From: Auanema rhodensis
Taxonomy: Eukaryota; Animalia; Nematoda
Direction: 5' to 3'
Assembly (NCBI GenBank): GCA_964057225.1
Contig: OZ059897.1
Coordinates: 9,548,001-9,612,000, forward strand
DNA length: 64,000 bases
The first letter of the stretch is position 1, and the number at the start of each line of letters is the position of its first letter. Below the pieces are notes generated by a model. The model was not told where the DNA came from and did no database searches. It saw only the letters and a list, made by a program, of their open reading frames with translations. The translations under genes were made by a program, and so were the position numbers. Below are positions 1-64,000 of the stretch, one piece after another.

Positions 1-221
1 ACTCTGTTTAAGTGTTTTCAAACTTTGTATAGATAACAAGAAAAATGAAATGATAGAGATAGAACACTTCTAAGATCTTGATCCAAGGTTTTTCTGACGG
101 ACTGATCCATTAGAACCAAAGATTACAAGAATTATTCTGATTTCACCTGCATAAAGATCCAGTAGAAAATTACCTTTTGCTCTGAACATCTAAATGATTC
201 AATACAATATCAGAAATCACA

Positions 222-294
222 GCCCGGTTAGCTCAGTCGGTAGAGCACCAGACTCTTAATCTGGCTGTCGCGGGTTCGAGCCCCGCATCGGGCT
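222..294 (+). tRNA. tRNA-Lys(CTT)
   Basis: 73 nt GCCCGGTTAGCTCAGTCGGTAGAGCACCAGACTCTTAATCTGGCTGTCGCGGGTTCGAGCCCCGCATCGGGCT; cloverleaf, anticodon CTT, A and B boxes, downstream T-tracts. Confidence 0.97.
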
Positions 295-626
295 TTGAGT
301 TTTACCTTTTATTTGAAATTATAACGTTTATTTTGAAAATTTATTCCTAACCTCTTTCTGATCAGATAGATTTCTGTAGATGTAACATTGTTTCAGTTCT
401 TAGAACTCTGTTTAAGTGTTTTCAAACTTTTGTATAGATAACAAGAAAAATGAAATGATAGAGATAGAACACTTCTGAGATCTTGATCCAAGGTTTTTCT
501 GACGGACTGATCCATTAGAACCAAAGATTACAAGAATTATTCTGATTTCATCTGCATAAAGATCCAGTAGAAAATTACCTTTTGCTCTGAACATCTAAAT
601 GATTCAATAGAATATCAGAAATCACA

Positions 627-699
627 GCCCGGTTAGCTCAGTCGGTAGAGCACCAGACTCTTAATCTGGCTGTCGCGGGTTCGAGCCCCGCATCGGGCT
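627..699 (+). tRNA. tRNA-Lys(CTT)
   Basis: array consensus copy. Confidence 0.96.
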
Positions 700-1030
700 T
701 TGAGTTTTACCTTTTATTTGAAATTATAACGTTTATTTTGAAAATTTATTCCTAACCTCTTTCTGATCAGATAGATTTCTGTAGATGTAACATTGTTTCA
801 GTTCTTAGAACTCTGTTTAAGTGTTTTCAAACTTTGTATAGATAACAAGAAAAATGAAATGATAGAGATAGAACACTTCTGAGATCTTGATCCAAGGTTT
901 TTCTGACGGACTGATCCATTAGAACCAAAGATTACAAGAATTATTCTGATTTCATCTGCATAAAGATCCAGTAGAAAATTACCTTTTGCTCTGAACATCT
1001 AAATGATTCAATAGAATATCAGAAATCACA

Positions 1031-1103
1031 GCCCGGTTAGCTCAGTCGGTAGAGCACCAGACTCTTAATCTGGCTGTCGCGGGTTCGAGCCCCGCATCGG
1101 GCT
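1031..1103 (+). tRNA. tRNA-Lys(CTT)
   Basis: array consensus copy. Confidence 0.96.
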
Positions 1104-1434
1104 TTGAGTTTTACCTTTTATTTGAAATTATAACGTTTATTTTGAAAATTTATTCCTAACCTCTTTCTGATCAGATAGAATTCTGTAGATGTAACATTGT
1201 TCCAGTTCTGAGAACTCTGTTTAAGTGTTTTCAAACTTTGTATAGATAACAAGAAAAATGAAATGATAGAGATAGAACACTTCTAAGATCTTGATCCAAG
1301 GTTTTTCTGACGGACTGATCCATTAGAACCAAAGATTACAAGAATTATTCTGATTTCACCTGCATAAAGATCCAGTAGAAAATTACCTTTTGCTCTGAAC
1401 ATCTAAATGATTCAATACAATATCAGAAATCACA

Positions 1435-1507
1435 GCCCGGTTAGCTCAGTCGGTAGAGCACCAGACTCTTAATCTGGCTGTCGCGGGTTCGAGCCCCGCA
1501 TCGGGCT
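1435..1507 (+). tRNA. tRNA-Lys(CTT)
   Basis: array consensus copy. Confidence 0.96.
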
Positions 1508-1838
1508 TTAAGTTTTACCTTTTATTTGAAATTATAACGTTTATTTTGAAAATTTATTCCTAACCTCTTTCTGATCAGATAGAATTCTGTAGATGTAACA
1601 TTGTTTCAGTTCTTAGAACTCTGTTTAAGTGTTTTCAAACTTTGTATAGATAACAAGAAAAATGAAATGATAGAGATAGAACACTTCTGAGATCTTGATC
1701 CAAGGTTTTTCTGACGGACTGATCCATTTGAACCAAAGATTACAAGAATTATTCTGATTTCATCTGCATAAAGATCCAGTAGAAAATTACCTTTTGCTCT
1801 GAACATCTAAATGATTCAATACAATATCAGAAATCACA

Positions 1839-1911
1839 GCCCGGTTAGCTCAGTCGGTAGAGCACCAGACTCTTAATCTGGCTGTCGCGGGTTCGAGCCC
1901 CGCATCGGGCT
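1839..1911 (+). tRNA. tRNA-Lys(CTT)
   Basis: array consensus copy. Confidence 0.96.
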
Positions 1912-2242
1912 TTAAGTTTTACCTTTTATTTGAAATTATAACGTTTATTTTGAAAATTTATTCCTAACCTCTTTCTGATCAGATAGATTTCTGTAGATGT
2001 AACATTGTTTCAGTTCTTACAACTCTGTTTAAGTGTTTTCAAACTTTGTATAGATAACAAGAAAAATGAAATGATAGAGATAGAACACTTCTGAGATCTT
2101 GATCCAAGGTTTTTCTGACGGACTGATCCATTAGAACCAAAGATTACAAGAATTATTCTGATTTCATCTGCATAAAGATCCAGTAGAAAATTACCTTTTG
2201 CTCTGAACATCTAAATGATTCAATACAATATCAGAAATCACA

Positions 2243-2315
2243 GCCCGGTTAGCTCAGTCGGTAGAGCACCAGACTCTTAATCTGGCTGTCGCGGGTTTGA
2301 GCCCCGCATCGGGCT
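2243..2315 (+). tRNA. tRNA-Lys(CTT), T-loop variant
   Basis: GTTCGA changed to GTTTGA (B box weakened). Confidence 0.8.
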
Positions 2316-2646
2316 TTGAGTTTTACCTTTTATTTGAAATTATAACGTTTATTTTGAAAATTTATTCCTAACCTCTATCTGATCAGATAGAATTCTGTAG
2401 ATGTAACATTGTTTCAGTTCTTACAACTCTGTTTAAGTGTTTTCAAACTTTGTATAGATAACAAGAAAAATGAAATGATAGAGATAGAACACTTCTGAGA
2501 TCTTGATCCAAGGTTTTTCTGACGGACTGATCCATTAGAACCAAAGATTACAAGAATTATTCTGATTTCATCTGCATAAAGATCCAGTAGAAAATTACCT
2601 TTTGCTCTGAACATCTAAATGATTCAATAGAATATCAGAAATCACA

Positions 2647-2719
2647 GCCCGGTTAGCTCAGTCGGTAGAGCACCAGACTCTTAATCTGGCTGTCGCGGGT
2701 TCGAGCCCCGCATCGGGCT
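2647..2719 (+). tRNA. tRNA-Lys(CTT)
   Basis: array consensus copy. Confidence 0.96.
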
Positions 2720-3050
2720 TTAAGTTTTACCTTTTATTTGAAATTATAACGTTTATTTTGAAAATTTATTCCTAACCTCTATCTGATCAGATAGAATTCT
2801 GTAGATGTAACATTGTTTCAGTTCTTACAACTCTGTTTAAGTGTTTTCAAACTTTGTATAGATAACAAGAAAAATGAAATGATAGAGATAGAACACTTCT
2901 GAGATCTTGATCCAAGGTTTTTCTGACGGACTGATCCATTAGAACCAAAGATTACAAGAATTATTCTGATTTCATCTGCATAAAGATCCAGTAGAAAATT
3001 ACTTTTTGCTCTGAACATCTAAATGATTCAATAGAATATCAGAAATCACA

Positions 3051-3123
3051 GCCCGGTTAGCTCAGTCGGTAGAGCACCAGACTCTTAATCTGGCTGTCGC
3101 GGGTTCGAGCCCCGCATCGGGCT
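3051..3123 (+). tRNA. tRNA-Lys(CTT)
   Basis: array consensus copy. Confidence 0.96.
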
Positions 3124-3454
3124 TTAAGTTTTACCTTTTATTTGAAATTATAACGTTTATTTTGAAAATTTATTCCTAACCTCTATCTGATCAGATAGAA
3201 TTCTGTAGATGTAACATTGTTTCAGTTCTTAGAACTCTGTTTAAGTGTTTTCAAACTTTGTATAGATAACAAGAAAAATGAAATGATAGAGATAGAACAC
3301 TTCTGAGATCTTGATCCAAGGTTTTTCTGACGGACTGATCCATTAGAACCAAAGATTACAAGAATTATTCTGATTTCACCTGCATAAAGATCCAGTAGAA
3401 AATTACCTTTTGCTCTGAACATCTAAATGATTCAATACAATATCAGAAATCACA

Positions 3455-3527
3455 GCCCGGTTAGCTCAGTCGGTAGAGCACCAGACTCTTAATCTGGCTG
3501 TCGCGGGTTCGAGCCCCGCATCGGGCT
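3455..3527 (+). tRNA. tRNA-Lys(CTT)
   Basis: array consensus copy. Confidence 0.96.
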
Positions 3528-3858
3528 TTAAGTTTTACCTTTTATTTGAAATTATAACATTTATTTTGAAAATTTATTCCTAACCTTTTTCTGATCAGAT
3601 AGAATTCTGTAGATGTAACATTGTTTCAGTTCTTAGAACTCTGTTTAAGTGTTTTCAAACTTTGTATAGATAACAAGAAAAATGAAATGATAGAGATAGA
3701 ACACTTCTGAGATCTTGATCCAAGGTTTTTCTGACGGACTGATCCATTAGAACCAAAGATTACAAGAATTATTCTGATTTCATCTGCATAAAGATCCAGT
3801 AGAAAATTACCTTTTGCTCTGAACATCTAAATGATTCAATACAATATCAGAAATCACA

Positions 3859-3931
3859 GCCCGGTTAGCTCAGTCGGTAGAGCACCAGACTCTTAATCTG
3901 GCTGTCGCGGGTTCGAGCCCCGCATCGGGCT
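3859..3931 (+). tRNA. tRNA-Lys(CTT)
   Basis: array consensus copy. Confidence 0.96.
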
Positions 3932-4262
3932 TTAAGTTTTACCTTTTATTTGAAATTATAACGTTTATTTTGAAAATTTATTCCTAACCTTTTTCTGATC
4001 AGATAGAATTCTGTAGATGTAACATTGTTTCAGTTCTTAGAACTCTGTTTAAGTGTTTTCAAACTTTGTATAGATACCAAGAAAAATAAAATGATAGAGA
4101 TAGAACACTTCTGAGATCTTGATCCAAGGTTTTTCTGACGGACTGATCCATTAGAACCAAAGATTACAAGAATTATTCTGATTTCATCTGCATAAAGATC
4201 CAGTAGAAAATTACCTTTTGCTCTGAACATCTAAATGATTCAATACAATATCAGAAATCACA

Positions 4263-4335
4263 GCCCGGTTAGCTCAGTCGGTAGAGCACCAGACTCTTAA
4301 TCTGGCTGTCGCGGGTTCGAGCCCCGCATCGGGCT
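4263..4335 (+). tRNA. tRNA-Lys(CTT)
   Basis: array consensus copy. Confidence 0.96.
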
Positions 4336-4666
4336 TTAAGTTTTACCTTTTATTTGAAATTATAACGTTTATTTTGAAAATTTATTCCTAACCTTTTTCT
4401 GATCAGATAGAATTCTGTAGATGTAACATTGTTTCAGTTCTTAGAACTCTGTTTAAGTGTTTTCAAACTTTGTATAGATAACAAGAAAAATGAAATGATA
4501 GAGATAGAACACTTCTAAGATCTTGATCCAAGATTTTTCTGACGAACTGATCCATTAGAACCAAATATTACAAGAAATATTCTGATTTCATCTGCATAAA
4601 GATCCAGTAGAAAATTACCTTTTGCTCTGAACATCTAAATGATTCAATAGAATATCAGAAATCACA

Positions 4667-4739
4667 GCCCGGTTAGCTCAGTCGGTAGAGCACCAGACTC
4701 TTAATCTGGCTGTCGCGGGTTCGAGCCCCGCATCGGGCT
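4667..4739 (+). tRNA. tRNA-Lys(CTT)
   Basis: array consensus copy. Confidence 0.96.
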
Positions 4740-5070
4740 TTAAGTTTTACCTTTTATTTGAAATTATAACGTTTATTTTGAAAATTTATTCCTAACCTCT
4801 TTCTGATCAGATAGAAAGCTGTAGATGTAACATTGTTTCAGTTCTTAGAACTCTGTTTAAGTGTTTTCAAACTTTGTATAGATACCAAGAAAAATGAAAT
4901 GATAGAGATAGAACACTTCTAAGATCTTGATCCAAGGTTTTTCTGACGAACTGATCCATTAGAACCAAATATTACAAGAAATATTCTGATTTCATCTGCA
5001 TAAAGATCCAGTAGAAAATTACCTTTTGCTCTGAACATCTAAATGATTCAATACAATATCAGAAATCACA

Positions 5071-5143
5071 GCCCGGTTAGCTCAGTCGGTAGAGCACCAG
5101 ACTCTTAATCTGGCTGTCGCGGGTTCGAGCCCCGCATCGGGCT
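5071..5143 (+). tRNA. tRNA-Lys(CTT)
   Basis: array consensus copy. Confidence 0.96.
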
Positions 5144-5474
5144 TTAAGTTTTACCTTTTATTTGAAATTATAACGTTTATTTTGAAAATTTATTCCTAAC
5201 CTCTTTCTGATCAGATAGAAAGCTGTAGATGTAACATTGTTTCAGTTCTTAGAACTCTGTTTAAGTGTTTTCAAACTTTGTATAGATAACAAGAAAAATG
5301 AAATGATAGAGATAGAACACTTCTAAGATCTTGATCCAAGGTTTTTCTGACGAACTGATCCCTTAGAACCAAATATTACAAGAAATATTCTGATTTCATC
5401 TGCATAAAGATCCAGTAGAAAATTACCTTTTGCTCTGAACATCTAAATGATTCAATAGAATATCAGAAATCACA

Positions 5475-5547
5475 ACCCGGTTAGCTCAGTCGGTAGAGCA
5501 CCAGACTCTTAATCTGGCTGTCGCGGGTTCGAGCCCCGCATCGGGCT
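5475..5547 (+). tRNA. tRNA-Lys(CTT), G1A variant
   Basis: first base A, acceptor-stem mismatch. Confidence 0.85.
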
Positions 5548-5878
5548 TTAAGTTTTACCTCTTATTTGAAATTATAACGTTTATTTTGAAAATTTATTCC
5601 TAACCTCTTTCTGATCAGATAGAAAGCTGTAGATGTAACATTGTTTCAGTTCTTAGAACTCTGTTTAAGTGTTTTCAAACTTTGTATAGATACCAAGAAA
5701 AATGAAATGATAGAGATAGAACACTTCTAAGATCTTGATCCAAGGTTTTTCTGACGGACTGATCCATTAGAACCAAAGATTACAAGAATTATTCTGATTT
5801 CACCTGCATAAAGATCCAGTAGAAAATCACCTTTTGCTCTGAACATCTAAATGATTCAATACAATATCAGAAATCACA

Positions 5879-5951
5879 GCCCGGTTAGCTCAGTCGGTAG
5901 AGCACCAGACTCTTAATCTGGCTGTCGCGGGTTCGAGCCCCGCATCGGGCT
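5879..5951 (+). tRNA. tRNA-Lys(CTT)
   Basis: array consensus copy. Confidence 0.96.
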
Positions 5952-6282
5952 TTAAGTTTTACCTTTCATTTGAAATTATAACGTTTATTTTAAAAATTTA
6001 TTCCTAACCTCTTTCTGATCAGATAGAATTCTGTAGATGTAACATTGTTTCAGTTCTTAGAACTCTGTTTAAGGGTTTTCAAACTTTGTATAGATAACAA
6101 GAAAAATGAAATGATAGAGATAGAACACTTCTAAGATCTTGATCCAAGGTTTATCTGACGGACTTATCCATTAGAACCAAAGATTACAAGAATTATTCTG
6201 ATTTCATCTGCATAAAGATCCAGTAGAAAATTACCTTTTGCTCTGAACATCTAAATGATTCAATAGAATATCAGAAATCACA

Positions 6283-6355
6283 GCCCGGTTAGCTCAGTCG
6301 GTAGAGCACCAGACTCTTAATCTGGCTGTCGCGGGTTCGAGCCCCGCATCGGGCT
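6283..6355 (+). tRNA. tRNA-Lys(CTT)
   Basis: array consensus copy. Confidence 0.96.
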
Positions 6356-6686
6356 TTAAGTTTTACCTTTTATTTGAAATTATAACGTTTATTTTGAAAA
6401 TTTATTCCTAACCTCTTTCTGATCAGATAGAATTCTGCAGATGTAACATTGTTTCAGTTCTTAGAACTCTGTTTAAGTGTTTTCAAACTTTGTATAGATA
6501 ACAAGAAAAATGAAATGATAGAGATAGAACACTTCTGAGATCTTGATCCAAGGTTTTTCTGACGAACTGATCCATTAGAACCAAAGATTACAAGAATTAT
6601 TCTGATTTCATCTGCATAAAGATCCAGTAGAAAATTACCTTTTGCTCTGAACATCTAAATGATTCAATACAATATCAGAAATCACA

Positions 6687-6759
6687 GCCCGGTTAGCTCA
6701 GTCGGTAGAGCACCAGACTCTTAATCTGGCTGTCGCGGGTTCGAGCCCCGCATCGGACT
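6687..6759 (+). tRNA. tRNA-Lys(CTT), acceptor-stem variant
   Basis: ends CGGACT instead of CGGGCT. Confidence 0.87.
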
Positions 6760-7090
6760 TTGAGTTTTACCTTTTATTTGAAATTATAACGTTTATTTTG
6801 AAAATTTATTCCTAACCTCTATCTGATCAGATAGAATTCTGTAGATGTAACCTTGTTTCAGTTCTTAGAACTCTGTTTAAGTGTTTTCAAACTTTGTATA
6901 GATAACAAGAAAAATGAAATGATAGAGATAGAACACTTCTGAGATCTTGATCCAAGGTTTTTCTGACGGACTGATCCATTAGAACCAAAGATTATAAGAA
7001 TTATTCTGATTTCATCTGCATAAAGATCCAGTAGAAAATTACCTTTTGCTCTGAACATCTAAATGATTCAATAGAATATCAGAAATCACA

Positions 7091-7163
7091 GCCCGGTTAG
7101 CTCAGTCGGTAGAGCACCAGACTCTTAATCTGGCTGTCGCGGGTTCGAGCCCCGCATCGGGCT
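7091..7163 (+). tRNA. tRNA-Lys(CTT)
   Basis: array consensus copy. Confidence 0.96.
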
Positions 7164-7494
7164 TTAAGTTTTACCTTTTATTTGAAATTATAACGTTTAT
7201 TTTGAAAATTTATTCCTAACCTCTTTCTGATCAGATAGAATGCTGTAGATGTAACATTGTTTCAGTTCTTAGAACTCTGTTTAAGTGTTTTCAAACTTTG
7301 TATAGATAACAAGAAAAATGAAATGATAGAGATAGAACACTTCTAAGATCTTGATCCAAGGTTTTTCTGACGAACTGATCCATTAGAACCAAATATTACA
7401 AGAATTATTCTGATTTCATCTGCATAAAGATCCAATAGAAAATTACCTTTTGCTCTGAACATCTAAATGATTCAATACAATAACAGAAATCACA

Positions 7495-7567
7495 GCCCTG
7501 TTAGCTCAGTCGGTAGAGCACCAGACTCTTAATCTGGCTGTCGCGGGTTCGAGCCCCGCATCGAGCT
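7495..7567 (+). tRNA. tRNA-Lys(CTT), two acceptor-stem mismatches
   Basis: GCCCTG...TCGAGCT. Confidence 0.75.
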
Positions 7568-7898
7568 TTAAGTTTTACCTTTCATTTGAAATTATAACGT
7601 TTATTTTAAAAATTTATTCCTAACCTCTTTCTGATCAGATAGAATTCTGTAGATGTAACATTGTTTCAGTTCTTAGAACTCTGTTTAAGTGTTTTCAAAC
7701 TTTGTATAGATAACAAGAAAAATAAAATGATAGAGATAGAACACTTCTAAGATCTTGATCCAAGGTTTTTCTGACGAACTGATCCATTAGAACCAAATAT
7801 TACAAGAATTATTCTGATTTCATCTGCATAAAGATCCAGTAGAAAATTACCTTTTGCTCTGAACATCTAAATGATTCAATAGAATATCAGAAATCACA

Positions 7899-7971
7899 GC
7901 CCGGTTAGCTCAGTCGGTAGAGCACCAGACTCTTAATCTGGCTGTCGCGGGTTCGAGCCCCGCATCGGGCT
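7899..7971 (+). tRNA. tRNA-Lys(CTT)
   Basis: array consensus copy. Confidence 0.96.
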
Positions 7972-8302
7972 TTAAGTTTTACCTTTTATTTGAAATTATA
8001 ACGTTTATTTTGAAAATTTATTCCTAACCTCTTTCTGATCAGATAGAATGCTGTAGATGTAACATTGTTTCAGTTCTTAGAACTCTGTTTAAGTGTTTTC
8101 AAACTTTGTATAGATACCAAGAAAAATGAAATGATAGAGATAGAACACTTCTAAGATCTTGATCCAAGGTTTTTCTGACGGACTGATCCATTAGAACCAA
8201 AGATTACAAGAATTATTCTGATTTCACCTGCATAAAGATCCAGTAGAAAATCACCTTTTGCTCTGAACATCTAAATGATTCAATACAATATCAGAAATCA
8301 CA

Positions 8303-8375
8303 GCCCGGTTAGCTCAGTCGGTAGAGCACCAGACTCTTAATCTGGCTGTCGCGGGTTCGAGCCCCGCATCGGGCT
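8303..8375 (+). tRNA. tRNA-Lys(CTT)
   Basis: array consensus copy. Confidence 0.96.
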
Positions 8376-8706
8376 TTAAGTTTTACCTTTTATTTGAAAT
8401 TATAACGTTTATTTTGGAAATTTATTCCTAACCTCTTTCTGATCAGATAGAATTCTGTAGATGTAACATTGTTTCAGTTCTTAGAACTCTGTTTAAGTGT
8501 TTTCAAACTTTGTATAGATAACAAGAAAAATGAAATGATAGAGATAGAACACTTCTAAGATCTTGATCCAAGGTTTTTCTGACGAACTGATCCATTAGAA
8601 CCAAATATTACAAGAATTATTCTGATTTCATCTGCATAAAGATCCAATAGAAAATTACCTTTTGCTCTGAACATCTAAATGATTCAACACAATAACAGAA
8701 ATCACA

Positions 8707-8779
8707 GCCCGGTTAGCTCAGTCGGTAGAGCACCAGACTCTTAATCTGGCTGTCGCGGGTTCGAGCCCCGCATCGGGCT
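8707..8779 (+). tRNA. tRNA-Lys(CTT)
   Basis: array consensus copy. Confidence 0.96.
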
Positions 8780-9416
8780 TTAAGTTTTACCTTTCATTTG
8801 AAATTATAACGTTTATTTTAAAAATTTATTCCTAACCTCTTTCTGATCAGATAGAATTCTGTAGATGTAACATTGTTTCAGTTCTTAGAACTCTGTTTAA
8901 GTGTTTTCAAACTTTGTATAGATAACAAGAAAAATGAAATGATAGAGATAGAACACTTCTAAGATCTTGATCCAAGGTTTATCTGACGGACTTATCCATT
9001 AGAACCAAAGATTACAAGAATTATTCTGATTTCACCTGCATAAAGATCCAGTAGAAAATTACCTTTTGCTCTGAACATCTAAATGATTCAATACAATATC
9101 AGAAATCACAGATTACCTTTTTTTTGAAAATTAAACGTTTATTTTGAATATTCTTTCTTAATCTCTTTCTGATCAGATAGAATTCTGTGGATGTAACATT
9201 GCTTCTGCCCTTTCGAATTTTGTTTTAGTCTTTTCCAACCTTGTTTAGATAACAAGAAAAATGAAATGATAGAGAGAGAACACTTCTAAGATCTTGATCT
9301 AAAATTTTTCTGACGGACTGATCCATTAGAACCAAAGAAGACAAGAACTATTCTGATTTCATCTGCATAAAGATCCAGTAGAAAATTACGTTATGCTCTG
9401 AACATCTAAATGATTC

Positions 9417-11550
9417 GAACTATTTCGCTGCCCACGAAACGCGCTGCTATGTCTTCTCTACCAAGGATTGTTCTCATTGCTATGGTTGGCTCTATTTGGA
9501 GAATTAAACGCCACAATTCGAGATATCTATTTTGTATCTCGCATATGGATTCGTAAGATTCCATAAAATGCTTTTGCAATTCTTCCTGTATAAGAGTGGT
9601 TGCATATTGTAGATGATCTTGCGCTATTCTCTGAGATACATTCTTGTATCTCGTTGTTTACTTTGGAGCCTATATAATGTGCTTGCGCTTGTACTGCTTT
9701 CGTTTCAATCTCCAAAGGTGGTGATGACGTTCTCTGTTTTTATTGCGTTCTCTGCTTTCTTTGCGATCTTTGTGAACACCATATATTAATGTAACCGTTG
9801 TTGGCGCGCGCGTGGATGTTATGGCTTGAGTTGTATCGATCTCTGGCGTTGTTTGAGGGTCCTGGATTAGCTTTGTTACTTCCGTTGTTGTCGTTATATA
9901 TTCATTTTTGTCTGTCAGGCGTCTGGTTAAGTAGGGAGGTGTTCTTTTATCCTCTAGTAGCGGTAGAAAGGTTTGAATGAGAAGATTTCGTGTATATTTG
10001 TTGGGGCTATTTGTTTGTTGATGGGGCCCAACAGGTAAACCAAAATTATTCTTCATATCTCGATATAATTTCTCTATATCTGGCAGGATGATAGTTGGTA
10101 CAGGCAGATGTCGGAATCTTTCATCGTCGGCTCTGGCCGCTGTTCGATTGGGTTTTATTGTACGTAGTTTGAGAACTTGGTGATATAGATCAATTGTTTC
10201 TTTAATAATCAGTTGTTCCTTTTCGTTATTAGTTGATAATACGGGCCTGATTGGCGGCATGTTTACAAATGCTTTCAAAACTTCTTGTTTTGATGGCACC
10301 GACATGTTGTTTTGTGCGAAAATGGTCGGTGTAAATGCCAACTCGAGCGCTATACTTTCGGTTCGCTCTCGATAACTTCCTTCTTTTGTGAGTATTTTTT
10401 CGTCAAATTCTTCTGCTGTTAATCTGTCGCCTATCTGCTCTAAAAGTTGCAGGGAGGTGAGGTATTTAACGGCTCCTCTTGTGGTAGCTGCCAGTTCTTT
10501 TTGGGCGAAGAATTGAAGCATTTCTTCTTCCGGGTCGTAGAATTCATATATTTTTAAGAATCTTTCTATTGATCTATTCGAAGTAGTGCTTCGTAGGAAG
10601 AATTTGAACCGCTCGGAATGTGCTGAGATCCACTTAACAATAGAATATGTTGGATCCATTGTCCGTCTGGCTCGAATTATAGGAATTATTTGTGATATCC
10701 CAGGGTTACTCATTACTGGACGTAAAAATGGGTATGGGCATATGTTCAATGTTAAAGTTTCGTAGTCTTCTTGTTCTTTTATCCAGCTTTCGTTCAATTG
10801 CAGTGCGCATTGCGCTATAGCCCTTTTTTGACGCTTAGCTGGCAACTTTTTATATTCTCTTTCAATTAAGTTGTGTATATTATTGTCATTTGGATATTTT
10901 GGAAAAAGTATATAATTGCCCGTGGTTGATTGAAATATAGGTTGCGAAAAACATGATGTAATCTGTTTTGGAATTTGTTTATTGTCGATAACAAGGGCTG
11001 ACTGCGTATTGGGAATTAGTATTATGCTGTCTCCAATGATGGCATCGTATTCACTCATGTCTATGTAGTTGCATCTCTGTTCGTATGATTGGATTTCCCA
11101 GATGATCATTGAAGTATTGGATGCGCATTCGCCATGATGTGCAAGACAGCCTTCCGTATTGAGTAATAGATTTGCCAATATGGTGTCGTCTGGCATCCTG
11201 GTCATAACGCCTCTTTCCAAAACCAGTCGTTCTTTTTCTTCGCATTGTTCGTAATTGAATGAGCGCGCTGGAGAGAATGTAGGTTCGGTTGTCGCGTATG
11301 TCAAGCTATCCAATTTAACCAGGTCTTCTGATTTCCATTTACGGTCGCGGACAGCCAGTCTACATTCGTTTTCTGTTGTTGGCTCAATTCGAACAATGGA
11401 GGAGTTATGATCCCTTAAAAATAGCAAATCCCTGATGCATATTTTATGTATTTCTTTTGAACATCGCCATGAATCCCATTCGTGAGCCGTCTGGTTTCTG
11501 GTATACAGATGTATGTTTGTGCGGAGGACAAGTTTGGTAGGTGGTATTGT
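9417..11550 (-). pseudogene. env: env-like glycoprotein, class III (herpesvirus gB-like) fusogen, frameshifted and truncated
   Basis: 585-aa ORF 9670-11427 with Cys-spaced ectodomain and RQKR furin site; start-less frame 9417-9657 reads QDHLQYATTLIQEELQKHFMESYESICEIQNRYLELWRLILQIEPTIAMRTILGREDIAARFVG, resembling the gB central helix. Confidence 0.75.
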
Positions 11551-12540
11551 GCATCAGTTATGGTGATTAGTGATAAGATCACTGATAAAGCTACTGCTAG
11601 TGTTAAGGGGGATATCAAGGTCAAATTATTGACTCTTGAGCCTCTTCCTCTACCTCTATTATTGTTGTTTCCCCTGAAGGGATTATTACCGCGTTGACGG
11701 CTATCACTCTCCTGATTACGTGATAAGTTGTTATTTCTTTGATACCAATTTGGATTTGAGAAATTTCTACCGCGATTACCAAAATTGCGGTTTCTTGCGA
11801 AAGAATTTTGCAAATTTTGTGGTTTCTGATTATTTGATGAATTTTGATAACTTTGATAATTTTGATAATTTTGGTAGTTTCTATTGTTAAATGATTGATA
11901 GCCTCTGCCGATTCCTCGCCTTCCGGTGTCGCGCCTGGGAGGGAATGTTCTATCGATTGCGTTAACCAGTAGCGCCTGAGGGTCGGCTACTTGGTTAGCA
12001 ATTGATTCCTCCCATCTGGCATTATCAATTGCCTCGGCAAACGTTTTTGGTTTAGCTCTGATTACCCCCGGGCGTATTGTGTTTTTGAGACCGCGTAGAA
12101 AGGTGGATCTAAGAATATGGTCCTTGTGTGGGTCTGTATGTGAGAAAGCGTTTAAGCTTAGGCTTCGTAAAGTTTGTGCGAATCCATCCACTGATAGCTC
12201 GCCTTGGGTGGAATTCTGTAGCGTTATCAGCGCCGGATCTTGATTATACTCTGGGCATAGCCTAGAGGTAAGTTCTTCGATGAGTGTATTCCACGAGCCA
12301 GATGTCTTGATAGTATCGCTAAGCTGTGTATAAGCTTCTTCAGCTCGTTCGTTTTTGAGAAGTAATGGTAAGATTGTTAATCTTTCGGGCATAACTAAGC
12401 CTAAGGCGTTTGCAAAGGTGTTGAACTCTAAAGTCTCTAAAGTTGCGACTTCCGTCGTATATAGGGCAATATGGGGAGCTTAATGCCTGAGCAATGGTAG
12501 ATTTACCCGCTCCTGGAAGCCGTGATGTTTCGGTCATTTC
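11415..12540 (-). pseudogene. gag: Ty3/Gypsy-type gag (capsid plus RG/N-rich tail), frameshift near 12430
   Basis: PIYDGSRNFRDF then shift to EFNTFANALGLVMPERL...; QGELSVDGFA, FLRGL, PKTFAEAIDNA capsid motifs; RGRGRG tail. Confidence 0.85.
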
Positions 12541-12865
12541 GGATGAGATGCCCTCAGGGTATGTGATAGGTGATATTATCACTTCGCTCCTTGTTGGATC
12601 TTGATGAGTGTTTTCTATTGCCTTCGGGTTCCTGCTAGAGGAGCCTATTATAGGTGTAGTTGTTGCGAAACGGGCTCTTGGAACCTGGATGACTTTACCA
12701 GATGCCTGAGGCAATGTTCTATCAGTTGATCGTGAGCTAGGGATCGCACTATCTGATCTGTTAAGATTAGGATTATGTGAAGAAAACCGGGGTTTTGCTG
12801 TTCCGCCGATAAAACAACACCTTACAATAAAAAAAAAAATTTTTTTTTCCAAAAGATGAGTTCGA

Positions 12866-12878
12866 GGTGGAACCTCCA
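12866..12878 (-). promoter_or_regulatory. Primer-binding site complementary to tRNA-Gln 3' end
   Basis: TGGAGGTTCCACC on - strand directly after the LTR; complements GGTGGAACCT-CCA, the recalled 3' end of metazoan tRNA-Gln. Confidence 0.85.
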
Positions 12879-13222
12879 CGTTCCGTTATGCTCCTGCGTC
12901 GATAATATAAACCATTGTAGTTTATACCATGACGCGAATAGTATTCCTTGGTGTAGCGGTAGGAATACAGAGCATAAGGTCAATCATAAGATAAAAGAGA
13001 GAAAGATTTATTGGCATGAAACTACAACAATAATATACAAAGATAAAGATACAATACAATAAGATAAATATAAGTATAAAGACTAAACTACAAGCCGTCC
13101 ATGAGCTTGCTAAGAGGCGAACTCCCGACCAAGGGAACGAGGGAAGGCGGAGCCATTCCTCGGTTCTCTGGTCGTCTGGCTCTAACCCTTCAGCTACATA
13201 TATGGGGAGTCCGAATGGAACG
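12879..13222 (-). repeat. 5' LTR of element 1 (344 bp, CGTTCC...GGAACG)
   Basis: aligns to 34797-35141 and 38024-38368 with a few substitutions and one indel. Confidence 0.93.
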
Positions 13223-13507
13223 CTTTCTTAATCTCTTTCTGATCAGATAGAATTCTGTGGATGTAACATTGCTTCTGCCCTTTTGAATTTTGTTTTAGTC
13301 TTTTCCAACCTTGTTTAGATAACAAGAAAAAAGAAATGATAGAGAGAGAACACTTCTAAGATCTCGAACCAAAGTTTTTCTGACGAACTGATCCATTAGA
13401 ACCAAAGAAGACAAGAACTATTCTGATTTCACCTGCATAAAGATCCAGTAGAAAATTACGTTATGATCTGAACATCTAAATGATTCAATACAATATTAGA
13501 AATCACA

Positions 13508-13580
13508 GCCCGGTTAGCTCAGTCGGTAGAGCACCAGACTCTTAATCTGGCTGTCGCGGGTTCGAGCCCCGCATCGGGCT
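13508..13580 (+). tRNA. tRNA-Lys(CTT)
   Basis: consensus copy between elements 1 and 2. Confidence 0.96.
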
Positions 13581-14156
13581 TTAAGTTTTACCTTTTTTTT
13601 GAAATTTAAACGTTTATTTTGAATATTCTTTCTTAATCTCTTTCTGATCAGATAGAATTCTGTAGATGTAACATTGTTTCAGTTCTTAGAACTCTGTTTA
13701 AGTCTTTTCCAACCTTGTTTAGATAACAAGAAAAATGAAATGATAGAGAGAGAACACTTCTAAGATCTCGAACCAAAGTTTTTCTGACGGACTGATCCAT
13801 TAGAACCAAAGAAGACAAGAACTATTCTGATTTCACCTGCATAAAGATCCATGTTCCATACGTGTCCTATAAGTAGAGCGATTGACAACGTCAATCGCTT
13901 CTAAAACGGAACATTATAAAAACAAATAGCTGACGCTACATTTGAGAAACAGGAATTCAATGCAATAAAGAACGAACACTTTTTCATATTAAGTTTAATC
14001 AAAGAAAGCCCAATTCAAGCGGAACCAAGTTCCGCGGACCTGATATAACGACTTTTTATGCTCGTAAGGAAAACTATATAAGGTTTCCTTACGAGTCCTT
14101 TGGGCTGCGACTAGGAATCATTATGTAACTTTTATTATTGTAATTTGTATACTTTA

Positions 14157-14504
14157 TCATGCTTCATAGAGCTCTTTTCTTGTCTCTTCTCCAATTTTAT
14201 CGACAAGTTGTTGAAATAAGTTGTTTTCGTCTTTGTCCGTAGCTGACTTGTCTGTCGTATTCGGTCCGGTTTCTGCTTGGTAATTGTCCTGTTGTGTTTC
14301 CCGCGTAATTTCCTGTGGTGCTATTGTTTCTTGTGGTGTTATTGAAGGTCGGCTTTGTTCGTAGAATTCGTCCTCGTTGTCGCTTTCTGAATCAGAGATT
14401 GATGTTGTGGTGGGCGTGCTATTTTTAGCGCGCGTATTCGTTCCATATTGGTTCCTAGGGTTCCGGCTAGGTAACCATATGGACTTTAATAGAGTGAATG
14501 CCAT
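14157..14504 (-). pseudogene. Truncated copy of element-2 ORF A
   Basis: identical to first 114 aa of 15971-16462, cut at 14162. Confidence 0.6.
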
Positions 14505-15001
14505 TGTAAAAGTAACAGAGAGTAGAGGAAAGAAGTTTATTCAGAATATGGAATAACAATTATAAAAGCAAAAATATAATAATAAGATAAATGAAACTAC
14601 ATGTTATGAGAAAGCCAACCTAGTTGCTTTCTCAGGGGTTTATATAGCAAAATATTAATTACAAATATAATTGAATTTATACAAAAAGTAGTTCAGGTCT
14701 AGTTTCTTATTGAATTCTATTAACCAAAAGTCGGTTGACGTTGTCAACCGCCTTCTTTATAAGACACGTATGGAACATGCCTTATATTGAAAAAGTAGCT
14801 GACCTCAGCTATAAGAAATTAGACATTTTAAGAAAAAGAAACAAAAGAGAAAAATATATATATAAATGAATTAGAATTAGAATACTAGAATAGGAATAAT
14901 AGTGTAATAGGAATAATATAAGAAAAATGAAAACAATATAAAAAGAAAAAAGAAAAGAAAAGAGGAGAGAAAAAAAACTATGAATTCACCTCGTGCAGCT
15001 G

Positions 15002-15637
15002 TTATCCTTCTTCCTCCTCGATTTGTCCCAGCTGGAAGTCGGTCGCGGGTTGTCGGTCGGCGACCGTCCATATGTGGAACAGGCTGACATCTGTCAGCAG
15101 TTCCGTCGCCTGGCCTGCTATCATCATTTTCTTTCTTTTCTGGTCCGGAGTGGTGGCGCGCGACGCCATTAGTATCCTTAAGGCCTGGCTGATCAGGTCT
15201 CCCGCCTTCCTAATCGACTGGTTGGTCGATTCCATCATACTTTCTTCTGTCCAGCTCTTGTGGATCTCTTTCGCGGCCCATCTTGGGATGAGATCCGCGC
15301 TAGCTACATTTTCGGAGGCTGGATATCCTAGTTCTTCGCGTAGTTTGTTGATGGTGGCCTTGGTGCGGGCAGTGGCCTCGGACCAGTTTTGCGCCATTTT
15401 GGCCATCTCTTCTTCATCATTGTTACATGAACATTGTAACCTTTCCAGAGTCTCTATTGATAGAGTAACTCTGGCTAAATTCTCCGAAAATGATTGGAGA
15501 ATTCTTATCTTTTTAGTACGGTTGTTTGTTGTCTCCAGTTGTTATAGTTCTATCTGGAGCGAATGTATCTTGATCCATTTTTCCTTGATCATCGCGATGG
15601 GTGTCTCGCAGGCTGGTGGAGGGAAGACGAGTGTCAT
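15002..15637 (-). pseudogene. Element-2 ORF B (helical protein of unknown function) with in-frame TAA at 15542-15544
   Basis: ORFs 15542-15727 and 15002-15406 share a frame, joined by 45 open codons after a single stop. Confidence 0.55.
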
Positions 15638-15970
15638 TCTTGTGGTGCTGGGAGTTTTTCTGCTTGAGGTGAATTTTGAGCTTATATAGGGTGAAAAAAA
15701 TAGGTAAGTATATATTTTGTGATACATAGATATTAAGATTGATGATTGGGGAAAACATTGTTTTTGTGGTTTGGGTAGCAGATAGAATGAATTATTGTAA
15801 TATAATAAAAAAAAATTAATGAATAAAGTTATTTTCCCAAAAAAGTTTCTATTTTTGATTAAATGGTTGTTGTTGCTCCAATCACTGTTGAAGGTCGTTT
15901 CTTTCGTACAACCGGTGTTTTTGGTGAGTTGAAATGAGCATCAGGTATCTGAGAGCGTGTGAGCCTGTTT

Positions 15971-16462
15971 TTAGACTCTAAGGTGGGTATCACACTGTTG
16001 TACCTTATTGGTACGTGAAATGGTTTTTGGAGCGGTTATAGGATTTTTGTCTTCTATTCCAAGTGCCAACTTGAGGGCTGAGCTCCATCTTTTGTTTGTA
16101 GGTATCTCTTTACGTCTTTCTTCATAGAGCTCTTTTCTTGTCTCTTCTCCAATTTTATCGACAAGTTGTTGAAATAAGTTGTTTTCGTCTTTGTCCGTAG
16201 CTGACTTGTCTGTCGTATTCGGTCCGGTTTCTGCTTGGTAATTGTCCTGTTGTGTTTCCCGCGTAATTTCCTGTGGTGCTATTGTTTCTTGTGGTGTTAT
16301 TGAAGGTCGGCTTTGTTCGTAGAATTCGTCCTCGTTGTCGCTTTCTGAATCAGAGATTGATGTTGTGGTGGGCGTGCTATTTTTAGCGCGCGTATTCGTT
16401 CCATATTGGTTCCTAGGGTTCCGGCTAGGTAACCATATGGACTTTAATAGAGTGAATGCCAT
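15971..16462 (-). CDS. Element-2 ORF A, 163 aa, acidic/Thr-rich, possibly a gag N-terminal remnant
   Basis: ATG follows the LTR-like terminal repeat; no recognisable domain. Confidence 0.45.
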   Translation of the reverse strand: MAFTLLKSIWLPSRNPRNQYGTNTRAKNSTPTTTSISDSESDNEDEFYEQSRPSITPQETIAPQEITRETQQDNYQAETGPNTTDKSATDKDENNLFQQLVDKIGEETRKELYEERRKEIPTNKRWSSALKLALGIEDKNPITAPKTISRTNKVQQCDTHLRV

Positions 16463-16959
16463 TGTAAAAGTAACAGAGAGTAGAGGAAAGAAGTTTATTC
16501 AGAATATGGAATAACAATTATAAAAGCAAAAATATAATAATAAGATAAATGAAACTACATGTTATGAGAAAGCCAACCTAGTTGCTTTCTCAGGGGTTTA
16601 TATAGCAAAATATTAATTACAAATATAATTGAATTTATACAAAAAGTAGTTCAGGTCTAGTTTCTTATTGAATTCTATTAACCAAAAGTCGGTTGACGTT
16701 GTCAACCGCCTTCTTTATAAGACACGTATGGAACATGCCTTATATTGAAAAAGTAGCTGACCTCAGCTATAAGAAATTAGACATTTTAAGAAAAAGAAAC
16801 AAAAGAGAAAAATATATATATAAATGAATTAGAATTAGAATACTAGAATAGGAATAATAGTGTAATAGGAATAATATAAGAAAAATGAAAACAATATAAA
16901 AAGAAAAAAGAAAAGAAAAGAGGAGAGAAAAAAAACTATGAATTCACCTCGTGCAGCTG

Positions 16960-17595
16960 TTATCCTTCTTCCTCCTCGATTTGTCCCAGCTGGAAGTCGG
17001 TCGCGGGTTGTCGGTCGGCGACCGTCCATATGTGGAACAGGCTGACATCTGTCAGCAGTTCCGTCGCCTGGCCTGCTATCATCATTTTCTTTCTTTTCTG
17101 GTCCGGAGTGGTGGCGCGCGACGCCATTAGTATCCTTAAGGCCTGGCTGATCAGGTCTCCCGCCTTCCTAATCGACTGGTTGGTCGATTCCATCATACTT
17201 TCTTCTGTCCAGCTCTTGTGGATCTCTTTCGCGGCCCATCTTGGGATGAGATCCGCGCTAGCTACATTTTCGGAGGCTGGATATCCTAGTTCTTCGCGTA
17301 GTTTGTTGATGGTGGCCTTGGTGCGGGCAGTGGCCTCGGACCAGTTTTGCGCCATTTTGGCCATCTCTTCTTCATCATTGTTACATGAACATTGTAACCT
17401 TTCCAGAGTCTCTATTGATAGAGTAACTCTGGCTAAATTCTCCGAAAATGATTGGAGAATTCTTATCTTTTTAGTACGGTTGTTTGTTGTCTCCAGTTGT
17501 TATAGTTCTATCTGGAGCGAATGTATCTTGATCCATTTTTCCTTGATCATCGCGATGGGTGTCTCGCAGGCTGGTGGAGGGAAGACGAGTGTCAT
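16960..17595 (-). pseudogene. Second copy of element-2 ORF B, same internal stop
   Basis: duplicate at offset 1958. Confidence 0.55.
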
Positions 17596-18189
17596 TCTTG
17601 TGGTGCTGGGAGTTTTTCTGCTTGAGGTGAACTTTGAGCTTATATAGGGTGAAAAAAATAGGTAAGTATATATTTTGTGATACATAGATATTAAGATTGA
17701 TGATTGGGGAAAACATTGTTTTTGTGGTTTGGGTAGCAGAAAAACAAAAATATAATAATAAGATAAATGAAACTACATGTTATGAGAAAGCCAACCTAGT
17801 TGCTTTCTCAGGGGTTTATATAGCAAAATATTAATTACAAATATAATTGAATTTATACAAAAAGTAGTTCAGGTCTAGTTTCTTATTGAATTCTATTAAC
17901 CAAAAGTCGGTTGACGTTGTCAACCGCCTTCTTTATAAGACACGTATGGAACAGTAATATTTGGTTCTAATGGATCAGTTCGTCAGAAAAACCTTAGATC
18001 AAGATCTTAGAAGTGTTCTATCTCTATCATTTCATTTTTCTTGGTATCTATACAAAGTTTGAAAACACTTAAACAGAGTTCTAAGAACTAAAACAATGTT
18101 ACATCTACAGAATTCTATGTGATCAGAAAGAGGTTAGGAATAAATTTTCAAAATAAACGTTATAATTTCAAATAAAAGGTAAAACTTAA

Positions 18190-18262
18190 AGCCCGATGCG
18201 GGGCTCAAACCCGCGACAGCCAGATTAAGAGTCTGGTGCTCTACCGACTGAGCTAACCGGGC
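18190..18262 (-). tRNA. tRNA-Lys(CTT), T-loop variant
   Basis: GTTTGA in T loop. Confidence 0.8.
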
Positions 18263-18593
18263 TGTAATTTCTGATATTGTATTGAATCATTTAGATGTTC
18301 AGAGCAAAAGGTAATTTTCTACTGGATCTTTATGCAGGTGAAATCAGAATATTTCTTGTAATATTTGGTTCTAATGGATCAGTTCGTCAGAAAAACCTTG
18401 GATCAAGATCTTAGAAGTGTTCTATCTCTATCATTTCATTTTTCTTGGTATCTATACAAAGTTTGAAAACACTTAAACAGAGTTCTAAGAACTGAAACAA
18501 TGTTACATCTACAGCTTTCTATCTGATCAGAAAGAGGTTAGGAATAAATTTTCAAAATAAACGTTATAATTTCAAATAAAAGGTAAAACTTAA

Positions 18594-18666
18594 AGCCCGA
18601 TGCGGGGCTCGAACCCGCGACAGCCAGATTAAGAGTCTGGTGCTCTACCGACTGAGCTAACCGGGC
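18594..18666 (-). tRNA. tRNA-Lys(CTT)
   Basis: array consensus copy. Confidence 0.96.
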
Positions 18667-18997
18667 TGTGATTTCTGATATTCTATTGAATCATTTAGAT
18701 GTTCAGAGCAAAAGGTAATTTTCTACTGGATCTTTATGCAGATGAAATCAGAATATTTCTTGTAATATTTGGTTCTAATGGATCAGTTCGTCAGAAAAAC
18801 CTTGGATCAAGATCTTAGAAGTGTTCTATCTCTATCATTTCATTTTTCTTGTTATCTATACAAAGTTTGAAAACACTTAAACAGAGTTCTAAGAACTGAA
18901 ACAATGTTACATCTACAGAATTCTATCTGATCAGAAAAAGGTTAGGAATAAATTTTCAAAATAAACGTTATAATTTCAAATAAAAGGTAAAACTTAA

Positions 18998-19070
18998 AGC
19001 CCGATGCGGGGCTCGAACCCGCGACAGCCAGATTAAGAGTCTGGTGCTCTACCGACTGAGCTAACCGGGC
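18998..19070 (-). tRNA. tRNA-Lys(CTT)
   Basis: array consensus copy. Confidence 0.96.
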
Positions 19071-19401
19071 TGTAATTTCTGATATTGTATTGAATCATTT
19101 AGATGCTCAGAGCAAAAGGTAATTTTCTACTGGATCTTTATGCAGATGAAATCAGAATAATTCTTGTAATATTTGGTTCTAATGGATCAGTCCGTCAGAA
19201 AAACCTTGGATCAAGATCTTAGAAGTGTTCTATCTCTCTCATTTCATTTTTCTTGTTATCTATACAAAGTTTGAAAACACTTAAACAGAGTTCTAAGAAC
19301 TGAAACAATGTTACATCTACAGAATTCTATCTGATCAGAAAGAGGTTAGGAATAAATTTTTAAAATAAACGTTATAATTTCAAATGAAAGGTAAAACTTA
19401 A

Positions 19402-19474
19402 AGCCCGATGCGGGGCTCGAACCCGCGACAGCCAGATTAAGAGTCTGGTGCTCTACCGACTGAGCTAACCGGGC
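19402..19474 (-). tRNA. tRNA-Lys(CTT)
   Basis: array consensus copy. Confidence 0.96.
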
Positions 19475-19805
19475 TGTGATTTCTGATATTGTATTGAATC
19501 ATTTAGATGTTCAGAGCAAAAGGTAATTTTCTACTGGATCTTTATGCAGGTGAAATCAGAATAATTCTTGTAATCTTTGGTTCTAATGGATAAGTCCGTC
19601 AGATAAACCTTGGATCAAGATCTTAGAAGTGTTCTATCTCTATCATTTCATTTTTCTTGTTATCTATACAAAGTTTGAAAACACTTAAACAGAGTTCTAA
19701 GAACTGAAACAATGTTACATCTACAGAATTCTATCTGATCAGAAAAAGGTTAGGAATAAATTTTCAAAATAAACGTTATAATTTCAAATAAAAGGTAAAA
19801 CTTAA

Positions 19806-19878
19806 AGCCCGATGCGGGGCTCGAACCCGCGACAGCCAGATTAAGAGTCTGGTGCTCTACCGACTGAGCTAACCGGGC
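19806..19878 (-). tRNA. tRNA-Lys(CTT)
   Basis: array consensus copy. Confidence 0.96.
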
Positions 19879-20209
19879 TGTAATTTCTGATATTGTATTG
19901 AATCATTTAGATGCTCAGAGCAAAAGGTAATTTTCTATTGGATCTTTATGCAGATGAAATCAGAATAATTCTTGTAATATTTGGTTCTAATGGATCAGTT
20001 CGTCAGAAAAACCTTGGATCAAGATCTTAGAAGTGTTCTATCTCTATCATTTCATTTTTCTTGTTATCTATACAAAGTTTGAAAACACTTAAACAGAGTT
20101 CTAAGAACTGAAACAATGTTACATCTACAGAATTCTATCTGATCAGAAAGAGGTTAGGAATAAATTTTTAAAATAAACGTTATAATTTCAAATGAAAGGT
20201 AAAACTTAA

Positions 20210-20282
20210 AGCCCGATGCGGGGCTCGAACCCGCGACAGCCAGATTAAGAGTCTGGTGCTCTACCGACTGAGCTAACCGGGC
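20210..20282 (-). tRNA. tRNA-Lys(CTT)
   Basis: array consensus copy. Confidence 0.96.
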
Positions 20283-20613
20283 TGTGATTTCTGTTATTGT
20301 ATTGAATCATTTAGATGTTCAGAGCAAAAGGTAATTTTCTATTGGATCTTTATGCAGATGAAATCAGAATAATTCTTGTAATATTTGGTTCTAATGGATC
20401 AGTTCGTCAGAAAAACCTTGGATCAAGATCTTAGAAGTGTTCTATCTCTATCATTTCATTTTTCTTGTTATCTATACAAAGTTTGAAAACACTTAAACAG
20501 AGTTCTAAGAACTGAAACAATGTTACATCTACAGAATTCTATCTGATCAGAAAGAGGTTAGGAATAAATTTCCAAAATAAACGTTATAATTTCAAATAAA
20601 AGGTAAAACTTAA

Positions 20614-20686
20614 AGCCCGATGCGGGGCTCGAACCCGCGACAGCCAGATTAAGAGTCTGGTGCTCTACCGACTGAGCTAACCGGGC
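20614..20686 (-). tRNA. tRNA-Lys(CTT)
   Basis: array consensus copy. Confidence 0.96.
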
Positions 20687-21017
20687 TGTGATTTCTGATA
20701 TTGTATTGAATCATTTAGATGTTCAGAGCAAAAGGTGATTTTCTACTGGAACTTTATGCAGGTGAAATCAGAATAATTCTTGTAATCTTTGGTTCTAATG
20801 GATCAGTCCGTCAGAAAAACCTTGGATCAAGATCTTAGAAGTGTTCTATCTCTATCATTTCATTTTTCTTGGTATCTATACAAAGTTTGAAAACACTTAA
20901 ACAGAGTTCTAAGAACTGAAACAATGTTACATCTACAGCATTCTATCTGATCAGAAAGAGGTTAGGAATAAATTTTCAAAATAAACGTTATAATTTCAAA
21001 TAAAAGGTAAAACTTAA

Positions 21018-21090
21018 AGCCCGATGCGGGGCTCGAACCCGCGACAGCCAGATTAAGAGTCTGGTGCTCTACCGACTGAGCTAACCGGGC
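21018..21090 (-). tRNA. tRNA-Lys(CTT)
   Basis: array consensus copy. Confidence 0.96.
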
Positions 21091-21421
21091 TGTGATTTCT
21101 GATATTCTATTGAATCATTTAGATGTTCAGAGCAAAAGGTAATTTTCTACTGGATCTTTATGCAGATGAAATCAGAATAATTCTTATAATCTTTGGTTCT
21201 AATGGATCAGTCCGTCAGAAAAACCTTGGATCAAGATCTCAGAAGTGTTCTATCTCTATCATTTCATTTTTCTTGTTATCTATATAAAGTTTGAAAACAC
21301 TTAAACAGAGTTCTAAGAACTGAAACAAGGTTACATCTACAGAATTCTATCTGATCAGATAGAGGTTAGGAATAAATTTTCAAAATAAACGTTATAATTT
21401 CAAATAAAAGGTAAAACTCAA

Positions 21422-21494
21422 AGTCCGATGCGGGGCTCGAACCCGCGACAGCCAGATTAAGAGTCTGGTGCTCTACCGACTGAGCTAACCGGGC
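21422..21494 (-). tRNA. tRNA-Lys(CTT), acceptor-stem variant
   Basis: CGGACT end, same variant as 6687. Confidence 0.87.
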
Positions 21495-21825
21495 TGTGAT
21501 TTCTGATATTGTATTGAATCATTTAGATGTTCAGAGCAAAAGGTAATTTTCTACTGGATCTTTATGCATATGAAATCAGAATAATTCTTGTAATCTTTGG
21601 TTCTAATGGATCAGTTCGTCAGAAAAACCTTGGATCAAGATCTCAGAAGTGTTCTATCTCTATCATTTCCTTTTTCTTGTTATCTATACAAAGTTTGAAA
21701 ACACTTAAACAGAGTTCTAAGAACTGAAACAATGTTACATCTACAGAATTCTATCTGATCAGAAAGAGGTTAGGAATAAATTTTTAAAATAAACGTTATA
21801 ATTTCAAATGAAAGGTAAAACTTAA

Positions 21826-21898
21826 AGCCCGATGCGGGGCTCGAACCCGCGACAGCCAGATTAAGAGTCTGGTGCTCTACCGACTGAGCTAACCGGGC
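21826..21898 (-). tRNA. tRNA-Lys(CTT)
   Basis: array consensus copy. Confidence 0.96.
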
Positions 21899-22229
21899 TG
21901 TGATTTCTGATATTGTATTGAATCATTTAGATGTTCAGAGCAAAAGGTAATTTTCTACTGGATCTTTATGCAGGTGAAATCAGAATAATTCTTGTAATCT
22001 TTGGTTCTAATGGATAAGTCCGTCAGATAAACCTTGGATCAAGATCTTAGAAGTGTTCTATCTCTATCATTTCATTTTTCTTGTTATCTATACAAAGTTT
22101 GAAAACACTTAAACAGAGTTCTAAGAACTGAAACAATGTTACATCTACAGAATTCTATCTGATCAGAAAGAGGTTAGGAATAAATTTTCAAAATAAACGT
22201 TATAATTTCAAATGAAAGGTAAAACTTAA

Positions 22230-22302
22230 AGCCCGATGCGGGGCTCGAACCCGCGACAGCCAGATTAAGAGTCTGGTGCTTTACCGACTGAGCTAACCGG
22301 GC
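22230..22302 (-). tRNA. tRNA-Lys(CTT), D-stem variant
   Basis: GTAAAGC instead of GTAGAGC. Confidence 0.87.
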
Positions 22303-22633
22303 TGTGATTTCTGATATTGTATTGAATCATTTAGATGTTCAGAGCAAAAGGTAATTTTCTACTGGATCTTTATGCAGGTGAAATCAGAATAATTCTTGTA
22401 ATCTTTGGTTCTAATGGATAAGTCCGTCAGATAAACCTTGGATCAAGATCTTAGAAGTGTTCTATCTCTATCATTTCATTTTTCTTGTTATCTATACAAA
22501 GTTTGAAAACACTTAAACAGAGTTCTAAGAACTGAAACAATGTTACATCTACAGAATTCTATCTGATCAGAAAGAGGTTAGGAATAAATTTTTAAAATAA
22601 ACGTTATAATTTCAAATGAAAGGTAAAACTTAA

Positions 22634-22706
22634 AGCCCGATGCGGGGCTCGAACCCGCGACAGCCAGATTAAGAGTCTGGTGCTCTACCGACTGAGCTAA
22701 CCGGGC
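22634..22706 (-). tRNA. tRNA-Lys(CTT)
   Basis: array consensus copy. Confidence 0.96.
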
Positions 22707-23037
22707 TGTGATTTCTGTTATTGTATTGAATCATTTAGATGTTCAGAGCAAAAGGTAATTTTCTATTGGATCTTTATGCAGATGAAATCAGAATAATTCT
22801 TGTAATATTTGGTTCTAATGGATCAGTTCGTCAGAAAAACCTTGGATCAAGATCTTAGAAGTGTTCTATCTCTATCATTTCATTTTTCTTGTTATCTATA
22901 CAAAGTTTGAAAACACTTAAACAGAGTTCTAAGAACTGAAACAATGTTACATCTACAGAATTCTATCTGATCAGAAAGAGGTTAGGAATAAATTTTTAAA
23001 ATAAACGTTATAATTTCAAATGAAAGGTAAAACTTAA

Positions 23038-23110
23038 AGCCCGATGCGGGGCTCGAACCCGCGACAGCCAGATTAAGAGTCTGGTGCTCTACCGACTGAG
23101 CTAACCGGGC
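23038..23110 (-). tRNA. tRNA-Lys(CTT)
   Basis: array consensus copy. Confidence 0.96.
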
Positions 23111-23441
23111 TGTGATTTCTGTTATTGTATTGAATCATTTAGATGTTCAGAGCAAAAGGTAATTTTCTATTGGATCTTTATGCAGATGAAATCAGAATAA
23201 TTCTTGTAATATTTGGTTCTAATGGATCAGTTCGTCAGAAAAACCTTGGATCAAGATCTTAGAAGTGTTCTATCTCTATCATTTCATTTTTCTTGTTATC
23301 TATACAAAGTTTGAAAACACTTAAACAGAGTTCTAAGAACTGAAACAATGTTACATCTACAGAATTCTATCTGATCAGAAAGAGGTTAGGAATAAATTTC
23401 CAAAATAAACGTTATAATTTCAAATAAAAGGTAAAACTTAA

Positions 23442-23514
23442 AGCCCGATGCGGGGCTCGAACCCGCGACAGCCAGATTAAGAGTCTGGTGCTCTACCGAC
23501 TGAGCTAACCGGGC
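23442..23514 (-). tRNA. tRNA-Lys(CTT)
   Basis: array consensus copy. Confidence 0.96.
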
Positions 23515-23845
23515 TGTGATTTCTAATATTGTATTGAATCATTTAGATGTTCAGAGCAAAAGGTGATTTTCTACTGGAACTTTATGCAGGTGAAATCAGA
23601 ATAATTCTTGTAATCTTTGGTTCTAATGGATCAGTCCGTCAGAAAAACCTTGGATCAAGATCTTAGAAGTGTTCTATCTCTATCATTTCATTTTTCTTGG
23701 TATCTATACAAAGTTTGAAAACACTTAAACAGAGTTCTAAGAACTGAAACAATGTTACATCTACAGCATTCTATCTGATCAGAAAGAGGTTAGGAATAAA
23801 TTTTCAAAATAAACGTTATAATTTCAAATAAAAGGTAAAACTTAA

Positions 23846-23918
23846 AGCCCGATGCGGGGCTCGAACCCGCGACAGCCAGATTAAGAGTCTGGTGCTCTAC
23901 CGACTGAGCTAACCGGGC
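23846..23918 (-). tRNA. tRNA-Lys(CTT)
   Basis: array consensus copy. Confidence 0.96.
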
Positions 23919-24249
23919 TGTGATTTCTGATATTCTATTGAATCATTTAGATGTTCAGAGCAAAAGGTAATTTTCTACTGGATCTTTATGCAGATGAAAT
24001 CAGAATAATTCTTATAATCTTTGGTTCTAATGGATCAGTCCGTCAGAAAAACCTTGGATCAAGATCTCAGAAGTGTTCTATCTCTATCATTTCATTTTTC
24101 TTGTTATCTATATAAAGTTTGAAAACACTTAAACAGAGTTCTAAGAACTGAAACAAGGTTACATCTACAGAATTCTATCTGATCAGATAGAGGTTAGGAA
24201 TAAATTTTCAAAATAAACGTTATAATTTCAAATAAAAGGTAAAACTCAA

Positions 24250-24322
24250 AGTCCGATGCGGGGCTCGAACCCGCGACAGCCAGATTAAGAGTCTGGTGCT
24301 CTACCGACTGAGCTAACCGGGC
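24250..24322 (-). tRNA. tRNA-Lys(CTT), acceptor-stem variant
   Basis: CGGACT end. Confidence 0.87.
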
Positions 24323-24653
24323 TGTGATTTCTGATATTGTATTGAATCATTTAGATGTTCAGAGCAAAAGGTAATTTTCTACTGGATCTTTATGCATATG
24401 AAATCAGAATAATTCTTGTAATCTTTGGTTCTAATGGATCAGTTCGTCAGAAAAACCTTGGATCAAGATCTCAGAAGTGTTCTATCTCTATCATTTCCTT
24501 TTTCTTGTTATCTATACAAAGTTTGAAAACACTTAAACAGAGTTCTAAGAACTGAAACAATGTTACATCTACAGAATTCTATCTGATCAGAAAGAGGTTA
24601 GGAATAAATTTTCAAAATAAACGTTATAATTTCAAATAAAAGGTAAAACTTAA

Positions 24654-24726
24654 AGCCCGATGCGGGGCTCGAACCCGCGACAGCCAGATTAAGAGTCTGG
24701 TGCTCTACCGACTGAGCTAACCGGGC
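24654..24726 (-). tRNA. tRNA-Lys(CTT)
   Basis: array consensus copy. Confidence 0.96.
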
Positions 24727-25057
24727 TGTGATTTCTGATATTCTATTGAATCATTTAGATGTTCAGATCATAACGTAATTTTCTACTGGATCTTTATGCA
24801 GGTGAAATCAGAATAATTCTTGTAATCTTTGGTTCTAATGGATAAGTCCGTCAGATAAACCTTGGATCAAGATCTTAGAAGTGTTCTATCTCTATCATTT
24901 CATTTTTCTTGTTATCTATACAAAGTTTGAAAACACTTAAACAGAGTTCTAAGAACTGAAACAATGTTACATCTACAGAATTCTATCTGATCAGAAAGAG
25001 ATTAAGAAATAATATTCAAAATAAACGTTTAAATTTCAAAAAAAAGGTAAAACTTAA

Positions 25058-25130
25058 AGCCCGATGCGGGGCTCGAACCCGCGACAGCCAGATTAAGAGT
25101 CTGGTGCTCTACCGACTGAGCTAACCGGGC
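25058..25130 (-). tRNA. tRNA-Lys(CTT)
   Basis: array consensus copy. Confidence 0.96.
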
Positions 25131-25461
25131 TGTGATTTCTGATATTGTATTGAATCATTTAGATGTTCAGAGCAAAAGGTGATTTTCTACTGGATCTTTA
25201 TGCAGGTGAAATCAGAATAATTCTTGTAATCTTTGGTTCTAATGGATCAGTCCGTCAGAAAAACCTTGGATCAAGATCTTAGAAGTGTTCTATCTCTATC
25301 ATTTCATTTTTCTTGTTATCTATACAAAGTTTGAAAACACTTAAACAGAGTTCTAAGAACTGAAACAATGTTACATCTACAGCTTTCTATCTGATCAGAA
25401 AGAGGTTAGGAATAAATTTTCAAAATAAACGTTATAATTTCAAATAAAAGGTAAAACTCAA

Positions 25462-25534
25462 AGTCCGATGCGGGGCTCGAACCCGCGACAGCCAGATTAA
25501 GAGTCTGGTGCTCTACCGACTGAGCTAACCGGGC
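25462..25534 (-). tRNA. tRNA-Lys(CTT), acceptor-stem variant
   Basis: CGGACT end. Confidence 0.87.
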
Positions 25535-25865
25535 TGTGATTTCTGATATTCTATTGAATCATTTAGATGTTCAGATCATAACGTAATTTTCTACTGGATC
25601 TTTATGCAGGTGAAATCAGAATAATTCTTGTAATCTTTGGTTCTAATGGATAAGTCCGTCAGATAAACCTTGGATCAAGATCTTAGAAGTGTTCTATCTC
25701 TATCATTTCATTTTTCTTGTTATCTATACAAAGTTTGAAAACACTTAAACAGAGTTCTAAGAACTGAAACAATGTTACATCTACAGAATTCTATCTGATC
25801 AGAAAGAGGTTAGGAATAAATTTTTAAAATAAACGTTATAATTTCAAATGAAAGGTAAAACTTAA

Positions 25866-25938
25866 AGCCCGATGCGGGGCTCGAACCCGCGACAGCCAGA
25901 TTAAGAGTCTGGTGCTCTACCGACTGAGCTAACCGGGC
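25866..25938 (-). tRNA. tRNA-Lys(CTT)
   Basis: array consensus copy. Confidence 0.96.
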
Positions 25939-26269
25939 TGTGATTTCTGATATTGTATTGAATCATTTAGATGTTCAGAGCAAAAGGTGATTTTCTACTG
26001 GATCTTTATGCAGGTGAAATCAGAATAATTCTTGTAATCTTTGGTTCTAATGGATCAGTCCGTCAGAAAAACCTTGGATCAAGATCTTAGAAGTGTTCTA
26101 TCTCTATCATTTCATTTTTCTTGGTATCTATACAAAGTTTGAAAACACTTAAACAGAGTTCTAAGAACTGAAACAATGTTACATCTACAGCTTTCTATCT
26201 GATCAGAAAGAGGTTAGGAATAAATTTTCAAAATAAACGTTATAATTTCAAATAAAAGGTAAAACTTAA

Positions 26270-26342
26270 AGCCCGATGCGGGGCTCGAACCCGCGACAGC
26301 CAGATTAAGAGTCTGGTGCTCTACCGACTGAGCTAACCGGGC
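26270..26342 (-). tRNA. tRNA-Lys(CTT)
   Basis: array consensus copy. Confidence 0.96.
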
Positions 26343-26673
26343 TGTGATTTCTGATATTCTATTGAATCATTTAGATGTTCAGAGCAAAAGGTAATTTTCT
26401 ACTGGATCTTTATGCAGATGAAATCAGAATATTTCTTGTAATATTTGGTTCTAATGGATCAGTTCGTCAGAAAAACCTTGGATCAAGATCTTAGAAGTGT
26501 TCTATCTCTATCATTTCATTTTTCTTGTTATCTATACAAAGTTTGAAAACACTTAAACAGAGTTCTAAGAACTGAAACAATGTTACATCTACAGCTTTCT
26601 ATCTGATCAGAAAGAGGTTAGGAATAAATTTTCAAAATAAACGTTATAATTTCAAATAAAAGGTAAAACTTAA

Positions 26674-26746
26674 AGCCCGATGCGGGGCTCGAACCCGCGA
26701 CAGCCAGATTAAGAGTCTGGTGCTCTACCGACTGAGCTAACCGGGC
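26674..26746 (-). tRNA. tRNA-Lys(CTT)
   Basis: array consensus copy. Confidence 0.96.
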
Positions 26747-27077
26747 TGTGATTTCTGATATTGTATTGAATCATTTAGATGTTCAGAGCAAAAGGTAATT
26801 TTCTACTGGATCTTTATACAGATGAAATCAGAATATTTCTTGTAATATTTGGTTCTAATGGATCAGTTCGTCAGAAAAACCTTGGATCAAGATCTTAGAA
26901 GTGTTCTATCTCTATCATTTCATTTTTCTTGGTATCTATACAAAGTTTGAAAACACTTAAACAGAGTTCTAAGAACTGAAACAATGTTACATCTACAGCT
27001 TTCTATCTGATCAGAAAGAGGTTAGGAATAAATTTTCAAAATAAACGTTATAATTTCAAATAAAAGGTAAAACTTAA

Positions 27078-27150
27078 AGCCCGATGCGGGGCTCGAACCC
27101 GCGACAGCCAGATTAAGAGTCTGGTGCTCTACCGACTGAGCTAACCGGGC
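27078..27150 (-). tRNA. tRNA-Lys(CTT)
   Basis: array consensus copy. Confidence 0.96.
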
Positions 27151-27481
27151 TGTGATTTCTGATATTCTATTGAATCATTTAGATGTTCAGAGCAAAAGGT
27201 AATTTTCTACTGGATCTTTATGCAGATGAAATCAGAATAATTCTTGTAATCTTTGGTTCTAATGGATCAGTCCGTCAGAAAAACCTTGGATCAAGATCTC
27301 AGAAGTGTTCTATCTCTATCATTTCATTTTTCTTGTTATCTATACAAAGTTTGAAAACACTTAAACAGAGTTCTAAGAACTGAAACAATGTTACATCTAC
27401 AGAATTCTATCTGATCAGAAAGAGATTAAGAAATAATATTCAAAATAAACGTTTAAATTTCAAAAAAAAGGTAAAACTTAA

Positions 27482-27554
27482 AGCCCGATGCGGGGCTCGA
27501 ACCCGCGACAGCCAGATTAAGAGTCTGGTGCTCTACCGACTGAGCTAACCGGGC
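27482..27554 (-). tRNA. tRNA-Lys(CTT)
   Basis: array consensus copy. Confidence 0.96.
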
Positions 27555-28021
27555 TGTGATTTCTAATATTGTATTGAATCATTTAGATGTTCAGAGCATA
27601 ACGTAATTATCTACTGGATCTTTATGCAGATGAAATCAGGCGACAGCCAGATTAAGAGTCTGGTGCTCTACCGACTGAGCTAACCGGGCTGTGATTTCTG
27701 ATATTGTATTGAATCATTTAGATGTTCAGAGCAAAAGGTAATTTTCTACTGGATCTTTATGCAGATGAAATCAGAATAATTCTTGTAATCTTTGGTTCTA
27801 ATGGATCAGTCCGTCAGAAAAACCTTGGATCAAGATCTTAGAAGTGTTCTATCTCTATCATTTTATTTTTCTTGGTATCTATACAAAGTTTGAAAACACT
27901 TAAACAGAGTTCTAAGAACTGAAACAATGTTACATCTACAGAATTCTATCTGATCAGAAAGAGATTAAGAAAGAATATTCAAAATAAACGTTTAATTTTC
28001 AAAAAAAAAGGTAAAACTTAA

Positions 28022-28094
28022 AGCCCGATGCGGGGGTCGAATCCGTAACAGCCAGATTAAGAGACTGGTGCTCTACCGACTGAGCTAACCGGGC
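28022..28094 (-). pseudogene. Mutated tRNA-Lys(CTT) variant
   Basis: 5 substitutions: anticodon-stem T-T mismatch; GTCGCGGGTTCGAGCC becomes GTTACGGATTCGACCC. Confidence 0.8.
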
Positions 28095-28560
28095 TGTGAT
28101 TTCTAATATTGTATTGAATCATTTAGATGTTCAGAGCATAACGTAATTATCTACTGGATCTTTATGCAGATGAAATCAGGCGACAGCCAGATTAAGAGTC
28201 TGGTGCTCTACCGACTGAGCTAACCGGGCTGTGATTTCTAATATTGTATTGAATCATTTAGATGTTCAGATCATAACGTAATTTTCTACTGGATCTTTAT
28301 GCAGGTGAAATCAGAATAGTTCTTGTCTTCTTTGGTTCTAATGGATCAGTCCGTCAGAAAAATTTTAGATCAAGATCTTAGAAGTGTTCTCTCTCTATCA
28401 TTTCATTTTTCTTGTTATCTAAACAAAGTTTGAAAACACTTAAACAGAGTTCTAAGAACTGAAACAATGTTACATCTACAGAATTCTATCTGATCAGAAA
28501 GAGATTAAGAAATAATATTCAAAATAAACGTTTAAATTTCAAAAAAAAGGTAAAGCTTAA

Positions 28561-28633
28561 AGCCCGATGCGGGGCTCGAACCCGCGACAGCCAGATTAAG
28601 AGTCTGGTGCTCTACCGACTGAGCTAACCGGGC
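28561..28633 (-). tRNA. tRNA-Lys(CTT)
   Basis: array consensus copy. Confidence 0.96.
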
Positions 28634-29100
28634 TGTGATTTCTAATATTGTATTGAATCATTTAGATGTTCAGAGCATAACGTAATTATCTACTGGATCT
28701 TTATGCAGATGAAATCAGGCGACAGCCAGATTAAGAGTCTGGTGCTCTACCGACTGAGCTAACCGGGCTGTGATTTCTAATATTGTATTGAATCATTTAG
28801 ATGTTCAGATCATAACGTAATTTTCTACTGGATCTTTATGCAGGTGAAATCAGAATAGTTCTTGTCTTCTTTGGTTCTAATGGATCAGTCCGTCAGAAAA
28901 ATTTTAGATCAAGATCTTAGAAGTGTTCTCTCTCTATCATTTCATTTTTCTTGTTATCTAAACAAAGTTTGAAAACACTTAAACAGAGTTCTAAGAACTG
29001 AAACAATGTTACATCTACAGAATTCTATCTGATCAGAAAGAGATTAAGAAAGAATATTCAAAATAAACGTTTAATTTTCAAAAAAAAAGGTAAAACTTAA

Positions 29101-29173
29101 AGCCCGATGCGGGGGTCGAATCCGTAACAGCCAGATTAAGAGACTGGTGCTCTACCGACTGAGCTAACCGGGC
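29101..29173 (-). pseudogene. Mutated tRNA-Lys(CTT) variant
   Basis: same haplotype as 28022. Confidence 0.8.
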
Positions 29174-29639
29174 TGTGATTTCTAATATTGTATTGAATCA
29201 TTTAGATGTTCAGAGCATAACGTAATTATCTACTGGATCTTTATGCAGATGAAATCAGGCGACAGCCAGATTAAGAGTCTGGTGCTCTACCGACTGAGCT
29301 AACCGGGCTGTGATTTCTAATATTGTATTGAATCATTTAGATGTTCAGAGCATAACGTAATTTTCTACTGGATCTTTATGCAGGTGAAATCAGAATAGTT
29401 CTTGTCTTCTTTGGTTCTAATGAATCAGTCCGTCAGAAAAACTTTGGTCCGAGATTTTAGAAGTGTTCTCTCTCTATCATTTCATTTTTCTTGTTATCTA
29501 AACAAAGTTTGAAAACACTTAAACAGAGTTCTAAGAACTGAAACAATGTTACATCTACAGAATTCTATCTGATCAGAAAGAGATTAAGAAATAATATTCA
29601 AAATAAACGTTTAAATTTCAAAAAAAAGGTAAAACTTAA

Positions 29640-29712
29640 AGCCCGATGCGGGGCTCGAACCCGCGACAGCCAGATTAAGAGTCTGGTGCTCTACCGACTG
29701 AGCTAACCGGGC
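29640..29712 (-). tRNA. tRNA-Lys(CTT)
   Basis: array consensus copy. Confidence 0.96.
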
Positions 29713-30179
29713 TGTGATTTCTAATATTGTATTGAATCATTTAGATGTTCAGAGCATAACGTAATTATCTACTGGATCTTTATGCAGATGAAATCAGGCG
29801 ACAGCCAGATTAAGAGTCTGGTGCTCTACCGACTGAGCTAACCGGGCTGTGATTTCTAATATTGTATTGAATCATTTAGATGTTCAGAGCATAACGTAAT
29901 TTTCTACTGGATCTTTATGCAGGTGAAATCAGAATAGTTCTTGTCTTCTTTGGTTCTAATGGATCAGTCCGTCAGAAAAATTTTAGATCAAGATCTTAGA
30001 AGTGTTCTCTCTCTATCATTTCATTTTTCTTGTTATCTAAACAAAGTTTGAAAACACTTAAACAGAGTTCTAAGAACTGAAACAATGTTACATCTACAGA
30101 ATTCTATCTGATCAGAAAGAGATTAAGAAAGAATATTCAAAATAAACGTTTAATTTTCAAAAAAAAAGGTAAAACTTAA

Positions 30180-30252
30180 AGCCCGATGCGGGGGTCGAAT
30201 CCGTAACAGCCAGATTAAGAGACTGGTGCTCTACCGACTGAGCTAACCGGGC
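30180..30252 (-). pseudogene. Mutated tRNA-Lys(CTT) variant
   Basis: same haplotype as 28022. Confidence 0.8.
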
Positions 30253-30719
30253 TGTGATTTCTAATATTGTATTGAATCATTTAGATGTTCAGAGCATAAC
30301 GTAATTATCTACTGGATCTTTATGCAGATGAAATCAGGCGACAGCCAGATTAAGAGTCTGGTGCTCTACCGACTGAGCTAACCGGGCTGTGATTTCTAAT
30401 ATTGTATTGAATCATTTAGATGTTCAGATCATAACGTAATTTTCTACTGGATCTTTATGCAGGTGAAATCAGAATAGTTCTTGTCTTCTTTGGTTCTAAT
30501 GGATCAGTCCGTCAGAAAAATTTTAGATCAAGATCTTAGAAGTGTTCTCTCTCTATCATTTCATTTTTCTTGTTATCTAAACAAAGTTTGAAAACACTTA
30601 AACAGAGTTCTAAGAACTGAAACAATGTTACATCTACAGAATTCTATCTGATCAGAAAGAGATTAAGAAAGAATATTCAAAATAAACGTTTAATTTTCAA
30701 AAAAAAAGGTAAAACTTAA

Positions 30720-30792
30720 AGCCCGATGCGGGGGTCGAATCCGTAACAGCCAGATTAAGAGACTGGTGCTCTACCGACTGAGCTAACCGGGC
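30720..30792 (-). pseudogene. Mutated tRNA-Lys(CTT) variant
   Basis: same haplotype as 28022. Confidence 0.8.
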
Positions 30793-31258
30793 TGTGATTT
30801 CTAATATTGTATTGAATCATTTAGATGTTCAGAGCATAACGTAATTATCTACTGGATCTTTATGCAGATGAAATCAGGCGACAGCCAGATTAAGAGTCTG
30901 GTGCTCTACCGACTGAGCTAACCGGGCTGTGATTTCTAATATTGTATTGAATCATTTAGATGTTCAGATCATAACGTAATTTTCTACTGGATCTTTATGC
31001 AGGTGAAATCAGAATAGTTCTTGTCTTCTTTGGTTCTAATGGATCAGTCCGTCAGAAAAATTTTAGATCAAGATCTTAGAAGTGTTCTCTCTCTATCATT
31101 TCATTTTTCTTGTTATCTAAACAAAGTTTGAAAACACTTAAACAGAGTTCTAAGAACTGAAACAATGTTACATCTACAGAATTCTATCTGATCAGAAAGA
31201 GATTAAGAAATAATATTCAAAATAAACGTTTAAATTTCAAAAAAAAGGTAAAACTTAA

Positions 31259-31331
31259 AGCCCGATGCGGGGCTCGAACCCGCGACAGCCAGATTAAGAG
31301 TCTGGTGCTCTACCGACTGAGCTAACCGGGC
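31259..31331 (-). tRNA. tRNA-Lys(CTT)
   Basis: array consensus copy. Confidence 0.96.
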
Positions 31332-31798
31332 TGTGATTTCTAATATTGTATTGAATCATTTAGATGTTCAGAGCATAACGTAATTATCTACTGGATCTTT
31401 ATGCAGATGAAATCAGGCGACAGCCAGATTAAGAGTCTGGTGCTCTACCGACTGAGCTAACCGGGCTGTGATTTCTAATATTGTATTGAATCATTTAGAT
31501 GTTCAGATCATAACGTAATTTTCTACTGGATCTTTATGCAGGTGAAATCAGAATAGTTCTTGTCTTCTTTGGTTCTAATGGATCAGTCCGTCAGAAAAAT
31601 TTTAGATCAAGATCTTAGAAGTGTTCTCTCTCTATCATTTCATTTTTCTTGTTATCTAAACAAAGTTTGAAAACACTTAAACAGAGTTCTAAGAACTGAA
31701 ACAATGTTACATCTACAGAATTCTATCTGATCAGAAAGAGATTAAGAAAGAATATTCAAAATAAACGTTTAATTTTCAAAAAAAAAGGTAAAACTTAA

Positions 31799-31871
31799 AG
31801 CCCGATGCGGGGGTCGAATCCGTAACAGCCAGATTAAGAGACTGGTGCTCTACCGACTGAGCTAACCGGGC
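31799..31871 (-). pseudogene. Mutated tRNA-Lys(CTT) variant
   Basis: same haplotype as 28022. Confidence 0.8.
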
Positions 31872-32337
31872 TGTGATTTCTAATATTGTATTGAATCATT
31901 TAGATGTTCAGAGCATAACGTAATTATCTACTGGATCTTTATGCAGATGAAATCAGGCGACAGCCAGATTAAGAGTCTGGTGCTCTACCGACTGAGCTAA
32001 CCGGGCTGTGATTTCTAATATTGTATTGAATCATTTAGATGTTCAGAGCATAACGTAATTTTCTACTGGATCTTTATGCAGGTGAAATCAGAATAGTTCT
32101 TGTCTTCTTTGGTTCTAATGAATCAGTCCGTCAGAAAAACTTTGGTCCGAGATTTTAGAAGTGTTCTCTCTCTATCATTTCATTTTTCTTGTTATCTAAA
32201 CAAAGTTTGAAAACACTTAAACAGAGTTCTAAGAACTGAAACAATGTTACATCTACAGAATTCTATCTGATCAGAAAGAGATTAAGAAATAATATTCAAA
32301 ATAAACGTTTAAATTTCAAAAAAAAGGTAAAACTTAA

Positions 32338-32410
32338 AGCCCGATGCGGGGCTCGAACCCGCGACAGCCAGATTAAGAGTCTGGTGCTCTACCGACTGAG
32401 CTAACCGGGC
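32338..32410 (-). tRNA. tRNA-Lys(CTT)
   Basis: array consensus copy. Confidence 0.96.
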
Positions 32411-32877
32411 TGTGATTTCTAATATTGTATTGAATCATTTAGATGTTCAGAGCATAACGTAATTATCTACTGGATCTTTATGCAGATGAAATCAGGCGAC
32501 AGCCAGATTAAGAGTCTGGTGCTCTACCGACTGAGCTAACCGGGCTGTGATTTCTAATATTGTATTGAATCATTTAGATGTTCAGAGCATAACGTAATTT
32601 TCTACTGGATCTTTATGCAGGTGAAATCAGAATAGTTCTTGTCTTCTTTGGTTCTAATGGATCAGTCCGTCAGAAAAATTTTAGATCAAGATCTTAGAAG
32701 TGTTCTCTCTCTATCATTTCATTTTTCTTGTTATCTAAACAAAGTTTGAAAACACTTAAACAGAGTTCTAAGAACTGAAACAATGTTACATCTACAGAAT
32801 TCTATCTGATCAGAAAGAGATTAAGAAAGAATATTCAAAATAAACGTTTAATTTTCAAAAAAAAAGGTAAAACTTAA

Positions 32878-32950
32878 AGCCCGATGCGGGGGTCGAATCC
32901 GTAACAGCCAGATTAAGAGACTGGTGCTCTACCGACTGAGCTAACCGGGC
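32878..32950 (-). pseudogene. Mutated tRNA-Lys(CTT) variant
   Basis: same haplotype as 28022. Confidence 0.8.
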
Positions 32951-33416
32951 TGTGATTTCTAATATTGTATTGAATCATTTAGATGTTCAGAGCATAACGT
33001 AATTATCTACTGGATCTTTATGCAGATGAAATCAGGCGACAGCCAGATTAAGAGTCTGGTGCTCTACCGACTGAGCTAACCGGGCTGTGATTTCTAATAT
33101 TGTATTGAATCATTTAGATGTTCAGATCATAACGTAATTTTCTACTGGATCTTTATGCAGGTGAAATCAGAATAGTTCTTGTCTTCTTTGGTTCTAATGG
33201 ATCAGTCCGTCAGAAAAATTTTAGATCAAGATCTTAGAAGTGTTCTCTCTCTATCATTTCATTTTTCTTGTTATCTAAACAAAGTTTGAAAACACTTAAA
33301 CAGAGTTCTAAGAACTGAAACAATGTTACATCTACAGAATTCTATCTGATCAGAAAGAGATTAAGAAATAATATTCAAAATAAACGTTTAAATTTCGAAA
33401 AAAAGGTAAAACTTAA

Positions 33417-33489
33417 AGCCCGATGCGGGGCTCGAACCCGCGACAGCCAGATTAAGAGTCTGGTGCTCTACCGACTGAGCTAACCGGGC
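33417..33489 (-). tRNA. tRNA-Lys(CTT)
   Basis: array consensus copy. Confidence 0.96.
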
Positions 33490-33956
33490 TGTGATTTCTA
33501 ATATTGTATTGAATCATTTAGATGTTCAGAGCATAACGTAATTATCTACTGGATCTTTATGCAGATGAAATCAGGCGACAGCCAGATTAAGAGTCTGGTG
33601 CTCTACCGACTGAGCTAACCGGGCTGTGATTTCTAATATTGTATTGAATCATTTAGATGTTCAGATCATAACGTAATTTTCTACTGGATCTTTATGCAGG
33701 TGAAATCAGAATAGTTCTTGTCTTCTTTGGTTCTAATGGATCAGTCCGTCAGAAAAATTTTAGATCAAGATCTTAGAAGTGTTCTCTCTCTATCATTTCA
33801 TTTTTCTTGTTATCTAAACAAAGTTTGAAAACACTTAAACAGAGTTCTAAGAACTGAAACAATGTTACATCTACAGAATTCTATCTGATCAGAAAGAGAT
33901 TAAGAAAGAATATTCAAAATAAACGTTTAATTTTCAAAAAAAAAGGTAAAACTTAA

Positions 33957-34029
33957 AGCCCGATGCGGGGGTCGAATCCGTAACAGCCAGATTAAGAGAC
34001 TGGTGCTCTACCGACTGAGCTAACCGGGC
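33957..34029 (-). pseudogene. Mutated tRNA-Lys(CTT) variant
   Basis: same haplotype as 28022. Confidence 0.8.
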
Positions 34030-34495
34030 TGTGATTTCTAATATTGTATTGAATCATTTAGATGTTCAGAGCATAACGTAATTATCTACTGGATCTTTAT
34101 GCAGATGAAATCAGGCGACAGCCAGATTAAGAGTCTGGTGCTCTACCGACTGAGCTAACCGGGCTGTGATTTCTAATATTGTATTGAATCATTTAGATGT
34201 TCAGAGCATAACGTAATTTTCTACTGGATCTTTATGCAGGTGAAATCAGAATAGTTCTTGTCTTCTTTGGTTCTAATGAATCAGTCCGTCAGAAAAACTT
34301 TGGTCCGAGATTTTAGAAGTGTTCTCTCTCTATCATTTCATTTTTCTTGTTATCTAAACAAAGTTTGAAAACACTTAAACAGAGTTCTAAGAACTGAAAC
34401 AATGTTACATCTACAGAATTCTATCTGATCAGAAAGAGATTAAGAAATAATATTCAAAATAAACGTTTAAATTTCAAAAAAAAGGTAAAACTTAA

Positions 34496-34568
34496 AGCCC
34501 GATGCGGGGCTCGAACCCGCGACAGCCAGATTAAGAGTCTGGTGCTCTACCGACTGAGCTAACCGGGC
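34496..34568 (-). tRNA. tRNA-Lys(CTT)
   Basis: array consensus copy. Confidence 0.96.
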
Positions 34569-34796
34569 TGTGATTTCTAATATTGTATTGAATCATTTAG
34601 ATGTTCAGAGCATAACGTAATTATCTACTGGATCTTTATGCAGATGAAATCAGGCGACAGCCAGATTAAGAGTCTGGTGCTCTACCGACTGAGCTAACCG
34701 GGCTGTGATTTCTAATATTGTATTGAATCATTTAGATGTTCAGAGCATAACGTAATTTTCTACTGGATCTTTATGCAGGTGAAATCAGAATAGTTC

Positions 34797-35141
34797 CGTT
34801 CCTTTATGCTCCTGCGTCGATAATATAAACCATTGTAGTTTATACTATGACGCGCATAGTATTCCTTGGTGTAGCGGTAAGGAATAAAGAGCATAAGGTC
34901 AATCATAAGATAAAAGAGAGAAAGATTTATTAGCATGAAACTACAACAATAATATACAAAGATAAAGATACAATACAATAAGATAAATATAAGTATAAAG
35001 ACTAAACTACAAGCCGTCCATGAGCTTGCTAAGAGGCGAACTCCCGACCAAGGGAACGAGGGAAGGCGGAGCCATTCCTCGGTCCTCTGGTCGTCTGGCT
35101 CTAACCCTTCAGCTACATATATGGGGAGTCCGAATGGAACG
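34797..35141 (-). repeat. 3' LTR of element 3
   Basis: CGTTCC...GGAACG, direct repeat of 38024-38368. Confidence 0.95.
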
Positions 35142-35780
35142 TGCCCTTTTTCAAAGATTTTTCGCGTCCGCGCGATATAAAGAGTTTTTAGTGTATATGT
35201 AGCTGAGTTTCAGAGTCTAGGAGTTTACAATTAAAATTAAAAGTTTTAAAATCTACATGTAGAAAAATATTTAAATGGTATTAATAGGTTTCTTTATGGT
35301 ATTAAGATAGAATTTGAATACAATAATGGGTTTTATGTTATTTTGTAACGGAGGATTAGAAAAATAAATTTAGTCATTGTAGTACTGTAATAAAAAAAAT
35401 TGTTCCATGAATTTGAGATTTATGTGAGATAATAAGGAATTATTCAACTTTTTGCGTGCATGGTTACTCGTATCCTAATGATGATGGGGATAAAGATTTT
35501 TAGTTATTAATTGTTTTCGTCTTCATGTGTCTCTCTGAATGAATCCTTGAGTACTAATGGAGGCTACCACTCAGATGGGGTGTGGCTTAGGCGCCTGCCA
35601 ATTTTCGTCTCTTCTTGGAGATACATATGGAGCTCAATTTAGTGCGATAGACTATCTCTATCGTCGTAAAGGAGTACGGTAGCCTATTATTTATATTATA
35701 TTTTCACTTATTCCTTATTTTTGGTTGTTTATTCTCTTAATCTCTCATCAAAATTTTTCTAATTCACCGTTACTTTCATT

Positions 35781-36240
35781 TTACAATCTACAGAAAAGAA
35801 AAGAATGTATATAAAAATTTTTTCTGTCGTCGGCTATGATGAAGTCCGGATCTTCGTAGGTGTCGTCAGAAGGTGAATATGTTCCTTCTCGGGGAGTATA
35901 AAACTGGTCGACTTGCGGCTTCGGCTTCTCGGCTGGTTGGTGCGGTTTTTCTATTTGAACACTAAGAAGTCGGGTACGGCTTCTGCGACGACTTGCGACA
36001 GTAGCGTCACTGTTGGTATCGGACGGGTAAAGGGCTCGGAAAGCCGATGAGAATCTTTTGGCCACCTTTATAGGACTCTTGGTTTGGAAAAACCGAGAAT
36101 GGTGAGCTACGTGTGGGATGTTGACGTAAGGTGCGTAAGATTCTTTTAGATGTGTGTTGGGAGAGAGAAAGATTCGGGAGCAATAGGATAGTCATGCTTT
36201 GCTGGGCGATGCGGAGGGTAAATGAGAGGGAGTTTTCCAA
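35781..36240 (-). pseudogene. Overlapping, frameshifted short ORFs of unknown function inside element 3
   Basis: 77-aa and 94-aa ORFs overlap in a GC-richer island; no domain recognised. Confidence 0.35.
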
Positions 36241-36486
36241 ATCTTGGCCAACAATCTGACTCCGCCTATCTACCGTAAGCTTATTATAGTTAATGGTGTT
36301 TATCTCTTCTCAAAAACTTTTTTTTTATCCGCTCTTGCACTTTCCGCTTGTACTTCCTTTAATTTCTCTCTTCACTAGTAGCTTTCAATCATGTTTTTGT
36401 CCCCCTTTTTTCTCTTGTTTACCAAGCTAGATTTTATTATTTTTGAGAGCTAAGAATTCTTAAAAATGAGCGTCTAGCCTACTGGA

Positions 36487-36980
36487 ATGACCTTTGTCAT
36501 GCAAAAGCTGTATGACGTTATTGTCTTTTATGATGCTGAAGAGAGATTGGCTTATAGGCCCCATCCTGATATAATATTAATGGTTGGTGCATTAGTCAAT
36601 TTCAATTTTCAGTATTTTCTTTTTTCTATTTTAGTTTATTGAGGATCTGCAAATGTTCTATTTGGGCAGGGGCCTCGTTAATTTTTCCGCTATGGCGGAA
36701 ATTGCGCCCGAGATTGAGCTCGTAGGGCGTCTCTGTCTCCGTGACCTGTGCGCGCATTTTTATGCCGCTCTCCTGTGTGGACTTGTAGGAAGTCCCTGGA
36801 GATGGTATACCGAGAGGCAGCCTTTATTCTATGAATTATTATGTAAAATTTTGTTTAAAATTTATGTATGTTATGATAGCTCTTCGCTTGGATTGCAGCT
36901 GAGGACCTCACTGGGGAGAGAGTATCCCGAATACCTCTCCCCCAGTTAAGAGCCTATCTCTCTTGCTGCAGAGTTTGAAA
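36487..36980 (+). CDS. Putative spliced cargo gene antisense to element 3; 3' exon structure uncertain
   Basis: 32-codon exon 36487-36582, 52-nt GT...TTTTAG intron, in-frame exon from 36635; AATAAA near 37013. Confidence 0.45.
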
Positions 36981-38010
36981 GACAGCTAGCTTTCAAGTGG
37001 GGTTTTTGACTGAATAAAGCTTGTACTCTGTTTTTTTTTTTTTTTTTTTTTTTTCTATTTATTTTTTTTTATGCGCTTTGCTCTGTTTTCGTCAAGAAAA
37101 TGGACTTATGTTTTCAATCTTTTCCTCATTCCTTTTTCCTTAAATAGCATGTTTTGCTCAAAATGTTTTCGACATTGTGCATGCTAATGAGGTTTGAGGA
37201 GAGTTATTGAAAAGGCTGTCCCTTTTCTCGATCAAAATAAGCAAAAGTGCGTTTTCCTAAGCGAATTTCTTTTTGAAAATGAGAAAAATACGTCTATTTT
37301 TAAACATTTCCAATTTACTTAGGATTACTGTAGGAGATAAGGGGTATCTTATGAGTTGAAACAACGAAATGATTTGAGGAAGGTGAAATAATCTACGGGG
37401 ATAAAATCCGTAGCAGTTATGCTTCCGCCAACTTGACCTGACTGTCAAATAAGAGCTGAGAAGTCTTATTGCAGATTTACCAGGCTTTTTCGGACTAGTG
37501 TGGTCTCTTTTTAAATTCAATTTATGTAACCGTTTTTGGTTTCCCGCAAAATAATATGTAAAATGATCTTTTACGTCTGAATATAATAATTTTTCAAAAT
37601 TCTAGTCCTGACCACAAAATATACAAACTATAATCAATTGCGCGCGTCTTATAAATTTTTGTTCCAATAATCAAACTTCTCTATGCCCAAAAAAAATGTG
37701 AACAATTATAATTTCTCGTTTGGCGAAATTGTCCTCTATTTCAAACCAAACGTCCTCAAAATGGCATGAGAAGCGGTACAAGATACGATAAGAAAAGGGT
37801 GGACATTCAGACGGTTTTAAATTGAGGACGGCGGGCAAAAATTTTATTGGTCCTATCTCGCATTTAAGCGAGATCCCTTGTATCTGTACCTTAAAACAAA
37901 TTGGCGCCTTCATTTTGTTGTTTCAAGTGGAGGAATTTATAATTTAGCATGCAAAAATGGACTTTTACAATAAAAAAAAAATTTTTTTTTTTTTCAAAAG
38001 ATGAGTTCGA

Positions 38011-38023
38011 GGTGGAACCTCCA
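38011..38023 (-). promoter_or_regulatory. tRNA-Gln primer-binding site
   Basis: TGGAGGTTCCACC abutting the 5' LTR. Confidence 0.85.
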
Positions 38024-38368
38024 CGTTCCGTTATGCTCCTGCGTCGATAATATAAACCATTGTAGTTTATACTATGACGCGCATAGTATTCCTTGGTGTA
38101 GCGGTAAGGAATAAAGAGCATAAGGTCAATCATAAGATAAAAGAGAGAAAGATTTATTAGCATGAAACTACAACAATAATATACAAAGATAAAGATACAA
38201 TACAATAAGATAAATATAAGTATAAAGACTAAACTACAAGCCGTCCATGAGCTTGCTAAGAGGCGAACTCCCGACCAAGGGAACGAGGGAAGGCGGAGCC
38301 ATTCCTCGGTCCTCTGGTCGTCTGGCTCTAACCCTTCAGCTACATATATGGGGAGTCCGAATGGAACG
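38024..38368 (-). repeat. 5' LTR of element 3
   Basis: CGTTCC...GGAACG. Confidence 0.95.
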
Positions 38369-38610
38369 GTTCTTGTCTTCTTTGGTTCTAATGAATCAGT
38401 CCGTCAGAAAAACTTTGGTCCGAGATTTTAGAAGTGTTCTCTCTCTATCATTTCATTTTTCTTGTTATCTAAACAAAGTTTGAAAACACTTAAACAGAGT
38501 TCTAAGAACTGAAACAATGTTACATCTACAGAATTCTATCTGATCAGAAAGAGATTAAGAAATAATATTCAAAATAAACGTTTAAATTTCAAAAAAAAGG
38601 TAAAACTTAA

Positions 38611-38683
38611 AGCCCGATGCGGGGCTCGAACCCGCGACAGCCAGATTAAGAGTCTGGTGCTCTACCGACTGAGCTAACCGGGC
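38611..38683 (-). tRNA. tRNA-Lys(CTT)
   Basis: array consensus copy. Confidence 0.96.
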
Positions 38684-39150
38684 TGTGATTTCTAATATTG
38701 TATTGAATCATTTAGATGTTCAGAGCATAACGTAATTATCTACTGGATCTTTATGCAGATGAAATCAGGCGACAGCCAGATTAAGAGTCTGGTGCTCTAC
38801 CGACTGAGCTAACCGGGCTGTGATTTCTAATATTGTATTGAATCATTTAGATGTTCAGAGCATAACGTAATTTTCTACTGGATCTTTATGCAGGTGAAAT
38901 CAGAATAGTTCTTGTCTTCTTTGGTTCTAATGGATCAGTCCGTCAGAAAAATTTTAGATCAAGATCTTAGAAGTGTTCTCTCTCTATCATTTCATTTTTC
39001 TTGTTATCTAAACAAGGTTGGAAAAGACTAAAACAAAATTCGAAAGGGCAGAAGCAATGTTACATCCACAGAATTCTATCTGATCAGAAAGAGATTAAGA
39101 AATAATATTCAAAATAAACGTTTAAATTTCAAAAAAAAGGTAAAACTTAA

Positions 39151-39223
39151 AGCCCGATGCGGGGCTCGAACCCGCGACAGCCAGATTAAGAGTCTGGTGC
39201 TCTACCGACTGAGCTAACCGGGC
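39151..39223 (-). tRNA. tRNA-Lys(CTT)
   Basis: array consensus copy. Confidence 0.96.
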
Positions 39224-39555
39224 TGTGAATTCTAATATTGTATTGAATCATTTAGATGTTCAGATCATAACGTAATTTTCTACTGGATCTTTATGCAGGT
39301 GAAATCAGAATAGTTCTTGTCTTCTTTGGTTCTAATGGATCAGTCCGTCAGAAAAACTTTGGTTCGAGATCTTAGAAGTGTTCTCTCTCTATCATTTCAT
39401 TTTTCTTGTTATCTAAACAAGGTTGGAAAAGACTAAAACAAAATTCGAAAGGGCAGAAGCAATGTTACATCCACAGAATTCTATCTGATCAGAAAGAGAT
39501 TAAGAAAGAATATTCAAAATAAACGTTTAATTTTCAAAAAAAAGGTAAAACTTAA

Positions 39556-39628
39556 AGCCCGATGCGGGGCTCGAACCCGCGACAGCCAGATTAAGAGTCT
39601 GGTGCTCTACCGACTGAGCTAACCGGGC
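39556..39628 (-). tRNA. tRNA-Lys(CTT)
   Basis: array consensus copy. Confidence 0.96.
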
Positions 39629-40095
39629 TGTGATTTCTAATATTGTATTGAATCATTTAGATGTTCAGAGCATAACGTAATTATCTACTGGATCTTTATG
39701 CAGATGAAATCAGGCGACAGCCAGATTAAGAGTCTGGTGCTCTACCGACTGAGCTAACCGGGCTGTGATTTCTAATATTGTATTGAATCATTTAGATGTT
39801 CAGAGCATAACGTAATTTTCTACTGGATCTTTATGCAGGTGAAATCAGAATAGTACTTGTCTTCTTTGGTTCTAATGAATCAGTCCGTCAGAAAAACTTT
39901 GGTCCGAGATTTTAGAAGTGTTCTCTCTCTATCATTTCATTTTTCTTGTTATCTAAACAAAGTTTGAAAACACTTAAACAGAGTTCTAAGAACTGAAACA
40001 ATGTTACATCTACAGAATTCTATCTGATCAGAAAGAGATTAAGAAATAATATTCAAAATAAATGTTTAAATTTCAAAAAAAAAGGTAAAACTTAA

Positions 40096-40168
40096 AGCCC
40101 GATGCGGGGCTCGAACCCGCGACAGCCAGATTAAGAGTCTGGTGCTCTACCGACTGAGCTAACCGGGC
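40096..40168 (-). tRNA. tRNA-Lys(CTT)
   Basis: array consensus copy. Confidence 0.96.
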
Positions 40169-40500
40169 TGTGATTTCTGATATTGTATTGAATCATTTAA
40201 ATGTTCAGAGCATAACGTAATTTTCTACTGGATCTTTATGCAGGTGAAATCAGAATAGTTCTTGTCTTCTTTGGTTCTAATGGATCAGTCCGTCAGAAAA
40301 ATTTTAGATCAAGATCTTAGAAGTGTTCTCTCTCTATCATTTCATTTTTCTTGTTATCTAAACAAGGTTGGAAAAGACTAAAACAAAATTCGAAAGGGCA
40401 GAAGCAATGTTACATCCACAGAATTCTATCTGATCAGAAAGAGATTAAGAAAGAATATTCAAAATAAACGTTTAATTTTCAAAAAAAAGGTAAAACTTAA

Positions 40501-40573
40501 AGCCCGATGCGGGGCTCGAACCCGCGACAGCCAGATTAAGAGTCTGGTGCTCTACCGACTGAGCTAACCGGGC
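40501..40573 (-). tRNA. tRNA-Lys(CTT)
   Basis: array consensus copy. Confidence 0.96.
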
Positions 40574-40905
40574 TGTGATTTCTAATATTGTATTGAATCA
40601 TTTAGATGTTCAGATCATAACGTAATTTTCTACTGGATCTTTATGCAGGTGAAATCAGAATAGTTCTTGTCTTCTTTGGTTCTAATGGATCAGTCCGTCA
40701 GAAAAACTTTGGTTCGAGATCTTAGAAGTGTTCTCTCTCTATCATTTCATTTTTCTTGTTATCTAAACAAGGTTGGAAAAGACTAAAACAAAATTCGAAA
40801 GGGCAGAAGCAATGTTACATCCACAGAATTCTATCTGATCAGAAAGAGATTAAGAAAGAATATTCAAAATAAACGTTTAATTTTCAAAAAAAAGGTAAAA
40901 CTTAA

Positions 40906-40978
40906 AGCCCGATGCGGGGCTCGAACCCGCGACAGCCAGATTAAGAGTCTGGTGCTCTACCGACTGAGCTAACCGGGC
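40906..40978 (-). tRNA. tRNA-Lys(CTT)
   Basis: array consensus copy. Confidence 0.96.
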
Positions 40979-41310
40979 TGTGATTTCTAATATTGTATTG
41001 AATCATTTAGATGTTCAGATCATAACGTAATTTTCTACTGGATCTTTATGCAGGTGAAATCAGAATAGTTCTTGTCTTCTTTGGTTCTAATGGATCAGTC
41101 CGTCAGAAAAACTTTGGTTCGAGATCTTAGAAGTGTTCTCTCTCTATCATTTCATTTTTCTTGTTATCTAAACAAGGTTGGAAAAGACTAAAACAAAATT
41201 CGAAAGGGCAGAAGCAATGTTACATCCACAGAATTCTATCTGATCAGAAAGAGATTAAGAAAGAATATTCAAAATAAACGTTTAATTTTCAAAAAAAAGG
41301 TAAAACTTAA

Positions 41311-41383
41311 AGCCCGATGCGGGGCTCGAACCCGCGACAGCCAGATTAAGAGTCTGGTGCTCTACCGACTGAGCTAACCGGGC
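41311..41383 (-). tRNA. tRNA-Lys(CTT)
   Basis: array consensus copy. Confidence 0.96.
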
Positions 41384-41635
41384 TATTATTTCTGATATTG
41401 TATTGAATCATCTAGATGTTCAGAGCAAAAGGTAATTTTCTACTGGATCTTTATGCAGGTGAAATCAGAATAGTTCTTGTCTTCTTTGGTTCTAATGGAT
41501 CAGTCCGTCAGAAAAACTTTGGTTCGAGATCTTAGAAGTGTTCTCTCTCTATCATTTCATTTTTCTTGTTATCTAAACAAGGTTGGAAAAGACTAAGTTA
41601 TCTAAACAAGGTTGGAAAAGACTGTTACATCTACA

Positions 41636-41691
41636 GAACCCGCGACAGCCAGATTAAGAGTCTGGTGCTCTACCGACTGAGCTAACCGGGC
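41636..41691 (-). pseudogene. 3'-truncated tRNA-Lys (ends in T loop)
   Basis: junction CTACAGAA|CCCGCGACAG. Confidence 0.85.
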
Positions 41692-43067
41692 TATTATTTC
41701 TGATATTGTATTGAATCATTTAGATGTTCAGAGCATAACGTAATTTTCTACTGGATCTTTATGCAGGTGAAATCAGCTTATGTTCACCAGGATGCGGAAA
41801 GATATCTTGCTTTAGATATAAGCATTTCATTTTTTCTCTACGTTCAGTCAAATTACTAAATTTTCCTAAGCAATCTATGGGTCTTTCTCTTCTACATATG
41901 AATCTTAATTTTCCTGTCTTGTTTTAGTTCATTGATTCATTAGAATTTGTGTGGATAAAAAACAATTGTACAGCAAAAATCATAATTTCTTTTTCAATTT
42001 GAATTTCACAAGATATTTTAATATTTTTATTGAATAAAGCATTTCTTACATTATTTTCTTTCTTTTTCTTAAAGCATTAAATTAACTGTGAATAGTCACA
42101 CCCTCATTTATTTATTGAGCAGCTCTGAAACTTTATTGACAAAGATAATATTTAGAATCATTCTTGATACATTTGCAATGTAAAAGACAATTATGTTGTA
42201 AAAGAATAAAATTATTCACAGGTTCAATCTTCGATATAAGCTTTTAAACAAATACTTTCATGTTATCATAGTTTTTATCAAATAATTTTTATAGCAAGCA
42301 AGGATTTTCTCATTGTAGTGTTAAAATTAAGTTAATCAGGGTTCCGATTAATCAAACGGATTATATTATGCAGGAAATAAAAGTAAATATAATAAAGTAC
42401 ATCGTTTTCTGGACTCATAAGTAAAAATGAAGAAAATGCTGAAAACTGCTATGAAAAATGTCAAAAAAAATTTTGATGTTATTATAAATTAGCTGAAAAA
42501 TATGAAAAAGAATAAAAAAATAAAAATTGTTCAAGTATCTCATATTAGTTTAATTATTACAATTAATAAATAAAGAATTAATAGTTATTTTATTTCATTT
42601 TATATTAATATTAAAATTATATTCGGATTAGAATAAATATAAAAGTATTAGGAGTCCGATCACTTTAAGAAAGTATGACGATTGAATTTACAAAAAACAG
42701 CCCGAAATTAATTCAATTATACAAAGCTTTCGAAATTCTCTTTTAAGTTTCAACCGTACCAGCCAATTTTCATGTTTTTGAGTAAAAGTAGCTAAGTCAT
42801 CTAGTATAAAGCTATGATTTCTGATTAAGAAATGATAGTATTTTGATTTGATAACGTGATGGAAATTGGAGATCAAAAGTATAAGCATTGTCTATAAATA
42901 ATAGTTGAAATTAATATCTGATCAGTACGCCATCATTAGCAGCGTTCGGCAATGACCCCCTAGTTGTCGTTACTTTTTCTTTTTCATTTTTCCTTTTGGT
43001 TTGATACCTATATTGTCTTGTCTTTAATATTATAAAGAAATTTTACTAATTTCTTTTCAGCATTGCG

Positions 43068-43667
43068 ATGGGAAAACCTAAGAAAGAAGGTGGAAATTCA
43101 AAGTCGAAAGAAAAAGATGATGCAGAATTATTGTTTATTGGACGAGGAACGCACATTCTTCCAAATACTTTTAACAATCTTATCGATTCAATTCCTGCTA
43201 AAGAAATTAAAGAATTTTCTGACGAACTCCAGAAAATGGAAAATGATGTTATTTTGAACCTATTAGGAGATAAAGGTTATGTCGTCTGCGGTCCAAACTA
43301 TAAAAGATACAACGAGATCAGAAAAGAAGCAAATGATTGGGAGCAAAACTATAAAAAAAATAAAAAAGAAACTACTTGTGTAGAAATTGTAGGACTCATA
43401 TTATTCCCGCTTACTTCTCTCCCAGAAGCAGACAACAGAACGAAGTCGGAACATCCAGAGAACGTTGCAAATCTTGACAGAAGAGGTCCAAAGGTGACGG
43501 GGAAAGCGGGTCTAACTCTATCCATAGTTCACACTATTCGGAATCGCAGCTACTGCGAAGGATACTGCAATGCAAAACTAAAAAGCGGAGAAGCCCAAAA
43601 AGAAGAAACAAAAGAAGTACCAGGAGAACAACCAATAGGATATCCAAAAAAAGAACCAGAAGAATAA
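43068..43667 (+). CDS. Hypothetical protein, 199 aa, Lys/Glu-rich, single coding exon
   Basis: 600-nt ORF in AT-rich DNA, TTTTCAG acceptor 7 nt before ATG, AATAAA at 43815. Confidence 0.7.
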   Translation: MGKPKKEGGNSKSKEKDDAELLFIGRGTHILPNTFNNLIDSIPAKEIKEFSDELQKMENDVILNLLGDKGYVVCGPNYKRYNEIRKEANDWEQNYKKNKKETTCVEIVGLILFPLTSLPEADNRTKSEHPENVANLDRRGPKVTGKAGLTLSIVHTIRNRSYCEGYCNAKLKSGEAQKEETKEVPGEQPIGYPKKEPEE

Positions 43668-43998
43668 CCTCACATTTTGTTTTCGTGGTATTTTACATAA
43701 TTTTTTTATAATTTTTAATTTTCAAATTGTTAGATTAAATTTGATTGTAGGTTTTTTGGTCCATCGTGGTTTTTTCCTACAGTCTCATTTGATGTGAACA
43801 AATTTTTCCTTGTAAATAAATATTTTTACTTGTTTTATTAAAATGGCTCTTGTTATCTGAACAAAGTTTGAAAAGACTAAAACAAAGTTCAAAGGGCAGA
43901 AACAATGTTACATCCACATAATTCTATCTGATCAGAAAGAGGTTAGGAATAAATTTTCAAAATAAACGTTATAATTTCAAATAAAAGGTAAAACTTAA

Positions 43999-44071
43999 AG
44001 CCCGATGCGGGGCTCGAACCCGCGACAGCCAGATTAAGAGTCTGGTGCTCTACCGACTGAGCTAACCGGGC
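43999..44071 (-). tRNA. tRNA-Lys(CTT)
   Basis: array consensus copy. Confidence 0.96.
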
Positions 44072-44402
44072 TGTGATTTCTGATATTGTATTGAATCATT
44101 TAAATGTTCAGAGCATAACGTAATTTTCTACTGGATCTTTATGCAGGTGAAATCAGAATAGTTCTTGTCTTCTTTGGTTCTAATGGATCAGTCCGTCAGA
44201 AAAATTTTAGATCAAGATCTTAGAAGTGTTCTCTCTCTATCATTTCATTTTTCTTGGTATCTAAACAAAGTTTGAAAACACTTAAACAGAGTTCTAAGAA
44301 CTGAAACAATGTTACATCTACAGAATTCTATCTGATCAGAAAGAGATTAAGAAAGAATATTCAAAATAAACGTTTAATTTTCAAAAAAAAGGTAAAACTT
44401 AA

Positions 44403-44475
44403 AGCCCGATGCGGGGCTCGAACCCGCGACAGCCAGATTAAGAGTCTGGTGCTCTACCGACTGAGCTAACCGGGC
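44403..44475 (-). tRNA. tRNA-Lys(CTT)
   Basis: array consensus copy. Confidence 0.96.
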
Positions 44476-44806
44476 TGTGATTTCTAATATTGTATTGAAT
44501 CATTTAGATGTTCAGAGCATAACGTAATTTTCTACTGGATCTTTATGCAGGTGAAATCAGAATAATTCTTGTAATCTTTGGTTCTAATGGATCAGTCCGT
44601 CAGAAAAACCTTGAATAGAGATCTTAGAAGTGTTCTCTCTCTATCATTTCATTTTTCTTGTTATCTAAACAAAGTTTGAAAACACTTAAACAGAGTTCTA
44701 AGAACTGAAACAATGTTACATCTACAGAATTCTATCTGATCAGAAAGAGGTTAGGAATAAATTTTCAAAATAAACGTTATAATTTCAAAAAAAAGGTAAA
44801 ACTTAA

Positions 44807-44879
44807 AGCCCGATGCGGGGCTCGAACCCGCGACAGCCAGATTAAGAGTCTGGTGCTCTACCGACTGAGCTAACCGGGC
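44807..44879 (-). tRNA. tRNA-Lys(CTT)
   Basis: array consensus copy. Confidence 0.96.
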
Positions 44880-45210
44880 TGTGATTTCTAATATTGTATT
44901 GAATCATTTAGATGTTCAGAGCAAAAGGTAAATTTCTATTGGATCTTTATGCAGATGAAATCAGAATAGTTCTTGTCTTCTTTGGTTCTAATGGATCAGT
45001 CCGTCAGAAAAACCTTGAATAGAGATCTTAGAAGTGTTCTCTCTCTATCATTTCATTTTTCTTGTTATCTAAACAAAGTTTGAAAACACTTAAACAGAGT
45101 TCTAAGAACTGAAACAATGTTACATCTACAGAATTCTATCTGATCAGAAAGAGGTTAGGAATAAATTTTCAAAATAAACGTTATAATTTCAAATAAAAGG
45201 TAAAACTTAA

Positions 45211-45283
45211 AGCCCGATGCGGGGGTCGAATCCGTAACAGCCAGATTAAGAGACTGGTGCTCTACCGACTGAGCTAACCGGGC
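45211..45283 (-). pseudogene. Mutated tRNA-Lys(CTT) variant at the array edge
   Basis: same haplotype as 28022. Confidence 0.8.
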
Positions 45284-45900
45284 TATATTTTCTAATTTTG
45301 AAAATTCTTGAAAGGTGGGGAAATAAACACTTTAACTTAGATCAAAAGGTCTTAATTACAATGTTCATCGTATGCGTGTTCTTCAGCGTACAAATTGTAT
45401 TCTAGATCTCTTAATTATCACAAAAAGTTTCCTTGACAGCTAAAAATAGATTTTGATGGCGTTATATGTCACTAAGACTCCTGCCATGATGTATTTAGCT
45501 AGGGATTCCAGTAATTCTAACATTTCACTAGGTATGCCACGTGTTTAGGTTCATTTGGAATCAGAATAACCGGTTTCTGCAGCTCAATATGAATATCATA
45601 ATATCATCCAATCCCTTTATTGTATTTAAAATCCGGGATTTTATCAAGTTACTTTTAGAAATCAAATCGTCATTGCATTTTAAAAAAGTATTTGAACATT
45701 AGTATTACCGTGGTAGTAAATAATAGCTTTTGACTATTATGTCCGGTGTTTACAAGACGACTGCGCCTTGTTCATATTCATGCGCATTGTAGTCCCGCCC
45801 ACAAAACATCATCTGATCTTTATATTAAAATCATTTTTTTTTGTTATAACAACTTGTAATGTTTCATTTTTCCAATTTGAAGGGATACGGAGGCGATAAA

Positions 45901-47375
45901 ATGGATCCCAATGGTATGAATGGAATGAAAGGTATTGAAAGCTGAGTTTGAGGGTTTTTAATTCGCGATTAACTTCAGATTGGAACGCTCGTTATCGAGC
46001 TCCCTATAATCCAATGGATTACCCTCAAGTTCCTCTGCAAAACAATCTTAATCATCATGCTCAGCATGGTCAACGTCCTATGTCTTACATGCAACAACAT
46101 AATCCTTATAATCAAAGTATTTTCACAATATTGATATATTCATTGAATTATTCTTAAGCTGTCCACCTCAATCCTAACGCTGAAGTTTTCGTCCCACGCT
46201 CACAATACAAGAGACAGCCACAGGTACTGAGCTAATTAAACTTTTCTGAGTTATAACAATAATACTTCAGTTTAATGACTGTTATCCTAACTATAGTCAA
46301 CCAAATTACGGTGGTGGTCAATCTAGCTATCAGCAGCAAAATTATGTAAGTGTTCTTTATCTGAAGTTTTTTCTAAACCATGTTTAAATGAACGTGGCCT
46401 TCTCCGCAATGTTTAACGAAGCGCTCAAATTTCCCACTGTCCTCGTACTATTGTCACTTGAAATGCTACATCGTCCTTAGTTAGCATTCCTTCCTCTTCT
46501 TTCTAAATATGAATTTCGCACTCTTTAATTATTATATTCATATTATAGTATTCGAAATATTTCTTAATTTTAAATTTTTTTTGGGAGATCTTGTTTAAAG
46601 TTAAATCGATATATTACAATTGATTTTATTTTTTCAGCTTTTTTTTATTATAATCCACGTTTAATAGAAATTGATACAATGTTTTCTGATTAATAATGCA
46701 TTGAAAAAAAAGTATATTTTGATAGTTGTTCCGATGTTGATTTGCTCTCTCTCTCTAATGCAAACTTTTGGCAATCGATACAATCGGTGGATAGTTAATT
46801 TCCCCGACCCACGATTGCATTCCCCTTCTCGTTTTTTTCCACAGAGTATAAGTTAAGTTTTTCTTTAAAATAGTTATTCAGAATTCTAACAACATGGCTA
46901 ATTATGAAAATGAAGAAGTCTGCCCCCGTTGGAGCAATAATTGGGCCTGACGGACATGTCATCGATCTGACGGATGAAGAAAGGATGTTCCTAGAATCAC
47001 AATTCAAAGAATTGGAGGATAAAAGTATTTAATTTTTTAAATTAAATTCTTTATCATATGTATTGTTTTGAGATTCTGCTCAATCAGCTGAACAAGATCC
47101 ATGCATTGATGAAAATGATTTTCTGGACGAGTATGGGCAATTTATTGCTGAAGAAAAGCTACATCTCCAAACTGAAAATGCAACTGTCCTTTTACAAAAT
47201 CTTTTGATACCAGATGAAACAAGTAATCAAGAAAAAGTGAAAAACGAAGGTTTTTTTTAGAATAAATTGAACATTCTTCAAACCTTTTATTTTAGATAAT
47301 AAAGGAAGTGAGAAGAATGACCAAGATATTCCACCTGGAATAGAAAAAGAAAAGAAATCAGACGAAACTAATTAG
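45901..47375 (+). pseudogene. Internally deleted duplicate of the PAIP1-like gene (premature TGA at 46948-46950)
   Basis: 1147 bp (52501-53647 of intact copy) replaced by one A at 46917; PAM2 motif retained. Confidence 0.85.
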
Positions 47376-47782
47376 TGCTCTCGAAATTTGCTGCTTAGTT
47401 GTTCTCATTCCTTTTCATTACCTCTTTCTACGTCATTTAGCTTGTATTGGATTACATAATAGTCTTATTTAGTGATCAGGAGGTTCGGGTAGAAGGTTAA
47501 GTTTTGAAACACTTGATTATGTCAATGCTACTTGTTTTTATTATATTCTGATATTTCGAAACAAAGCTGTGAGGTGCATCACGTCTGATCTCTACAGTTA
47601 TTTGATCTTTGTATAATTTGATTGTCAATGTGACCACCCTGTAATAAATAGCATTTTTAAAAATATATGTATTTTGTTTTATATATTATGTTCATATCAA
47701 AGCCATATCTGTTTTTTGCCTGGTTTCATAAAATTATTACTGAAGTTCAGAAAGTTGAAAATGATGATTGTTTGGTGTTGAG

Positions 47783-50519
47783 ATGGGTGCATTTTTGCTT
47801 ACTTCTGAGCTCTTCTTAGTTTTTATTTTGACTTCATGCCTTTTAAATAAAGTAAGTTAGCAATTGTACTTGCTAATTCTTTACTTGTTCTATTCAGTAC
47901 GGCAATTGGAGGAAACAGCATATAGTTGTAACATTATCAACATTTATTGGATGGTTTTTCTCGTTTACCATAATATTTGTGTTACCTTTGGATGTTGCTA
48001 TTGTTCGTTACTAAAATATTTTGAATCTAGTTGTGAAACACAAAGATGTTTGAGTATTTATTATTTTCTTATTCAAAAGAGAAACTGTTTTCATATTTGA
48101 CTAAGACAATTTTCTAGCTTTGCAGACTTTCTATAATAAGTGTGAATTGGACCGTCAACATTCAACACCAGGTACATCAAATGATTTGACAAATGTAACG
48201 ATTTGCGAGCAACCCGATGGCTATGTCCGTGATGGCGTTCTTTTGCGCCTGTGGAGAGTTGTATACTGGACAGCTCAAGCTTTAACATGGTTTATTTTGT
48301 TACCATATTTGTTCTTTTCATTATAACCATGTGTAGGATTGTTTTACCATTGTTGCAATCCTATTCAAATGTCGGCGATTTTACAACTGGAGCTCGCTTT
48401 CGATCTGCCTTATTGAACAATATAATATATTATGGTATATATGCGCTGATATTCGTATTACTTCTGTTTTATGCAATGATCAAAGGAGTTGTCATAAACA
48501 GGTTAGCACATTGCAGTTTCTTATATAATTTGTTGTTTAGTGAGCATCTCAAAGTTATCTTAGTATCGGCTTCTAATACCTGGGGATTGTTTTTATTGGT
48601 ATTGCTATTGGGGTATGGATTAGTGGAATTGCCACGTAGCTTATGGCACAAGGGGAATTTAAGTAAAATTGAGCATACTGATAGTATTAAATATAAATTC
48701 ATGCTTGCAGTGTATAGGCTAAATAAAACTTATTTTAATATAGATAAGTTGTCTTCTGAAAAAAGTGAGGCTGAAGATAATCTTAAAAGATTGTATAGGT
48801 AAGACCACTTTATTGCAATTGCTTATGATATATGCTATTTTAATATTGCAGAGAGTCTCGTAAAGTTTTGAATTCATTGCAAAATGAGCATGGAAAACGG
48901 GAAAAGGCACAAATTATCTTGTCAAAATTTCCAAACGAGGTAAATTTTTTTCTTTCTGTCTATTACAGTAATAGTTGCAGGTTTTGGACGAAATTTTTCC
49001 AGTAAGAAGTGCTTCAGAATTTTCTGGTATTGCCGATGTTGGTTCAGTGGCCAGCGAAAAATTTCTTGTATGACATCCATTTGGTTCCGTCACTTATTTA
49101 TTTGTAGGTTTCACTTCATAAAGAAGTAATAGCTGCAGTGCAATCACATCATCGAACAAAAACTCAGTGGAGGTAGGTCATGGCTATATTAACTCCGACT
49201 GTATCAGATATATTACAGCTCCTTATTGAATAAAGCATTGTTTATTGAAGATATATCAAGGGCTGAGCACGGCGCGAAACTGCAACCTATTCCCAATACT
49301 TTCATTCCTGCTTCACTTCAGCATCTCTGGTATGTGAAATTTCGTAAAACCGTCACGAGGGTAAGTTTTGGACTACAGAACACTGAAATGTACTTTTGTT
49401 TAAGTTTTTTTCTTGTATTCTATCTGCAATGACAGCTTTGATTTTAATCTCTGAATGCACATTCTTCATCGTTCATCCAACCCTTTCTCCTGCAGCTTTG
49501 ATAATGGAGTATGCGGCTACAAGGTTTCATTATAAGTATACTCAGGTAGTATGCAAATGAATATCATATTAAATTCTAAAACATTTAAGTTTGTTGCTAT
49601 TGGAATTATTTGTTATCTCTGTTTCTGTGCTTATTTCACAGTTTTTCGTTTGAAAATATATAAATATTATCATTTGGATCCACATAGGAACACTGATGAA
49701 AACAGTTTACTATTCAGCGCAATGTTAGTTTATCATAGGTGATTCTCCAATATATTCTCGTTTTTTAGATTGCTATGTCGCTTAACCCCTCCGATTTGCT
49801 TGAACTTTTTGGGTATGGTTCATCTTGATTCACATATTACAATGGCTAAGGACTACGGTGTTGAAACACAGTTTACCAAGGTACTGTAATTAATCAGGCA
49901 TTAATCATTTTCAATTTCTAGCTTATGGGTCATTTAGATGTTATTCCTATTCTTGCTAAGGGTATTAATATATATCTGCCTATTTGTATCCTAATATTCT
50001 GTGCTGTTAATTATTATAAGTATAACTGCTTATACAGCTTCAATTTGCGATCTGTTTTATTTTAGGCTGGGATCTTATATTATGCATAATTTAGGGTTCG
50101 ACCAATTCATAGCTGATAATGAATTCACTCAGGTTCGCTAAAAATTTTAGCGTTCTTGACTTTAAAAATATTTTAACAGGACATGGTTGCTGCTGGAAAA
50201 GCCCTTGTCCAACTTGAGCGTAATACCATTATTAGATCAATCAACAGAATAAATCGTGAAGAACAACGCCGGGACCACAGATCGCCATTCCGAAGTATAT
50301 TTTACTGTTTTTAAATTTATTTCTACTTTTTAACATTATTTAGGAAATAGAGACAAGCATGTAGATGAGGACCGAGTTCCTATCATAAAAGGAAATACAG
50401 AAGATGATGTGGAAACTGGCCTTCTTCTTGATTATACTGACAACATGACATCTAGAAATTTAGAAAGAAGCCCATATAAGCAGCACCCATCTCCAACCAA
50501 TTTATTCGATGATCTCTGA
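47783..50519 (+). CDS. LMBRD2: LMBR1 domain-containing protein 2 (multi-exon membrane protein)
   Basis: spliced [78 protein letters not shown]-terminal TNLFDDL. Confidence 0.92.
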
Positions 50520-50774
50520 TCTAATTTATTGAAAATAATGTATATTATATGTGCAAAGTTGATACTTCTTTTTGAAGGTTCTTATCATTTTTTTTGTTTC
50601 CAGTGTAATAACTCGTATGAATATATTCATTCTGCAGCACAGTTATGTTGTCAAAAATAAAAAACTAATTAATCGGTTTACCCGTTGTAGAAAACAAAAG
50701 AAACAAATAACAAAAACTAATAAGTTGTGAGTATTCGAAATTAACAATGCTAGGTCTAAAGTATTTTTCTAAGC

Positions 50775-51638
50775 TCATCCTCTCATGTAGTGGTCAATTA
50801 ACGTTGAGAATGCAGCAAATCCTGCAGCCCCCCAAATGGCAGGCTTAATACCAGCACGGAGACCTAAAACTGCTCCGACAATACCTAAATAAAAAAAATA
50901 TATTTATGTTCACAAGTTTTTTTAACCTCCTGAATAAGTTCCGTTTTTCCAGTCACTTTTAGCTCTACAAGTCTCTAATATACATTCGGTTCCTGCAGTT
51001 CATAAGGTAATTTTTGAAATCATAAAATCAATACAACCTGAGAACATTAAACCGATTGAGCCAAAATTTCGACCATAAGATGACATTCTCCCTCTCATCT
51101 CTTTCCAAGTTTCTTTAAATGTTAGCTAGGAGAGAGGAAATCAAAATATCACATAGATAGAAACGAACCTGTTTGGTTGGGTCACCTCCTACCATACTCA
51201 ACGAAGGATCAACAGATGCTGTGAACAATCCAAAGGCAATTCCTGAAAATGCATTTAACATCAAATTCACACAGTTCTAACAAACCAACTCCATATCCTA
51301 GAACTCCCGAAATCGTTGCTTTAACAAAACAGTTTTCCATGGCACGGGAAATCAAAAGTTCCTCTTTTGTCATTTCAGGCAAAGAAAGCATCTTAACAAT
51401 TATTAATTATTCTATTCTTTGTTCATAACCAGCAGAATCTTACCTGCTTAGGTTTTATTGGAGTACGTTCTGGATTCCATGGCCGGGTTTTAGAACCCAA
51501 CATTTCGTCAATCAACATAACATACGCAGAAGGTTTATACTCAAACGGTTTTTCCGGCTCTCGTTCTTTTTTAGTAGCGAAAGGATTACCGAACAGTTCT
51601 TCAAGTGGTATTCCACTACCTGGTACAATCCCATTCAT
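50775..51638 (-). CDS. tim-22: Mitochondrial inner-membrane translocase subunit TIM22 (multi-exon)
   Basis: [73 protein letters not shown]. Confidence 0.93.
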
Positions 51639-52042
51639 GCTTGAAATAATACCCAAAAAATGTACCCAGCCTAGGCGTTACTGGGTTGATTTCAATTCGA
51701 CAAAAACAGATATGGCTTTGATATGAACATAATATATAAAACAAAATACATATATTTTTAAAAATGCTATTTATTACAGGGTGGTCACATTGACAATCAA
51801 ATTATACAAAGATCAAATAACTGTAGAGATCAGACGTGATGCACCTCACAGCTTTGTTTCGAAATATCAGAATATAATAAAAACAAGTAGCATTGACATA
51901 ATCAAGTGTTTCAAAACTTAACCTTCTACCCGAACCTCCTGATCACTAAATAAGACTATTATGTAATCCAATACAAGCTAAATGACGTAGAAAGAGGTAA
52001 TGAAAAGGAATGAGAACAACTAAGCAGCAAATTTCGAGAGCA

Positions 52043-54663
52043 CTAATTAGTTTCGTCTGATTTCTTTTCTTTTTCTATTCCAGGTGGAATATCTTGGTCA
52101 TTCTTCTCACTTCCTTTATTATCTAAAATAAAAGGTTTGAAGAATGTTCAATTTATTCTAAAAAAAACCTTCGTTTTTCACTTTTTCTTGATTACTTGTT
52201 TCATCTGGTATCAAAAGATTTTGTAAAAGGACAGTTGCATTTTCAGTTTGGAGATGTAGCTTTTCTTCAGCAATAAATTGCCCATACTCGTCCAGAAAAT
52301 CATTTTCATCAATGCATGGATCTTGTTCAGCTGATTGAGCAGAATCTCAAAACAATACATATGATAAAGAATTTAATTTAAAAAATTAAATACTTTTATC
52401 CTCCAATTCTTTGAATTGTGATTCTAGGAACATCCTTTCTTCATCCGTCAGATCGATGACATGTCCGTCAGGCCCAATTATTGCTCCAACGGGGGCAGAC
52501 ATCGAAGAAGAAGTTGAAGAGCCAGTACCAGACTGAAATAAATTATAAACACTAATTTAGAGAAATTGAAGCTCACTCTATTTGGTTTTACCCATCCACG
52601 TTGTCGAGTTTCTATCACATTAGTCATTTTAGTTTTAACTACATCATCCAATTGACGAGATCCGTTGACATATCCGCTGAGTTTTGTGAGAATTTGATTC
52701 ATCTGAAAACTTTAATTAAGGAAAGAACTTCAATTTAGATCGAACCGTTGCTTCTCCCCCTTTCATGGAATCAAGATCGGAACCACATAATTTCAAAACT
52801 TGAGTTATAGCGTTCATAGACTCATTGGTAACAGCTTCCTGATTAAAAGCAAAGTACGACAAGTGTCAAAAATAAAATGTACTTTTATGATGTCTTCTAT
52901 TTGCTCAAATACGGCACCGCCAAGACGTTCAACAGGTGCTCCATTTCCCTGTAAGAAGACAAACCGTTGAAAGATTTTCAAATACTCTAATAAACCAATC
53001 GTAAATTCAGAAAAACTTCGCCGAAAAACATTAATAGGTCGCATTTTTTTTGAATATCGAACAAAGCTCTTGTTTCTGTGTGAATCTTCTGAAGCGTAGG
53101 GAATATATTGGTTGTCTTACACCCTGGTATCTAAATTAATAATTTTTTTAGAAGAAGACTACTTTTAAAAGTACTTCTTCATCAAGATAAGCAAGTAGAC
53201 GAGCAAAAATGAACTGAGGTGAAGGTCCCCTTGACGAATTAGGAGACACAGCAATTGCCTAAGGAAAAGTTCTATGAAAAAAATGCCATAATCTAATGTT
53301 AACCATTTCACAAGCGATAGCAATAGCAATATTTCGACTTTCGTCCGACATATTAGGACAAGCCATTCTATCTTTAATAGCTAAGCTCCAGGAATCAAAA
53401 TCATCACCAGAAACAAGTTGTTCCAAACCAACTTGAATCTAAAAATCGAAATCAACAATTAATAAATTTAATTCACTGGATACCTCATTTAACTGCGTAG
53501 AATTTTGGCTTTCACTCATCTTATATTGGAGATCTTGTGTTGGCACATAAAGAGCCGAAGCCATTTCACACCCAAACTGAAAGAATACATATTGATTTTA
53601 ATTTTAAACTAAACACAACCTGTCCGTACATAGCTTCATAGACAGCCTCTTCATTTTCATAATTAGCCATGTTGTTAGAATTCTGAATAACTATTTTAAA
53701 GAAAAACTTAACTTATACTCTGTGGAAAAAAACGAGAAGGGGAATGCAATCGTGGGTCGGGGAAATTAACTATCCACCGATTGTATCGATTGCCAAAAGT
53801 TTGCATTAGAGAGAGAGAGCAAATCAACATCGGAACAACTATCAAAATATACTTTTTTTTCAATGCATTATTAATCAGAAAACATTGTATCAATTTCTAT
53901 TAAACGTGGATTATAATAAAAAAAAGCTGAAAAAATAAAATCAATTGTAATATATCGATTTAACTTTAAACAAGATCTCCCAAAAAAAATTTAAAATTAA
54001 GAAATATTTCGAATACTATAATATGAATATAATAATTAAAGAGTGCGAAATTCATATTTAGAAAGAAGAGGAAGGAATGCTAACTAAGGACGATGTAGCA
54101 TTTCAAGTGACAATAGTACGAGGACAGTGGGAAATTTGAGCGCTTCGTTAAACATTGCGGAGAAGGCCACGTTCATTTAAACATGGTTTAGAAAAAACTT
54201 CAGATAAAGAACACTTACATAATTTTGCTGCTGATAGCTAGATTGACCACCACCGTAATTTGGTTGACTATAGTTAGGATAACAGTCATTAAACTGAAGT
54301 ATTATTGTTATAACTCAGAAAAGTTTAATTAGCTCAGTACCTGTGGCTGTCTCTTGTATTGTGAGCGTGGGACGAAAACTTCAGCGTTAGGATTGAGGTG
54401 GACAGCTTAAGAATAATTCAATGAATATATCAATATTGTGAAAATACTTTGATTATAAGGATTATGTTGTTGCATGTAAGACATAGGACGTTGACCATGC
54501 TGAGCATGATGATTAAGATTGTTTTGCAGAGGAACTTGAGGGTAATCCATTGGATTATAGGGAGCTCGATAACGAGCGTTCCAATCTGAAGTTAATCGCG
54601 AATTAAAAACCCTCAAACTCAGCTTTCAATACCTTTCATTCCATTCATACCATTGGGATCCAT
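52043..54663 (-). CDS. PAIP1: Polyadenylate-binding protein-interacting protein 1-like (PAM2, MIF4G-like core, acidic C-terminus), multi-exon
   Basis: PAM2 HLNPNAEVFVP; helical core LLMFFGEVFLNL and QVLKLCGSDL; GPDGHVIDLTDEERMFL and acidic tail. Confidence 0.75.
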
Positions 54664-55500
54664 TTTATCGCCTCCGTATCCCTTCAAATTGGAAAAATGA
54701 AACATTACAAGTTGTTATAACAAAAAAAAATGATTTTAATATAAAGATCAGATGATGTTTTGTGGGCGGGACTACAATGCGCATGAATATGAACAAGGCG
54801 CAGTCGTCTTGTAAACACCGGACATAATAGTCAAAAGCTATTATTTACTACCACGGTAATACTAATGTTCAAATACTTTTTTAAAATGCAATGACGATTT
54901 GATTTCTAAAAGTAACTTGATAAAATCCCGGATTTTAAATACAATAAAGGGATTGGATGATATTATGATATTCATATTGAGCTGCAGAAACCGGTTATTC
55001 TGATTCCAAATGAACCTAAACAGGTGGCATACCTAGTGAAATGTTAGAATTACTGGAATCCCTAGCTAAATACATCATGGCAGGAGTCTTAGTGACATAT
55101 AACGCCATCAAAATCTATTTTTAGCTGTCAAGGAAACTTTTTGTGATAATTAAGAGATCTAGAATACAATTTGTACGCTGAAGAACACGCATACGATGAA
55201 CATTGTAATTAAGACCTTTTGATCTAAGTTAAAGTGTTTATTTCCCCACCTTTCAAGAATTTCCAGTTTCCGTTTAGTCTTTTAATGTCTCTCCAATCAT
55301 TTTTCAGCGTGTAATGACCCACGTTTCGCATCCTTCCGATCACTGGAAGCAAATTTCACGAATCTGTCTCTTCTTTATAACATAAGTTCCGAGCCATGTA
55401 GATTCTTTGATAACAGTTTGATCAGTGCCCGGTCAACTTCAGGTAGACTATATAAGGTATCAGTCGCACTGATGTAATCAAATTCTAATAAGTTTCTAAC

Positions 55501-55773
55501 ATGCTTCGAGTTTTCATCATCGTCTTAATATTCGCAGTGTTATCCGTACACAGTCAATGGTTCTTCAGTCCTTTTAATTTTCAACCTGCTACTACTACAG
55601 CTGCACCTACTCCTGCTTATGTAGAACAGTTTAAGGTTTGTGCTCAAACTCAAAAATCTTAAATTAGCATTTGATTTCAGAGATATGGATATGAAACCGA
55701 TGACAAAGGAAGTGTTTGGATGGGAGATGATAACGCAAAAATTTTTCTGATTTCCAGGAGTTCATTTCCTTAG
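55501..55773 (+). CDS. Small secreted protein, 75 aa, two exons (55501-55635, 55681-55773)
   Basis: signal peptide MLRVFIIVLIFAVLSVHS; 45-nt GT...TTTCAG intron, in frame to RYGYETDDKGSVWMGDDNAKIFLISRSSFP. Confidence 0.8.
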
Positions 55774-56219
55774 AGGAAATATAACTTTATAAATTTGATC
55801 TCTTACACAATGACTTAATTTACATTTCTGTTCATAAAATAATATGATAAATTGATTAAACTCTATTTTTATTTGTAAAGATAAAAAACATAAACTACTT
55901 TACATGCACAACAGAGAATTAAGTAGGAAAACGTTTATAGGTTTGTAGGCTAGATACCTTTTTTCTGTATTTTTTTGCAAAAAGTAAGGATAGACTATAA
56001 AGTTGATCATCTGTTTAGATCTAAGAGATCATAATTTGGCGCGTATTCTAAGGAAATAAGAAAAGTCTATTCAGTTATGCCATTATTGTCTTCCAATCAT
56101 ATTTTGGTTTAGTATCTAGTATGTCATATCTATTTATTTGGATATGTTAAGTAATATATATAAAACTTCTTTATACTTTTAGATAGCTTTACGCGCGGAA
56201 AAACTCTTTTTTTCATAAA

Positions 56220-57288
56220 ATGACTGAGAGACTTCTTATGGTTCCAAGTAAGAAGACTGAGCTCGATAAACTTACTGAATCTATGTATGAGATGGACGAT
56301 CAGATGAACCAAACATGTCCACCTGATTTAATTGGTGGTTTTGATCAGGTTAACAGTTTCTAAATTTAGTTTGTTATTTTTCTTTTTTTAGCAATTCATT
56401 CATTCACTTTCTCTTCGTGATGTTATGTTTCAAAAAGAGTTTGATCGTTCTGTTACCAGTGCTATAATTGCCCAAGATCCATGTACTTTAGCTGATGATG
56501 AAAGGGAAATTCTTCTTAGAAAGAAGAGAAAAGTCTGCTAATTTTCGATTGAAAAAATAATTTATATCTTTTCTAGGAAGATGCTTTCAAGACAGCGCTT
56601 TGTGAATCTTACAGAAGAAATGGAGAATGCTCATATGGAGCTGGGTGTAGATTTGCTCATGGGGTTGAAGAACTTCGCTTACCATCGCAGGTATTAATTT
56701 TAATAAGTTAGGCTTCATGCAGCTTCATGGTTTTTGATATCTGATCTCTAATCTTCATTTCTTATTTAATTTTCTAGCCCCGTGGTCGTAATCATCCAAA
56801 GTATAAGACTGTGTTGTGTGACAAGTTTTCTAGTAGCGGGCATTGCAAGTATGGTGCCAGGTTTGATTAAAATCCTGATGCGTTCGTAAAAGTTTGTTTT
56901 TTCAAGGTGTCAATTCATTCACAAGATCACTAATCCAGTCATTCTTCAACAACGTGTTAGAATTAGAGATTTTCCTGACAAAGTGAGAAATTTATAATTT
57001 ATCTAGAGGAAGTGGTTATTTTAGGAAAACATTGGAACAGAAATTCCAAACGCTAGATTCCGCAGCTACACTACTGGTCGATTCAATTTGAACCAAAGGT
57101 TTTTTGTGCTTATATACTGAAAATATTTTGTTATTTCTTTCAGTATGCCAATGGAAGTATTCGACCAATCTGATATCAATAGAGCATTCAGTAGAGCTGC
57201 CGAGTCCAGCCATTTACCGCGTTTAAATGAGAAACCAATTGAAGGAGTAACCCATGCTCGTAATTTCCTTCAGAATATGCACATATAA
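56220..57288 (+). CDS. pos-1: Tandem CCCH zinc-finger RNA-binding protein, POS-1 orthologue (multi-exon)
   Basis: spliced [71 protein letters not shown] closely matches recalled C. elegans POS-1 fingers. Confidence 0.88.
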
Positions 57289-60200
57289 CTTAATGTTTAA
57301 CTTAAGTTCATTGATCTCAAACTTATATTATTCTCTGACTGACTTTTTAACAACATCAACTTCACCTTTTAGTCGTATTATTGTATATTTAAAACTTTTA
57401 TTTGGCATGTTTTACGAAAATTTAGGCTAAGATCTAACATAATATCCGTGAGTTCGACTCTTTCGTGTTATAGTATTTGCATGTATGATAGTTTGAAGTG
57501 GATTGATAAACGTTTACAACGATTGATACTCTCGCTTTCAATAAAAGCATTAAAGAAATTTGGTATTACCGACTGTCTACAAAGAAAGTACGTGATAAAC
57601 TGTACGTAATTAAGAATTTTTAAATAAGTAGTTACGGACTATCTCGGAAACACATGTTTGAATTTCAAACTTTGAAAATCTGCTTTTCTAAGTGAAACAT
57701 GTATTTGTTTGCTGATCACTTGTGTTTTAACTTAGTGACCAATTTCTATAAATCTTAAAAAAACTTTAATTTGGCAAAAAGCTTAGAAATATTCCTGGAA
57801 AAGAAAACACTTGTTGTAATTAATTTTGCTACATATATTATGGCTGAAGGTTATATTTTTATTACTTAAAAATATTTACAATTTTTTTGCTTTACTTTCT
57901 TAGAATAGATTTAGTAAAATAATTTGATTAGATTTGCGATTTATGCTGATAAGCGATTTCAATTCGGATTGAAAAATCACATCCGCCTAATTGCTTCGTC
58001 ATATTTCATTATTTTTTATGTAAAGTATTGTTGCAAAAGTAAATAACAAATATATTAATAATCTTATACTTTGTTCTGTAAGCGCATAGGTAAAATGTGG
58101 CTTCTTTCGGTTATTTTTTCAACATAGTCTTAAGTCTGGAATTGCAAGAACCAAACTAGTCGAATTTATTGCAATATACAGAATGGAATATGTGAACATA
58201 AATGATTCTATGCAAAGCACGATAAAGGAAGAAATAACATTTTGCTCACAAATTGATGAAGTTAAAAGATTTATTTCATTTGTTTGAAAAAGCATTGAAA
58301 TGAAATCACTAACTCACTGTTATTGTAAGATGTAGTGTGAAGAGGTTTACATTGTTCTTGCAGGTGACAATAATCAAAATTTCCACTAGCGAATCTTCGA
58401 GAACCAGTTAGCGATGACTAAGTGCAGTTAAAAATCAATTTGCAAGTTTCAAAATCTGTGGTACTAAGAGATCAGTTTCAATTTCAAAGGCTAGATACCC
58501 AAAAATCCAAAAATGTAAAAATGACAATTCATTCTTGCAACAATGATAACTTACGTAGAAGGTTCAATGAGTACAGGAAAACTGAATGATTCAATTTTTC
58601 ATTTTTGGTCAAAGTTTCAAATCTGCTGACTTGAATGGGGCTAAATTTCAAACCTTATTCTTCAACTAACGACATTCACAAAAGAAAAGTACTGACTGTC
58701 TTCCAAATCCCCAATGGATTTTTCAAAAATTAATGTTTATGTTGAATGTGAATGTCAGTTGACAGGCAAATATTTCGTTTTGTCTTAGAATTTATATGAA
58801 CTTGTGTGGTGGCCAGTGATTTGTGACATAGCAGATTAGACAACTCGGCTCCTTTTCTTACGTTCCCACTGAGTTTAAAGAGATGAGCCCATAAACTTCA
58901 AACTGAGAAAGAGAAGAAATGAGGCAGCAATATAGTTTACTAATCAATTGACGGTTTTATGGATTTTGTGTGAAAATAATTTGTCGAAAAATGCTCATAA
59001 CCATTCAATTGATCATAGACACAATTTACCACTAGAAACATGGTCATTAATAGTCAAATGAATAAAAATGAAATGTGTCAGCTGATGAGTTTTATGAAGC
59101 ATATCATCACACTTTCAACTCTTTTTTTTTTTTTGATTTCTCGAAATCTCTTTTCAGAAGATTACGGTAAATAGGATGAGCTGAGAATGTGGAAACGAAG
59201 ATCTGGGTGGTAGTGCTCTGCCAACAACTCTACTAAACGATCTCAATAAACAATGAAAGTTGTACGTGAAAAGATAATAAAATCCTTTTCTCACATCATT
59301 AAATTCGATAAAACAATTAAAGTTTATTTCAAATATAAATCTTTAATTTTCTTCTTAGAAATTAAAATAAGATGTAATTTTTATTTTAAAAATAAAAACA
59401 ATTATAGTCATATCATTCCCTCCCCCCCCATTATATTAAAAGAATATAAATATTATGCTAATTATATAATATAATTATACAAATTTTCACAGAATATTAT
59501 ATAAATATTATATAATACTATAAAATGTATTTGTATTGATATCAACAATGATTTTTTTATGATTTATTGTAGATATTCATTTGAGTTTACCTTGCTGTTG
59601 CGTATTTTCCTTATCAGAAATTAATTTTTACAACATTTTATCATTGAATTCACCTTTATTCAAGAATTAATATGAAATGTATAAACTAATTAATTAATAA
59701 AATAAATTAATCTTAAGTATACTATTCTTTTTTCGATTTTCATATAATGAATAAAGTTGTTCAAGAGCTTTTTTCCATGATTGTAAATCGATTAGCTGGA
59801 ATATTGACAGGCAATAACCCATCATTAGAGAGCTACTGTTTTATCAATTGATACGATATTCTCCCATCAAAACCTCTTTTATGGTTAATTATGTAAATAT
59901 ATATATTAATTGATAGGCAATTATAATATTATTAATCATATAATTTATTTATTATGAATTCAATTACTTTCTCTTCACCTTCGATATAATCATTAAACAT
60001 TTTTTAGTGATAACGCCATTTTTGTCAGTTCAATCTAGAGCTCGAAAGCAATATTTTTACATACTTACATACTTTAATCTTATATATAAGTGAGATAAAA
60101 GCTGTTGTTAGGCTATTTTATAATGTTTTTTAATAAAATAATAGTTTTAATCTTAATCAGAGTATAATGATGCTCTTCTATAATAGCCTTCTCCCCCCCC

Positions 60201-63200
60201 CCTTCCTCCCCAGCTTCCCATATTTTGAATTTTTGAACATAACACCTTGCTGTGACCTTTTGAACTTTTATGTCTATTCTAACGATATTACAATTCTGTA
60301 ATTACAATTTAAAACATCCGAAACAGAATTTGCGCAATTCACCTAATCAACAGGTGTGAAGACAACTTGCCACTTGTAGCAGTTGCTCAGTCGGTAAGCT
60401 TTGTTGTAGTTGTATAAAACTTGTCGGATGAGCTTTCTGTCAGAGAGGTCGATAGTGTCAAACGGCCACCACAACTACAAATTGCCAGATTGATTTATGA
60501 TTTGAGTAGTTTTTTTCGGCTTTTTTTCAAGATAGTATAAGAAAAGTATAACATACCGTAAGCAATTGTTTGGAAAATGTTTTAATTGATATCTATTAGA
60601 TTTCTAATATTGTTTTTTCAATGTCCACATATTCCATTCTATCGAACTTTCCATATGTTTGCTTCCATTACGGTAATAAATAAAGTTAATATATATCATA
60701 ATTTATTATATTATAGACAATGTTATAATATTTGACTTTTAAAAACTTTAAGCGATAAAAGTTTCGATGATTTTTGCCTTCAAAAAAGATTTTTTAAGAG
60801 TTTGTAATTTAAAATTCGGGTTATCGGTTTTAAATCGAAACTTTGATGTTAAAACCAAGAAAAAAACGAAAAAAATCTAAACAGGATATTTATATGTATA
60901 CTGTGGGTATCTGAGGTTGTTCAACGTCTAAACATATACCCATCATCTTAATTTCTTATCGTTATATGAAATCTGTGCTGCTACAGTTTCAATTGAAATT
61001 GAAGAAAGCAACATTAGAAGAGAAACATTATTTGAAAAGTTGTGAAACGGAAATGAAATTCGAAAAAAATTAACTTTTAAAAAAAAATTTTTTTTGATTT
61101 CTTTACTCAATTAAAACAAATGCATCCCACAGAGTTAAATTGGCATGTATGATGTGGGTGGTCGAAATGCTTTCAGAAGTCGTCTGCTACTTCGATTGTC
61201 CATCTGCTCTGTTCCTCTTTTCTTCTCCTCTTTTTGAATTATCTTTGCAATTTTCATTATTCTTCAACTGTTGATTCTATTGAGCTTGCTTGTTACACCA
61301 AAATACAAACTTCTCTTGTAGATGACTCGTTGACAAATTAGAATTGATTGCTTCTGAAAGCAATACGACAGATGCTTGTCCTCTCTCATCTTAATCTTCC
61401 TACTATCATTGTCTTCCTGGGATAGCTAGAAGATATTTCAGACCAGACATTGTGGCTCTTAAATACAATAATTTGTCTTCTAAACGTCATCGGTACAACT
61501 ATTTGATGTTTTAAACCGACGAACCTTCCAACCTCAAATAAATTTTTGAAAAAAATGTAATGAAATTGGTTTCAAAGCGAACTAAATGTCTGTTTAAATA
61601 TTCTTGTATCAATGTTTTATCTTTGATTTATCATTTTAAATTTGGATAAAACGTTTCAAAATAACATTTACAAATCATTTAATTCAGCTTTTTTTATCGC
61701 TCCTCATTCTTGTAATAGGTTTGAATGTTTGAAAAAAATTAGGATGATAGTGTCCAGATGACGAATAACGACCCTCTTCTGGCAACTCTCGACAGTGTCA
61801 ACTAGAATTCGTGTCAAAACCGATTTGTTCATCGTTCATCTTCAATTCAACACTACCATACGTAGCATAGTTGCGGGTTACGGTAGCATGAATATGAGAT
61901 GGATGCATATACATAGAATTCGAAAGACAACGAGAAAACTGCGAAGAGAACGAAAGAAAAAGAGTAAGAAGGAGAAGTAGATATAAGGAGAGAAAGAGGC
62001 GAAATAAGAAAAAAAGAAAGAAAGGTATTATATGTTATAAAGAAATGTACAAATTGGATTTGACAGGCTGACAACTTGCTGACGACTGTGAGGAGCACCC
62101 CAGACGACAAACAAAGAAAGCGATATATGTAGTTTTCATAGATTTCAGCTTTCATCTATCAAATAAGGAAAAATAATTGAAAACTAAATTTTGTTTACAA
62201 TGTGATGATAATCTCCACATTCTAATGTATTATCTTGACTTGTCTTTGTCCATTAAAGTCAAACCTCAACTCTGAAACTACAGTTCTACTGTCATTTTGA
62301 TATTTTTTGAATAAATAATTTTCTCGTTTTGATTTCTTAATTCATATATGTGTGTATTGATAGTAATCATTCTCTTATTATCTATCTATTTTCTGTGTTT
62401 CTGTCATAAATCTACCAGAAAAACCAAACGTTCAACCCCCCCCCCCTTCTTAATCAAATTAGCGGCCACCGGTGCATGAAGCAAATATTTTCGTAATTAG
62501 ATCAAAACCTTCTCTCTTTTCCACCTCTTCTCTGTCTTACGGCATTCTTAAGACAAATAGTAGATTATATATGTATATATATATATATAACTATACATAT
62601 AGTAAAAATACATAATTAGAATATAGTTTATAAACGAATGTTTAAATACGAAATAATCGACAACTTCTTCATTAGAGACTTGTTCCTAATTTGTTATTGA
62701 TTCATTAATTCTACCTTGTTTTTCAAGCTAATTTTATGAAACCAAATTCTGTATGAAAACATTTACTAGGCCAACACTCTCTCAACTTCTTCTGATTTTT
62801 CAAGCAAAACTATCAGTTGTTCCCTGAACTTGTATGTTTGTTAACATTTTGTTCCAAACGTATATCAGAAAGATAACGTGATCAGATGGCATCGATTTGT
62901 ATGGATAGGGATCGTCTGTGTTTCGCTTCATTGAGCATGCTCAATGAACGATCCCTATCCTCTTTAATAGACCGATATGATCTTACAATCTTATCGTAGA
63001 TTAGGAAAATATGTTTTTTTCAAATAAAAGTTTTTAAAATCTACAGAAAACTACAAAAAAATTACATTGTTCTCTCTTATGACTTCCAGGAAGAAAACGT
63101 TCCTACAACGTCGAATAATCAGATGATTTGTCTTGTTAACTCATCGTTATAATTCAATGAACAAAAGGACAAGAACTTGAAATTTCAACAATAATCTTAG

Positions 63201-64000
63201 CTATCTGTATAAATATTTATTGAAATTAAACATACAAAATTATAATAAAAATAGTAAAAAAATTTATATAATTGTGAATAATTTTCAAATTTTTGATAAT
63301 TTTAATAGAATTTCCATTTTTTTCCCAAACTTTTAAGGAAAATGTTGGTCTTTCTCAAAATTTTCATCGTTATATATGCTTTGGAAAAGTTAATGAACTG
63401 ATATATGTATCACACACTTTATAGATGAATTTTATTATTTATTATTATTTATTTATTATTTTGATTTTCAATTTTTTTGTTAAAAAAATCTTAATTTGAT
63501 TCAATTTATGTAGTTTACCGTTGGATGGCCTTTACATGTCGACCCCCCCCCCTTCCCAAAGGTATACGGTAGAACTTTGTGTCGTCGTCAGTCTTTATAT
63601 GCTTATCGTCATTCTCTTCAGGCCAAGTTCTAATGAGAAAAGTTTGAGATGAAAAGCTGAAAATCTGATAAGAAACAGAACAACAGAAGAGAATATGTTT
63701 CGTGAAATTTTATTTAATTATAAATAAATTGATTTGTACATAATCTATATTTATGTCTTCATGGTCTGCATCTTCATTTCGCTACCATCCATAACAAGCA
63801 CGAATGACTTTGAACTTTTGTGATTAATATGATGATTAGACAAGCATCACGGAGTTAAGATATGCTTTTCTGATTTTTTGATTTTCACATTTGCAAATGT
63901 CCTATGTTCAAACTCTAGTTTATCATTAAAAAATTTGTTTGTTTCCCAATTTTTTAGTTTAACAAGATAATGTTTCTGTTCATACAATATGTATGTATCT

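Follow-up and report, generated by a model that had tools for sequence, protein, structure and literature searches.

Extended primer binding, in which a primer tRNA contacts the element RNA at more places than the primer-binding site (PBS), has been described in several retroelements. In Ty3 of Saccharomyces cerevisiae the D arm of the primer pairs with the element RNA in U3, according to the available part of PMC5371799. For Ty1, boxes 0, 1 and 2.1 have been proposed, the last of which is unconfirmed in particles in the available part of PMC3592414. In MuLV the extra contacts were absent with modified tRNA, and extra tRNA contacts proposed from sequence have failed in vivo in Ty1, Gypsy and MuLV. 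The PAS of HIV-1, a further upstream element of this kind, is 8 nt long. Priming of animal Ty3/gypsy elements with a PBS of 11-14 nt has been studied in few elements.

A gag-env-pol order has been reported for nematode Ty3/gypsy elements in the available part of PMC13524379, and a PBS for tRNA-Gln is in itself already published for such elements, as eight of the ten Gln rows in the part of its master table at hand are Caenorhabditis gag-env-pol elements. The available text describes a search with the last 12 nt of tRNAs only. Out of 23 nematode rows in the available part of the published element listing, 16 are without a primer site.

Two related elements inside tRNA-Lys gene arrays

The window, i.e. 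the whole stretch of 64,000 nucleotides of Auanema rhodensis DNA analyzed here, is AT-rich and holds 71 tRNA-Lys(CTT) genes in tandem arrays between positions 221 and 45284, with units of 404 and 540 bp in two orientations. Two related elements, A and B, were found inside these arrays, both on the minus strand. They lie in array spacer, 230-285 bp upstream of a tRNA gene, and this location may reflect a preference for tRNA arrays. Their parts are as follows.

38369..38372 and 34793-34796, no strand: 4-bp target site duplication of element A
38024..38368, minus strand: 5' LTR of element A, 345 bp, ends CG..CG
35142..38002, minus strand: internal part of element A, no ORF longer than 136 aa
34797..35141, minus strand: 3' LTR of element A, 345 bp, with a copy of the 17-nt segment treated below at 34862-34878
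12879..13222, minus strand: 5' LTR of element B, carrying the variant hairpin and the 17-nt segment at 12944-12960
12858..12878, minus strand: PBS (12866-12878) and T-loop 8-mer (12858-12865) of element B
11415..12479, minus strand: gag-like ORF of element B, reading frames broken at both ends
9670..11553, minus strand: 627-aa ORF of element B, related to the env region of nematode gag-env-pol polyproteins

Element A has paired LTRs, with one difference over 345 bp, inside a target site duplication. Element B has a single LTR, with neither pol nor a 3' LTR after its env-like ORF. As no ORF in the internal part of element A exceeds 136 aa, this copy is non-autonomous, and no pol ORF (RT, RNase H or integrase) was found in A or B, which makes placement by RT impossible. 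Both are defective or non-autonomous copies. On either side of element B lies one copy of a 264-bp stretch of array sequence (9153-9416 and 13223-13486), duplicated in direct orientation; together with the missing pol and 3' LTR, this points to a rearrangement within the array. LTRs canonically end in TG..CA. All three LTRs found here (38024-38368, 34797-35141 and 12879-13222) instead have CG..CG ends with a 6-bp inverted repeat, and tools that require TG..CA ends would miss this LTR family.

The gag-like ORF matched the Pfam domain Retrotrans_gag at E 1e-4, under the curated cut-off, while the 627-aa ORF itself had no Pfam match. For the latter, 58 relatives were found at E up to 0.001, with nematode names in nine of the ten that were looked up. 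Among 13 scanned relatives, 11 carried gB-like or fusion-protein matches and several continued into protease, RT, RNase H and integrase; the part that matches the 627-aa ORF lies after gag and before the gB-like or fusion and pol domains where these are present. Gag followed by an env region ahead of pol is the order of the gag-env-pol family, the gag match being weak. A and B are two copies of a nematode Ty3/gypsy element of the gag-env-pol type. Neither the 627-aa ORF nor gag had a match in word-index homolog searches, and an Atlas search returned only scores under 0.8.

Two other features of the window lie outside A and B. Positions 13852-17953, between two opposed tRNA arrays, are taken up by an element whose terminal inverted repeats of 15 bp are perfect. 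Inside it, a stretch of about 1958 bp is tandemly duplicated, and its short ORFs gave no clear Pfam match; the ends of the element begin TGTTCC, close to the LTR ends of A and B. At 48233-48799 there is a piece of a host gene of the LMBR1 family (Pfam E 1e-35).

Segments complementary to tRNA-Gln and the predicted U5 fold

Three segments of element A can be set against a single tRNA, and they are listed here together with the structural features of the LTR.

38003..38010, minus strand: 8-mer against the tRNA T loop, GAGTTCGA, after a 5-nt skip in the tRNA
38011..38023, minus strand: PBS for tRNA-Gln(UUG), GGTGGAACCTCCA, 13 nt, abutting the LTR edge at 38024
38089..38105, minus strand: 17-nt segment against tRNA-Gln nt 3-19 (5' acceptor strand and D arm), TTCCTTGGTGTAGCGGT
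38087..38113, minus strand: predicted small U5 hairpin, 8-bp stem and 11-nt loop (38095-38105)
38025..38125, minus strand: predicted three-way U5 fold with a closing stem, a small hairpin and a long hairpin
38153..38158, minus strand: sole AATAAA of the LTR, at LTR position 211

All segments claimed in an earlier note on this DNA are present in the sequence, the 8-mer starting at 38003 and not at 38004. The nematode tRNA-Gln sequence given in that note is correct for Caenorhabditis elegans in the available part of the tRNA table supplementing PMC8192933. Against this table the PBS matches Gln-TTG with CCA at 13/13 positions, the 17-mer matches nt 3-19 at 16/17 with a mismatch at position 7, and the 8-mer matches the T loop at 7/8. 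This supports tRNA-Gln(UUG) as the tRNA named by the PBS of a minus-strand element, and likewise the potential for 16/17 pairing with the 5' and D arm. The 17-mer and the PBS have the same polarity, and further copies of the 17-mer occur at 34862-34878 and 12944-12960. With 13 nt the PBS falls short of 18 nt, as in the multipartite sites of the Ty1/Ty3 type, and the additional segments face the T and D arms of the same tRNA, the 8-mer being weak when taken alone. It is common to A and B, inside 29 identical nt after the LTR. As for the T-arm segment of the earlier note, its presence and 7/8 match stand, but its significance does not: the probability is 4e-4 at the fixed place and rises to 0.11 with offsets and tRNA windows free.

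Three window matches to the tRNA-type 17-mer were found at one mismatch, where 0.07 would be expected even at three mismatches (100 shuffles); as copies of one LTR they count as one event. A 16/17 match to any window of tRNA nt 1-63 is expected 2.5e-5 times per LTR. Against L079, a nematode-type tRNA-Gln gene with T16, the LTR scores 15/17, or 16 with G-U pairs; 15/17 was reached by 2 of 1500 dinucleotide LTR shuffles and 16 by none, and the LTR-tRNA duplex energy by 5 of 3000 shuffles. On these sequence statistics, the 17-nt match to the tRNA-Gln 5' and D arm is beyond chance, at about 1e-3 to 1e-5. When 86 distinct tRNA genes were scored against U5, the 14 best partners were all Gln. Of the 50 genes labelled non-Gln, the two highest scorers (14 and 13) lie on L094, a sequence with degenerate Gln-pattern matches as well, and the next score was 12; the tRNA-Lys of the window scores 10. 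A set of 88 eukaryote tRNA-Gln matches was collected from 84 metagenome loci with a pattern that excluded one animal type by design; most of them look plant-type, and 15/17 was found in 40 and 16 in none. As far as sequence scores go, the fit to the nematode-type tRNA specifically amounts to one base only. A strict nematode-type tRNA pattern had no match in viral, prokaryote or metagenome contigs and a looser one none in viral contigs, 10 viral tRNAs served as controls only, and Rfam returned three weak, unrelated matches.

Because the strongly folded end of the LTR starts about 30 nt after the sole AATAAA, the part of the LTR downstream of this signal is likely U5, and we use the label in that sense. 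Folding of the terminal 100 nt of the LTR gave z scores of -6.5 to -7.6, reached by 0 of 200 shuffles in each of five folds. The 8-bp hairpin is found in both MFE and centroid folds, with a loop of 11 nt in copy A or 12 nt in copy B whose bases are predicted to be unpaired at 0.84-1.0. The anti-D-arm sequence had been placed in the loop as a whole; this holds for 11-12 of its 17 bases, while the remainder forms the 3' strand of the stem. The predicted opening cost is 0.1-1.3 kcal/mol for the loop and 9-10 kcal/mol for the whole 17-mer, against duplex energies, tRNA unfolding cost excluded, of about -20 (-19.6) kcal/mol for 12 bp and -27.5 kcal/mol for the 17-mer. A nested co-fold cannot represent the crossed three-site complex and was left out of the evidence.

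The earlier note also held that the hairpin is kept in the two LTR variants by different pairings, and this was not borne out. Between A and B it differs by one substitution and one 1-nt indel on one strand, with the other strand unchanged, so that the changes amount to a register shift and are neither compensatory nor two-sided. Over the 105-nt U5 there are four differences, all compatible with the fold and none two-sided; none falls in the loop, as expected by chance. The loop is represented here only by near-identical LTR copies. A search for related LTRs gave one bacterial-genome match, judged to be chance, and none in viral contigs; the env alignment was too diverged for use as a search query, and four short LTR motifs had no matching letters in the supplements of PMC13524379.

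A single contig of sequencing run X8 (its start also in X9) departs from the window at 38044 and carries the long hairpin in a different form. Inspected by eye, this form has the same 7-nt loop, and out of its 10 pairs four change on both sides, two on one side and none is broken. Such two-sided changes speak for the predicted long hairpin and for a fold on the minus strand, but do not bear on the anti-D loop itself. Loose ends at 38044 and 38059 belong to diverged LTR subfamilies in which the long U5 hairpin takes other forms, and a joint of 37945 to 38086 represents an LTR form without the PBS region that resumes at the small hairpin. The contig-substitution table for 38004-38158 omits known copy-B changes, and its blanks were not taken as conservation.

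Host tRNA-Gln and a possible three-site primer complex

Pairing with the loop presupposes that the host tRNA-Gln carries the D-arm sequence named in the earlier note. Eleven DNA runs, under five organism labels, contain the stretch, and no RNA run is listed among them. The nematode-type gene (L079:975-1056) is tiled by contigs of runs X1, X6, X8 and X9, three of which (X1, X8 and X9) also contain the element. Both CTG and TTG anticodons occur in these contigs, several of which run unclipped through the tRNA-Gln 3' end that fits the PBS. Among 32 listed contigs, the alignments of 15, 20 and 21 end exactly at position 16 (T in the reference) with 2-3 letters left unaligned, and a tRNA-Gln-like copy at one X9 loose end has C16. 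The table of other letters gives the anticodon change only and appears to drop differences near alignment ends, for which reason position 16 is read indirectly: a single contig shows C16 outright, and for others it is deduced. Together, the clips and the X9 copy indicate that the D-arm sequence fitting the loop is very probably present in the host, in agreement with the note; a host tRNA-Gln lacking this sequence, which the note had named as refuting its idea, is thus not what the runs show. Depth falls at the tRNA-Gln acceptor stem, and the loose ends there belong to a second Gln family with another acceptor stem; by its sequence, the D arm of this family would fit the loop and its acceptor stem would not fit the PBS. 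The two families are found in many contigs at high depth, and host tRNA-Gln families are perhaps also arrayed.

Given these three segments and the order in which they lie, the predicted fold, and the presence of a fitting tRNA in the host runs, we propose that the U5 loop is a second docking site that helps to unfold and hold the primer, the tRNA being bound at three places; we put the probability of this at somewhat under 60%. In such a complex the tRNA-Gln 3' end (nt 64-76) would sit on the PBS and, beyond a bulge of 5 nt, the T loop on the 8 nt that follow. This would free the 5' strand of the tRNA, which would pair, along with the D arm, with the U5 hairpin loop about 70 bases upstream of the PBS. 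Since the 3' strand of the hairpin is complementary to tRNA nt 3-6, the 5' strand of the tRNA could invade and open the 8-bp stem. The mismatch at position 7 (relative to the C. elegans tRNA) would remain, and m1G9 and m1A58 would presumably each block one pair. The extra contacts would compensate for a PBS of 13 and not 18 nt, as do the Ty1 boxes and the second site of Ty3. As modeled, the three contacts cross in a pseudoknot, beyond what folding programs score; annealing, its order and the benefit of the tRNA contacts are inferred.

The earlier idea of an extended primer-capture structure is supported in part: element polarity, tRNA identity, complementarity, predicted loop exposure, a fitting tRNA-Gln in host runs and the Ty1/Ty3 analogy count in favor, while the T-loop 8-mer is non-significant with offsets allowed and the hairpin changes are one-sided. 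Overall, we regard the observation as real and non-random, and the putative site as a new layout of a known principle, with an anti-5'/D-arm segment in a U5 loop; because extended primer binding is known, the gain is moderate. No description of such a U5 site was found in the literature searched, a search whose reach took in few subscription papers. A more far-reaching version, which we consider rather unlikely, is that the U5 hairpin acts as a toehold switch: the loop would catch the D arm and the freed 5' strand would unzip the stem, licensing reverse transcription, with the loop also a ready target for host 5' tRNA-Gln halves. If true, nematodes could tune elements by a tRNA fragment other than the 3' ones.

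The same loop may, however, bind tRNA-Gln for a job other than priming, either as a second tRNA that bridges genomes in dimerisation or packaging, or as regulatory 5' halves. Both host tRNA-Gln families would be suitable partners of the loop, which faces tRNA nt 8-19, and a single tRNA on all three sites requires a crossed topology. There are precedents in Gypsy, whose second site binds tRNA and bridges RNAs while being dispensable for cDNA synthesis (available part of PMC1635307), and in C. elegans, where tRNA-Gln 5' halves are functional (available part of PMC13385625). As the 17-nt match reaches into the acceptor strand freed by PBS binding and concerns the same isoacceptor as the PBS, we find a role outside priming unlikely. 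It is also conceivable that the 17-mer is a functionless relic, i.e. a piece of tRNA-Gln copied once into the LTR by a template switch onto the primer or by capture from a tRNA gene array. Copying of the primer yields the same polarity, the elements sit inside tRNA gene arrays, host tRNA-Gln is found in many high-depth contigs, and the young LTR copies (1 difference in 345 bp) have had little time for decay of a relic. Yet the piece is placed almost exactly in the sole large open loop of the fold, a captured piece would not be expected inside an 8-bp stem, and the two-sided changes in the long hairpin of the diverged copy, as read by eye, suggest a maintained structure; to us a relic origin is about as unlikely as a role outside priming.

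Two further readings carry far less weight. A chance match is very improbable, since 16/17 is expected only 2.5e-5 times per LTR, the strand is the right one, the partner is the tRNA that the PBS specifies and the segment lies in a predicted open loop, even considering that 15/17 was reached in 2/1500 shuffles and the duplex energy in 5/3000, and that a genome-wide scan inspects many LTRs. Most improbable of all is a DNA-level function as an RNA polymerase III A box on the plus strand, with GTTCGA as a loose B box, tied to life in tRNA arrays. TGGTGTAGCGG at 38094 fits the A-box pattern and GTTCGA is found at 38005, but the order is reversed, as the A box lies downstream of the B-like one, a full B box is absent from both strands of 37901-38400, and the match runs past the box into the acceptor strand.

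If three-site docking holds, the 17-nt 5'/D-arm site in a predicted U5 loop close to the PBS offers a compact system of 120 nt for the priming question. A candidate rule, that the loop follows the primer, can be checked across published nematode elements, and an anti-D loop could help to find primer sites in nematode elements that are listed without one.

Comparison with described primer-binding systems

The likenesses and differences below refer to the available parts of the cited papers. One close system is that of the nematode gag-env-pol errantiviruses with an HSV gB-type env (PMC13524379), which share a gag followed by an env-like ORF, a homologous env region and, in eight listed Caenorhabditis elements, a Gln PBS at the LTR edge. 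Elements A and B differ from them in having no pol and in the CG..CG ends of their LTRs. Gypsy of Drosophila (PMC1635307), a Ty3/gypsy element that likewise carries env, also has a short PBS and a second site for its primer, tRNA-Lys2. This second site, however, is located at the 3' end and engages the anticodon and T stems, and cDNA synthesis does not depend on it.

In HIV-1 (PMC11181671, PMC13191261), the PAS is also a tRNA-complementary segment upstream of the PBS and partly masked in a stem. The PAS faces the T arm and occurs alongside a PBS of 18 nt, whereas the nematode segment, with most of its 17 nt in a predicted loop, is directed against the 5' end and D arm. A PAS in the strict sense would pair with the T arm from upstream; here the upstream segment faces nt 3-19 and the T-arm match lies downstream of the PBS. 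The analogy drawn in the earlier note to the Ty3 bipartite PBS and the HIV PAS consequently agrees with Ty3 and with the position of the PAS, but not with the tRNA arm of the latter. Ty1 (PMC3592414) combines a short PBS with tRNA-complementary boxes close after it, much like the 8-mer; its extra contacts are downstream of the PBS, while the main extra site in the nematode element is upstream, inside the LTR.

Lastly, Ty3 (PMC5371799) shares with the nematode element its membership in Ty3/gypsy and a short PBS, and in Ty3 the acceptor stem, T and D arms all pair with the element RNA. Its primer is tRNAi-Met and not tRNA-Gln, and the second part of its site, about 4800 nt distant in the U3 of the 3' end, bridges the ends of the RNA. 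In the nematode element the 17-mer lies about 50 nt downstream of the sole AATAAA and is therefore, unlike in Ty3, likely to be found at the 5' end of the RNA only. All parts of the putative site are gathered within about 100 nt at that end, with the anti-D sequence in a predicted hairpin loop upstream of the PBS.
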